Notes under the pieces: model-generated
What the model was told of the DNA's origin: nothing
Database searches by the model: none
What the model saw: only the letters and a program-made list of their open reading frames with translations
Shown: positions 1 to 64,000 of the stretch, piece by piece
Numbering within the stretch: position 1 is the first letter of the stretch
Layout: every line of letters starts with the position of its first letter
NCBI GenBank assembly: GCA_951406725.2
Contig: OX597825.1
Location: forward strand, 21,018,001 to 21,082,000
DNA from: Octopus vulgaris
Lineage: Eukaryota
DNA: 64,000 nt
Reading direction: 5' to 3'
Made by a program: the position numbers and the translations under genes

Positions 1-216
1 AATCAATATTCACAGATACCATCTGGTGAGCTAATATTTAAATGTAGAATATGTATAAATATTAAACTATTTCTGAATAATTTCTTTTCCTCCGTCTATT
101 GTGGTAAAAGTTTGGTATATACTCAAAAGTATTCATAAATTTCTATCTTTTTGTTATAATATTCTTCTTTAAAATCCTCTGAATAACCCTAAACTTTAAC
201 TGTATACAATATAGCA

Positions 217-600
217 GGAGGTGCAATGGCCCAGTGGTTAGGGCAGCGGGCTCGTGGTCGTAGGATCGCAGTTTCGACTCCCAGACCGGGCGTTGTGAGT
301 GTTTATTGAGCGAAAACACCTAAAGCTCCACAAGGCTCCGGCAGGGATGGTGGTGATCCCTGCTGTACTCTTTCACCACAACTTTCTCTCACTCTTACTT
401 CCTGTTTCTGTTGTACCTGTATTTCAAAGGGCCGGCCTTGTCACTCTCTGTGTCACGCTGAATCTCCCCGAGAACTACGTTAAGTGTACACGTGTCTGTG
501 GAGTGCTCAGCTACTTGCACATTAATTTCACGAGCAGGTTGTTCCTTTGATCGGATCAACTGGAACCCTCGTTGTCGTAACCGACGGAGTGCTTCCAACA
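217..600 (+). mobile_element. tRNA-derived SINE, family A head + tail X
   Basis: A-box TGGCCCAGTGG and B-box GTTTCGACTCC; 11-bp TSD ACAATATAGCA at 206-216 and 601-611; homologous to 22584-22912. Confidence 0.9.
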
Positions 601-1205
601 ACAATATAGCAACATTGTTTAAAATATTTAACTATTGTACTACATGATAAGACTTCCCCTGTTTCATTATCAATGGTCTGCTAGTGGGCAACCCCCTTAA
701 TTGTCAGCTAACATCTTGTTTTAAGTTTTCCTTTACCAAACCTCATGATATTGCTTCTAATAAATCTTGATTTTTATGACAATACCAACTATGATGTCTG
801 TCTGCTCCCTCAGCCCTACCCCTAACAGATGCTGCCCTCTGTTCTCTCAGCCTTAGATATACAAGGGTTTTGATAAACTAGTCTATAAATTAAAACTGAA
901 CCCATAAAAACAAACAAACAAAAAAACCACCTGTCAGGCAGTCTATAACAATGTATATCTTCTTGAAAAGCTTAGTAACTTCTATGCTGGAGTACGAACA
1001 GCATGTTCTTTGTCTATTGGTGATTTTAGGTATAATTATACTAACGTGTCCATCTGTTCTAATTTAATTAAATTCTGTGTCTTTGTGCAGCTGAGGATTG
1101 CTCTGCATTTTAAATTGATGTAATGACTGCATTGTTCAATTAAATGGAATTGCATGAAATAATTGTACTGTATTGCCTCTGGATATCCTTGTTGCTTAAT
1201 TTGAC

Positions 1206-1662
1206 ATATATATGTATGTATATATGTATATATATGTGTGTGTGTGTGTATGTATGTATGTATATATGTATATATATATGTGTATATATATATATGTATG
1301 TATTTGTATGTATATATATGTATGCATATGTGTTTGTATGTATGCATATATGTATGTGTACATGTATGTATATATATATATATGTATGTGTTTATGTATG
1401 TATGCATTTATGTATATATATGTATGTGTATATGTATGTGTGTGTATGTGTATATGTATGCATATATGTATGTATGCGTGTATGTATGTATGTATATATG
1501 TATGTGTATGCATATATGTATGTATGTGTATATGTATGTATGCATATATGTATGTATGTATGTGTATATGTATGTATATATATATATATGTGTATGTGTG
1601 TATATATATATATTTGTATGAATGTATGTATTTATGTATGTACATGTATATATGTATGTATA
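1206..1662. repeat. compound (TA)n/(TG)n/(TATG)n microsatellite
   Basis: direct reading; source of the Y/I/C/V/M-rich pseudo-ORFs. Confidence 0.97.
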
Positions 1663-2482
1663 TCTCTTAGTTTATGTAACTTCTCTCCCCCTCCCCCCAA
1701 CAGGGAAATGCACCGATATCAAAAGTTTATTGTGTCCTGGACTTGAAACAAACAACAACATTCACTTTTCAATTGCTACCAGCATGAAGATTTGGCTGAT
1801 TTAACACCACTCACAATACTAGCATATATACACACACATATATATATATATATATCTGAAAAAGAGTATTATTCTGTTTATTATGACAAAATTCAGAAAC
1901 TTGGCAAAGTAGAATGCCTCGGCGGCTCTCTCAGTGTAATTGCAGAAATGTTATTCCCCTCCTATCTAGTTTCCAGATAATATTTTTATAACAGTCCTTG
2001 TTTTCATCACCATTGGTATCAATGTCACGTTATTCCATATTTATTCGACAGCCTATAATGTTACACAGTTCAAAAACAGCATCTTCCTTTTAATTCGCTT
2101 TGTTCAGCATTCGTTTCAGAATTGTAAAATAAATTATTTTTGCTTGCAAAATTGAATTATGCCTTCTGAATTTTCTTGGACTCTCATTTTCTTCACCACG
2201 ACCTTCATTCAATCGTGAATTTTATAACATTTAGTACATGTTCCAAATAAATGTCGACTTTCTGTACTCCCTTACACTGGTAACGCATACTAACCTGCTA
2301 TATTGGTGACTTTCCATCTCTCTTATAGCATAACTGTGCTACAGGAAGTATGTTTTACATCTATGTTGACTACATTCTGTTTCGCTTGAACTTCGTGTGT
2401 GTATGTTTTGCTATTTTCAGCATTATTGATTCTATGAGTGTGTATGTGTGTGTTTCTGCGTTTGTTACGTTTATAATAATAG

Positions 2483-2800
2483 GAGCACTCCGTCGGTTAC
2501 GACGACAAGGGTCCCAGCTGATACGATCAATGGAACAGCTTGCTTGTGAAATTAACGTGCAAGTGACTGAGCAATCCACAGGCACACGTACCCCTAACGT
2601 AGTTCTCAGGGAAATTCAGCGTGACACAGAGTGTGAAAAGGCCGGCCCTTTGAAATACAAGTACGACTCATTTTTGCCAGCTGAATGGACTTGGAGCAAC
2701 GTGAAATAAAGTGTCTTGCTCAAGGACACAACGCATCGTCAGGAATTGAACTCTACAATCGTGAGCCGAATGCCCTAACCACTAAGCCACATGCCTTCAC
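2483..2800 (-). mobile_element. tRNA-derived SINE, family B head + tail X
   Basis: reverse complement of 62560-62885; CORE-like block GTCCTTGAGCAAGACACTT. Confidence 0.85.
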
Positions 2801-3440
2801 TACGTTTATAGTAAACTATAGTAAAGAACATTTTATGCCGTTTTAATGAGCCCACATTACTTAAGGAAGTAGCCATCCTTGGTTGGTGATCCCATTGAAA
2901 ATCATGATACTCTCATTTGTGTTCAAGATAACAGCCTTAGACATGTTTTACATAACTCATCCCTCTTATAGTGCTCTCCTGCATAATCTAATTCTGTGGA
3001 ATGGACAAGATGGGTATTATTTCAATATTCCTCGGATTGAACCTGCAACAGGAGAGCCAGTTAGAAACATAAAAGGTTCTTACCAGCTGATGTTAAGACC
3101 AGAACAATCAAATCCTTTCCACTATAGGCACAAGGCCTGTATCACTTTCGTCTGATGTTTCACACATTCGTAGAATTCTACTCAGACAAACATTTATGAA
3201 GATGTACGCATAAATATTGTATTAAAATAAGCCACAACCAAAAAAAATATCATTAAAAGACATCCATTTTTCTATATTTTATGAAGAAATACAGTCTTTC
3301 TCTTTCATGCACGGAAAAGATGTATGCATATGTATTTATGGGCGAGGGTCAAGAATATGCACTCCCAGCAAAAGAATTTAATTCTATGAATAATTGTAAA
3401 TTGTGTTTTGCAAGCCTGGAGTTTTTGTAATAAACTTCAA

Positions 3441-3665
3441 CCCTTTAGCATTTAGACTGGCCACATCCAGCTCAGACATTCCACCTGTTTTGTGTGCAAA
3501 CCAGCTAGATCTGGTTTCTCACACCTATCCTACAATGTCATACTAGAAGTAAACAATCACATCTTCAGAATCTCAAAGCTACGAGATAATGCATGATTTA
3601 ATTCAAAGCAATGTGAATGAATGAATAATTATTACATTTGACAGAATAATTTGAGTGCTAAAGGG
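3441..3665. mobile_element. piggyBac-like MITE, family 1
   Basis: TIR CCCTTTAGCA...TGCTAAAGGG followed by TTAA; related copies at 12329-13038, ~49580-50292, ~56783-56995, 57037-57755, ~59602-59798. Confidence 0.75.
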
Positions 3666-3840
3666 TTAAAACATTTGACAGTCGAGATTGGCCTTCTTCA
3701 GGGCATGTGTAGAGAGAATATTGGTCTTTCTGGAACCGAAACTTGGATGATATGTATCACAATTTCTTTGATTTTTACTTGCACAAGCATTGCTGGTGAT
3801 AGAAATAGTGTTAGGTGACATATTAAAAAATAAATATATA

Positions 3841-4088
3841 GGCCCTTTTAAAAGCCTAGCCAGGCTCATGGGCCCGGTTTCCCAGTTTTAATGGTGTATG
3901 TGTTCCCCAGCTGGACGGGACGCCAGTCCATCGCAGCGTTACACATTTTTGCCTGCTGAGTAGACTGGGGCAATGTGAAATGAAGTGTTTTGCTCAAGAA
4001 CACAACGCGTTGCCCGGTCCAGGAATCGAAACCACAATCTTACGATCATGATGCTGACACCCTAACCACTAAGTTACGCGCCTCCACA
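3841..4088 (-). mobile_element. tRNA-derived SINE, family B head + tail Y
   Basis: reverse complement of 29887-30135. Confidence 0.85.
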
Positions 4089-4867
4089 GGTGACATATTA
4101 CTGGACTATTTTTATATCTTTGATACAATATATTATGCATGTGGGTCATGAACAAATTTTTAAAAATCCCAGAAGTGGTGTCATTATAAAAAGAAGTATT
4201 GTTAGTTCTTGTCCTAACAGATACTGTTTAGGGGACTAATCTGCCAGTTTTCAAGGTAGGGGTTCTGGTTTATTTTATTTCACTTCTCCTACAATTTACT
4301 GGGCATTGTTTGTGGGAGACCTCAGCACATCATGGTTTATGTCCAAAGTGTATCAAGTGCAGGTGCGTTGCTTGGAATGCTAACATTCATCCACATACAT
4401 ACATGGTTGTGGGCACAGGTTTCACTATATGGTTAAAAAGTTTGCTTTCCAACCATGTTGTCTCAGGTTCAGTCCCACTTCATGGTACCTTGGGTTGGTG
4501 TCTGCTTATATAGCCTCAGGCTGACCAAAGACTTGTGAATGGATTTGGTTGGTGGAAACTGAAAGAAGCTTTGTGTGTGTGTGTGTGTGTCTTTGATTTG
4601 TCATCATATGAGGGTTGTAGGTGAGTGTCATTGTCATACAGATATTACCTTGGAAACAGGTGAAGAGCACCTGACCATAGAAAATCTACTTCAGTAAACA
4701 CCATCAGACCAATGATGATGATATTTAGCCTGGAATTTAGTCATCTTTAAACATCATTATTTTTTGTTTGTATATATATATATGTATATATATATTGAAA
4801 ACAAAACAAATTTATAAAATATTTAGTTGCACTATTTCATTAACAAAGAATAATCATTAATTATATC

Positions 4868-5140
4868 CAGCCTCGTCTGGCCCCCGTGCTGGTGGCACGT
4901 AAAAAGCACCATCCGATCGTGGCCGTTTGCCAGCCTCGTCTGGCACCTGTGCAGGTGGCACGTAAAAATACACCCACTACACTCACGGAGTGGTTGGCGT
5001 TAGGAAGGGCATCCAGCCGTAGAAACATTGCCAGATCAGACTGGAGCCTGGTGCAGCCTTCTGGCTTCCCAGACCCCAGTTGAACTGTCCAACCCATGCT
5101 AGCATGGAAAACGGACGTTAAACGATGATGATGATGATGA
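4868..5140 (+). mobile_element. non-autonomous retroposon, family F, (GAT)n tail
   Basis: repeated GGTGGCACGTAAAAAGCACC modules; ends GGACGTTAAAC(GAT)n; copies near 11960, 14690, 15745(-), 20160, 40432, 42088(-), 59370(-), 62280. Confidence 0.8.
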
Positions 5141-7362
5141 ACATCTGCTTTGTTAAATTGTTAATTTTTATGCAATGTAGCTTTTCATGTGATAACTCAA
5201 TTCACAATGTTTTACAATATTGCTCAAACCAAACACTTATTGTTTCCTTTCAAAAAATACAAAGATTAGTTTTGATTTTGATTAATTTTTTAAGTGTTAC
5301 TTTTGCAATGAAATTGTTAAAAACCTGCTAGGTGTGTGAAAATATTTCCTTTGTGGCATTGATTCATAGAAAATAGCCTGTGTGTGTACAATGGTAGTTT
5401 TAAGCTATGTTGCAGTGGTTACATGCTGGGAGGATTATTCAATAAAAAAGTTAAAAGTAAAAGCAAGTAAAATATAATTCAGTCATAGTTTTGTACAATA
5501 CTAGACTTTTATCTTATGCTTTATGCAATAACTAGAAACACCAACAAATACATCAACGAAGCTTGTATAGTTGTATAGACATACATAGAAGTCTTGTTTA
5601 TATTGTTGCTTGTCCATTTGTATGAGCATGGCAAAAATGGATGTAAAACTGATGGTAATAATGAACAAATCTTGCTTGAGTTTTATTTTAATATGCAATT
5701 AAAACAAAACTAAGATACAAAGTGAAAAGAAAATGGAAATGCAAGCAACAAAATACAGTTAGTTTTACTGTGTATTTTTCAAGGATGTAGATTTGTAATA
5801 TTTCTGAAAATTTTACTTGGCAAGCATCTTCTACTATAGCCCCAGGCTGAACAAAGACTTGTGAGTGAATTTGGTTGATGGAAACTGTAAGAAACCGGGT
5901 GCATATATTCATATATAGACACAAGCGTGGTTGCATAGTAAGTTTGCTTCCAGACCACAAAGGTTAAGGGTTCATTTTCACTTTGTGATCATCTTGGGCA
6001 AGTGCCACCTGCAGTAGCCCTGGGTCTACCAATGCCTTGTGAATGGATTGAGTTGACGGAAACTGAAAGAAGCTCTGGAATAAAGACAGTACAAACGGTC
6101 TGTAAGTTCTATAGAAAGAGGGTACCTGCTAGCATGGAGACATCGAGACAGGTTGTAGATTTGCTCATCCCAAGTCCCATGTGAGCAGTACTCGTTTTGC
6201 TTGTCACAAGGCCAGAGAGAACTGTCTCTAAAGTAGCCCCCAAAAAGGCGTTAATGCATTCCCAGAGAATATAGAACTTAGAAGCAAATATTAATGAGGT
6301 ATGTATACTAAAATCGTGAAGCATGTTACGTAATAACAGGCTAATCAGATATGAGGTAATAACAATTCAAAGTAAATAACTCTGAAAAGGGCTTTTTTTG
6401 CATTCCCAGAGAATATTACCCTTGGTGGCGCTAGTGTTGGTACATTCATGAATAAGTCACTAACCAAAATAAGTGGATCTATCGTGAACAGGTCGCGGTC
6501 TTAAAGCGACGAAAATATTTTGATAAATTAAACTTAAATGTTGAAGTGAATCGAACGGCTTTTGTGTGTTTCTTAAATGGCTTACAAACACCTTCCACGC
6601 TGCAATTGTTTTCGTTTCAGCACACGATCTCAGATCAAATCATTTGCTATGCAAGTGCATCTCCGTAACTATTTACTTGTTTTATATACCTTCTTTCATA
6701 TATATATATACAAGGAAGTTGCAGGATCAGATAGTGAACACAGAACAACCTTTGGCTTGCTGTGTCCCCAAAATGTACTGAGAATGATAAAAAATCAAAT
6801 ATATATATATATATAAATATCTAAGAGCATTGTAAAGCAATCTCTTGTTTGCCAACTCTTGATTTCGTAGGAAATATAACAATGAGTGAAATGAAACAGT
6901 TGTCCATGTTGGCTTCTATCAGATGCATTGCACCAGACAAGCTGCTGCTCTGTTCTGTTGATGTTGCAGTATTTTACATTCTTAGTTTACTTACTTCAAG
7001 GATAGTGAAGGTTAAACAGATGCTGAGCAACGAGGGTAATATAGTACGTCTGCCTCTCTTTGTTTTGTCTCTAGATTGGCAACACAGATGCATGTTAAGA
7101 AGGTTTTGTCAATGACCCTCACAGCAAAACAGCAGCAACTTTCATTTTTGCATAGAGAGAATTGTAAAGAATCTGGAGCAGTTAGTTGTCTGCTACATTG
7201 TTTTTTTTTAGTAGGTGGAATGTGTCAGACAGAGAAACGGCTGCACCGTTTAATCATGTTTCTTTAGATCTTGGCTGAGTTGACTTAGCTTTCCATAATT
7301 CTCTGGGGGGATCGATAAAATAATTACCAGTCAGAAGATGCATAGGTCAGTTTAATTAACTG

Positions 7363-7776
7363 TACTCTCTTTACTCTTTTACTCTTTTACTTGTTTCAGT
7401 CATTTGACTGCGGCCATGCTGGAGCACCGCCTTTAGTCGAGCAAATCGACCCCGGGACTTATTCTTTGTAAGCCCAGTACTTATTCTATCGGTCTCTTTT
7501 GCCGAACCGCTAAGTGACGAGGACGTAAACACACCAGCATCGGTTGTCAAGCAATGCTAGAGGGAGAGGGACAAACACAGACACACAAACATACATATAT
7601 ATACATATATACGACGGGCTTCTTTCAGTTTCCGTCTACCAAATCCACTCACAAGGCATTGGTCGGCCCGGGGCTATAGTAGAAGACACTTGCCCAAGAT
7701 GCCACACAGTAGGACTGAACCTGAAACTATGTGGTTGGTAAACAAGCTACTTACCACACAGCTTCTCCTGCGCCTA
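7363..7776 (-). mobile_element. tRNA-derived SINE, family D (internal microsatellite)
   Basis: head like GCAGGAGTGGCTGTGTGGTAAG, CORE-like CTTGGGCAAGTG, internal (TA/TG)n, tail ...GACTGAAACAAGT(AAAAGAGT)n. Confidence 0.9.
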
Positions 7777-7807
7777 TATACATAAGGTATGTACCTTATA
7801 CATACCT

Positions 7808-8043
7808 TATCTATTTCTTTACTACCCACAAGGGGCAAACACAGAGGGGACAAACAAGGACAGACAAATGGATTAAGTCGATTATATCGACCCCAGTGCA
7901 TAACTGGTACTTATTTAATCGACCCCGAAAGGATGAAAGGCAAAGTCGACCTCGGCGGAATTTGAACTCAGAATGTAACCGCAGACGAAATACCACTAAG
8001 CATTTCGCCCAGCATGCTAACGTTTCTACCAGTTTGCCACCTT
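7808..8043 (-). mobile_element. SINE family E
   Basis: contains GCCTTTCATCCTTTCGGGGTCGAT domain; copies at 17146, 20620(-), 28670, 29485, 45408, 60605. Confidence 0.8.
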
Positions 8044-8074
8044 ATACATACCCTATCAGTATGCGCTAATCCTC

Positions 8075-8716
8075 CTGATTAGCATTGGGTTCACAATCAC
8101 GAGGTGGTGAGTTCAATTCCTGGACAGGGCTGTGCATTGTGTTCTTGGGTGAAATATTTTATTTTCTGCTGCTCCATTTCACTCAGCTGTGGAAATGAGT
8201 TGTGACATCACCGGTGTCCTTTGCCTTTCTGTTGGGTAGCATCAGTGGCGTGGAATATTTGAAGGTTATTCGTCAACCAGGAGAATTCATCTATGAAGCA
8301 ATTGCCCCAGCTCCCCTTCAGGGTTGGCGAAAGCGTTGTGGTGGACAACGAAAAACCTGGCTGATGACGGTCAAGGCTGATCTGGAACCCAACCTAGGCC
8401 CCCATATCTACGGTGTTCGCCGCTGGAATAAGGGGTGGTTGGAGATCACGCGGTCGTTAGCCTCAAATCGCCAGGCCTGGTCGGCGTTTGTGAGAGATGC
8501 AGCATTGAGGATGAATGAAGCCAGCTCAACCCACCCCGGGTGAATGCTGTAAGAAGAAGAAGAAGAAGAAGAAGAAGCATCAGTGGCGTGGAGAGGGTAG
8601 GCCGGTATGCATGGATGACTGCTGGCCTTCCATAAACAGCCTTGCCCATACTTGTACCTTGGAGAGTAACTTTCTAGATGCAATCCCAAGGTCATTTGTG
8701 ACTGAACGGGATCTTT
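8075..8716 (+). mobile_element. SINE family C interrupted by an RTE fragment
   Basis: homologous to 9808-10118, 27841-28175, 35580-35915; split at 8255-8575. Confidence 0.75.
8255..8575 (+). mobile_element. 5'-truncated RTE-clade LINE 3' end
   Basis: ORF remnant ...GWRKRCGGQRKTW...SLASNRQAWSAFVRDA (RTE C-terminal G-R-P/K-TW...R..W pattern); (GAA)n tail; 17-bp TSD AGCATCAGTGGCGTGGA at 8238-8254 and 8576-8592. Confidence 0.85.
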
Positions 8717-9330
8717 AATCAGTGGTTGTCCCTTTTTTATTGGCTTTGTGCTTTTACATAGCCATATTCAATAATGGAAAATTTATCTCTTTTACAGTAT
8801 AAAAACCGTGAAGAAAATGTGTTCTTTTCTAGGTGAAAATTAGCAATAAAATTTTCACTTCACTTTTATATTTCGTAACTGTTGTCTGACCTACACCCAT
8901 CGATTTTTATATCAAGGTAGGGCAAAAATAGTCCTCCTCCTGACAGTATCATTTTCAACACAAATTGAGTTCTAATGCTCCAGCACATTTAGCTAAATCT
9001 GACTGCTATCATTCAACCGTCAGAAACAAAAACAGGACAAATGTTGTGAATGGATGGAAATGCAAGGGTGATTGAAAGAACCTGGCATGATATGTAAGTG
9101 TTGGATTGTTGATCAAAAATATATGAGAAGAAAGTTTACATCTAGGTAAATGATGCATAATAGTCTGTTGAAAAAAAACATGTGTTTTGACCAGAAAATG
9201 ATTTAACAAAAATTGTATTTTTGCATGGTCAAAATAATTTTGTGTTTCTCTCCCCTTCTACAGCATTTAAGTTCAGATCGTTGGAGCACTACTATGTGTT
9301 TTTTATATTGAGCATCTCTAGATCTCACCT

Positions 9331-9376
<46 letters not shown>

Positions 9377-9379
9377 TTT

Positions 9380-9740
9380 CTTTTCTTTTCCTTGTTTCAG
9401 TCGTTTGACTGTGGCCATACTGGAGCACTGCTTTTAGTCGAGCAAATCGACCCCAGGACTTATTCTTTGTAAGTCTAGTACTTATTCTATCGGTCTCTTT
9501 TGCTGAACTGCTAAGTTACGGGGACGTAAACACACCAGACACACAAACATACACACACACATATATACATATATACGATGGGCTTCTTTCAGTTTCCGTC
9601 TACCAAATCCACTCACAAGGCTTTGGTCGGCCTGAGGCTATAGTAGAAGACACTTGCCCAAGGTGCCACACAGTGGGACAGAACCTAAAAGCATGTGGTT
9701 GGTAAGCAAACTTCTTACCACACAGCCACTCCTACGCCTA
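9380..9740 (-). mobile_element. SINE family D
   Basis: same head and tail as 7363-7776. Confidence 0.85.
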
Positions 9741-9807
9741 TATATATAAATACATATATAAATACATGCATACATACATACATTTATATACACATTATAT
9801 ACACATA

Positions 9808-10118
9808 CATGCTCAGTGGTTAGAGCATCGGGCTTGCAATTATGAGGTAGTGAGTCTGATTTCCAGACCAGCTCTTGAGCAAGACTCTTCATTTTACGTT
9901 GTTCCGGTTCACTCAGTTGTAGAAATGGATGGCGATGTCACTGATGCCAAGCTGTGTCGGCCTTTGCCTTTCACTTGAATAATGGTCGGTGGCATGGAGA
10001 GGCTGGTATGCATGGGCAACTGCTGGTCTTCTGTAAACAACTTTGTTGGGGCTTGTGCTTCAGAGGGGAACTTTCTAGATGCAATCCCATGGTCATTCAT
10101 GACCGAAGCGGGGTCTTT
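9808..10118 (+). mobile_element. SINE family C
   Basis: tRNA-like head GCTCAGTGGTTAGAGCATC; tail GGTCATTCATGACCGAAG. Confidence 0.8.
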
Positions 10119-10446
10119 AACTGTTACCCTATTTACATACACACACGCACATGATGGGTTTCTTTCAGTTTCCGCCTACCAGATATATTTGCAAGGCTTT
10201 GGTCAGCCCGAGGCCATAGTAGAAAAAAAAAATGTGCAAGGTGCTATGTCGTGGGATTGAAACTGGAACCATGTGGTTAGGAAACAAGCTTCTTATCACA
10301 CAGCCGTATCCATTCATATAATCACTATTCTTTTCTGTCAACAACTACCTATTTGCCGCTTTGTGTGTGTGTGTGTGTTTTGCAGTTGGGTCAATGATCA
10401 ATGAAAAATCTGAACATGTTGTTCTTTATAAAACTCCTGGTGTTTA

Positions 10447-10831
10447 TCTCTCTCTATATAAACGGCAGTTTGTCTGTGCGTGTTTCTGTGTGTCTGTTTT
10501 CTCGTACCCTCACTCTGACCACGGCTTTCAACCGATTCTGATGAAACTTGACACACACATAGCCCAATGTCATAATTCAAAACTAACGCAGCGAAAATTT
10601 TGAAAAGTTCCCTCAGTTCTGAAAAAAATCGATAAATTCGACATGGGGTCGAGAATCAGAAACCCAAACCACAGACCGTCTAGGGGACGCAACTCCACCT
10701 TTTTTAACTCTCAAAAAAATTTACCATCATTTTTTTTCCCATTTTTTTGCTATTTTTTGGCTATAACTCTCTAAAAATGCTTTATAGTTATTTCCCTTAC
10801 AAACCTGAGCAACGCCGGGTGATACTGCTAG
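10447..10831 (+). mobile_element. non-autonomous Helitron-like element
   Basis: A|TC start, subterminal GC-rich hairpin CCTGAGCAACGCCGGG, CTAG|T end, no TSD. Confidence 0.8.
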
Positions 10832-11370
10832 TTCTTTTATATTTTTGGAACCAGAAATTAGATGGCGGTTGATGAACATGTTATGATGTAAGTTCGAATA
10901 GAGAAAATACAAGCACAAACAAGTTAATGCCTCTGTGTGTGTGTGTATTGCGGTGGGTGGTCTTTTCAAAAATAAATCTTAGTCATTATTATTATTATTA
11001 TTATTGTTATAGATATCTTGCACATTACTGCTGTGTCACCGCTTCAATAAACTTCGTTTACACCTGCTAACAAGAGAACTTCTACATGGACACTTAACCT
11101 GCTGAAAATAGCAGCCAGAAATTAACCTCAAGTCACATCTTACTACCCGTTTTTAAAAATTTTATTTTTAAAGAAAAGGTTATAAGGGAAAATGGAGTTT
11201 TAGTTGGAATGGTCGTGGCTGGAATGCTTTTCATTATTAGTCTGAGCCTGACCTGAGATCAAGTATCCACTCTGTAACTTACTCTGATTATTCAATGTTG
11301 TAACTAATAAATATATAATACATGACCCAGATACTGATAATTTTATTTTTCTTTTTGTATTGTTTGTTAG

Positions 11371-11535
11371 CTTGCCTGCCTACAAAAACTGTCCTGCTTC
11401 AATCGACCCTACAACCTGAAGTGTGATATGAGGAATAGCAAGTTCCAACAGACACCATCTCATCTTGCAGCTTATGCTGGTCACCCCCATTGCCTTCAGT
11501 GGTTACTGCAGTCAAATGCTGAAATTAATGCTCGG
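11371..11535 (+). CDS. ANKRD10: ANKRD10-like ankyrin repeat protein, internal coding exon (phase 0-0, 165 bp)
   Basis: pyrimidine tract + ttag acceptor; GG|GTAAG donor; LACLQKL...QTPSHLAAYAGHPHCLQWLLQSNAEINAR matches recalled ANKRD10 LECL...[27 protein letters not shown]. Confidence 0.9.
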
Positions 11536-12328
11536 GTAAGATTTTTTTTTCTAAAGATAGTGAATATTTGTTCTTGTTCTATTCTTTTGCTCTTTTACTG
11601 GCTCCAGTCATTAAACATTTGTGTGGCACCGCACGGTGCAGCATCTCGTAAAATTGCCTTTGAAGTTCCATCTAAAGGTGCCTCTGTGGCACCATGTAAA
11701 AGCACCCGTGCAGTGCCCCATAGAAGTGCCTGTATTAGTTGTGACCCCCTTCGGTCATGAATGACCGTGGGATTGCACCTAGAAAGTTACCCTCTGAGGT
11801 ACAAGTCCAGCTAAGGTTGTTTGTGGAAGGCCAGCAGTCACTCATGCATACCAGCGTCCCCTTTCCACGCCACCGATGTTATCCAAGGGAAAGGTAAAGA
11901 CCGATACAACTTGGAACCAGTGACAACGCAGCTCATTGCAGCAATGTTATGTCAGTGACACCCGTGCTGGTGGCACATATAAAGCACCCACTACAATCTT
12001 GTAGTGGTTGGCATTAGGAAGGGCATCCAGCCTTAGAAACCATTGCCAAATCAGATTGAAACCTGGTGCAGCTCCCTGGCTTACCGGTTTTCAGTAAAAC
12101 CATCCAACCCATGGAAAGCAGGCATTAAATGATGATGATGATGCTGATGAATTGAAACAAATGCAATGCATTTCTTCAAAAAATGTGGTGACTAAAACAG
12201 GGGTTAAAATGCCAAGCCCATCAACTCCAGTGCTTTTTGCAATGTGATCCTTAATTCATTAGTTTCTGTTGGTTGAATGGTTGTTACAATTTGAGGTAAT
12301 GATGCACTGCTTGATGTATTTGTCTTAA

Positions 12329-13038
12329 CTCTTTAGCTTTCAGATTTTTTGGTCATATATGTTGCTTACTGTAAATCCTCGAGTATAATCCGCATTTTTT
12401 CCCCAAAATTTAAACGTCAAAATCACTAGTGCGTACTATATACGAGGTTAAAAATGAAAATTATTTTCTAAGCAATGTCCAAGTCTCTATTTGCTGTCTG
12501 GCTATGTTTATTCAACCGCATTTTGTGACGTCAGGCGCGAAAATACTTTAAATCAAATCATCCGTAACTTGCAGTAAGCAACATTTATTAAACATTATTA
12601 TTGTTATTTCTTTATTGTCTGCTAACAAAATGCACAAAATAGCTACACATTTGCATTATGTTATATATACAATATTAATAAAGGACGTTGCCGTATACAT
12701 TTTTACAAACCAAGGATGTTATATAGACCTCCTAGACTCAAGTTAGAGAAGGGGTGCGTATAATACACAAGATTTAGGTTTTTAAGAGGTACAGCCCCCT
12801 AAAAATCCCCTGCGTAATATACTCAAGGGTGGACTATACTCGAGGATTTTCGGTAGTCACTTATATTGTTTTGAATTAAAATCATGCATTATCTTGTAGC
12901 TTCAAGATTTCAGTGGAGAGTTTTCTATGTTTTTAGAATGGCATTGCAGTGCAGGTGTGAGAGGTTGGATCTGGGCAGTTTTAACGTAAAACGGGTAGAA
13001 TGACTGGGCTGGATATGGACGGATTAACTGCTAGAGGG
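12329..13038. mobile_element. piggyBac-like MITE family 1 hosting a nested TA-MITE
   Basis: TTAA at 12325-12328 and 13039-13042; degenerate TIRs CTCTTTAGC / GCTAGAGGG. Confidence 0.7.
12369..12853 (+). mobile_element. Tc1/mariner(pogo)-like MITE, ~500 bp
   Basis: TA TSD; TIR CTGTAAATCCTCGAGTATA / TATACTCGAGGATTTTCGG; copies at 43547-44059 and 57073-57585. Confidence 0.85.
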
Positions 13039-13355
13039 TTAATCTGGTACACACGCACATGCACACACATGCAGTAATCTGAATGCTAAAGGGTTGAACT
13101 GGCCTTGTCTGACCCTTCACATCAATCCTACAATATCATTCCAAAAATTAAGTTACCTCATCAAAATCTCATAGTTATGAGATTATACAGGTTTAATTCA
13201 AAGCAGTGTGAATAAATAAACAATACATTTGACAGATGAATGTGAATGCTAATAGGTTAAGCAATACTGTAACCACTATATGATCCAATATTTGCCTTTA
13301 TGCTTTAAAGCTAAATAAATGTTGAGTACCCTAGCCCCATCTTAAAAGGTAAACC

Positions 13356-13788
13356 CTATGGTTCTTGGTCTCAAGCATTTGTCTTATGAAGAAAGGCTGA
13401 AGACGCTCGACCTTTATTCTCTAGAAAAACGACGACGCCGTGGTGATCTCATTCTTGCTCACAACATCATAAGCGGAAAGTGTAACCTCTTGAAAGAGCT
13501 GTTCTTCACTCCTGCTCCAGAGCATCGGCTGCGGGGGCACTCTGAAAAGCTCTATCTGCAACGATTTCATCTCAATCGAAGGAGAGGGGCTTTCTCCGTC
13601 TGGGTTGCGGATCCGTGGAACAAGCTGCCGGACGAGATAGCGAAGATGCCGATGACCGCTCGGTTCAAAGTCTCCCTTGACCACAAATGGCCTGAACTCT
13701 TTGCATGCACACCACCCTGTATATAACTCCATGTACCCCTACATGGCCTTGCTCTTTGCTTTTTGAGCCAAAAAATTAACTTAACTTA
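13356..13788 (+). mobile_element. 5'-truncated CR1-clade LINE 3' end
   Basis: LSYEERLKTLDLYSLEKRRRRGDLI...LRGHSEKL...FSVWVADPWNKLP is the typical CR1 ORF2 C-terminus; (AACTT)n tail. Confidence 0.9.
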
Positions 13789-13869
13789 AAAGAAAATATT
13801 GAAACATTTGAAATTCATTATTTTGAACGAGAATTTATTATTTGTGAATGTTTTGTTGTACTTTGTCAG

Positions 13870-13961
13870 GACTATCTCGGTGAAACCCCACTTCATAAAG
13901 CTGCCAGCACCGGTACTTTGGATTGTGTCAGCTTACTGATCTCTTATCAAGCATCACTTGG
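13870..13961 (+). CDS. ANKRD10: ANKRD10-like coding exon (phase 0-2, 92 bp)
   Basis: tttgtcag acceptor, GG|GTAAGT donor; DYLGETPLHKAASTGTLDCVSLLISYQASL(G) is a full ankyrin repeat, in frame with both neighbouring exons. Confidence 0.92.
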
Positions 13962-14156
13962 GTAAGTTAACCATCTTCTTTGATGTAATATATAATAATA
14001 ATTGCTTTGATTTAAAAGCATTTGGGTTTTGTGTGTATATTGTGCTGATTTACTTTATGTGGTGGCCTTCTTTTGGGAGTTTATTTACTATGTGAAAAAT
14101 CTTCAAATTCAATGTTGTAGTGTACAGATACTTGGTATTGCCTTCTGACAGCATGG

Positions 14157-14188
14157 CCTGATGTTTCAACTTTTGTCTCTTCAGATAA
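14157..14188 (-). ncRNA. degenerate minimal hammerhead motif
   Basis: minus strand CTGAAGA-GAC-aaaa-GTT-GAAA-CATC, consistent with CpG-decayed GTCGAAACGTC; stem I poor. Confidence 0.4.
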
Positions 14189-15176
14189 CCCTCACCTTAT
14201 TTCTCTTTGTATTTCGGTATTCATCGCCAGCATAATAATCCTCCTTACTATACACACGGGGCCTGAACTTTTGTGGACTTAAATTCAGAACTTGAAGAAG
14301 TGCTATTAAACATTTTGTCCAATACATTAAGAATTCTGCCAGCTTGCTGCCTTAATAATAATAATGGTTTCAAATTTTGGCACAAGGCCCAGCAATTGCA
14401 CAGGTGAGGTGGGGGGGCTAGTTGATTTCATTGACACCAACACTCAACTGGTTCTTATGTTATCAACCTTGAAAGGATGAAAAGTAGTTGACCTCAGCGG
14501 AATTTGAACATGGAACATAAAAAATAGACAAAACATTGCTAAGCATTTTGCTTGGCATGCTAACAATTCTATCAGACCACCACCAACAACAGCAACAATA
14601 ACAACAACAACAAATAATAGCAATAATAATAACAATAAGGATAATTTTAAAAGAAGTAGTGGCAGATACTGGTGTTATGTTAACTGGTGCCAGTGGCATG
14701 CAAACACACCCTGGTGTCATGCAAATGACACCCGTACCAGTGGCATATAAAAGCACCCACTACACTCTTGGAGTGGTTGGCATTAGGAAGGGCATTCAAT
14801 CATAGAAAACTATGCCGAATCATACAAGTCTGGTGCAGCCTTCTAGTATACCAGCCCAGTCAAACCATTCACCCCATGCCAGTATAGACAACAGACGTTA
14901 AATGATGATGATGGTTGAAGTCATCGTCCTCATCATTGTTATTTTCATTGGTATTATTGTTATTACCATCACCGTTATAATATTTACCATTCTCTATTGA
15001 GATGAACCCTGACTTTCATTCTTCCAAGGTTGCTAAACACAAGTGCTTGTAACAATCCCTGGCCTTGTACCTAATTTGTAAACTATTATCATTATGAAGG
15101 TCAGTGGAATGACAGAGTTGTTAAAGCATCTGACAAAATACATAATAGTATTTAGCTACAGTTCTTTACAGTGTGG

Positions 15177-15480
15177 TGGAGGCACATGGCCTAGTGGTTA
15201 GAGCAGCGGACTCGCAGTTGAGGGATCGCGGGTTCGAATCTCAGACTGGGCGATGTGTGTGTTTATGAGCGAAATACCTAAGCTCCACGTGGCTCCGGCA
15301 GAAGGTAACGGCGAACCTCTGCTGACTCTTTCGCCACGATTTTCTCTCACTCTTTCCTCCTGCATCTTGCAGCTCACCTGTGATGGACCGGCGTCCCGTC
15401 CAGGTGGGGAACCTATACGCCAAGGAAACCGGGAAACTGGTCCTAATGAGCCAGGCATAGCTTGAGAAGGAACAAACAAC
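15177..15480 (+). mobile_element. SINE family A' head + tail W
   Basis: TGGCCTAGTGG A-box and GGTTCGAATC B-box; copies at 16441-16740 and 52988-53290. Confidence 0.85.
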
Positions 15481-16440
15481 CTTACAGTCTGAGTACAGTC
15501 AGTTTTGCCTTTCACCCTTTCGGGGTTGATAAAATGAAATGCTGGTCAAGTATTGGGCTCAGTGGTATTGACAAACTCCTTTTCTTGTGTGGTTAAGAAG
15601 TTTCCTTCCCAACTATGTGGTTTGGGGTTCAGTCCTACTGTGTGGCAGCTTGGGGAATGTATTCTACTCTAGCCCTGGGCCAGTGAAAGCCTTGTTAATG
15701 CATTTCATAGGGAGAAACTAAAAGAATCCCATTATGTGTGTGTCATCATCATCATCATCATTGTCGTTGTATAACATCTGCTTTCCATGCTGGCATGGGT
15801 TGGACAGTTTGACCGAGTACTGGCAAGCCAGTAGGTTGCACCAGGCTCCAGTCTGATCTGGCAAAGTTTCTACAGCTGGATGCCCTTCCTAATGCCAACT
15901 ACTCTGAGAGTGTAGTGGGTGCTTTTTCTGTGCCACCGGCATGGGAACTAGTCAAGGTGCACTGGCATTGATCACGTTTGGATGGTGCTTTTTACATACC
16001 ACCAGCGTTGGAGCCAGGCATCGACCATATTCAGATGGCGCTCTTTACATGCCACTGCCACAGGAGTCAGTCAGGCAGCACTGACATTGAATTAGAAGCA
16101 GTACTAATACTGTAAACATCACCACTGTCGCATACTTAACATCTGTGTTTTGTTCATGTGTGTATTACCTGCTGGATTGACCTCAGACAAGCAATTCCAG
16201 TTTATTATGCCCTGCATCCCTCTTTAGCTGAACGTTCCTAACCTTGTGGATTCGTGGGTGCTGGTGCAACATAAAAAGTACCTTGGGTCAGTGCCACATA
16301 AAAGCACTTGTGCCAATGCTGTATAAAAGTACCCAGTTGGTGTTAGGAATGGCATCCAGTTATAGAAACCATGCCGACACAGACCTGGATCCCATGCAGC
16401 TCTTCAGCTTGCCATTTCTTGTCAAACCATCCAACATATG

Positions 16441-16740
16441 TGGAGGCACATGGCCTAATGGTTAGAGCAGCGGACTTGCAGTTGAGGGATCGCGGGTTCG
16501 AATCTCAGACCAGGCGATGTGTGTGTTTATGAGCGAAAACACCTAAGCTCCACGCGGCTCCGGCAGAAGGTAATGGCAAAACTTTTGCTGACTCTTTCGC
16601 CACAACTTTCTTTCACTCTTTCCTCCTGCATGTTGCAGCCCATCTGCGACAAACTGGCGTCCCGTCCATGTGGGGAACCTATACGCCAAGAAACCAGGAA
16701 ACCGGCCCTTATGAGCCAGGCATGGCTCGAGAAAGAACAT
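16441..16740 (+). mobile_element. SINE family A' head + tail W
   Basis: homologous to 15177-15480. Confidence 0.85.
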
Positions 16741-16934
16741 CCAACATATGTGCCAATGTGGAAAATGGAACTTAAATGATGATAATCTGACTTGGAGATA
16801 CAATGTCGATAAGTGAAATATCAATATCCATTGTTGTCTCACCTGGTTTTGAGGTATTAAGTGATTTTTTTTTTTTTTTTTAGCATTCAATGTCTTGAAA
16901 CATTTTCCCTGATGCAATTCTGCAGCTAATAAGT

Positions 16935-17380
16935 AGAGGTTTGTGGCTTAGTGGTCAAGGTGTCAGCATCACGATCGTAAGATTGTGGTTTTGATTCCTG
17001 GACCGGGCGACGTGTTGTGTTCTTGAGCAAAACACTTCATTTCACGTTGCTCCAGTCCACTCAGCTGGCAAAAATGAGTAACGCTGCGATGGACTGGCGT
17101 CCCATCCAGCTGGGGAACACATGCACCATAGAAACCGGGAAACAAGGTGGAGAGCTGGCAGAATTGTTAGCAACACTGGTCGAAATGCTTAGCGGTATTT
17201 CGTCTGCCGTTACATTCTGAGTTCAAATTCCCCCGAGGTCGACTTTGCCTTTCATCCTTTCGGGGTCGATAAATTAAGTACCAGTTAAACACTGGGGTCG
17301 ATGTAATTGACTTAATCCCTTTGTCTGTCCTTGTTTGTCCCCCACTATGTTTAGCCCCCTTGTGGGCAATAAAGAAATTA
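16935..17380 (+). mobile_element. SINE family B immediately followed by SINE family E
   Basis: B copy to ~17143; E copy from ~17146. Confidence 0.75.
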
Positions 17381-18425
17381 AAAAAAAAAAGAAATAAGTG
17401 CATAGACAAAACATACACTCAGTCTGGGGTGTTGGTAGCATTTACATCATCAGGGTAGCTTGTAATTTAAAATTTGATTCTCTTTTAATTGTGCAGCGCT
17501 GTTGCACATCACCCTATTTGCATATATACCTCAGACATCTGCAATTCCAATTCAGTTCAAGGTGACTTGGGTATACGATATTGAAGAGCTGAAATAACGG
17601 CCCTTTGCTCTTGTTCTTCACCTCCACAGTGAGTTGTCTTTCTTGATTTAAGATATTCAGTACTTATTTTTGTTTTAACACTCAGTGTCTGAAAGAGACT
17701 TCCCCCCCACCCCACCCTTCCAGTGTCTCCTTGTTTTGACATCACATGATTGTTATAAATGAACGTTCTTCATTTCCAGTATTCTGTGAAAACATTTGTC
17801 TGACCATGGAGGAAAATATTACAAATATTACCTTGTTTTGCAAACATGTAAAGGTTGGTAACAGGAAGTTCTAGAGAAGATCTGTCCTGATAAACTCTGT
17901 GAAACCCGTTACAAGCATGAAAAAGGGGACACAAAAAGGATGTGCCTAGATTCGAAGCAATTATTATATTATGAGTAACTTTAATCCTTTGTTAATTTCT
18001 TGAGAAACCGAATCCATAACTGGCTTTTAATTCCCAGATTGAACTCCTTTTCCTCTTCAAGCAGTGCTGGATTGACCATTCAACTGCAAACAACCATTTA
18101 CCATTTCTGTGGTGCCCCATTTCACCCGATGCTCTAAGCACGAGCTTATTTTGCTCAATGGTTAATCCAGTGCTTTTTGAGGAGAAAAAGTAGTTTAACC
18201 TAGTTTTAATTTTTTTGTTAATGCTTCACTTGTAATATGCTAATGTCTTGATAAAATAACGTGACTCATAATTTCAAGTTTTTCCTCTCAAACAGTCCAC
18301 CGTTTGGTTTGTGGTGTTCACTTTACGTCACAAACTTTTCCACAGGCAATAAGATAGCCTCTGTATCAATGTTTCTCATTAATTGAAGGCTGTGGGCATT
18401 GAAATGGGGGCAAAGAAATTGCCAT

Positions 18426-18626
18426 ACTCTTTTACTTGTTTCAGTCATTTGACTGCGGCCATGCTGGAGCACTGCCTTTAATCGAGCAACTCAGTACTTA
18501 TTCTATCTATTCTGTAAGCCCAGTACTTATTCTATCGGTCTCTTTTGCCGAACCGCTAAGTAACGGGGACATAAATACACCAGCATCGGTTGTCAAGCAA
18601 TGCTAAGGGGACAAACACACACATGC

Positions 18627-18659
<33 letters not shown>

Positions 18660-18822
18660 TGCAACGGGCTTCTTTCAGTTTCCGTCTACCAAATACACTC
18701 ACAAAGCTTTGGTCGGCCCAAGGCTATAGTAGAAGACACTTGCCCAAGGTGCCACGCAGTGGGACTGAACCCGGAACCATGTGGTTGGTAAACAAGCTAC
18801 TTACCACACAGCCACTCCTGCA
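18426..18822 (-). mobile_element. SINE family D
   Basis: full head, microsatellite and tail. Confidence 0.85.
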
Positions 18823-18973
18823 CCATGTTTAATAAAAAGATTTAATTATAAATGCTGTAGTATTTAGGAATGGTCATGTTGCCAGTTTAGCCAATAAAAA
18901 CACACGGACTATATACTTGGTGTTAATTTACTTCAGCTTTATTTACTTTTTGCATTAATCTTAATCTTATTTC

Positions 18974-19018
18974 GGCCAGAGCTCTTTCGTCACATTCCTG
19001 TGACCTCATCAGTGGTCC
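18974..19018 (-). ncRNA. minimal type-I hammerhead ribozyme motif
   Basis: minus strand GGACCA-CTGATGA-G-GTCACA-ggaa-TGTGAC-GAAA-GAGCTC-TGGCC. Confidence 0.7.
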
Positions 19019-19039
19019 TTTGCTTTCTTCTTTCTTATT

Positions 19040-19455
19040 TACTCTCTCTTTTACTTGTTTCAGTCATGTGACTGCGGCCATGCTGGAGCACCGCCTTTAG
19101 TCGAGCAAATCGACCCCGGGACTTATTCGTTGCAAGCCCAGTACTTATTCTATTGGTCTCTTTTGCCGAACCACTAAGTGATGGGGACGTAAACACACCA
19201 GCATCGGTTGTCAAGCAATGCTAGGGGGACAAACACAGACACACAAACACACACACATACATACATATATATATATATATACACATATATACGACAGGCT
19301 TCTTTCAGTTTCCGTCTACCAAATCCACTCACAAGGCATTGGTCGGCCTGGGGCTATAGCAGAAGACACTTGCCCAAGATGGCACGCAGTGGGACTGAAC
19401 CCGGAACCATGTGGTTGGGAAGCAAGCTACTTACCACACAGCCACTCCTGCGCCT
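19040..19455 (-). mobile_element. SINE family D
   Basis: full-length copy nested in the Penelope-like remnant. Confidence 0.88.
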
Positions 19456-20159
19456 ATTTGTGTGTCTCTCCTTACTAAACTGGCAACATGACCATTCCTA
19501 AATACAACAAAATCTGTTTCAACACACAATTTCACATCAAGAATCTTGCAAAACAAATATATAAACGTAATTTAATTATAAAGTTTTTACACTCGTCTAA
19601 TGCCGTGACCAATATCGACGTATTATACGGACACAAGCTTTATTTTAATAAAAGATAGGAAGGTTTTAGGTTTTAGCACACGGCCAGTAATTTCAGGGGA
19701 GAGTGTAAATCAACTACATCAACCCCAGTGCTCAACTGATACTTAATTTATCGACCATGAGAGGGCGAAAAGCAAAGTCAACCTCAGTGGAATTGGAACT
19801 CAGCGTAAAGGTGGATGAAACGCTGCCAAGAGTGCTAATAATTCTGCCAGCTCATTTCATTTGAAACTAATAAAAGGTTGGAAGGAATAAAAAATTCTTT
19901 TTTAGGTGTGGGTGAGATAGAACCCAGTTTTTGTCAGTTTGAGAATTTCAACACTACATGGTTGTTTGGCCTTATAGAAATAGCAGCCAAATAATCTTCA
20001 AATCATATCCTATCATTTTTTTTTTCAAAAACAAAGGACACATTGCATAATCAAATACTGTCTACACAGTATCTGAATAAAAAACAGGCTTTGTTATTGA
20101 TGGAGATTGGGTTGTCTCTAACCAAAATGCCTGCTGGAACAGGGCTGATGTTGGGGTTA

Positions 20160-20466
20160 AAAAACGCCGTTCGAGCGTGATCATTACCAGCATCACCTTA
20201 CTGGCACCTGCGCCAGTGGCATGTGTAAAAGATTCGAGCGAGGTCATTGCCAGTGCCACCTGACTGGCCTCGTGCCGGTGGCACGTTAAAGCACCCACTA
20301 CACTCTCGGAGTGGTTGGCATTAGGAAGGGCATCCAGCTGTAAAAGCTCTGCCAGATCAAGATTGAAGCCCAGTGCAGCCATCTGGTTCGCCGGCCCTCA
20401 GTCAAAATCGTCCAACCCATGCTAGCATGGAAAGCGGACGTTAAACGATGATGATGATGATGATGA
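20160..20466 (+). mobile_element. retroposon family F
   Basis: ends GGACGTTAAAC(GAT)n. Confidence 0.8.
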
Positions 20467-20619
20467 AGTGTGTTATCTTCCCTGCAGTCTTGATACCACT
20501 TTTTCTTCTATCAGCATCAATGAACACTTTTCCTTCGAATTCTTTCCTCTTTCTCTTTGCTCCAATCATCTCCTCTATCTCTTCTTCATTTTGGAATTCC
20601 TGTTGTTGGGTTTTAACTT

Positions 20620-20838
20620 AGATATTTCTTCACTACCCACAAGGGGATAAACAAGGACAGACAAATGGATTAAGTCGATTACATCGACCTCAGTGCGTAA
20701 CTGGTACTTAATTTATCGACCCCGAAAGGATGAAAGGCAAAGTCGACCTCGGCGGAATTTGAACTCAGAACATAACAGCAGACGAAATACGGCTACGCAT
20801 TTCGCCCGGCGTGCTAACGTTTCTGCCAGCTCGCCGCC
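20620..20838 (-). mobile_element. SINE family E
   Basis: reverse complement begins GGCGGCGAGCTGGCAGAAACGTTAGCAC. Confidence 0.8.
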
Positions 20839-21119
20839 TTGTTGGGTTTTAACTTATAGTTGCACATACACACACACATATACAGATGTTTGGGTATCTA
20901 ATCACTGCTGTTGACAAGAAACCTTCACAACTTTCTCACCCTTTTTGTTCCCAGTCTACCCCCCACATCTTTCCTCTTCAGCATCTCTATTTTGTTGTTC
21001 TCCTCCTCCATCATCTCGCCCAATTGCCCCATGTATAGCACTTGCATTTCTTTTTGTGTGCATAATATAATAAGGACCCCCCCCCGTGTCTAGGACCTTG
21101 TCTTGCCACATGATTTTCA

Positions 21120-21487
21120 TACCAACCACATGGTTCCGGGTTCAGTCCCACCGCATGGCATCTTGGGCAAGTGTCTTCTGCTATAGCCTCGGGCCAACCA
21201 AAGCCTTGTGAGTGGATTTGGTAGACGGAAACTGAAAGAAGCCTGTCGTATATATATATATATGTATGTGCGTGTATATGTTTGTGTGTCTGTGTTTGTC
21301 CCCTCTAGCATTGCTTGACAGCCGATGCTGGTGTGTTTACTTAGCGGTTCGGCAAAAGAGAGCGATAGAATAAGTACTGGGCTTACAAAGAATAAGTCCC
21401 GGGGTCGATTTGCTCGACTAAAGGCAGTGCTCCAGCCTGGCCGCAGTCAAATGACTGAAACAAGCAAAAGAGTAAAAGAGTAAAGAG
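21120..21487 (+). mobile_element. SINE family D (5'-truncated)
   Basis: body and (AAAAGAGT)n tail. Confidence 0.85.
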
Positions 21488-21925
21488 AGCTTTCTCAGGC
21501 AGTTAAAAACAAACAACAACAAAAAAAAGCTAGTGTCGTTGGTTGTGCTTTCTACTGTTACTACTCCTTTATTATTATCTCTGACCCTATTATCTCCCTC
21601 ACTTGATTATCATAATTTATGCACAGACACATGTTGATGTACATCTGTGAATGCATATTCTAAATCCGTTGTTGGCCTATCATCTTTTTTTCTTTTCACA
21701 CACAGTAATCTCCCCTTTCATGTAAATTTTACTTACATTCCCTTGACTTCATTTCGCTGCCTTCCAACACACTTCTTCATCATTTTAAAGGTTCCCTTAC
21801 TCAACTCAGTAGTAAAGTTTAGTAATGCACAACATGTAAAAAGCTACAGAGGTCGTGTAGTTTACTTGAAATACGTATGCAAAGGACAGGTGTTGAAGAA
21901 AGATCTATATTCAAAATTTTGTCTT

Positions 21926-22335
21926 TACTCTCTCTTTTACTTTTTTACTTGTTTCAGTCATTTGACTGCGGCCATGCTGGAGCACCGCCTTTAATCGAGC
22001 AACTCGACCCTGGGACTTATTCTTTTGTAAGCCCAGTACTTATTCTGTCGGTCTCTTTTGCCGAACCGCTAAGTAACGGGGACTTAAACACAACAGCATC
22101 GGTTGTCAAGCAATGCTAGGGGGACAAACACAGACACACAAACACACACACATATATATATACATACAAACGATGGGCTTCTTTCAGTTTCTGTCTACCA
22201 AATCCACTCACAAGGCTTTGGTTGGCCCGAGGCTATAGTAGAAGATACTTGCCCAAGGTGCCACGCAGTGGGACAGAACCCGGAACCATGTGGTTGGGAA
22301 GCAAGCTACTTACCACACAGCCACTCCTGCGCCTA
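21926..22335 (-). mobile_element. SINE family D
   Basis: full-length copy. Confidence 0.88.
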
Positions 22336-22583
22336 TAATTAATCTTTATTTCAAAAATACAGCAACCCCACCCCCACCAAATTTTTAATTAAGTGTTGGT
22401 ACTAGAAACTATTTCAGCTGCAAACATTTAGCAACTTTTTATACTATTGTTCCTTTCAACACAGCTGTGATGTCAGATATTAAAGAATTTCGGATTTGTT
22501 ACTGACCCACTTCCTGGCACAAATTGTTTATCCATTTGTTCAATATCCGTTTTTCCATTCTAGCATGGGTTTAGAGAAGAGTT

Positions 22584-22912
22584 GGAGGCGCAATGGCCCA
22601 GTGGTTAGGGCAGCGGACTCGCAGTCATAGGTTCGCGGTTTCGATTCCCAGCAGGGGATGGTGGTGATCCCTGCTGTACTCTTTCACCACAACTTTCTCT
22701 CACTCTTACTTCCTGTTTCTGATGTACCTGTATTTCAAAGGGCCGGCCTTGTCACTCTCTGTGTCACGCTGAATATCCCCGAGAACTACGTTAAGGGTAC
22801 ACGTGTCTGTGGAGTGCTCAGCCACTTACACGTTAATTTCACGAGCAGGCTGTTTTGTTGATTTGGATCAACCGGAACCCTCGTCGTCGTAACCGACGGA
22901 GTGCTTCCATCC
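22584..22912 (+). mobile_element. SINE family A + tail X, internally deleted
   Basis: 11-bp TSD AGAGAAGAGTT at 22573-22583 and 22913-22923. Confidence 0.88.
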
Positions 22913-23142
22913 AGAGAAGAGTTATTTGCAGCAGGGTTTGATAGCCAGATGCTCTTTCTGTTGCCAACCTCCCTAAACCAGTGCTACCCAAGGTGGTGCC
23001 AGTCCGTGAGCCATCAGCTGCTGGTACTTGACGAGTTGCCAAAAAAGAAAGAAGCATTATAAAACGCTTGTGTAATATTATTTGTTTACAAAATAAATGT
23101 ACGATAAAAAAAATGACAACTTTTATTATATTCATTATTATA

Positions 23143-23908
23143 GGCATAGGAGTGGCTGTGTGGTAAGTAGCTTGCTTACGAACCACACGGTTCTGGGTTC
23201 AGTGCCACTGCATAGCACCTTGGGCAAGTGTCTTCTACTATAGCCTCGGGCCGTTCAAAGCCTTGTGAGTGTATATGTATATATATATATGTGTTTGTGT
23301 TTGTCCCCCTCCAACATTGCTTGACAACTGATGCTGGTGTGTTTACGTCCCCGTAACTTAGTGGTTTGGCAAAAGAGACCGATAGAATAAGTACTAGGCT
23401 TACAAAGAATAAGCTCTAGGGTCAATTTGCTTGACTAAAGGTGGTGCTCCAGCATGGCCACAGTCAAATGACTGAAACAGGTAAAAGAATACACACACAC
23501 ATGTATTTTATTCTTTTGTTTCACTCGACTGCGACCATGCTGGAGTACTACCTTGACGTTTTAGTCAAATGAATCGGCCCTAGTATTTTTTTTAGCCTGC
23601 TACTTATTCTATCGGTCCCTTTTGCCAAACCGCTAAGTTATGAGGATGCAAACACGCCTTCACCGGTTGTCAAGCAGTGGTGGTAGTGGGGGTGGGGGAC
23701 AAATACAGACACAAAGAAACACACACATAGATATTCACACACACACACGCATCTATATGATGGGCTTCTTTCAGTTACCTAATCCACTTACAAGGCTTTG
23801 GTTGGCCTGAGGCTATACTGGAAGACACTTGGCCAAGGTGCCACAGAGTGGAACTGAACCTGGAACCAAGTGGTTGGAAAGCAAGCTTCTTACCACAGCC
23901 ATGCCTTT
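23143..23908. mobile_element. two family D SINEs, tail to tail
   Basis: + copy ~23143-23489; - copy ~23506-23908. Confidence 0.8.
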
Positions 23909-24053
23909 GCTTTTATATATATTAAAAAATTTTTTTAATAATATGTATACATATATATATACACACACACGCACACACATTATTAAGGAAAAAAACATTT
24001 TAATGATTTTATCAAGTGGCCAGTGTGTATCTGTTCTGTATGTGTGTGTAAGT

Positions 24054-24506
24054 GTATCTATCTATCTATCCACTCAGTCGAAGTCGACTCTCGGTTACTC
24101 GATGGATCAGTGTCCTCCAGCCAGTTCTATCCTGGACCGCCTCTTTCAGATTGGCTATGTCCATTCCCGTATCACTCTTGATGGTGTTAAGCCAGCGGGT
24201 TCTTGGTCGGCCTCTTCCTCTCTTGCCACTGACCATTCCGAGCATGATGTCCTTCTCCAGGGATTTTCTCTGCATAATCTGACCAAAATATGTCAATCTC
24301 TGCTTGGTGATCCTAGCTTCTAGCGACAGTTTCGGCCTGACCTGGTTAATAACTTCTCCATTGGTGAGCCTTGCTGTCCATGGAATCCGTGAAAGTCTTC
24401 TCCAACACCAAAGCTTGAATGCATTTATTCTCCTCTGGTCAGCTTTCTTTAGTGTCCAGGTCTCGCATCCATATGTTGCTATTGGGAAGACAATTGCATT
24501 CACCAA
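24054..24506 (-). mobile_element. 5'-truncated RTE (BovB-like) LINE 3' end
   Basis: YGCETWTLKKADQRRINAF.LWCWRRL.RIPWTAR...GRPRTRWL...DRTGWRTLIHRVTESRLRLSG*; (ATAG)n tail. Confidence 0.92.
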
Positions 24507-24523
24507 TCTGTATATATATATAT

Positions 24524-24860
24524 ATACACAAATATAAGAGAGAATCCACTATGTAGACGCTCTTGCGCTAAAAATAGATCCGCAATGGTCTCAACCATGT
24601 ATCTACATTTTTGTTATTTTTCATTTATTCTGCTCACTTACGTTCATAGTTGTACTAATTTTTCTTGAGAACAATTCTTGGTAGTTGAGACCATTGCGGA
24701 TCTATTTTTAGCGCAAGAGCGTCCACATAGTGGATTCTCTCTTATATTTGTGTATTAATATTTACTGAATCTCAGTTTTTATGCGCTAAACCACTTGGTG
24801 TTAAATTAGCGTTATTAAATTAATATCCAATTTTTTCACCCTTATTTTTCCGGTGAAGGA
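24524..24860 (+). mobile_element. Penelope-like element segment with a 5' inversion
   Basis: 72-bp inverted arms 24524-24595 / 24684-24755; 24600-24860 is homologous to the reverse complement of 63640-63905. Confidence 0.6.
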
Positions 24861-24894
24861 AAAATTTATAAAAAGAATTTTTTTTCTCTGCGAA

Positions 24895-25260
24895 CAGATC
24901 TGATTTTGATTAGTCAAAAAATTGATGACGTTTTACCTCAGTAGTCAAGCTTGTCGCCATGCTTGATTTGTTTCCCTACAAGATACAGTTATGGATCAGG
25001 TCTAATTCTGATTCGTTAAAAAATTGATGACGTTTTTCTTCCGTGGTCAAACTAACCAGGATACAATTATGGGTCAGATCTGACTTCGATTCGCTAAAAA
25101 ATTGATGACGTTTTTCTTCCGTGGTCAAACTAGCCACCTAACAGGATACAATTATGGGTCAGATCTAATTTTGATTCGCTAAAAAATTGATGACGTTTTT
25201 CTTCTGTGGTCAAACTTGTCGTTCTGCTTGGCTGGTTTCCTAAACAGGATACAGTTGGGG
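24895..25260. repeat. degenerate tandem repeat, 4 units of ~80-110 bp
   Basis: recurring AAAAATTGATGACGTTTT...GTCAA and GATACA(A/G)TT blocks. Confidence 0.85.
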
Positions 25261-25683
25261 GTCTTTTCCTTATAATCGTTGAAGCTTGGCTTTGATTGGT
25301 TTGGAATTATATGACGTCAGTGAACAGTGCCAGAGACCACAGCTATTACTGACTTAACTGATATAAACCCAACAATCACAAGTTGACCAAAATTACGACA
25401 ACCAAGAATCACTACTGTTGCCCCCATCGGAACACAAGGTAAAATCTATAATGAACTCCTGCACTACACTTGACAAAACAGTGGGGAACGACTTACACCT
25501 TATAATATATTTTTTGCCTTTTCAAGAACATGGATTCTATTGAATGTATATAGCATGGACTCTATTGAATGTATGTAACAATTATGAACTGTTCCATTAT
25601 ACTTTTTATGTATATAGCATGGACTCTATTGAATGTATGAAACAATTATGAACTATTCCATTATACTCTTTATTATAAAAAAA

Positions 25684-25730
25684 TTCTTTTTGATAAGGTT
25701 CGTTATTTCAAGAACCGAAACATGTAAAAA
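25684..25730 (+). ncRNA. minimal type-I hammerhead motif, U3-A8 core
   Basis: TTGATAA-GGTTC-gttatttcaa-GAACC-GAA-ACATGT-A (palindromic stem III, GUA site); stem I weak and AU-rich. Confidence 0.6.
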
Positions 25731-26291
25731 TTAAAATTTATCTAATATAGTGGCATTTTCAAACTTCTTTTTTTACAAATATATACCCACTCGTATACGA
25801 TCTAATCTTATTATAAATATATATATATATATATTTGTGTGTGTCTGTATGTGTGTATATACCCACACCCTCACATAACAATCCATTTTAAAAAGAAACT
25901 CTGAAAAACTACAAGGTACTGTATGTAGTTGTCGATGCTCCAAATTACAGGACGCTCATGTCTGGAGCACCATTGCTCTTAGGTCTGCTTGGTTTGGGCT
26001 GGTCTAGTGTTAAATAGCATCAACACGACCACCAGTCCCTTGGGTATTTTAGTAGACTTCAATCTGTAACAAGCATTTGGAGCAAACCTCTGTTTTCCTT
26101 TTTCAAAAACTGATAAAATTTGAGGGAGATTTGACTGCTGTTTCTACTTGTTTGAGTGACCACATAGAGGTACAATGATGGAATGAATCCCTTCCCCATT
26201 TTTTAAACAGTAGAGAGTTTTAGATGCTTTTGTTTTTTTTCGTGTGTGAATTCAACTTAAAATGTTTCCTGGTGTCTCTCTTCTCTTCCAG

Positions 26292-26575
26292 CATCAAAAA
26301 TAGCGAAGGTGAGACAGCGTGCAGTTTAGCCAGGAAATCTGGCTTCTTGGAATGCGCCCGCAACCTCGAAATGGCTGCCATGGGCTCCATCAATGAGAGC
26401 CGAAGAACAGTTGTTGATGACATGGAAGTGCAAAGCTCAAGAAATTTACACGAAAAGTCTCTGAGCGATATCCTCATGGACAAGGAAGTCAAAAAGAACA
26501 GGAAATTAGTTGGTGGTCGGAAGAGAACTCTAGAAGATTTAGATGAAGGAATTTTCAAATATTTACGACAAGGGG
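26292..26575 (+). CDS. ANKRD10: ANKRD10-like coding exon (phase 2-1, 284 bp)
   Basis: ttctcttccag acceptor, G|GTAAGT donor; IKNSEGETACSLARKSGFLECARNL...GGRKRTLEDLDEG matches recalled ANKRD10 LRNASGLTAADIA..GFQECAQFL...RKRCLED. Confidence 0.9.
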
Positions 26576-27049
26576 GTAAGTTTTGTCCTTTTGATTTTGA
26601 CAGTTGTGGTGTTCCATACAATGCCTGAATTAAAACAAATTGTAAGCAAGGACATAACTCTGCTTCTTCTAGTTTGCTTGGTAGGGCAAAATAAAGCCTG
26701 GATCCCTCCACTTTTCAATGGGTAAGACGATCAAGTCCAGGGTTCAGCAATAGGTGGGCAATGACCCATAAGGGCTCCACTGAAGTGTTTTTTTTTAGTT
26801 TTCTATAGGATTCAGATCCTTTTTTAAAGATAAAAAAATTTGTTATATTCTTGGTCTGTTGAGAAATCAAGGGTTTTTCTTTAATCGAATGTGGGCCTCG
26901 AGAAAAAGAAGTCGCTGGTCCTTGATCTAATTTTTTAAAAAATCAATATCACATGTGTATACAGGGAAAAATGAATTTTGAAGAGTAAATAAATGAAACA
27001 AGTAAAGAAAAAAATCAAACGACATGTAAGTCTGTGTTTCATTTTATCT

Positions 27050-27500
27050 TCAATTCAATTCAATTTTTATTGGCTCAAAAAGCAAAAGCAAGGCCATGTA
27101 GGGAGACAGGGAGTTATGTACAGGGTGGGTGGTCATACAAAGAGTTCAGGCCATTTCTGGTCAAGAGAGACTTTGAACCGAGCGGTCGTCAGCATCTTCA
27201 CTATCTCGTCTGGCAGCTTATTCCACGGATCTGCAACCCGGACGGAGAAAGCCCCTCTCCTTCAATTGAGATGAAATTGTCGTAGATAGAGCTTTTCGGA
27301 GTGACCCCGCAGCCGATGCTCTGGAGTAGGAGTGAAGAACAGCTCTTTCGAGAGGTTACACTTTCCGCTTATGATGTTGTGAGCGAGAATGAGATCACCA
27401 CGGTGTCGGCGTCTTTCGAGAGAATAAAGGTCGAGCGTCTTCAGCCTTTCTTCATAAGACAAATGCTTGAGACCAAGAACCATGCGGGTAGCCAGCTTGG
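27050..27500 (-). mobile_element. 5'-truncated CR1-clade LINE 3' end
   Basis: near-identical reverse complement of 13356-13788; (AATTG)n tail. Confidence 0.9.
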
Positions 27501-27687
27501 AAATGAGGAAACAGAAATATGAACATTTTAGTAGCTCCACAGTATTTATCACACATGGTTCCACTTGAGTATCTGTTGAAGTTCCCACAGATAGGCGGAC
27601 TATGTTGTGGGATAGTGTCAGGGTATTGGGAATATTTATTGGCTGCAGGACACATACACACTCATACAGACACATTTACACATTTGA

Positions 27688-27769
27688 AGCTCTGATGAAG
27701 CTATAAGATGATAACACAAACACTCAACTATGAGTGCATCGCATCTTACAGCAGAAACAGCCGTAAGCT
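27688..27769 (+). ncRNA. type-I hammerhead motif with long stem II
   Basis: AGCT-CTGATGA-A-GCTATAAGATG...CATCTTACAGC-A-GAAA-CAGCCGT-A-AGCT. Confidence 0.65.
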
Positions 27770-27840
27770 AATAAACTTCATTGCATTATTTCTTGTTCCC
27801 TTGTCATTTGTATAATTTCTTATACACTCCCTCATGCATG

Positions 27841-28175
27841 TGAAGATGCATGGCTCAGTGTTTAGAGCATCGAGCTTACGATCGTGAGGTTGTGAGTTTG
27901 ATTCCTGGACTGGGCTGTGTGTTGTGTTCTTGAGCAAGACACTTTATTTCACGTTGCTCTAGTTCACTCAGCTGTAGAAATGAGTTGCGACATCACTAGT
28001 GCCAAGCTATATCGGCCTTTGTCTTTCTTTTGGATAACACTAGTGGTATGTAGAGGAGAGGTTGGTATGCATGGGCGACTGCTGGCCTTCCATAAACAAC
28101 CTTGCCCAGACTTGTACTTCGGAGGGTAACTTTCTAGGTGCAATCCCATGGTCATTCACGACCGAAGGGGGTCTC
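27841..28175 (+). mobile_element. SINE family C
   Basis: flanked by repeated CTCCCTCATGCATGTG / CCCCTCATGCATGTG (TSD-like). Confidence 0.85.
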
Positions 28176-28509
28176 CCCTCATGCATGTGGTGAGCTTCTT
28201 TGAGTTTCTAGCAAATCCACTCACAAGGTTTTGGTTGGTCCAGGTCTACAGTAGAAGACACTTGCCTAAGGTGCTATGCAGTGGGACTGAACCTGGAACC
28301 ATGAGATCATGAAGCATATTTCCTAATCACACAGCCACACTATGTACACTATGCCTATAAAGACGATATTGTTGATATTAGCCTTCTGTTGGTGTAGGAT
28401 AGTCAAACAAAACAAATACTTAGAGTAACAGCTGTGGCAAATACAACATTATATAATTTCTTCTCTGTTTATTTAATTATATCAGCTGAAATAATTTATA
28501 TCATCGTCA

Positions 28510-28890
28510 GGAGTGGCTGTGTGGTAAGTAGCTTGCTTACCAACCGCATGTTCCGGGTTCAGTCCCACTGTGTGGCACCTTGGGCAAGTATCTTCTGCTA
28601 TAGCCTCAGGCTGTCCAAAGCCTTGTGAGTGGATTTGGTAGACAGAAACTGAAAGAAGCCCGTCATATCGGGGAGCTGGCAGAACTGTTAGCACGCCAGG
28701 CGAAATGCGTAGCCGTATTTCTTCTGCCATTACAATCTGAGTTCAAATTCCGCCGAGGTTGACTTTGCCTTTCATCTTTTCGAGGTCGATAAATTAAGTA
28801 CCAGTTACGCACTGGTGCTGATGTAATCGACGTAATCCATTTGTTTGTCCTGGTTTGTCCCTTCTATGTTTAGCCCCTTGTGGGTAATAA
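28510..28890 (+). mobile_element. SINE family D head fused to SINE family E
   Basis: D head ends AAGCCCGTC at ~28664; E body follows. Confidence 0.75.
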
Positions 28891-29484
28891 AAAAATATAT
28901 ATGCATATATATATATATATACATACACACACACACACACACATATAGGTTAAGGTAGAGAGGCCAGGCATGATAAGGACATTTAATTCAATCTAAATTT
29001 AGCCACATAAAGAATGGTAAAAGATTGTAAAAGAAATAGTTTCTGACTTACGTTTCCCCACCTACTTCTATAACAGGTTTATGTCTTAACCTTTTTGTAT
29101 CACAAATCGTGAATCTTTTGTTTACTAGTTGACATCTAGTTTCACTTTCCTTAGTGGTTAGACAACCATAGTATCCTCCCTCCCACCGTAAGATCTAGCG
29201 ATCTATTATAAACTCAACTATTATCTTTCTTATGTCCACTTTACTACCTACACTCCTCCTCATTGATATCCAGCCCTGTAGGTCGCCGCCGTTCAAGAAT
29301 TTGGACCTGGAGATCTCCATTTCCAGCGACTTTGAGGGCCACCTCCCAGTGGTGTCGGGCGTCAACGAAAAGCCCTTGACTACAACAAGACAACCTCGTA
29401 TGGGAATGCCAATTTACTAGTCCTTGGCACTCTCCCTCTAATTTTCTTAGACAAAAATACCCCTCATTATACTGCTTAGTAAAA

Positions 29485-29710
29485 AGGCGGCGAGCTGGCA
29501 GAAACGTTAGCACACTGATAAGCGATATTTCGTCTGCCGTTACGTTCTGAGTTCAAATTCCACCGAGGTCGACTTTACCTTTCATTCTTTCGGGGTTGAT
29601 AAATTAACTATCAGTTATGCACTGGGGTCGATATATTGACTTAATCCGTTTATCTGTCCTTGTTTGTTCTCTCTGTGTTTAGCCCCTTGTGGGTAGTAAA
29701 GAAATAGGTA
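29485..29710 (+). mobile_element. SINE family E
   Basis: GGCGGCGAGCTGGCAGAAACGTTAGCAC start; partial duplicate follows to ~29840. Confidence 0.8.
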
Positions 29711-29886
29711 TTTTGTCTGCTGCTATGTTCTGAGTTCTAATTCTGCCGAGGTTGACTTTGCCTTTCATCCTTTTGGGGTCAAATAAATATGTACATGTGA
29801 AACACTGGGGTCCATGTAATTGACTAGCCCCCTCCCTTGAAATTTCTATAGTAGAAAGGATTATACTGCTTAGTATATATCTATTG

Positions 29887-30135
29887 TGGAGGCACGTGGC
29901 TTAGTGGTTAGGGTGTCAGCATCATGATCGTAAGATTGTGGTTTCGATTCCTGGACCGGGCGACGCGTTGTGTTCTTGAGCAAAACACTTCATTTCACGT
30001 TGCTCCAGTCCACTCAGCTGGCAAAAATGAGTAACGTGGCAATGGACTGGCTTCCTGTCCAGTTGGGCAACACATACGCCATAGAAACCAGGAAACCGGG
30101 CCCAGGAGCTTGGCTAGGCTTTAAGAGGGCGCATT
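29887..30135 (+). mobile_element. SINE family B head + tail Y
   Basis: TGGCTTAGTGG / GTTTCGATTCC boxes; tail GGCTAGGCTTTAAGAGGGC. Confidence 0.85.
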
Positions 30136-30821
30136 TATAATATATCTATTATGTGGTTAGGAAGCTTGCTTCTCAATCATATAGTGTCTTCTACTATAGC
30201 TTTGGGCCGACCAAAACTTGTGAGTGGATTTGGTAGACGGAAACTGAAAGAAGCCTGTCATATATATATATGTGTGTGTGTGTGTATTTGTGTGTCTGTG
30301 TTTGTCCCCCAACATCACTTGACAACTGATGCTGGTGTGTTTACGTCCCCGTAACTTAGTGGTTCGCAAAAGAATCTGATAGAATAAGTACTAGGCTTCC
30401 AAAGAATAAGTCCTGGGGTCGATTTGCTCGAGTAAAGGCGGTGCTCCCAGCATGGCTGCAGTCAAATGACTGAAACAAGTAAAAGAGAAATAAAAGGGTC
30501 CATAATATAAATATCATTGTATATAATGGGCCAAAGTAAAACACTGCCAGTGAATATAACAGAAGAAATCAACAACATGATACATTGTTACACTGTGTGT
30601 ATGTGTGTGTGTGTGTGTGAGCATAAGTAGTATAGCAGTAACTAATGTATATGATGTGAGTCTTAAAGTAACATGTAGCTGATTAGTAATGTATACAAAT
30701 TAGAAGCAGGTTGTAATATATGACTAATAATGAGGTAAATTCAAGTTGGTTTTGTTTATTGTTTTACTGAGTAAAACGTGGCAACCGCATGTATAGGTGA
30801 GTGTACATACATGAACACCTC

Positions 30822-30854
30822 GTATATATGTGTGTGTCTGTATATACACATATC

Positions 30855-30898
<44 letters not shown>

Positions 30899-30918
30899 TT
30901 ATACATACATACACTTAC

Positions 30919-30950
<32 letters not shown>

Positions 30951-31028
30951 TTATATATATATGCATATATATATACACACACACACACACATATATATAT
31001 ACACACACACATTATACATACATACACT

Positions 31029-31059
<31 letters not shown>

Positions 31060-31221
31060 TTATATATATGCATATATATACACACACACATATATATATA
31101 TATATATACACACACACATACATATATATATACATATATATACACACACACACGCATATATATATATATATATACACACACATACATGTATATGCACATA
31201 TATATATACACACACACACAC
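30822..31221. repeat. compound (TA)n/(CA)n microsatellite
   Basis: direct reading. Confidence 0.95.
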
Positions 31222-31909
31222 CTACTCATTTTTTTTTTACTTATTTTGAACATTGGAGAGTGGTCATGCTGGAGCACCACCTCGAAGGGTTTAGTTGAGC
31301 AAATCACCTCCACATTGTACTCTTTTTATTTTATTTTATTTTTTTTTGATGCCTAGTACTTGTTCTATTGGACACTTTTGCCGAACTGCTAAGTTATATG
31401 GATGTAAACAAGTAACCAACACTGTCAGACAAACACACATACACACACCCACACACACACTCACTCTCACACACGCACATATCATGGGCTCCTACACAGT
31501 TTTCGTCTACCGATTCTAATTGCAAGGCTTCTGGCAGCCTGGGGCTACAGCAGAAGACACCCCCATCCCCGAGGGCACTATTTAGTGCAAATGAAACCCC
31601 CCTCCCCTGAACCACGTGGCTGGCAAACAAAGGTTTTTACCTCACAGTCACACCCAAAATATTCAATGTTGCTTATAACTAGATCTTAGCCTTTAATTTC
31701 TACATGCACCGTGTCCCCCTGTCCCCATACCATCTCCCCCTTTCTTGGTTTGCATGGCTGAGCAAGTTCCCTTTGTTTCTACAAATGTAATTTTCACATT
31801 CGTAAAAGACTTGGGACATGTTATATAACAACTACAACAAACAGCTCTAAGTACCTCCGACTGCTAACAGTCTGATAAACCATTATTTGACGTTGTTAAT
31901 GATTCTATC

Positions 31910-31947
<38 letters not shown>

Positions 31948-32664
31948 TTCTCTCTTTTTTTTGTTTTTGATGTAACTCTATGAAATGCCAAATATGATAA
32001 CATTCTTAGATTTAAAATCCAAAACAATTTAATTAGTTGTAACAGTTATCTGGGCCATTTTATACTCCTTCCTTGTCCCACTCCTAGCTCTCTCTCCCTC
32101 TCTCTCTCCCTCCCTCTCTCTCGCGCTCTCTCTCTCTCTCTCTTACCCTCACTCCATGTCCCTGTTTCTCTCTCTTTCTACAACCCTCTCCTTCCCTCCC
32201 TCCCTGTCTGCCTCTGCTTCTCCCCACTCCTCTTGCTTTTCATCACTCTGAAACTATACACCTCATAAAAGCCACATGACAGAGCTAATTTCTGACAGTT
32301 TGTAAATTGTGTTGCTAAGGCAAGAAGAGTCAGCAAGCAAAGGGTATTTGTGTGAGAAAGTTTTCCCTCATTGTAGTAGTTGTCTTGTGGAACAAATAGA
32401 AAAACCGAAAGCTTAGCAGGAAGGAGAAGAGACAATATGGGTAAGAGAGATTTTTCAGTTTACTTGGAAACATAATTTACAAGATATGAGGAAAAAAAAA
32501 TGTAGCACATAAATATATATATGTGTGTGTGTGTGTGTGAGTATATATATATATATACATCACACATACACATATAACTATATAATATAAATGTATACAT
32601 GTAGTTATATATATATTTTCTGTATCAGATCATCGCAGAAAACGCATGTGCTCGTTTGTTTATC

Positions 32665-32667
<3 letters not shown>

Positions 32668-32745
<78 letters not shown>

Positions 32746-32768
32746 ATATATCTCTATATATAAAACTG

Positions 32769-32839
<71 letters not shown>

Positions 32840-32945
32840 ATATATGTGTGTGTGTGTGTATATATGTGTGTGTGTGTATATATATATGTGTGTGTGTGTA
32901 TATATATATATGTGTATGTGTATATATATTATATACACACACACA
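32668..32945. repeat. (CT)n followed by (TG)n/(TA)n microsatellite
   Basis: direct reading. Confidence 0.95.
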
Positions 32946-33247
32946 TTTATATAAAATATTAAGATTCAGGTGAATTAGATGCTTAAATTGAAGCACCTTG
33001 TTAGGTCAGAGTAACACATGCCCATCCATACAGTATTGAGTATGAAACTCTATGCGGAAGTGTTTGTTCTTGATATTTCTTGCAGTGATAACACGACTCA
33101 GCTTTGTGAAGAGATTTGCCCTTGGCTGTTCAGACATACTTTATATAAAAATACTTTGTCTGATATTTCAGAAGGGCAGACTCCAGGGTAGAGGAATACA
33201 ATACAATAAAATATAAATGAGACACCTGTACATCATAGTTACTCATT

Positions 33248-33285
<38 letters not shown>

Positions 33286-33626
33286 TACAAATATATATAT
33301 ATATTTATTTACCTGCATGAGAAAATAGATGTATAATGCTGATTGTACACACACACACATACACACGTGGACCCTTACAAATGCATTATACCTGATGTTT
33401 GAAAGGTTGTTAGTTTATAATACTCTATCCGCCTCGTTTTAATATCTGCTTTTCTATACCTGCATGAGTCAGACAAGATTTATTGACGTAATTGGTCTGT
33501 GGGTCAGATGCATACATATACATATACATATATATATATATTAAATTAGAGATAAAACCACTATTAGGCAAATCAAACAGTGAAAAACATAAACCAAAAC
33601 ATAGAAATAAATTTAATATATATATA

Positions 33627-34036
33627 GGTGCAGGAGTGGCTGTGTGGTAAGTAGCTTGCTAACCAACCACATGGTTCTGGGTTCAGTCCCACTGCGTGGC
33701 ATCTCGGGCAAGTGTCTTCTGCTATAGCCCCGGGCTGACCAATGCCTTGTGAGTGGATTTGGTAGACGGAAACTGAAAGAAGCCTGTCGTATATATGTAT
33801 ATATATATATGTATGTGTGTGTGTTGTGTGTCTGTGTTTGTTCCCCTAGCATTGCTTGACAACCGATGCTGGTGTGTTTACGTCCCCGTCACTTAGCGGT
33901 TCGGCAAAAAGAGACCGATAGAATAAGTACTGGGCTTACAAAAAGAATAAGTCCCGGGGTCGAGTTGCTCGACTAAAGGCGGTGCTCCAGCATGGCCGCA
34001 GTCAAATGACTGAAAGAAGTAAAAGTAAAGTAAAGT
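33627..34036 (+). mobile_element. SINE family D
   Basis: full-length, close to consensus. Confidence 0.9.
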
Positions 34037-34201
34037 ATATATTTATACTGTAAAATTAGATTTAATCCTAAATCTAATTTTTCCCTGTAAGTTTGGATTT
34101 ACTACCTAATATTTTATTATATATATATATATATATTTGTATGCATATATGTACACTTGCATCCATACATATGTAATACATACACATACATGTGTATATA
34201 A

Positions 34202-34247
<46 letters not shown>

Positions 34248-34417
34248 ATACACGCAGGATTGCACCTAATGACTCCTGCTCCAGTTTCTATAACTTCAGA
34301 AACTTTTACGCTTCTCTTTTCTTCTTTCTTTCGTCCCCTTATTCTTTGCCCCCTTCCTCTTTGTTGATATCTTCTCCATATATACCATTCTTGTTTTCCC
34401 TATTTTTTTCCCTATTT

Positions 34418-34473
34418 GTCTCTGATAACAGAATATCCCATACGCGGGGATATCCTAGAAACTGTTATAAGAT
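34418..34473 (+). ncRNA. degenerate hammerhead motif
   Basis: GTCT-CTGATAA-C-AGAATATCCC...GGGATATCCT-A-GAAA-CTGTTATA-AGAT; C3-A8 mismatch, stem III eroded. Confidence 0.4.
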
Positions 34474-34559
34474 TTTGAATTTCTTCCTATAATAACTTAA
34501 GATGTTTGTGTTGCCTTAATGTTTACTCTCCTACTTAACAATTAATTATATATATATAT

Positions 34560-34912
34560 ATATTCTGTTGTGTCTGGGGAGAGTCATTCTCCTTTAGTGC
34601 CTTATTATTTAACACACTCACTGGTAAAATTTCCACTTATTTCTTATTTTTATTTTCTAAAATTTTTGTTGCATCTTGCAACCTTTTCAGTAGTCTTGAC
34701 TCTTGAATAGTCAAGACTATTGAAAAGGTTGCAAGATACAACAAAAATTTTAGAAAATAAAAATAAGAAATAAGTGGAAATTTTACCAGTGAGTGTGTTA
34801 AATAATAAGGCACTAAAAGAAAATGACTCTCCCCAGACACAACAGAATATGCTTCAACACATGAACTCATATAAAGAATCTTGCAAACCAAATCCAAAAA
34901 ACGAAATATATA
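34560..34912. mobile_element. Penelope-like foldback: 291-bp palindrome plus ORF start
   Basis: arms 34560-34701 / 34709-34850 with no indel; ATG at 34823 starts MTLPRHNRICFNT*THIKNLANQIQK; decayed hammerhead at 34717-34753. Confidence 0.7.
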
Positions 34913-34916
34913 TAAC

Positions 34917-35386
34917 GTAAGGGGGATCAGCCATCTGAATGTGGCTATGGACAGGGTGGGGTGGTGGGGGTGTTAGTGATGCTTTTAGCCCCAGGCGATC
35001 ATCAACGTCACCAGAAGGACTGATACCATATCAGAGTCCTTGTTTGCCTGTAAAGGGAGGTCATCCTCCCTCGAAGATACGGATGCTACATACGGACCGG
35101 TTTCGAGGTCATTGCCTCTTATCAACGTATGGTAAGCACTGTTCCTCGATGAAGGATTCCCTCCACAAGCAACATATATGAGGTTTTTCACAGTAACTAC
35201 TGTCACTGATGTAGAAAAACTGTCTGAAAACAATAATAAATCTCTGAACGAGATATAAACAGTAACTGCTCGACAATGTAAGGGGGATCAGCCATCTGAA
35301 TGTGGCTATGGACAGGGCGGTGTGGTGGGGGTGTTACTGATGCTTTTAGCCCCAGGCGATCATCAACGTCACCAGAAGGACTGACA

Positions 35387-35392
<6 letters not shown>
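34917..35392 (-). mobile_element. retrozyme-like or solo pLTR-like element, 361-bp unit in partial tandem
   Basis: 34917-35031 is repeated at 35278-35392; intact hammerhead; flanked by TA runs. Confidence 0.8.
35089..35131 (-). ncRNA. intact minimal type-I hammerhead ribozyme motif (U3-A8)
   Basis: minus strand CATACG-TTGATAA-GAGG-caatga-CCTC-GAA-ACCGGT-C-CGTATG. Confidence 0.88.
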
Positions 35393-35432
<40 letters not shown>

Positions 35433-35518
35433 AGAATTCACAAAAAAACAAATGACGAAGACAAGTGGTGTAGACAACAAACAGATGTAATAGTATAACG
35501 CTCGGGAAGTGAACAAGT

Positions 35519-35556
35519 CTTTAACATTTCGAGCCTATGCTCTTCCACAGAAAGGA
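35519..35556 (-). ncRNA. degenerate hammerhead motif (same family as 41750)
   Basis: minus strand CTTT-CTGTGGA-A-GAGC-atag-GCTC-GAAA-TGTT-AAAG; A6 mutated. Confidence 0.5.
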
Positions 35557-35579
35557 ACACAGAGAAAGAAACAAAGAGA

Positions 35580-35915
35580 GGAAGGCACATAGCTCAGTGT
35601 TTAGAGCATTGAATTTACAATTCAGGTTGTGAGTTCAATTCCTGGATTGGGCAGAATGTTGTGTTCATGAGCAATATACTTTATTTCACTTTGCTCCAGT
35701 TCACCCAGCTTTAGCAATGAGTTGCTATGTCACAAGTACCAAGATATATCAGCGTTTGCCTTTCCCTTGGGCAACATCGGTGGCATAGAGTGGAGACTGG
35801 TATACATGGGTGACTGCTGGTCTTCCACAAAAACATCCTTCTCCAGGACTTGTGCCTTGGAGGGGAACTTTTTAGGTGAAATCCTACAGTTATTCGTGAT
35901 CAAAGGGGGTCTACC
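35580..35915 (+). mobile_element. SINE family C
   Basis: diverged copy. Confidence 0.75.
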
Positions 35916-35919
35916 CTTT

Positions 35920-35967
<48 letters not shown>

Positions 35968-35968
35968 A

Positions 35969-36372
35969 GGCTCAGGCGTGGCTGTGGTAAGAAGTTTGCT
36001 TCTCAAGCACATGGTTCCAGGTTCAGTCCCACTGCATGGCACCTTGGGCTAAGTGTCTTCTATAGCCTTGAGCCGACCAAAGCCTTGTGAGTGGATTTGG
36101 TAGACGTAAACTGAAAGAATCCCGTCGTTTATATATATAGATATATGCATGTATATGTTTGTGTGTCTGTATTTGTCCCCCCCCCCCAACTTTGCTTGAC
36201 AACCGATGCTGGTGTGTTTACATCCCCGTAACTTAGCTGTTCGACAAGAGAGACCGATATAATAAGTACCAGGCTTACAAAGAATAAGTCCCGGAGTCGA
36301 TTTGCTTGACTAAAGGTGGTGCTCTGGCATGGCCACAGTCAAATGACTGAAGCAAGTAAAAGAGTAAAGAGT
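35969..36372 (+). mobile_element. SINE family D
   Basis: full-length copy. Confidence 0.85.
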
Positions 36373-36381
36373 ACACATTCA

Positions 36382-36616
36382 CGGGGTGTTCAAAAAGTCT
36401 CTCCACAGTATCGTATTGCAAAATAAATATTTATAAGATGGTATAAGACTACAAAAGAATATATTAGACTTTACAAGTCTTTAAAAAACTTTATAAGAGA
36501 TGTTGAAAGCGTTGTCCTTTATTTTCAATACATACAGTTGACTCTTCTGCCCATGTTTTGAATGTACATGCGCAGGATGAAAAAGTTCACTGCGGAGAGA
36601 CTTTCTGAACACCCTG
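36382..36616. mobile_element. mariner-like MITE
   Basis: 28-bp TIR CGGGGTGTTCAAAAAGTCTCTCCACAGT / ACTGCGGAGAGACTTTCTGAACACCCTG; TA on the right side. Confidence 0.8.
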
Positions 36617-36958
36617 TATATATGTATATATACTCTTTTACTCTTTTACTTGTTTCAGTCATTTGACTGCGGCCATGCTGGAGCACTGCCTTTAATCGAG
36701 CAAATCGACCCGGGACTTATTCTTTGTAAGCCCAGTACTTATTCTATCGGTCTCTTTTGCCGAACCGCTAAGTGACAGGGACGTAAACACACCAGCATAT
36801 ATATATATATATATATATATCTGTTGTTTTTAGCCCGAAGCTAAAAACAAAAGTAACATCGTACCCGGGGCTGGGGGGGTCTGCCCCTTTTAGCTGGCAA
36901 ATATATTTTATGATTCCATACTGTTACTGTTTACTTCTCGCTCAGAGATTTGATATAG

Positions 36959-36993
<35 letters not shown>

Positions 36994-37615
36994 CAGGCAT
37001 GGCTGTGTGGTTAGGGAGCTTGCTTCCTAGCTACATGGTTTTGGGTTCAGTCCCACTGCGTGGCACTTTGGGTAGGTGTCTTCCTCTATAGCCCCGAGCC
37101 AACCGAAGCTTTGTGATTGAATTCGGTAGGTGGGAGTTACTGCCGTGTGTGTATGTGTGTGTATAGCTGCTCAGTGCCTCTCCAAAAGAGAGAGAGGGTA
37201 TGTATATATTTGTATCTGTGTTTGTCCCCTGTATTTGGCAACTGGTGTTGGTGTGTTTACATCCCTCTGTAACTTAGCAGTTCAGCACAAGAGACCGATA
37301 GAATAAGTACTCGGCTTACACAGAGTAAGTGCTGGGGCTGATTTGTTCATCTAAAACCACCATAAGGTGGTGCTCCAGCATGGCCGCAGTCAAATGAGCA
37401 AAACTGGTAAAGAAATAAATAAATAAAGAAATAAATAAAAAGAAGAAAAAAACGAGGGTAGCAATGCAACGACTGACAAGTACTGCGCATTCTGTGATTT
37501 CACCTTATGCACTGCGGTAAACAACTTATCAGCTTATGTAATATTCTACTATTTGTTTACTAAATAAATATAAGATAAAAAAATTAAAAAATTGTCAACT
37601 TCTATTATATTCATT

Positions 37616-38525
<910 letters not shown>

Positions 38526-38927
38526 ATTATATGTATTGTTTCCAGTATAAATTAATATCACTAAGAAATATTACTGGTCCCTGGAAAAAAAAGATTGCTG
38601 GTACGCCACACCAGATAGTTTGATAAGCACTGCTGTACCTGAATGTCCTGTTGAAGTGTTATGTTATTCACAATGGTTTTATGGTTTTGTGACATCAGAG
38701 GACTCGCTGAAAAGTTGCAATTGTTCCTTTGTTCCTAACCTACAAACTCTAGTATGTTTCTTCGTATCATACTCTGTCATAAATAGTCAAGAAACACTTA
38801 ACTGTTGCAGTCTCACGTTTCCTACTTCTGTACAAATAGGTACAACTGTCTGCTGCTGCTAGCAGCTGTTGCGTTTCTTGTAATTAACATGTGTTTATAT
38901 TAGCTTTCAGTATTAATTTCAGCTTTG

Positions 38928-39530
38928 TGGAGGCGCAATGGTCCAGTGGTTAGGGCAGCAGACTCGCGGTCGGAGGATTGTGGTTTTGATTCCCAGACCG
39001 GGTGTTGTGTGTGTTTATTGAGCGAAGACACCTAAAAGCACCATGAGGCTCCGGCAGGGGATGATGGTGATCCCTGTTGTACTCTTTCGCCCCAATTTTC
39101 TCTCACTCTTTCTTCCTGTTTCTTGGGTAATGCTACGATGGACTGGCGTCCCGTCCAGCTGGTGGGAACACATACGTCATAGAAACCAGGCCCACGAGCC
39201 TGGCTAGGCTTGAAAAGGGCATAGTGGAGGTGCAATGGCCCAGTGGTTAGGGCAGTGGACTCATGGTCAGAGGATCGCGGTTTCGATTCCCAGACCGGGT
39301 GTTGTGTGTGTTTATTGAGCAGAAACACCTAAAGCTCCACAAGGCTCCGGCAGGGAGTGGTGGCGACCCCTGTTGTAGTCTTTCGCCCCAATTTTCTCTC
39401 ACTGTTTCTTCCTGTTTCTTGGGTAATGCTGCGATGGACTGGCGTCCCGTCCAGCTGGAGGGAACACATGCCACAGAAACCGGGTCTATGAGCCTGGCTA
39501 GGCTTCAAAAGGGCACATAAATAAAATAAG
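38928..39530 (+). mobile_element. tandem dimer of SINE family A + tail Y
   Basis: two head-to-tail copies starting at ~38928 and ~39225. Confidence 0.88.
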
Positions 39531-40197
39531 TTCAGCTTTACTCTTGGTACTGAATCTGCAAAAGGAATTCTACCATTGTCCTCTTTGATAAATTTGATTT
39601 CTACATCGTAAAAGAATATTCTTGTTTTCTAATATTAACAATGAGTTCATGGCTGTTTCCTGCACCAGTTTCGCATAGCCCCAGCCTATCCAAAGTACAT
39701 TGGATTGCAGAACGACCTGCTGTGCTTGAGGAGACCTATTGGGTCAAGTACATCAACATCAAAATAAATATCAAATGGAAATTGTAGTTGTGATACCTGT
39801 GCCGGTGGCACGTAAAAAGCACCATCCGGGCCGATGCCAGCACCACCTTGACTGGCTTCTGTGCTGGTGGCATGTAAAAAGCACCAACCGATTGTGGCTG
39901 CTGCCAGCCTCCTTTGGCACGTAAAAAGCACCCGCTATACTCATGGAGTGTGAGAGTGTACTGGGTGTTTTTTACTTGCCAGTTGTGTACTGGGGTTGAT
40001 CTAACCAACTGGCCCCCCCTCCCCAAAAATTTCAGGCCTTGTGCCTAGAGTAGAAAAGGATATTATTGCAGAGCATTTGGCCCCAACAGTCTGTCTGATA
40101 ATGTGCTTAGTGGTTGACTAAATACACTGCAGTTTATTGAATTGCCTGCATGAGTCAGTATGCATGCATCCAACCTACAGGCCTTATTCAACGTTAA

Positions 40198-40938
40198 CCT
40201 TTTTGTTACCATATTTCTGTTGAGATGCTCTGTGTTTCTTTTCTTTTACTTGTTTCAGTCATTTGACTGCGGCCATGCTGGAGCACCGCCTTTAGTCGAG
40301 CAAATCGACCGCAGGACTTATTCTTTGTAAGCCTAGTACTTATTTTATCAAACTCTTTTGCCGAACCGCTAAGTTACGGGGACGTAAACACACCAACATC
40401 GGTTGTCAAGCGATTTTTGGGAGGACAAACACACGGAGTGGTTGGCGTTAGGAAGGGCATCCAGCTGTAGAAACATTGCCAGATCAGACTGGGCCTGGTG
40501 CAGCCTTCTGGCTTCACAGACCCCAGTTAAACCGTCCAACCCATGCCAGCATGGAAAACGGACGTTAAACGATGATGATGATGATGATGATACACGACAG
40601 GCTTCCTTCAGTTTCTGTCTTCCAAATCCACTCACAAGGCTTTGGTCAGCCTGAGGCTATAGCAGAAGACACTTGCCCAAAGTGCCATGCAGTGGGACTG
40701 AACCCGGATCCATGTGGTTGGTAAGCAAGCTACTTACCACACAGCCACTCCTACGCCTGCGTTTTTTTTTTCAATTACATTAAATATAACAAAGAATTTA
40801 GTAAAATAACTTATCATTAAGCTAGTGTTAGGAACACAAATTGTGACCAAGGTTTGGTGGAAGATTTTAATTTGGAATTTTTGAAAACAAGACGTTAGTA
40901 CTACAGAAGTGGCTTCAGTTGGGTTGCTATTAAAAAGG
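40198..40938. mobile_element. piggyBac-like MITE family 2 hosting SINE D, which hosts a family F tail
   Basis: TTAA-CCTTTTTGTTACC...AAAAAGG-TTAA; SINE D(-) at 40243-40757; F(+) at ~40432-40590. Confidence 0.75.
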
Positions 40939-41749
40939 TTAAACTGTCAAAATTTAGTCACTGCTGCTAGCTATGACACAACCAGGTGTACCTGCTGTTG
41001 CCATTCTTATGTAATATTTCAAAAGGGAAAATAAGCAACAATAATGGTTTTATATAAAAGAAAATGGAAGTGAAATCATTGTGTACTTTCTTAATCTCAT
41101 GAGAAAAATGAAACCTTTTAGATTACTTAATGTCTCGCTTTGGCTGGTGACTAAACATTTGTATGGTGAAGAGGGGTCTGGTCTATTTAACAGAGAATTA
41201 TTTTCATTGATCCTTGAATGGATGAAAGCCGAAGACGACTGTGACACAATTTGATATGCGAATGTAGAAGCACAGAACTGAAAGACATTTAGGCATTTAG
41301 TCAAGTGTGTTAACAATTCTTCTGCTTGGCTAGATTACTTTTGAAATGGTAATTAACTGATGTGTTTTGTATTTGTTTTAATTTCAGTGACGTTGTTTAC
41401 GCTTTCATAAGAGGTTCATTTGTTACAAAATATTTGTTTCTTTTTTAATAAGGAAATGTGGTTGGGCTGGAAGTTTTTTTGTTGATTAGTGTTATCATCA
41501 TCAACATTTAATGCCTGTTTTTCCAAGCTAGTGTGTTTATGTCCCTTGTAACTTAGTGGTTCGGCAAAAGAGACCAATGGAATAAGTACTAGGCTTACAA
41601 AGAATAAGTACTGTGATTGATTTGTTCGACTAAAGGGCAGTGCTCCAGCATGGCTGCTGCCAAATGACTGAAACAAGTAAAAGAATAAAAAAAGTCACTT
41701 TTCTGTGCTTATAAGGGTCAGGCAGATTTTTCTGTTTTCTCTCCCCGTT

Positions 41750-41786
41750 CCTTTCTGACGAAGAGCATAGGCTCGAAATGTCAAGG
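41750..41786 (+). ncRNA. minimal type-I hammerhead motif
   Basis: CCTTT-CTGACGA-A-GAGC-atag-GCTC-GAAA-TGTC-AAGG; stem III ACGT decayed to ATGT. Confidence 0.7.
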
Positions 41787-42038
41787 ACTCTTTCATTTTT
41801 CCTGAGCATCAAACTAATACACCCTGTTTGTTCTTCCCTGGATCAGATTTTCCTATGGCTGGATATCCTTTCTGTCGCTATCCCTTATCTGTTTCCAGGC
41901 ATAGTTAATATTTACCATTATCAGACATGTCTTTCACGTCTTACTGGAAGCAAACAACACTGCTTATATAACAGTGATGCTTGTTTACGACCATCGCATA
42001 ATGTCAATGCAAGGGTACATACAAACGCGTACACACAT

Positions 42039-42077
<39 letters not shown>

Positions 42078-43546
42078 CATATATCTATCATCATCATTGT
42101 TTAACGTCTGCTTTCCATTCTGGCATGGATTGGACGATTTGACTGAGGACTGGCGAACCAGATGGCTGCACCAGGCTCCAATCTGATCTGGTGAAGTTTC
42201 TACAGCTGGATCCCCTTCCTAACACCAACCTTCCCGAGTGTGTAGTGGGTGCTTTTACATGCCACCGGCATGAGGGCCAGTCAGGCGGGACTGGCAATAG
42301 CCACGCTCAAATGGTGTTTTTTTTATGTGCCACCTGCACAGGAGCCAGTCGAGCGGCACTGGTAATGACCTCGCTCGAATGTTTTTTCAAGCTTCTTTCA
42401 CTTTCTGTCTACCGAATCCACTCACAAGGCTTTGGTCAGCCCAGAGTTAGAGTAGAAAACACTTGCCCATGCTGCCACACAGTGGGTTTGAACCCAAGAC
42501 TACATGCTTAAGAAGCAAGCTTCTTAACCACATAGCCCACACCCTAGGGAATTTAAACAGCTTCATGATCTCCATTTGCCGGGACCTTAACGTTTGCTCT
42601 TTGATGTTTGCTGCTGAATTGAGATTTAAAGCTTCTGTTATGCATTAGTGTCTGAACATAGGTATAGTCATACTTCACAACAGTGTGGTTTCAGGTTCAG
42701 TTCCATGTTATGGTACTTGGAGATAGTGTATTCTACCATAGCCCTGCATTGACCAATGCCATGGGGCTAAATTTGGTAAATGGAAACTTTGTGTGTGTGT
42801 GTGTGTGTGAAAGGTTTCCCCTCTTCACATACATTATTAGTGCCCTTTCTACTCTGTGTGTTATAGTTTGTCCCCCTCGCTGCTTTTAACAACCAGTGCT
42901 GGTTTGTTTACATCCCTATAACCTAGTGATTCAGCAAGAAGAGACTGATAAAGTACAAGACTTGAAATAAATGCTGGGGGTTGATTTGTTTGACTAAAAT
43001 CTTCAAGGTGCTGAGTGCTCCAGCATGGCTACAGTTCAGTGATTGAAACAACTAAAAGAATAGAAGAATAAACAGAATCACTCTTCCATGGAGATTATAT
43101 AAACGTAGGGAAAAAATGTTACTGAATGGGGAGATTACAAACAAGATATACTATAAAGTAGTCTTGTACCTCTAGAATATTCTCTTACCAAGGAATATAC
43201 CATAACTGCACAAAACCCAAATGGATCAACAGCATGTAAATTTAAATAATTTTATCTTTGTCTTTTGTTGGTATTATGATTAGAATTTATTCTGCATGTG
43301 TTGGTGCCATATAAAAAGCACCCATGCTGGTGCCATTTGAAAAGCACCCATGAGACATGACTTAAGTTGAATTAACTTGTCTCTAGGCTAGGCCAAATTT
43401 ACTTGTCTCTAGGCTAAACTGATAGTAACTATTCCCACTTCTGTACTTTATTTTGGTTAATAAATACATGGTTAATAAAAACCTATTTTAAGCTTACAAA
43501 CAAATATTTTTTATTTTTTAATACAGTACAGTAAAAAAAATAAGTA

Positions 43547-44059
43547 CCGTAAATTGTCGAGTATAGTCTGCCCTTGAGTATAATACGCAGGGGATTTTTA
43601 GAGGGCTGTACCTCTGAAAAACCTAAACCTTGTGTATAATACGCATACCTTCTCTAACTTGAGTCAAGGAGCTCTATATAATGTCCTTGGTTTGTAAAAA
43701 TGTATACGGTAACGCCCTTTATCATTATCGTACATATAACATAATGCAAACGTGTAGCTTTTTTGTACATTTTGTTTGCAGAAAATAAAGAAATAACAAT
43801 AATAATGTTTAATAAATGTTGCTTACTGCAAGTTATGACTGATTCTTTTATGACTTCATTGCTTTCAGGCTTAGCTTAAGGTATTTTCACGCCCGACATC
43901 ACAAAATGCGTCTGAATAAACATTGCCGAATAGCAAATAGAGACTCAGACGTTGCTTTGAAAATAATTTTCGTTTTTAACCTCGTATATAGTACATACTA
44001 GAGATTTTGACCTTTAAATTTTGGGAAAAAACATGCGGATTATACTCGAGGATTTACAG
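43547..44059 (-). mobile_element. Tc1/mariner(pogo)-like MITE
   Basis: TA TSDs; reverse copy of 12369-12853 and 57073-57585. Confidence 0.85.
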
Positions 44060-44554
44060 TAATCTAAATTTACGAATACAATTTGGCAGTATTTACTGTA
44101 CATCACGGATGCTTTATGAATGCGGTTCGCAACAAGACATGGTAAAATAGTCTTTTTTATGCTTAAAAACCAAATTCAGTAATCATTATTATTTTACAAT
44201 AGTAAAAAAAAAAACTAAATTATTTAAAATATACCAATATGTACATACAATTTTATGATTTTGTGATTTCTTTCACTAAATACACTACTTTATGGTGTGT
44301 ATCTTAACATTTACTGTACATATTTTAATATGACTTTATATGTTTTTATTCTTATTTATTAAACAGTAACATGATTTTATGTGCTTTTAATTGTTTCCTA
44401 GTGATTTTACGATTCCAATATTTGTGGCAGGCAGACGTAAAGTCAAGTAAAATGACTTGATATCTATTTTTCCATATATTATTTGTGAAAACCAATGTAT
44501 AATTGAGAATGACTTAAAGGGAAATGAATTGAGTCAAGGTATGCCTGTATGTAT

Positions 44555-44625
<71 letters not shown>

Positions 44626-44686
44626 CGAGTGAGTAGACAGTCGAAAGAAGGGCACTTGACACATTTATTGGGAGTTACATGTATGG

Positions 44687-44829
44687 ATCAAAACAGTTTG
44701 ATTCAAACTCCTTGGTACTTTGAGTTTCAGGTGTGTTACTAGTCTTTGGCCATTGGACTCTGATGGCTGAAGAATAGCAACACACTTGAAATTTTGAGTA
44801 CCAAGTAGTTTGAATCAAACTGTTTTGAT
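44687..44829. repeat. 143-bp imperfect palindrome
   Basis: ATCAAAACAGTTTGATTCAAACT.CTTGGTACT ... AGTACCAAG.AGTTTGAATCAAACTGTTTTGAT. Confidence 0.85.
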
Positions 44830-44835
44830 TATATC

Positions 44836-44872
<37 letters not shown>

Positions 44873-44874
44873 GA

Positions 44875-45132
44875 AAACGTGAGGCTTAGTTGTTAGGCTG
44901 TTTCACTAATGATCAATAGATGGTGAATTCAATTCCCTGATTGGGCAGCACATTGTTTTCTTGAGCAAAACACTTCATTTCATATTGCTCCAGTCCACCC
45001 TTTTGATCAGGTGGGAATGTTGACCTGTTTGCCTAGCCAGTGGGGTTGCGTCATTTGAAGGCTAAAACAATGCAAAACTGCATTGTGACCAGTGATGTGT
45101 GACAACATCTGATAGCCTGGTCAGTCATGTGA
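44875..45132 (+). mobile_element. SINE family B head + tail Z
   Basis: tail shared with 61949-62248(-). Confidence 0.7.
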
Positions 45133-45138
45133 TATATA

Positions 45139-45184
<46 letters not shown>

Positions 45185-45188
<4 letters not shown>

Positions 45189-45395
45189 GAGTGAAGTGAA
45201 GGCTTTTGAGGAGGCCCGGTGGATGACACATGCAAGACTCAAGAGAGATTTAAAGAAGAATGTTGGGATTGAGAACTTGAATCCTGGTGACCTTTTTGTG
45301 TGCACAGTTTGTGACAAACCATGCGTTTCTTTTGCTGGGCTCAAATCTCATTTGCAGACCCATGGAAAATGAACCTCCACCAACTACTCAGCCTA
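45185..45395 (+). mobile_element. RTE-like LINE 3' end with C-terminal C2H2 finger
   Basis: VKAFEEAR...FVCTVCDKPCVSFAGLKSHLQTH*; 5' end abuts (TA)n. Confidence 0.65.
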
Positions 45396-45639
45396 TATAT
45401 GTGTGCAGGCAGCAACGTTAGCACGCTGAGCGAAATGCTTAGAGGTATTTCGTCTGTCGTTATCTTCCTTGTTCAAATTCCGTCGAGGTCGACTTTGCCT
45501 TTCATCCTTTCGGGGGTTGATAAATTAAGTACCAGTTACGCACTGGGGTCGATGTACTCAACTTAATCCCTTTGTCTGTCCTTGTTTGTCCCCTCTGTGT
45601 TTAGCGCCTTGTGGGTAGTAAAGAAATATATATATATAT

Positions 45640-45878
45640 GTGTGCACGCCTTTTAATGCCATGTATGCCTCTAACGGAGGTCTCAAAAGACATTTTAAGG
45701 TCCACAAAGATCTGAACTTAACTGCAGCTCTTGGTGGTCCAAACCAGATATGCCATCTATGTGGGTGTCTTTTCAATGCATTGTCTGGTTTAAAAAGCCA
45801 CATCGGACGCCATGAGGGATCTAAGGTGTAAAGTACAAGAGGTGGTCAAACTCTGCATAAGGAGTAGACAACCACCAT
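45640..45878 (+). mobile_element. RTE-like LINE 3' end with two C2H2-type fingers
   Basis: YASNGGLKRHFKVH...ICHLCGCLFNALSGLKSHIGRH; short 3' UTR ending ACAACCACC. Confidence 0.6.
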
Positions 45879-46529
45879 ATATATAATATAATCAGTAAGA
45901 AGTTTTGTGACTAATATTTTAAGTCTTCTGGTGAGTATGTAGTTTATGTAGACAAGGTTCAATGGTGATGAAACCTGTAAATGGCTACATAAATTTGATT
46001 CAAAGGAAAATTAAATTCTAACTTCATATCATTTTTTTCCCACATAACGAGATCAAGAATTTCGAATTCATTTGTCAATATGGGAACAATTTTCTGGTTA
46101 CTTTCAGTTCATTTCTTGTTTTACCTTTTTACCTTTTCTTTCCATTTTGCTATGAACTAAACTCAGTCATATTTACGCTTTTTACCTGTAATTCCATAGC
46201 TAATTCTTCAGCTTTCTCATTTTGTTTATAGTTTGTCTCATTGATGCAGTCTGCCATTAACTTGTTCATTTTTAACCACAGTATTGTTTTAAAATTGTAT
46301 ATTTTCTCTGTTTCCATTGTTGTCTTTTGGTATTGTATTAAATGCTTTAATGTCAGTATTTCCTGAATTACCCTTTTCCATGTGCCAAATATTTATTAAA
46401 TGTGTGCATAAGACAAACAGGAATTGGAAAAAAAAATGCAGGGAAACAAAACAAATTAAATTTAACCCTTTCGTTACTGTATTTATTTTCAGATGCTCTG
46501 TTTCTTTCAATTACTTTAAATATAACAAA

Positions 46530-46896
46530 TGTAAAGTATAGAAGCCATCTTAACATGGCTAACCACATATGGGAGGGGGTGTTACTGTAGCTTTATAGCC
46601 CCAGGAGATCGTCATCTCCAGCTGGCTTTAGACAGCATTTCAGTGCCCTTGAAGTATTTGCAAAGGAGGCCATCCCTTCCTCGCAAGCCTGAGTGATACG
46701 CTCGGACTAGTTTCGGGATTTTTGTCCCTTGTCAACGGGCGGTAACCACCAGGTCGCGATGAAAGAGAAGGCCGCCTTGCAAATATATAAGAGTTTTTCT
46801 AGTGACGTCTGCCACTGATTTCGAAACACTGACAGTAAGCATTATTAAATCTCAGAATGAGATTGAAACAGTAATCGCTCGATAATGTAAAGTATA
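46530..46896 (-). mobile_element. retrozyme-like or solo pLTR-like element, 356-bp unit
   Basis: terminal redundancy AATGTAAAGTATAGAA at 46528 and 46884; colinear with 34917-35277. Confidence 0.8.
46699..46741 (-). ncRNA. intact minimal type-I hammerhead ribozyme motif (U3-A8)
   Basis: minus strand CGCCCG-TTGACAA-GGGA-caaaaa-TCCC-GAA-ACTAGT-C-CGAGCG. Confidence 0.85.
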
Positions 46897-47435
46897 GAAT
46901 TTAGTAAAATAACTTAGTTATCATTCAGCTAGTGTTAGGAACATAAATTGTGACTAAGGTTTGGTGGAAGATTTTTATTCAAAACTTATGAAGACAAGAC
47001 CTTTGTACAACAGAGCCAGAGCTGGTTTCAGCCGGGTTGGTAACGAAAAGGTTAATTAAATAATACTCTATTAAGGTTATCTGTTTGACAATAATTTTTC
47101 TGTTGATTCGATCTGTCTAGTTGCTTCCTGTTTTTCTATGCGCACATGAAAATGTAAAAATGTTTCGGTTACATAACAATGTGCATCAAATTCATGAAGA
47201 CAAGTTGTTGAGAGAAAAGAATGTAGAATAAACAACAAAGTTTGTTGTGTGTGATTTATTGAGGAATAGACTAAGTGGGTTTTTGCCAAATAATAACAGA
47301 TATATATTTAGAGCAAATTCAAGGACACTGTGAAGCTCATTGGTTGTGGGTAACATGATACAGTGCAGTTTATAGATTTTACATATGAATGCCATACAAA
47401 TGAAAAAAGAAAATACGAGATGATATATTTGCAAA

Positions 47436-48109
47436 GCAGGAGTGGCTGTGTTGTAAGTAGCTTGCTTACCAACCACATGGTTCCGGGTTCATTCCCACTG
47501 TGTGGCACCTTGGGCAAGTGTCTTCTACTATAGCCTCTGGCCGACCAAACCCTTGTGAGTGGATTTGGTAGACAGAAACTGGAAGAAGCCCGTCGTATAT
47601 ATGCATGTGTGTATATGTTTGTGTGTCTGTGTTTGTTCCCCCACCATTGCTTGACAACCGATGGTGGTGTGTTTATGTCCCCATAACTTAGCAGTTCAGC
47701 AAAAGACGCAGGAGTAGCTGTGTGGTAAGTAGCTTGCTTACCAACCAGATGGTTCCCAGGTTCATTCCCACTGTGTGGCACCTTGGGCAAGTGTCTTCTA
47801 CTTTAGCCTCTAGCCGACCAAAGCCTTGTGAGTGGATTTGGTAGACGGAAACTGAAAGAAGCCCGTCGTATACATGTATAGATATAGATATATATGTATG
47901 TGTGTTTATATGTTTGTCCCTCTAGCATTGCTTGACAACCGATGCTGGTGTGTTTACGTCCCCGTCACTTAGCGGTTCGGCAAAAGAGACCGATAGAATA
48001 AGTACTGGGCTTACAAAGAATAAGTCCCGGGGTCGATTTGTTCGACTAAAGGCGGTGCTCCAGCATGGCTGCAGTCAAATGACTGAAACAAGTAAAATAA
48101 GTAAAGAGT
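47436..48109 (+). mobile_element. two family D SINEs in tandem (first is 3'-truncated)
   Basis: second head at ~47708. Confidence 0.85.
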
Positions 48110-50876
48110 ATGTGGGTAGGGAAGGAGTTCCAGGGGCCTCCAGTGTTTGTCAAAATAGGATTGTGAAGAAAGCATTTTGTTAGTGGTTTAGGAGGTGAGG
48201 CATAAAGGATACGATGACCACATGGACAGTTGATTGTGTTGGATGGACATGGGTGAAACAGGAACACAACATAGTAGTTTTAAGAGATGGAGATCAGGGT
48301 ACCTGTGGCCTGCCGGATGCAGCCTGTGAGCGTGGACCTCTTCTATGACCATTTACTGGATACAATACTATATTAGGCAAATGAGCAGTGAGCAATTAAG
48401 CTTAATTATAGAGTTGTTCTGATTTATCAATAACTGGTCTACGTTTAAATACTTTCAGCTTCTGATGAAGAAGAAATGTAATCATTAAGACATTGTTTTG
48501 GTATTACGATAGACATATAGCTGTATAGTATATGTGTGTGTGTATATGTATATATATATTTATATATATATTAGATGTTGATTATTTTCCAGAAGCATTT
48601 AAGGTTCAGTGCTTAAAAATATCTGATGAAATGTATTTTTTGAGGTGTTGGCATAGCTAAGGTGCAGGCATACCTGTGTGGTTAAAAAGTTTGCTGTCCA
48701 TCCACGTGGCTCTGGGTTCAGTCCCACTGTATGGCACCTTGGGCAAATGTCTTTTACTATATAGCCCCTGGTTGACCAAAGCCTTGTGAGTGAATTTGAT
48801 ACACACACACACCACATATTTTTCCAGTTTCCACCTACCAAATCCACTCAGAGTGCTTTAGCGAGGCTTAAAATTATAGTAGAAGACACTTGCACTGTCC
48901 ACATATTAATTTGTACAAGTGTATTTCTTCACAAACAACTGTAGGTTATTAATAATAGTTAATACGGAAATCACAAAATATGAAAATAATACTTGTTTTT
49001 ATGAGACGCAGTAATGTTTTTTAGATTCCAAGATGATATAACGTATCTGGACGAATGTCGTACAATTTATCTCACAATCTGTGACTTTGTTGCGCAGGAA
49101 AAGTTGTACTTGAAACAAGTTTGTAAACAAACCTGTTGTTGTTTGATAATGAAAGAGGAACTGAGGAGTGTCTGTAGCATTATCGGCAAATTGGTCTGGA
49201 TTGTATACCTTGTGGTTGTTTATTTGTAGTTTAGTCTTGTTCTCGTAGACCTATATAATCAACAGAATTCCAACCATGACCATCCTGTCTTTTATCCAGA
49301 TATTGTGTATTTACCCCTTTAGTTACCTACCCGGCTGAAACCAGCTCTGGCTCTGTAGTACAAATGTCTTGTTTTCATTTTCATAAGTTTTGAATTAAAA
49401 TCTTCCACCAAACCTTAGTCGAAATTTATGTTCCTAGCACTAGCTGAATGATAACTAAGTTATTTTACTAAATTCTTTGTTATATTTAAAGTAATTGAAA
49501 GAAACACAGATCATCTCAAAATAAATACAGTAACGAAAGGGTTAAGACAATCTCTTTCAATGTATCTTGTCATTTTTAACCCTTTAGAATTCAAACTGGC
49601 CATATCCAGCCCAAATATTCTACCCAATTTTATGTCCACACTGGGCAGATCCAGACTCTCACACTTACCCTGTGTTCTAAAAGCAAATAATCACATCTTC
49701 AAAATCTTAAAGTTACAAAGTAATACATGATGATGATGATCATCATCATTGTCATCATGGTTTAATGTCCATCTTCCATGCAAGCATGTGTAGGATGGTC
49801 AACAGGAGCCGGCCAGGTAGAGAAACTACCCATGGCTACTGTGTCTGTTTTGGCAGGAATTTTACGGCTGGATGTCCTTCCTAACACCAACAATTCCACA
49901 AAGTGTACTCAGTGCTTGTTGTGTGGCACTAGCACAGGCGAGGTTAGTTTTGGTATGATTTTTATTGGTGGCTGCCCTTCCAAATGCTAACCACGTTAGT
50001 GTGGATTGGATGCTTTTAACATGGCACCATTCCTGGCTGGGTAACTAAGTAACTCACAACACAAGGAATTATGGGAGGGGCAGGGCATTTGAGGAGAGGA
50101 ACTTGTGTCAGAGGATGAAAGGTTAGAGTGTGACAAAAAGACAGAGAGACAGAAGCAGGTGTCTTGCCAAAACAGAGGGGTCATTAAAGGAGGTAATCCA
50201 GTATCAGATGATGAAAGGTTAGTGTAACTGAGAAATAGAGAGGCTGAAATAAAGCAGCATTACATTTGACAGGTATCTGAATGCTAAAGGGTTGAAACAG
50301 CAAGGTATGGTATAATTGCTGTTTGGCTGCTATTTCTAAAAAAGTCTGTTGATTGTGTTAGAGGCTTTCTCATTAGCCTGAGGATAGCAAAGTCTCAGTG
50401 AATGAAATAATTACAAGCTGGAATCATGCCGAAATTGCAAACTTCATTCGCTGGGTACTTAACACCCTTGTATAATGACACCTGCTACATTCATATATAT
50501 AAATGGTGTCATTTGTTTATAATTCTCTATAAAAGCATGTCCAGGCTGTTTGCTATATGATAGACTCAGAGGAAATATTACCTTGTCTAAAAGGAGATGC
50601 GGTTGATGACAGGTAGTGCTTTTGGCCATAGAAAAATCTGCCTCAACTTAAATTTGCCTGACTCATAGGAGCATGTAGAAGTAGACATTTAAGCAATGGG
50701 GATGATTTCATACACACACACACATACACACACAATAAATAATCAATTGTTGATGATTATATGATATCTTTTAAGATGTTCTCTATAGATTTTCTGTAGA
50801 CTTCAGAGCCAGCACTGCAAGTTGCAATGTTTCATAATGTCGTAACTGGCTCTAAATTTCATAGAGAATCTGTCAC

Positions 50877-51066
50877 GTGAAAATATTGCCCTGCTAACAC
50901 ACAGTGAAAATATTGCCCTGCTAACACAGTAAAAATATTGCCCTGCTAACACACAGTGAAAATATTGCCCTGCTAACACACAGTGAAAATATTGCCCTGC
51001 TAACACAGTAAAAATATTGCCCTGCTAACACACAGTGAAAATATTGCCCTTTTAACACACAGTAAA
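50877..51066. repeat. minisatellite, 7 units of 27/25 bp
   Basis: AAATATTGCCCTGCTAACACACAGTGA (27 bp) and AAATATTGCCCTGCTAACACAGTAA (25 bp). Confidence 0.95.
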
Positions 51067-51488
51067 ACACAATAATGCAATGTTGATGTATAAGCCTGTC
51101 ATGTACTTTATAGCATATTATGGTTGTAAAATGAAATACTGTGACCTTGCCAATAATTAATTTACATGATGTCTTCACCTGGTGGAGAAAAGAAGTTATG
51201 AAATTCATTCTGTTTTCGACATTAGCAGAGCAGTTGAAATAATTACAATGGAGCAATCAAAACTTTTGCAGTGTTGACTTTATTTGGATCGTATAAAATA
51301 TTCTTATGACACTCACTACTTGTATACAATAAGCAAAACTTTTCAAAACAAGATTAGATTGAAGTTTGGCTGTTTTTTTATTAGTAAGTCAGAACGAGTA
51401 GGTCACTGAACTTAGTGATTGATAACACTATTGCTGTTGTTTAGGTTAGCTGAGATTTTTATGGAGTAAAATGATAAAGATTATTAAA

Positions 51489-51875
51489 AAGGTGCAGGCG
51501 TGGCTGTGTGGTAAGATGCTTGCTTCCCACCTGCATGGTTTGGGGTTCAGTCCCACTGTGTGGTAACCTGAGCAAGTGTCTTTTATAGCCTCAGGCTGAC
51601 CAAAAGCTTTGTGAGTGGATTTGGTAAATGGAAACTGAAAGAAGCCTGTCGTGTGTGTGTGTGTCTCTTTGTGTCTGTGTTTGTCCCCCACCATCACTTG
51701 ACAACTGGTATTGATGTGTTTATGTCACTGTAACATAGCAGTTCAACAAAAGCGATTGATAGAATAAATACCAGGCTTGAAAAAAAAGTAAATTAGTGCT
51801 GGGGTTGATTCAGTTGGCTATAAGTCCTTCAAGGTGGTGCCCCAGCATGGTCTGTTGACTGAAACAAGTAAAAAA
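51489..51875 (+). mobile_element. SINE family D, older copy
   Basis: diverged head and tail. Confidence 0.8.
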
Positions 51876-52987
51876 AATATATCTACTCTATGAATTCCTG
51901 TTTTTCTCTACATGTTTTATACATCCGGGGCTAGAAGTGAACTCTTGAGACATTTATTGAAAATTGAAGAACTGAATCCCTTAGGTCAGCACTGGTATTA
52001 CCCCTAGTCATCTTAATATATCACACTTTTACATGCAAACAAATCCATGGGTTGGGATTGAACCCAGAAACTTTTATCATAAATCCAATTCTGATATCCA
52101 ACCTATTAGTGTCTCTTGAATATATGTTAGTAGTCATTTAACCCTTTTGTTACCGTATTTATTTTGAGATGCTCTGTGCTTCTTTCAATTATTTTAAATA
52201 TAACAAAGAATTTAATGAAATAAGTTCATTATCATTAAGCTAGTGTTAGGAACATAAATTGTGACTAAGTTTTGGTGGAAGATTTAAATTCAAAACTTAT
52301 GTAAACATGACATTTGTATTAGAGCTAGAGGCAGTTTCAGCCGGGTTGGTATTGAAAGGGTTAATCTTCAATTTTTCTTGATATTTTTATAAAGCTAGTC
52401 TTAGTTTAACTATTGTCAACTGTCCTCTAAAAAAAAAAAGAAAGTGTCCGGTGATGAATCCAACTTAACTAAGCAAATGACTTTCTCCAGTTGTATAACT
52501 TAACGACCGAGAGTTTTTAAGATGTAAATGATATTAAATATTTTAATTAAACACTAAGTAAAGTATCTATTCATAAATAAATAAGGAACTTTCTGAAAAC
52601 TAACTGAATATGGACAGCTGTCGTATGATATATGATAATGAGGTGCTTCATAGAGAGGCCAATGTTTGTATGCTGTCAGTGACGTTGCATCATATTCATG
52701 GTCTGAACACTTAACTCTTAAGGGTCAAATCCATCTTGCTCTAAACAGGTCTTATCAGTACCAGTTTAGTTTAGTTCCCTGATGTTGTTAATCAGTGGCA
52801 GGAACCTAATCTGTTAGCTTGCAGTGTTTTATACTGTTACCTTCTGCAGGAATTGCTTGTTGTGATAGGTCAGTGCCACATCCAAGAGATTGATCTCTTG
52901 TTCATTTAATGCTGCAGGAAGTAAAGTTGAGCACTGGTACTCCTGATTTTTATGATCTAGTAACTAATCATGGTACATTCCATTGAG

Positions 52988-53290
52988 TGGAGGTACATGG
53001 CCTAGTGGTTAGAGCAGCGGACTTGCAGTCAAGGGATCGCGAGTTCAAATCTCAGACCTGGCAGTGTGTGTGTTTATGAGTGAAACACCTAAGCTCCATG
53101 TGACTCCGGCAGAAGGTAATGGCGAACTTCTGCTGACTCTTTTGCCACAACTTTCTCTCACTCTTTCCTCCTGCATCTTGCAGTTCACCTGCGACGGACT
53201 GGCGTCCCGTCCAGGTGGGAACCTATATGCCAAGGAAACCGGGAAACCGGCTCTTATGAGCCAGCTGTGGCTCAAGAAGGAAAAAAAAAA
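52988..53290 (+). mobile_element. SINE family A' + tail W
   Basis: flanked by repeated ACATTCCATTGAG (TSD). Confidence 0.88.
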
Positions 53291-55601
53291 ACATTCCATT
53301 GAGATTTGTCTGGCCATCACCATTTTTCCAAGTAACAATGTTTATTGAAATCTATACATCTATGGTTGTATGTTGGTGCAATTTGCTAGCACACTTATCG
53401 TGGAAATATAGAGATGAGGGTTCGTGTCCCACACGTAAGGGAAAACCTACTTTTTAAACAGTGGTGCATCAGCATGGCCACAGCTCTGAGCTGAAACTAG
53501 AGAAAAAAAAAATCTAAATTACACAGTGAAAAAGTAATTACAATTTCAACTACTACAGCTCATAGGGACCAATCACCTTGTTTGCAAGGCACGTAAGTGA
53601 CCGAGATCATAAAATACTTATTGAATGGGATGCCAGTCTATCTCAGAGTAATTTATTTATAGCCGGAGCATTGTGAAATGAAGTGTTGTGTTTGAGAACC
53701 CAATGCAGCGCCTGATCCAGGAATCGAAACCATGATCTTGTGATTCTGAGTGCAGCGCCCTTACCACTGGGATATGCACCTTCAAAAATGACATGGCTTA
53801 TGCCAAATAGAGCTGATCTGAAGAGAGGATGTAGAAAGAAACCTAACCTCTTTGTAGTCTGCTTACCTCCTGCATATTGTTTTCAACTTAGATTCTAATC
53901 TTTACAGCAACACTGTGAATATACACAAAATCAGATTAGATGAGATTTAACGAGATTCTGGAATCTTCTCCTTTCACCACTCTTTTTTTTCTTTCCACCA
54001 AGGTCCACACCAATCACCATTCTTATCGATTTCAAAAGCTCAACTTAACCAACTTCATTATAATCTTATGGAATCTATAACTTTGAACCTCCATTTAAGA
54101 AAGAAAAAAAAACCCTATTTAAGCATGAAATCTATGAATTAATTAATCCCCTTTTTCTATTTTTAGACTATGAACCGGAACGCCACAGTTCTGAAGACCC
54201 TGATACTTCCATGCCCCTAGGTGACTCCAGTTTGTCTCTCCTTGCCCTTTATATTTTGTTTCTAAATGTATTTTTTCTTCTTCTTTAAGTTCCAATATAT
54301 TCACCATTCCTGTCCACAAGGCCACAATATAATTGCTTTTAACAGCTTGCCTTTTCTTTGTATTTTTTTCTCTTTTTTTTTTTTGCTTATTAATAATGCA
54401 AATATTTTATTTAGAATTAGCTTATTAATTCTTTTAGTGAACCGAAGGTAAAAACCATCATTGCAGAAAACTTCTTTAATGCACTGCTTTCTGTTAAGGG
54501 TCATTTACTTCATTCTTTCTTTCTTTTTTTTTTTTTTTGATGTCCATTTTTCCATGCCAGCATGGGTTAGGTGAGTGAATTATCGAGGCATTGTTTTACA
54601 GCCGGATGCCCTTCCTGTTGCTAACCCTTCCCAGTTTTTGAAGTCAGGGTGTTTTCCATTCCACTTGTCTTTGAAAGTGCAGAACTACCAGACATTTTTT
54701 GACAGGAAATACTAACAGATAACACTGTTCAAATGCACACAGACACATGATGATATTTTTTGTTCTGTTTCTGTCTTTGAAATCCACTTGTAAGGCTTTG
54801 GTTGGCCCAGGGCTATAGTAGAAAACACTTTGCTCAGAGTGCTACATAGTGGGACTGAACCTGGAAACATGTGGTTGCAAAGTAAGCTTGTTAATCACAC
54901 AGCCATGTCTGTGTTGGTTGAAATTGTGTGTGTGTGTATTAATGGGACTCCACAATGCAACACCTTGAGCAAGTGTTGTCTACCCTAATGTCAAGGTGAT
55001 CTAAAATTTCTAAGTGAAACACCAAATAGATAGAAACTGTGGAATCTGGTTGGGTCAGCTGTACTTGTAATTCAAGATGTCATTTCAAGCCAGTGATGGA
55101 ACCTCTGCATAGTTGCTTAGCTTAGCTTGCTAGAAACAACAGCTAAATGCTTTTAAATTACACCGTACTGCCTCAAAAAAGGGGTGAGATAGTTATATAC
55201 TGTTTGGTGGAGGGTGTGGGTCATAGCTGGAATACCTTTTGATACAAGTCTGCTTGGTTCTGAGTAATTTGGAGCTAGAAAAAACAACTACAGCAGTTGC
55301 ATGCTATGTCTACCTCAAGGTGAAGGGTTAAAGTATTTGTGGAATTTGCTCAGTTACTTATTCTGTGATCCAAAGTGAAAGTAGCTCCACTGATTGATCG
55401 GCTGAAACATTTATTTTAAAATAAACCATTTGGATCTGTAAACAGTCTGTACCACAAAAGAGTATTAAAGAGAATTGCTTTTAATGGGAAATTTTGAGTA
55501 GTGATTATGATCCTTTTGAAAATTTGCCAAGCTCAAAGTTCAGTCCTGTAATGACTGAGCAGAAAATATATCTAAAAATGTGTTTATTCAAATGCTTATA
55601 A

Positions 55602-55953
55602 TCTCCATATATATAAACGGCAAAATGTCTGTGTGTCCTTTATACAAATCCACAATTTTTCAGTTAGAGGGCTCGCACTTTCTATGGTCATTCAAAACCA
55701 TCCAAGGGTGGTCGTGCACATCTTTACATTTCCCCAGTCACCCCACAAAGTCATTAAAAAATCAATAGAAATGACTTTTTTGTGAATTTTTTATCCAAAA
55801 CCCAATCAAAGTGCCCGAAACTTGATACGCCAATTGAATGCCAGCTAGCTGTATGTGATTGGTCGGAGATTTGTACAGTGTATGTGCGCACGCATGCAAC
55901 TGTATATGCATGCACTAGCACTATGACCCAGCGTTGCCGGATCATAGTGCTAG
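55602..55953 (+). mobile_element. non-autonomous Helitron-like element
   Basis: A|TC start like 10447; hairpin GACCCAGCGTTGCCGGATC; CTAG|T end. Confidence 0.75.
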
Positions 55954-57036
55954 TGTGTTTATAATCGGTTATAATCGGCTCACGATTTTAAGGTTGTGAT
56001 CTCGATTACTGGCGACGTGTTGTGTCCTTGAGCAAGACACTTTATTTCATGTTGCTCCAGTGCACTCAGCTGGCAAAAATGAGTTGTACTTGTATTTCAA
56101 AGGGCCAGCCTTGTCACACTTTGTGTCATGCTGAATCTCCCTGAGAACTACGTTAGGGGTACACGTGTCTGTGGATTGCTCAGTCACATGCACATTAATT
56201 TCATGAGCGGGCTTTTCCGTTGATGGTATCAGCTGGGACCCTCGTCATTGTAAACCGACGGAGTGCTCCTATAATGTGTTTACTCATGGTCAGATTATTG
56301 TGAAGACTGGCTTTAGGGCGGGAAAAAAATTTAGTTCTTTTTAATTAAAGCAGATAGTCATTTACACTAAAAATAATGTTTGTGTATGTATGGTTGATAA
56401 CTTATGACGTAATAATAAAAATAATAATAAAAAACAAATGGACGAAAGCAGATACACAACAATAAGACAATGGAATGAGTTAGTTAAATGCAATTAGTGA
56501 CAGGCATGGATGTACAAACGTCACGCACAAAAAAATAGTTTTCACTGACCTTTTTTGCATTGTTTTCATTATGGAATCTACAGATTAGCTGAATTCAAAG
56601 CAGCCAGCTGTACATTAAAGTTTCATAAGAAAAATCACCAAAAGCAAATTGCAAAAATTCAGCAAAACATGCATTGATTTTCAAACTGAAAGTTAAGGAT
56701 TGTAAATAAAGCAGCGGTGCATCAGCATGGTTGCAGCTCTGAGCTGAAACTAGAGAAAAAAAAATGATAGAGAAAAGGATTAGCTCTTTGGCATTTAAAC
56801 TGGCGATATTCAGCCAAAATATTCTATCTGTGCTGAAGCTGGCCAGATCTGACGTCTCACATTTACCCTACAATGTCAGAGTACAAATAAACAATCATAT
56901 CATTGAAATCTTGAAGCCAAGAGATAATGCATGATTAATTCAAAACATTGTGAATGAATATTATATTTGAGAGAGTAATCTGAATGGTAAATGGTTAAAG
57001 TGCTCTCCCTTAGATTAGAGACATAACCTGATCTAA

Positions 57037-57755
57037 CCGTTTAGCATTCAGATTACTCCGTCAAATGAAATACCATAAATCCTCGAGTATAATCCACATT
57101 TTTTCCCCAAAATTTAAAGGTCAAAATCCTTAGTGCATACTATATATGAGGTTAAAAATGAAAATTATTTTCTAAGCAATGTCCGAGTCTCTATTTGCTG
57201 TCTGACAATGTTTATTCAGACGCATTTTGTGATGTCAGGCGCGAAAATACCTTAAGCTAAGCCTGAAAGCAATGAAGTCATAAAAGAATCATCCATAACT
57301 TGCAGTAAGCAACATTTATTAAACGTTATTACTGTTATTTCTTTATTTTCTGCAAACAAAATGCACAAAAAGCTACGCGTTTGCATTATGTTATATATAT
57401 ACAATAATAATAAAGGACATTACCATATACATTTTTACAAACCAAGGACATTATATAGACCTCCTTGACTCAAGTTAGAGAAGGGGTGTGTATTATACAC
57501 AAGGTTTAGGTTTTTCAGAGGTACAACCCCCTAAAAATCCCCTGCGTATTATACTCAAGGGCAAACTATACTCGAGGATTTACGGTATTTATTAAGTCAC
57601 TTTGTTTTGAATTCATCACGTATCATCTTGTAGCTTCGAGATTTCTATGATGGGATTACTTATTCTTAAAACGGCATTGTTAGATAGGTGTGAGAGTTTG
57701 GATCTGGTGAGTTTGAACATAATGGCTGGATGTGGCCATTTTAAATGCTAAACGG
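57037..57755. mobile_element. piggyBac-like MITE family 1 hosting a TA-MITE
   Basis: TIR CCGTTTAGCATT / AATGCTAAACGG; TTAA on the right side. Confidence 0.75.
57073..57585 (+). mobile_element. Tc1/mariner(pogo)-like MITE
   Basis: TA TSDs at 57071-57072 and 57586-57587; TIR CC(A/G)TAAATCCTCGAGTATA. Confidence 0.88.
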
Positions 57756-58176
57756 TTAAAACAATTACAAACAATTGTTTTGAATCAGGCAATATAAAGA
57801 CTAAGAAATACATGTGCTGTTGGATGGATTTGTGTTGTTCTCAACTCAGAACATGCGTGCACTACACATATGAATGCATATATATTTGTGTACCATTTGT
57901 GATGGTTAATTTCTCAGACAAATTTGTTGAGTATGTGTCATTAAGTTACAGTTCTAACTTCAAATACTCCTTCTGTCCTAGAAAAGACAACAAGAAATCG
58001 TTTCAGTATATGCGTTGTGCAAATCCCTACCTGATCTTCAGTTGTGGCCCTGTCACCCAATAGGGCTGTTAAAAAAATACTACTTACTACTAATTGGCTT
58101 AATTACCTTTCTTTAAGAGTTATTGTATATATAGAACTGATTTATAATGTAGTAATGCTTGCTGTATGCGTTTTTC

Positions 58177-58213
<37 letters not shown>

Positions 58214-58314
58214 TTGCAGTTTGGTAGTTTTGAAAACAACAGTGTTTCTCTTGTGATATGGATATGTATATGTATGTTTTTGTGTCTATTATTCGATTAA
58301 TATAGTTAGATTCG

Positions 58315-58452
58315 GTTCATTTTCTTACATGGCCTCTGTGTTTCAGCAAAGCATGTATTCACAAAGATTCTATCTGATGAGGCTTTAGAAATACATGCTT
58401 TGCTGAGAGAGAGAGAGAGAGACACACATCACGGCCATGTAAGAACATGAAT
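58315..58452. repeat. foldback with a disrupted hammerhead core
   Basis: TTCTTACATGGCC..TCAGCAAAGCATGTATT / AATACATGCTTTGCTGA..GGCCATGTAAGAA; CTGATGA at 58374. Confidence 0.6.
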
Positions 58453-61205
58453 AAATTTAATTATACTAAAATCTGTCTCTAACACTAAACTCTTTTGTTT
58501 TCCATCTTTTTTTTTTTTTACTTGTGAACTGTTATAATTTCCAGGCTGTCCCTCCCCCTCTTCCATCACTTCAACATATATGTGCCTACATACACATAAA
58601 GATGCATATTTGTATGTACTTACTTTTTCTTGTGCTAATTAGGAATAGATTTTTCAGATTTAAATCATCTCCTGTTTGCTTAACCCAAATATAATTTTGC
58701 TAATCATTAATAACTTATGAGACTTCAAGTGTTTTAGAAACATGTATCTGGACTGTTGTCAGTTAACTGAGTCTCTCAAGTTTACTTGCTTTGAATTGTC
58801 TTTTGTTTTTGTTTTTGCTTACTTTGTGTCTCAACAGTTTTATAATCTTAACACCAGCAATGTTAAAGCTTTTAAGAAATGTGTTGTTTCTCTCAATGGC
58901 AGAATAGAAATAAAATGGATAAGTGGACAGACATGGTGATTGAGTATCATTTTGTAGAGTTTTGGTTGTTAATCGTTTGCTGACTCATCAGCAACTAAAT
59001 AAGACGAAAGAAGAGCAACCAACACAATGGAGCCAGAAGTGCAATAACTTAGATTGCAAGAGTTTGGGGTGTGGCATGAGAGATGGAAAGAGATAGGTGT
59101 GGAGGTGGTCAGAATTATATAGGGGCAAGTGGAGTTAGTGGCAGACGAGAGTGGTCGATGGTAGTGTGTGAGTGTTGGTGTGTGGAGGGTTGAAATTGAC
59201 AGGAAGCTCCTCAGCAGAGAGGGAGTGATGACTGGCAGCACAGAAAGGGCAGTCTATGGAAAATATGGGAGTTAAGAATGAGGAATGGACATGAAACAGA
59301 ATTGCTTCAGTGGCGAGGGAGAGATAATTGGTTGTCAAAGTATACACACAAACACATGTATGCGTACATCATCATCATAATCATCATTTAACGTCCGTTT
59401 TCCATGCTGGCATGGGTTGGACGATTTTGACTGAGGGCTGGCGAACCAAATGGCTGCACCAGGCTCCAATCTTGATCTGACAGAGTTTCTACAGCTGGAT
59501 GCCCTTCCTAATGCCTACATATGCATATATAATGCGTGCACACACACACACACATCATGTGTCAACAGCTGTCCCCTTCTTTGTGCCTAGAAAATCCTTA
59601 ACCCCTTAGCATTTAAACTGGCCACATCTGACCCAGATATTCTATTTGTTTCATGTTCAAATCAGCCAGGTCTGGCCTTTCAAAGCTACAAAAAATGCAT
59701 GATTGTGTGTGTGTGTGTGTGTGCAATGCATGATGGATTCAAAGCAATGTCAATGAATAAACATTGCACTTGACAAAGTAATCTGAACGTGAAAGGGTTG
59801 GCATGTCAGATTTTTGAGAATTCTTGAGATTTATCTCCTCCGTTTGGGGATTTGTTCCAGTTGCCACCAAGCAATTGTTTTACCTTCTTTTGAAGCAGAG
59901 TTAATTTCAGTAAATCAAGAATTAATTTCTATGTTATTTGATATTCCCTTATTCATCTGTATCTGTCTATTGTATGTATATATATGTACGTATATGTAAG
60001 GATGTGTACATATACTTACATAAAATATTCCAGTTTATTAATCAAATGAAAGAGTACTCAATGCATGATGTAGAGTATGTTGTTTATTTGAACAGAAATT
60101 CTTTTTCTTTCCAAATCCAGGTTTGCACTTATGTGTTTTAATTACATTCTAAAATAATTGTGAATATAAATTGGTTTTGTGAAATGGCTCTAACTTTTTG
60201 TTTTTCATTAATCAATATATTTATGTGGTGTTTTGAACACAACAAAGGATAATTAAAAAAATCTCTTGGAATTTTCTCTAAAAATCTATTCTGATTACTG
60301 ATAAGTACAAGTAAAAGTCAGTTAAATATAAAATTATCAAAATTTTATTAAAATATTGTATATAATGAGTTTATTTGCCAGTATTGTATCATAGCTTCTT
60401 ATAGATACATGCATATAATTATAATGTATATTGAAAGTATAAAACAGTGCTATTATACACAACTAAATTATGCTTCAATTTTTTTTTATTTTCACATTTG
60501 CTTTAAAAATATTGCAGAAAATATTTTTAAAATGAAACTGGTTAAAATTCTCTATTACTTTATCCTCTGTTTGGTAATATACAGTTGGTATGTTAGCACT
60601 GGTAGGATAATCCTGGCAGAAACATTAGTATGCCTGGTGAAATGCTTTGCGGTATTTCGTTTTCCGCTACGTTCTGTGTTCAAATTCCACGGGGGTCGAT
60701 CTAATCGACTTAATCCGTTTGTCTGTCCTTGTTTGTCCTCTCTGTGTTTAGCCCCTTTATGGGTAGTAAAGAAATAGGTATTTATTATTTTATGCCATGG
60801 TAAAATTTGATGTGAAATGATTACGATTAATCTAAATCTAACCATCCTTCCTTCTTTTGGTGGAAGTGTTTAATTGTAATGACCTCATGGGCAAAAGTAT
60901 TGAACTTATCAAAAGTAGTTCAGATCTATTGATTTGTTATTGGTAGACTTCCTCAGTTCACATACGTGTGTGTGTGGGGAGGGTATTAGAAATTCTTTGG
61001 ATATTTTGGGAATGTGGCATGTAAAGAGACTGCTGTTCCATCCTTGGGAAGTTGCAACTGTCGTACTTCTTTCTGTACAGAACTAGGAGTTTATGTAAAA
61101 TCCTGCAGCTTGTGAAGATGCATTGTCTCGAAAAAGTTTGTACTGTAAGAAGACAGTGTTTGAATTCCAGAACCCCCTACCCCCTACGCACTCACTCTTA
61201 TATAA

Positions 61206-61609
61206 TCTATATATATAAAGCTGAAGTTGTCTGTGTGTATGGCCGGTTTGGTAGCCTTCAACTAACACTATCTCCTCCGAGACCCTGCGGCGCAAGTTGA
61301 CCAAACTTGAGAGTATGATAGAAGAAGGCTTGCTCCTCATTCTGTAGAAGATAAAATTCAAATCGGACCATGTTAACACCAAAAATTATTTACATCAAAA
61401 TGGTGCTTTTTTTCCTATGAAAATCCCTATTTTTTACGATTTTTTTTTTTTTTTTTACTGTTGTGTCACCATTTTTCAGTGTATTTCAACCAGAAAAATG
61501 TTCACTTAAAGAGAATAACAAGCTACACCGTGGAAAAATTTTTACTTTTCAAAAATTCCATTTCTAAAGGGTTGAAACAAACCCGAGCAATGCTGGGCGA
61601 TACTGCTAG
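61206..61609 (+). mobile_element. non-autonomous Helitron-like element
   Basis: A|TC start; CCCGAGCAATGCTGGG hairpin; GATACTGCTAG|T end identical to 10821-10832. Confidence 0.8.
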
Positions 61610-61948
61610 TAATGGAAATAAAAGTTGAGTTACTGGACCACATAAATAATAATAATAATAATAATAATTATTAATGAATGAGTGAGTGGGTGGCCTATTA
61701 TGAGTGCTGATTAAAGTACATCACTTTATCCCAGTTTATCTGAATGACATTATAATAGATTCCATGGTGAGTAGTTTGTAGTTGTAGATGGGGGAAGAAA
61801 AGGAACATCAGTTGTGAATACAAGAAGACAAACAAAAGCCAAACAAAAGTACAAAGAAATAAAAAAAATATCTTACTCTTCCAGGCATAGAGTATTGGAT
61901 GTAGAATACTGTGTGTATGTCTGTGTATGCATATATATATATATATAT

Positions 61949-62248
61949 CACCGTGACCGACCAGGCTATTAGATGTTGCTACACATCGCTGGTCACAATG
62001 CACTTCGCATTGTTTTAGCCTTCAAATGACGCCACTACGCTGACTAAGCAAGCAGGCCAACAGAAGAAAGAGTGAGAGAAAGTTATGGTGAAAGATTAAA
62101 GCAGGGACCCCCCGCCCCTCCGCGGGTGCCTCGTGGAGCTTTAGGTGTTTTCACTCAATAAACACTCACAACGCCTGCTCTGGGAATTGAAACCGCAATC
62201 CTACAACTGTGAGTCTGCTGCCCTAACCACTGGGCCATTGCGCCTCCA
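61949..62248 (-). mobile_element. SINE family A head + tail Z
   Basis: reverse complement starts GGAGGCGCAATGGCCCAGTGG and ends GGTCGGTCACGGTGA(TA)n. Confidence 0.85.
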
Positions 62249-62559
62249 GACACACACACACACACACACACACACATAAAAAGCACTCATGCTGGCACCA
62301 CGTAAAAGTGCTTGTGCCTGTGACATGTTAAAAGCACCCCCAGCACACTGCAAAATGGTTGGCATTAGGAAGGGCATCCAGCCATAGAAACCAAGCCAAA
62401 AGTGACTGGAACATATTGTAGTTCTCCTGCTTGCCAGCTCTGGTCAAACCGTCCAACCCATGCCAGCATGTAAAACGGTCATTAAATGATAATGATGATG
62501 ATGATGATACAGCGTGTTGTATGTACAAACACTTGCAATGTTTATGTGTGTGTGTGTGT

Positions 62560-62885
62560 GAAGGCGTGTGGCTTAGTGGTTAGGGCATTCGGCTGATGAT
62601 TGTAAGGTCATGAGTTCAATTCCTGGCGACGCGTTGTGTCCTTGAGCAAGACACTTTATTTCACGTTGCTCCAGTCCACTCAGCTGGCAAAAATGAGTAG
62701 TACCTGTATTTTTCAAAGGGCCGGCCTTGTCACACTCTGTGTCACGCTGAATCTCCCCGAGAACTACGTTAAGGGTACACGTGTCTGTGGGTTGCTCAGT
62801 CACTTGCACGTTAATTCCACGAGGAAGCTGTTCCGTTGATCGTATCAGCTGGGACCCTCGTCGTCGTAACCGACGGAGTGCTCCT
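62560..62885 (+). mobile_element. SINE family B head + tail X
   Basis: near-consensus copy. Confidence 0.88.
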
Positions 62886-63066
62886 ATATATATGTGTGTG
62901 TGTGTGTGTGTGTATACATATTTATGCATGATGAATTTGAAGCACTAAACTCTGTTTTTAGTAATATTGCATCCAACAGCATGGAGTTTTCCTTTCTTTT
63001 TTTTTTATTTTATAAATTTGATTCTGTTAATTCCTGTGTTACCAAATTTGTGTTTTGTTTCTTCAG

Positions 63067-63257
63067 AATCGGAAAGGAATACCCAATCATCAAACCAACA
63101 GCAAACTTCCAACAATGAACTAAGCGTCCTAGAATCCTTCAAAGCAGTCTTGTCTATATCGACCGAACCTCTGGACTATGATCCTCAGGATTACCCATAT
63201 TTGATGAACAGCCCGCCTGGTTCACATCCTACCAGTGCCAGTGGCATATTCCTGTAA
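63067..63257 (+). CDS. ANKRD10: probable last coding exon of the ANKRD10-like gene (phase 1 start)
   Basis: strong acceptor tgtgttttgtttcttcag; only the phase-1 frame is open (ESERNTQSSNQQQ...DYDPQDYPYLMNSPPGSHPTSASGIFL*), matching the phase-1 donor at 26575; unique sequence; no recognised homology. Confidence 0.6.
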
Positions 63258-63639
63258 AGTAAGTTGTCTGCAGATTAAATTTTTTTTATTTGTTATTAAC
63301 CGTTCTAGTAATAACTTGCTCAAGATTTCCCCTGTGATAGAAATTTCCTGTTTTAAAATTATCGAAATTCCATCAAAATTTCCTGTTAAAATATGTTCCA
63401 ACCACCAGCTTAACCCATTCATTAGTATATTTCAAAGTAAAACACACCCCTTTTGAGTTTCAATTAAATACTAAAATAATTACAAATGTAGACTGGTTTC
63501 ATTAAACAACTGTAACTATTTTATTTATCGACATAATGTGATTTTTGGAATACAATTGAAGAAAAGGTTCTTAGTCAATTCTATTGCATAGCTTTTGTCT
63601 CAAAGTGATTCTAACTACCAGTATATACAAAATTTAAAA

Positions 63640-64000
63640 TTAAAATAATAAGGGTGAAAAATTGAATATTAATTTGATTAATATCAATTTAAAACCAGTG
63701 GTCTAGCATGTAGAAAAATCTGAAAATTCAGAAAAATTGTGTTACATACATATAAGAGGGGATGACCACTAAGTGGACATCCCATATGCTAGAAGTCGAC
63801 CCCCTATGGTCTTACCACTAAGAAAGGAATGTTCTCAAGAAAATTTAGCAAACGCCAGAATGTAAGCGAGCAAGACAAATGATAAAATACAAAATATACA
63901 GATTAATCCCGAACCAGTTTCGTTGTTACCACTTACGTAGAATGTCCACAACTCATCAGTGTGGTCGTCATAGCAAAATATAATTTGCAGAACTATACAC
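63640..64000 (-). mobile_element. Penelope-like pLTR segment with hammerhead
   Basis: homologous to 24600-24860; minus-strand CTGATGA-GTTGT...ACAAC-GAA-ACTGGT-T at 63907-63964. Confidence 0.6.

Follow-up and report, generated by a model that had tools for sequence, protein, structure and literature searches.

Insertion ends of a non-LTR retrozyme family in Octopus vulgaris point to integration of the Penelope type

Among the metazoan non-LTR retrozymes described so far, repeat units measure 350-390 nt in mussel and 330 and 350 nt in axolotl (Cervera and de la Pena 2020, PMC7229834), and a dimeric form of metazoan type I hammerheads has been described (PMC4209133). Mobilisation of animal retrozymes by Penelope-like elements (PLEs) was proposed in 2020 from shared features (PMC7229834) and was argued for in a 2026 preprint (10.64898/2026.07.22.740005). 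Hallmarks of PLEs include a tail at one end, inverted copies and a bias towards (TA)n (PMC8557442). With purified Anolis protein and AT-rich DNA, the PLE tail is generated in vitro from two adjacent internal start sites, and the start site was no different between the strands (PMC11167929). A literature search by title and abstract, with most subscription papers outside its coverage, returned no account of the octopus family described here or of a two-site signature in retrozymes. The main text of an octopus repeat annotation (PMC13282606) has no mention of a ribozyme, retrozyme or hammerhead, and its supplements may hold the repeats under other names.

The window, which is the whole 64-kb stretch of Octopus vulgaris DNA that was analysed, contains two insertions of a retrozyme family, belonging to lineages A and B. 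Their features are given below by position in the window.

46528-46899, minus strand (RNA sense): retrozyme insertion of lineage A, a 356-nt unit plus 16 nt (1.04 turns)
46699-46741, minus strand: type I hammerhead fold, with the predicted cut between 46705 and 46704
46528-46530, minus strand: fixed RNA 3' end at site 1, the putative reverse-transcription start, ~175 nt downstream of the predicted cut
46543-46560, minus strand: hairpin just upstream of site 1, found in all lineages
46836-46885, minus strand: tail segment from site 1 to site 2, internal in the window copy
46848-46864, minus strand: small tail hairpin of lineages A, B, C and E, nearly invariant and without covariation support
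46884-46899, minus strand: terminal redundancy and variable 5' end, with 4-nt microhomology to the target (right side)
34914-35392, minus strand: second retrozyme insertion, lineage B, a 361-nt unit (1.33 turns)
35089-35131, minus strand: type I hammerhead fold of the lineage B copy, from the both-strand scan

The redundancy of the lineage A insertion is a direct repeat of 16 nt (46528-46543 and 46884-46899) with a period of 356. The motif CTCGA.AATGTAA, which an earlier reading made from the sequence alone (the sequence-only reading) had identified as the boundary shared by a 356-bp and a 361-bp unit, occurs twice in the 64-kb window; both junctions were located, at 46878 and 35269, and are the internal unit junctions of the two elements. 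A relaxed scan of both strands of the window gave two type I folds and no more, each of them on the minus strand, and these have the stems that had been quoted, with CGCCCG/CGAGCG in lineage A vs CAUACG/CGUAUG in lineage B for stem I, GGGA/UCCC vs GAGG/CCUC for stem II, and ACUAGU vs ACCGGU for stem III. The lineage A hammerhead includes a 6 bp stem I with one mismatch, a 4 bp stem II and a U3-A8 core, positions 3 and 8 being named after what we take to be the hammerhead numbering. Its stem III is a palindrome of 6 nt for which full pairing is possible only between two copies. The two units are 66% identical, and the copies are separated by five compensatory double changes (2 in stem I, 2 in stem II and 1 in stem III) plus one change from mismatch to pair, so that the compensation claimed for all three stems is borne out. 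In the lineage B copy, the 3' end is at site 1 and the 5' end abuts (TA)n.

The longest ATG frame of the doubled unit is 41 aa and the G+C content is 45.5%, and the element is therefore non-coding and below 50% G+C. Predicted minus-strand folds of the lineage A and B units have z-scores of -5.3 and -2.8, respectively, and are composed of a long rod that extends stem I, together with side hairpins. Rfam gave no match at the gathering threshold anywhere in the 64-kb window. SINE-like dispersed repeats and long (TA)n arrays fill much of the window, for example at 47427-47920, 33621-33841 and 37611-37832.

The lineage A insertion splits a MITE, which was compared with empty paralogues in the same window.

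46462-47055, strand not assigned: host MITE split by the insertion, ~228 bp when empty, with terminal inverted repeats bounded by TTAA
49318-49545, minus strand: closest empty MITE paralogue, 91-94% identical
40765-40937, plus strand: empty MITE paralogue used in the flank comparison
52136-52357, plus strand: empty MITE paralogue used in the flank comparison

The closest paralogue had been overlooked by the sequence-only reading. As the flanks of the insertion overlap by only one base in comparison with all three empty paralogues, the window copy has no target site duplication (TSD). This had been claimed, together with microhomology and a short terminal redundancy, and these are also present as 2 nt shared with the target at the site 1 end (left side), the 4 nt on the right side and the 16-nt repeat. 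An orthologous empty allele was not seen, and the joints that skip the insertion come from short contigs of this high-copy MITE that are not tied to the locus. An independent lineage A insertion (locus L008, 1480-1930) is found in the same MITE family in the opposite orientation, ~10 bp from the site used in the window. The AT-rich stretch of the MITE near both lineage A insertions may be a favoured target.

The genome searched comprises 2.8 Gb in 227 contigs. Candidate places number 2,628 for the lineage A unit and 2,125 for the lineage B unit, of which 40 each were scored. Exact matches to the U3-A8 core motif number 1,942 genome-wide vs 44 for the reversed control; the motif sample consists of 88 loci covering 99 of 100 among the matches listed, all on contig C1. 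Monomers form six clusters in at least four deep lineages, with units of 350-365 nt that are 45-66% identical between lineages. Copies are dispersed and mostly 0.6-2 units long, with no long arrays. Of 195 pieces, 73 are longer than one unit and 2 longer than two units, with near-trimers in L219 and L239. The circular or multimeric template that had been proposed agrees with these copies, which read through the cut and past one unit. The same layout recurs in retrozyme lineages that are older or more diverged, at L223-L234 and L116 (5080-5318); one of them has a C3-G8 core, and another is represented by a truncated copy with 70% identity to lineage A. Further hammerhead-like motifs with a canonical core and no match to the retrozyme profile are present at L235-L238, and L236 has PLE protein homology nearby. 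Contigs assembled from runs presumed to be RNA cover parts of the retrozyme family, and strand, ends and level are unreadable from them.

Covariation was assessed in 21 monomers, made up of 19 of 101 full monomers (intact core, <93% identity) and the two window units. In the hammerhead stems, 94.7% of cells pair vs 80.3% in shuffles and 29-42% in slid controls, and double changes are seen at 6 of 6 pairs in stem I, 3 of 4 in stem II and 1 of 3 in stem III; the sequences are related, and this count of pairs was matched or exceeded by 36 of 500 shuffles. Of 31 named pairs, 3 passed an in-house tree-aware test against 20 null alignments, one each in stems I, II and III. The stem III pair ranks first of 58,311 column pairs, with one unrelated column pair scoring nearly as high. 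The selection on RNA structure proposed earlier is upheld by the pairing and the tree-aware test, and probable selection on the hammerhead fold is supported by covariation in stems I, II and III and in core pair 3-8. The side hairpins fared less well. Their sequences are present as had been stated, but are mostly invariant, and none of their pairs passes the tree-aware test in the 21 monomers. The GGAGG/CCTCC hairpin is outside the predicted folds and is missing in lineage C, and the hairpin at 46543-46560, though part of the RNAalifold consensus, is not significant by the tree-aware test.

The inner two bases of stem III are self-complementary in 88 of 97 motif matches from the 88 loci, and all four palindromes are in use (AT 45, TA 20, CG 18 and GC 5). 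Since these bases are unable to pair within one molecule, this points to a dimeric hammerhead. The core pair 3-8 also varies, with 1,942 U-A, 1,270 C-G, 264 C-A and 161 U-G matches genome-wide, some of the C-G, C-A and U-G matches belonging to other elements. Identity between a C-G and a U-A subfamily is 88-89%. Within lineage B, the C-G subfamily has the C-A subfamily as its sister, at 93% identity. The mismatched C3-A8 and the C3-G8 sister subfamilies, at L239-L246 and L219-L222, are both mobile and both include near-trimers. The C-A core may be an intermediate or a CpG-decay reversion. Because the mismatched C3-A8 subfamily has spread as a family, a perfect core is unnecessary for mobility.

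Ends were scored in 129 insertions, which are biased samples drawn from the best BLAST hits (56) and from motif-bearing copies on C1 (73) and include two duplicated loci and one stray fragment. RNA 3' ends (n = 186) are located at site 1 in 90 cases, at site 2 in 71 and elsewhere in 25, so that 161 of 186 fall at two sites vs ~10% if ends were uniform. Site 2 is 45-60 nt 3' of site 1, and both are far from the cut site; the distance from the cut to site 1 is 170-178 nt downstream in 6 of 6 representatives. In the window copy, site 2 corresponds to ~46834-46844, and the tail segment that is internal there forms the extended end in other copies. The 5' ends are spread round the unit, and a cluster at the predicted cut that was seen by eye was rejected as not significant (12 of 195 vs 14 expected), so that the genome bears no mark of cleavage.

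A run of (TA)5 is found at one or both ends in 82 of the 129 insertions by raw count. Among the 45 insertions without (TA)n flanks, TSDs of 9-16 bp are present in 13, and 32 have none of 8 bp or more; in a swapped-flank control, TSDs were seen in 0.8% of 1,980 pairs. Simple insertions in the C1 motif sample range from 230 to 582 nt, and lengths of 357-400 nt are seen in only 3 of 36. The sequence-only reading had taken the window copy to have integrated without a TSD after just over one turn, and neither feature is a rule of the family; the window copy is a site 1 insertion that happened to stop at 1.04 turns. Across insertions, 3' ends are fixed at two sites and 5' ends are variable. That reading missed the signature itself, in which start sites are internal and fixed at two positions, inverted pairs combine both, (TA)n is targeted, and a PLE has matching ends.

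Inverted insertions with both 3' ends outward account for 57 of the 129, and none has two 5' ends. Where both ends are at defined sites, 38 of 39 pair site 1 with site 2, and in the remaining 18 of the 57 at least one end is elsewhere. Both sites are also paired in 7 of 7 further inverted copies from the C-G and C-A subfamilies, an eighth (L219) being too complex to score. Tandem overlaps within an insertion have a median identity of 96.1% vs 95.7% for the ten best other copies, and inverted arms are 96.7% identical vs 95.2% to other copies; in this same-molecule comparison the single best other copy usually scored higher, and a circle and a multimer are not separated by it.

An intact PLE with a 781-aa open frame encoding RT and GIY-YIG domains is present in many copies in the same genome as the retrozyme, and a GIY-YIG search gave at least 150 scored matches, many in 781-aa frames. 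The CX2-5CxxC linker motif suggests that this PLE may belong to the Neptune or Nematis clade. The intact 781-aa frames belong to a young family represented at L112 (744-5030), in which a second frame of 330-480 codons lies upstream and overlaps, and the 3' region of 1 kb contains internal repeats. A hammerhead-like motif with a U3-A8 core and a palindromic stem III lies ~850 nt past the PLE stop, and is followed in the 3' region by two alternative ends ~40 nt apart that abut (TA)n. Six inverted arrangements were found among 43 PLE loci, 30 of which had been chosen for a tail; in five of the six a short end is matched with a tailed one, and in the sixth both ends are tailed. Two of the five share breakpoints and may be one event.

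The retrozyme and the PLE share only the core motif and the layout of their ends, with no wider sequence homology. In an nhmmer search of 40 PLE loci, representing part of the PLE families of the genome, the retrozyme profile matched only separate retrozyme insertions. These include a lineage A-like stretch 1.3 kb downstream of the PLE frame in L116, which was considered as a shared pLTR and rejected; the L116 PLE has an inverted terminus of its own and stops there, short of that stretch. The U3-A8 core also occurs in at least one further PLE family (L124). Given this second family and the failure of the profile to find shared homology in the 40 loci, no specific PLE partner is named. Further hammerhead-like variants are carried by other PLE families, with a C3-C4 core in L116 (4290-4345) and L119, and others in the 3' regions of L117 and L124. 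By these comparisons the retrozyme appears to work like a PLE passenger, and the similarity search gave no link to a known pLTR.

Covariation of the fold, the two fixed ends and how they pair, the target sites and the co-resident intact PLE with the same ends are direct observations, and the insertion ends amount to clear genomic evidence for what would be a Penelope-type integration. We consider it highly probable that the family is a non-LTR retrozyme with a predicted dimer-dependent hammerhead that is likely mobilised in trans by a PLE RT-endonuclease. Counting against it are the lack of homology to the 40 PLE loci, the second PLE family with a U3-A8 core, the 5' ends unenriched at the cut, the spread of the C3-A8 subfamily, the small number of named pairs passing the tree-aware test, the 25 3' ends away from the two sites and the bias of the samples. 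The minus strand would be transcribed as multimers, in which two hammerheads would pair via the palindromic stem III and cut out monomers, and these would be circularised as in the mussel and axolotl retrozymes. The PLE enzyme would then nick AT-rich DNA, often (TA)n, and cDNA synthesis would start internally at one of the two fixed sites 45-60 nt apart. Reading on a circle or uncut multimer would pass the cut site and come to a variable stop, to be joined by microhomology. Were both target strands primed, two arms would be inserted in inverted orientation, each started at a different site. Cleavage, the circles and the particular PLE that does the work are the presumptive parts of this scheme. 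A circle or an uncut multimer would in any case be needed for synthesis to start 175 or ~225 nt downstream of the cut and run past it, often for more than one unit.

The pairing of one end of each kind suggests a single complex that primes both strands from two registers. We would put at about even chances a more specific form of the proposal, in which each target strand is primed from a different fixed register by one complex, which would probably be a dimer bound to a single RNA circle, and the swap of the core from U3-A8 to C3-G8 is preserved beside a mobile C3-A8 sister subfamily. Two-register priming would yield inverted insertions that almost always combine a short with a tailed end (38/39, plus 7/7).

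The integration step is common to this explanation and to a possible but rather doubtful alternative, in which the unit is the detached pLTR of a not-yet-found or extinct PLE and is copied from uncut linear multimeric or read-through transcripts, with no circle and with the hammerhead as a passenger. A dispensable hammerhead would fit the lack of a pile-up of 5' ends at the cut and the mobility of the C3-A8 subfamily, as well as the reports that PLE priming in vitro is independent of hammerhead cleavage (PMC11167929) and that Xenopus retrozymes derive from pLTRs, with cleavage in 1 of 9 tested elements (10.64898/2026.07.22.740005). However, none of the 40 PLE loci has a homologous terminus, unit length is constant at 350-365 nt though lineages are only 45-66% identical, a long rod extends stem I in the predicted fold, and compensation is complete in the core and stem III.

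One turn of rolling-circle reverse transcription followed by TSD-less integration by an unspecified RT (e.g. LINE-type), with terminal redundancy as the signature, would describe the window copy, which has 1.04 turns and no TSD, and the 32 of 45 scorable insertions in which no TSD reaches 8 bp. Taken as a general rule, it is already contradicted by the 9-16-bp TSDs in the other 13 and by the broad range of insertion lengths, and two fixed internal ends with one-of-each inverted pairs are described for PLEs and not for LINE-driven insertions in the accounts available (PMC11167929, PMC8557442); we regard it as very improbable. That the family is a satellite or other repeat propagated at the DNA level, through recombination or DNA transposition, and resembles a hammerhead by chance, is scarcely credible. 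In its favour is the absence of an Rfam match, but covariation in three stems and the core pair, the polar structure with fixed 3' ends, variable 5' ends and TSDs, and the dispersal of copies, with only 2 of 195 pieces longer than two units, all argue against it.

The near-strict pairing of one end of each kind constrains models for the formation of the PLE tail and of inverted repeats, and a direct test could use the short templates and the core variants (U-A, C-A and C-G) that the family offers naturally. If the two-register reading is correct, protein-free retrozymes record the Penelope reaction in vivo, and a 356-nt substrate would be at hand for asking what generates the PLE tail and if mobility depends on cleavage.

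In comparison with the metazoan non-LTR retrozymes as described in PMC7229834, the octopus family has in common a type I hammerhead with a short palindromic helix III, a non-coding repeat in the range of 150-450 nt, a G+C content <50%, TSDs >4 bp when present, and co-existing PLEs. It differs in that the core is mainly U3-A8 and that copies of 0.6-2 units are dispersed, whereas long arrays are found in the described retrozymes. Circles and cleavage have been demonstrated for the latter, whereas in the octopus family they are predicted from the sequence. The two fixed ends and the inverted pairs are a feature of the octopus family, the available text of PMC7229834 giving no description of them for retrozymes. 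Mobilisation by PLEs was likewise concluded for vertebrate retrozymes, including those of Xenopus (10.64898/2026.07.22.740005). As far as its text was available, that preprint focuses on vertebrates, draws on co-occurrence and pLTR homology and leaves the mechanism open, whereas in octopus the evidence is the signature of the insertion ends, and pLTR homology was not found in the 40 PLE loci. A covariant U3-A8 core is shared with the Cercyon PLEs of Schistosoma (PMC4209133), where, as reported there, it belongs to minimal PLE hammerheads; in octopus it is found in a type I hammerhead of canonical size within a protein-free repeat that has C-G and C-A sister subfamilies. The closest likeness in integration is to EN+ PLEs, namely Poseidon of Anolis (PMC11167929) and Neptune/Nematis (PMC8557442), which according to these accounts have two start sites, a tail, partial tandems, inverted 5'-truncated copies, AT-rich or (TA)n targets and a type I hammerhead upstream of the start sites. 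Unlike them, the retrozyme has no open reading frame, and its tail, at 45-60 nt, is longer than theirs of 30-40 nt. The element class is therefore known, and the new part is a two-site PLE fingerprint in protein-free elements beside an intact PLE with the same ends.
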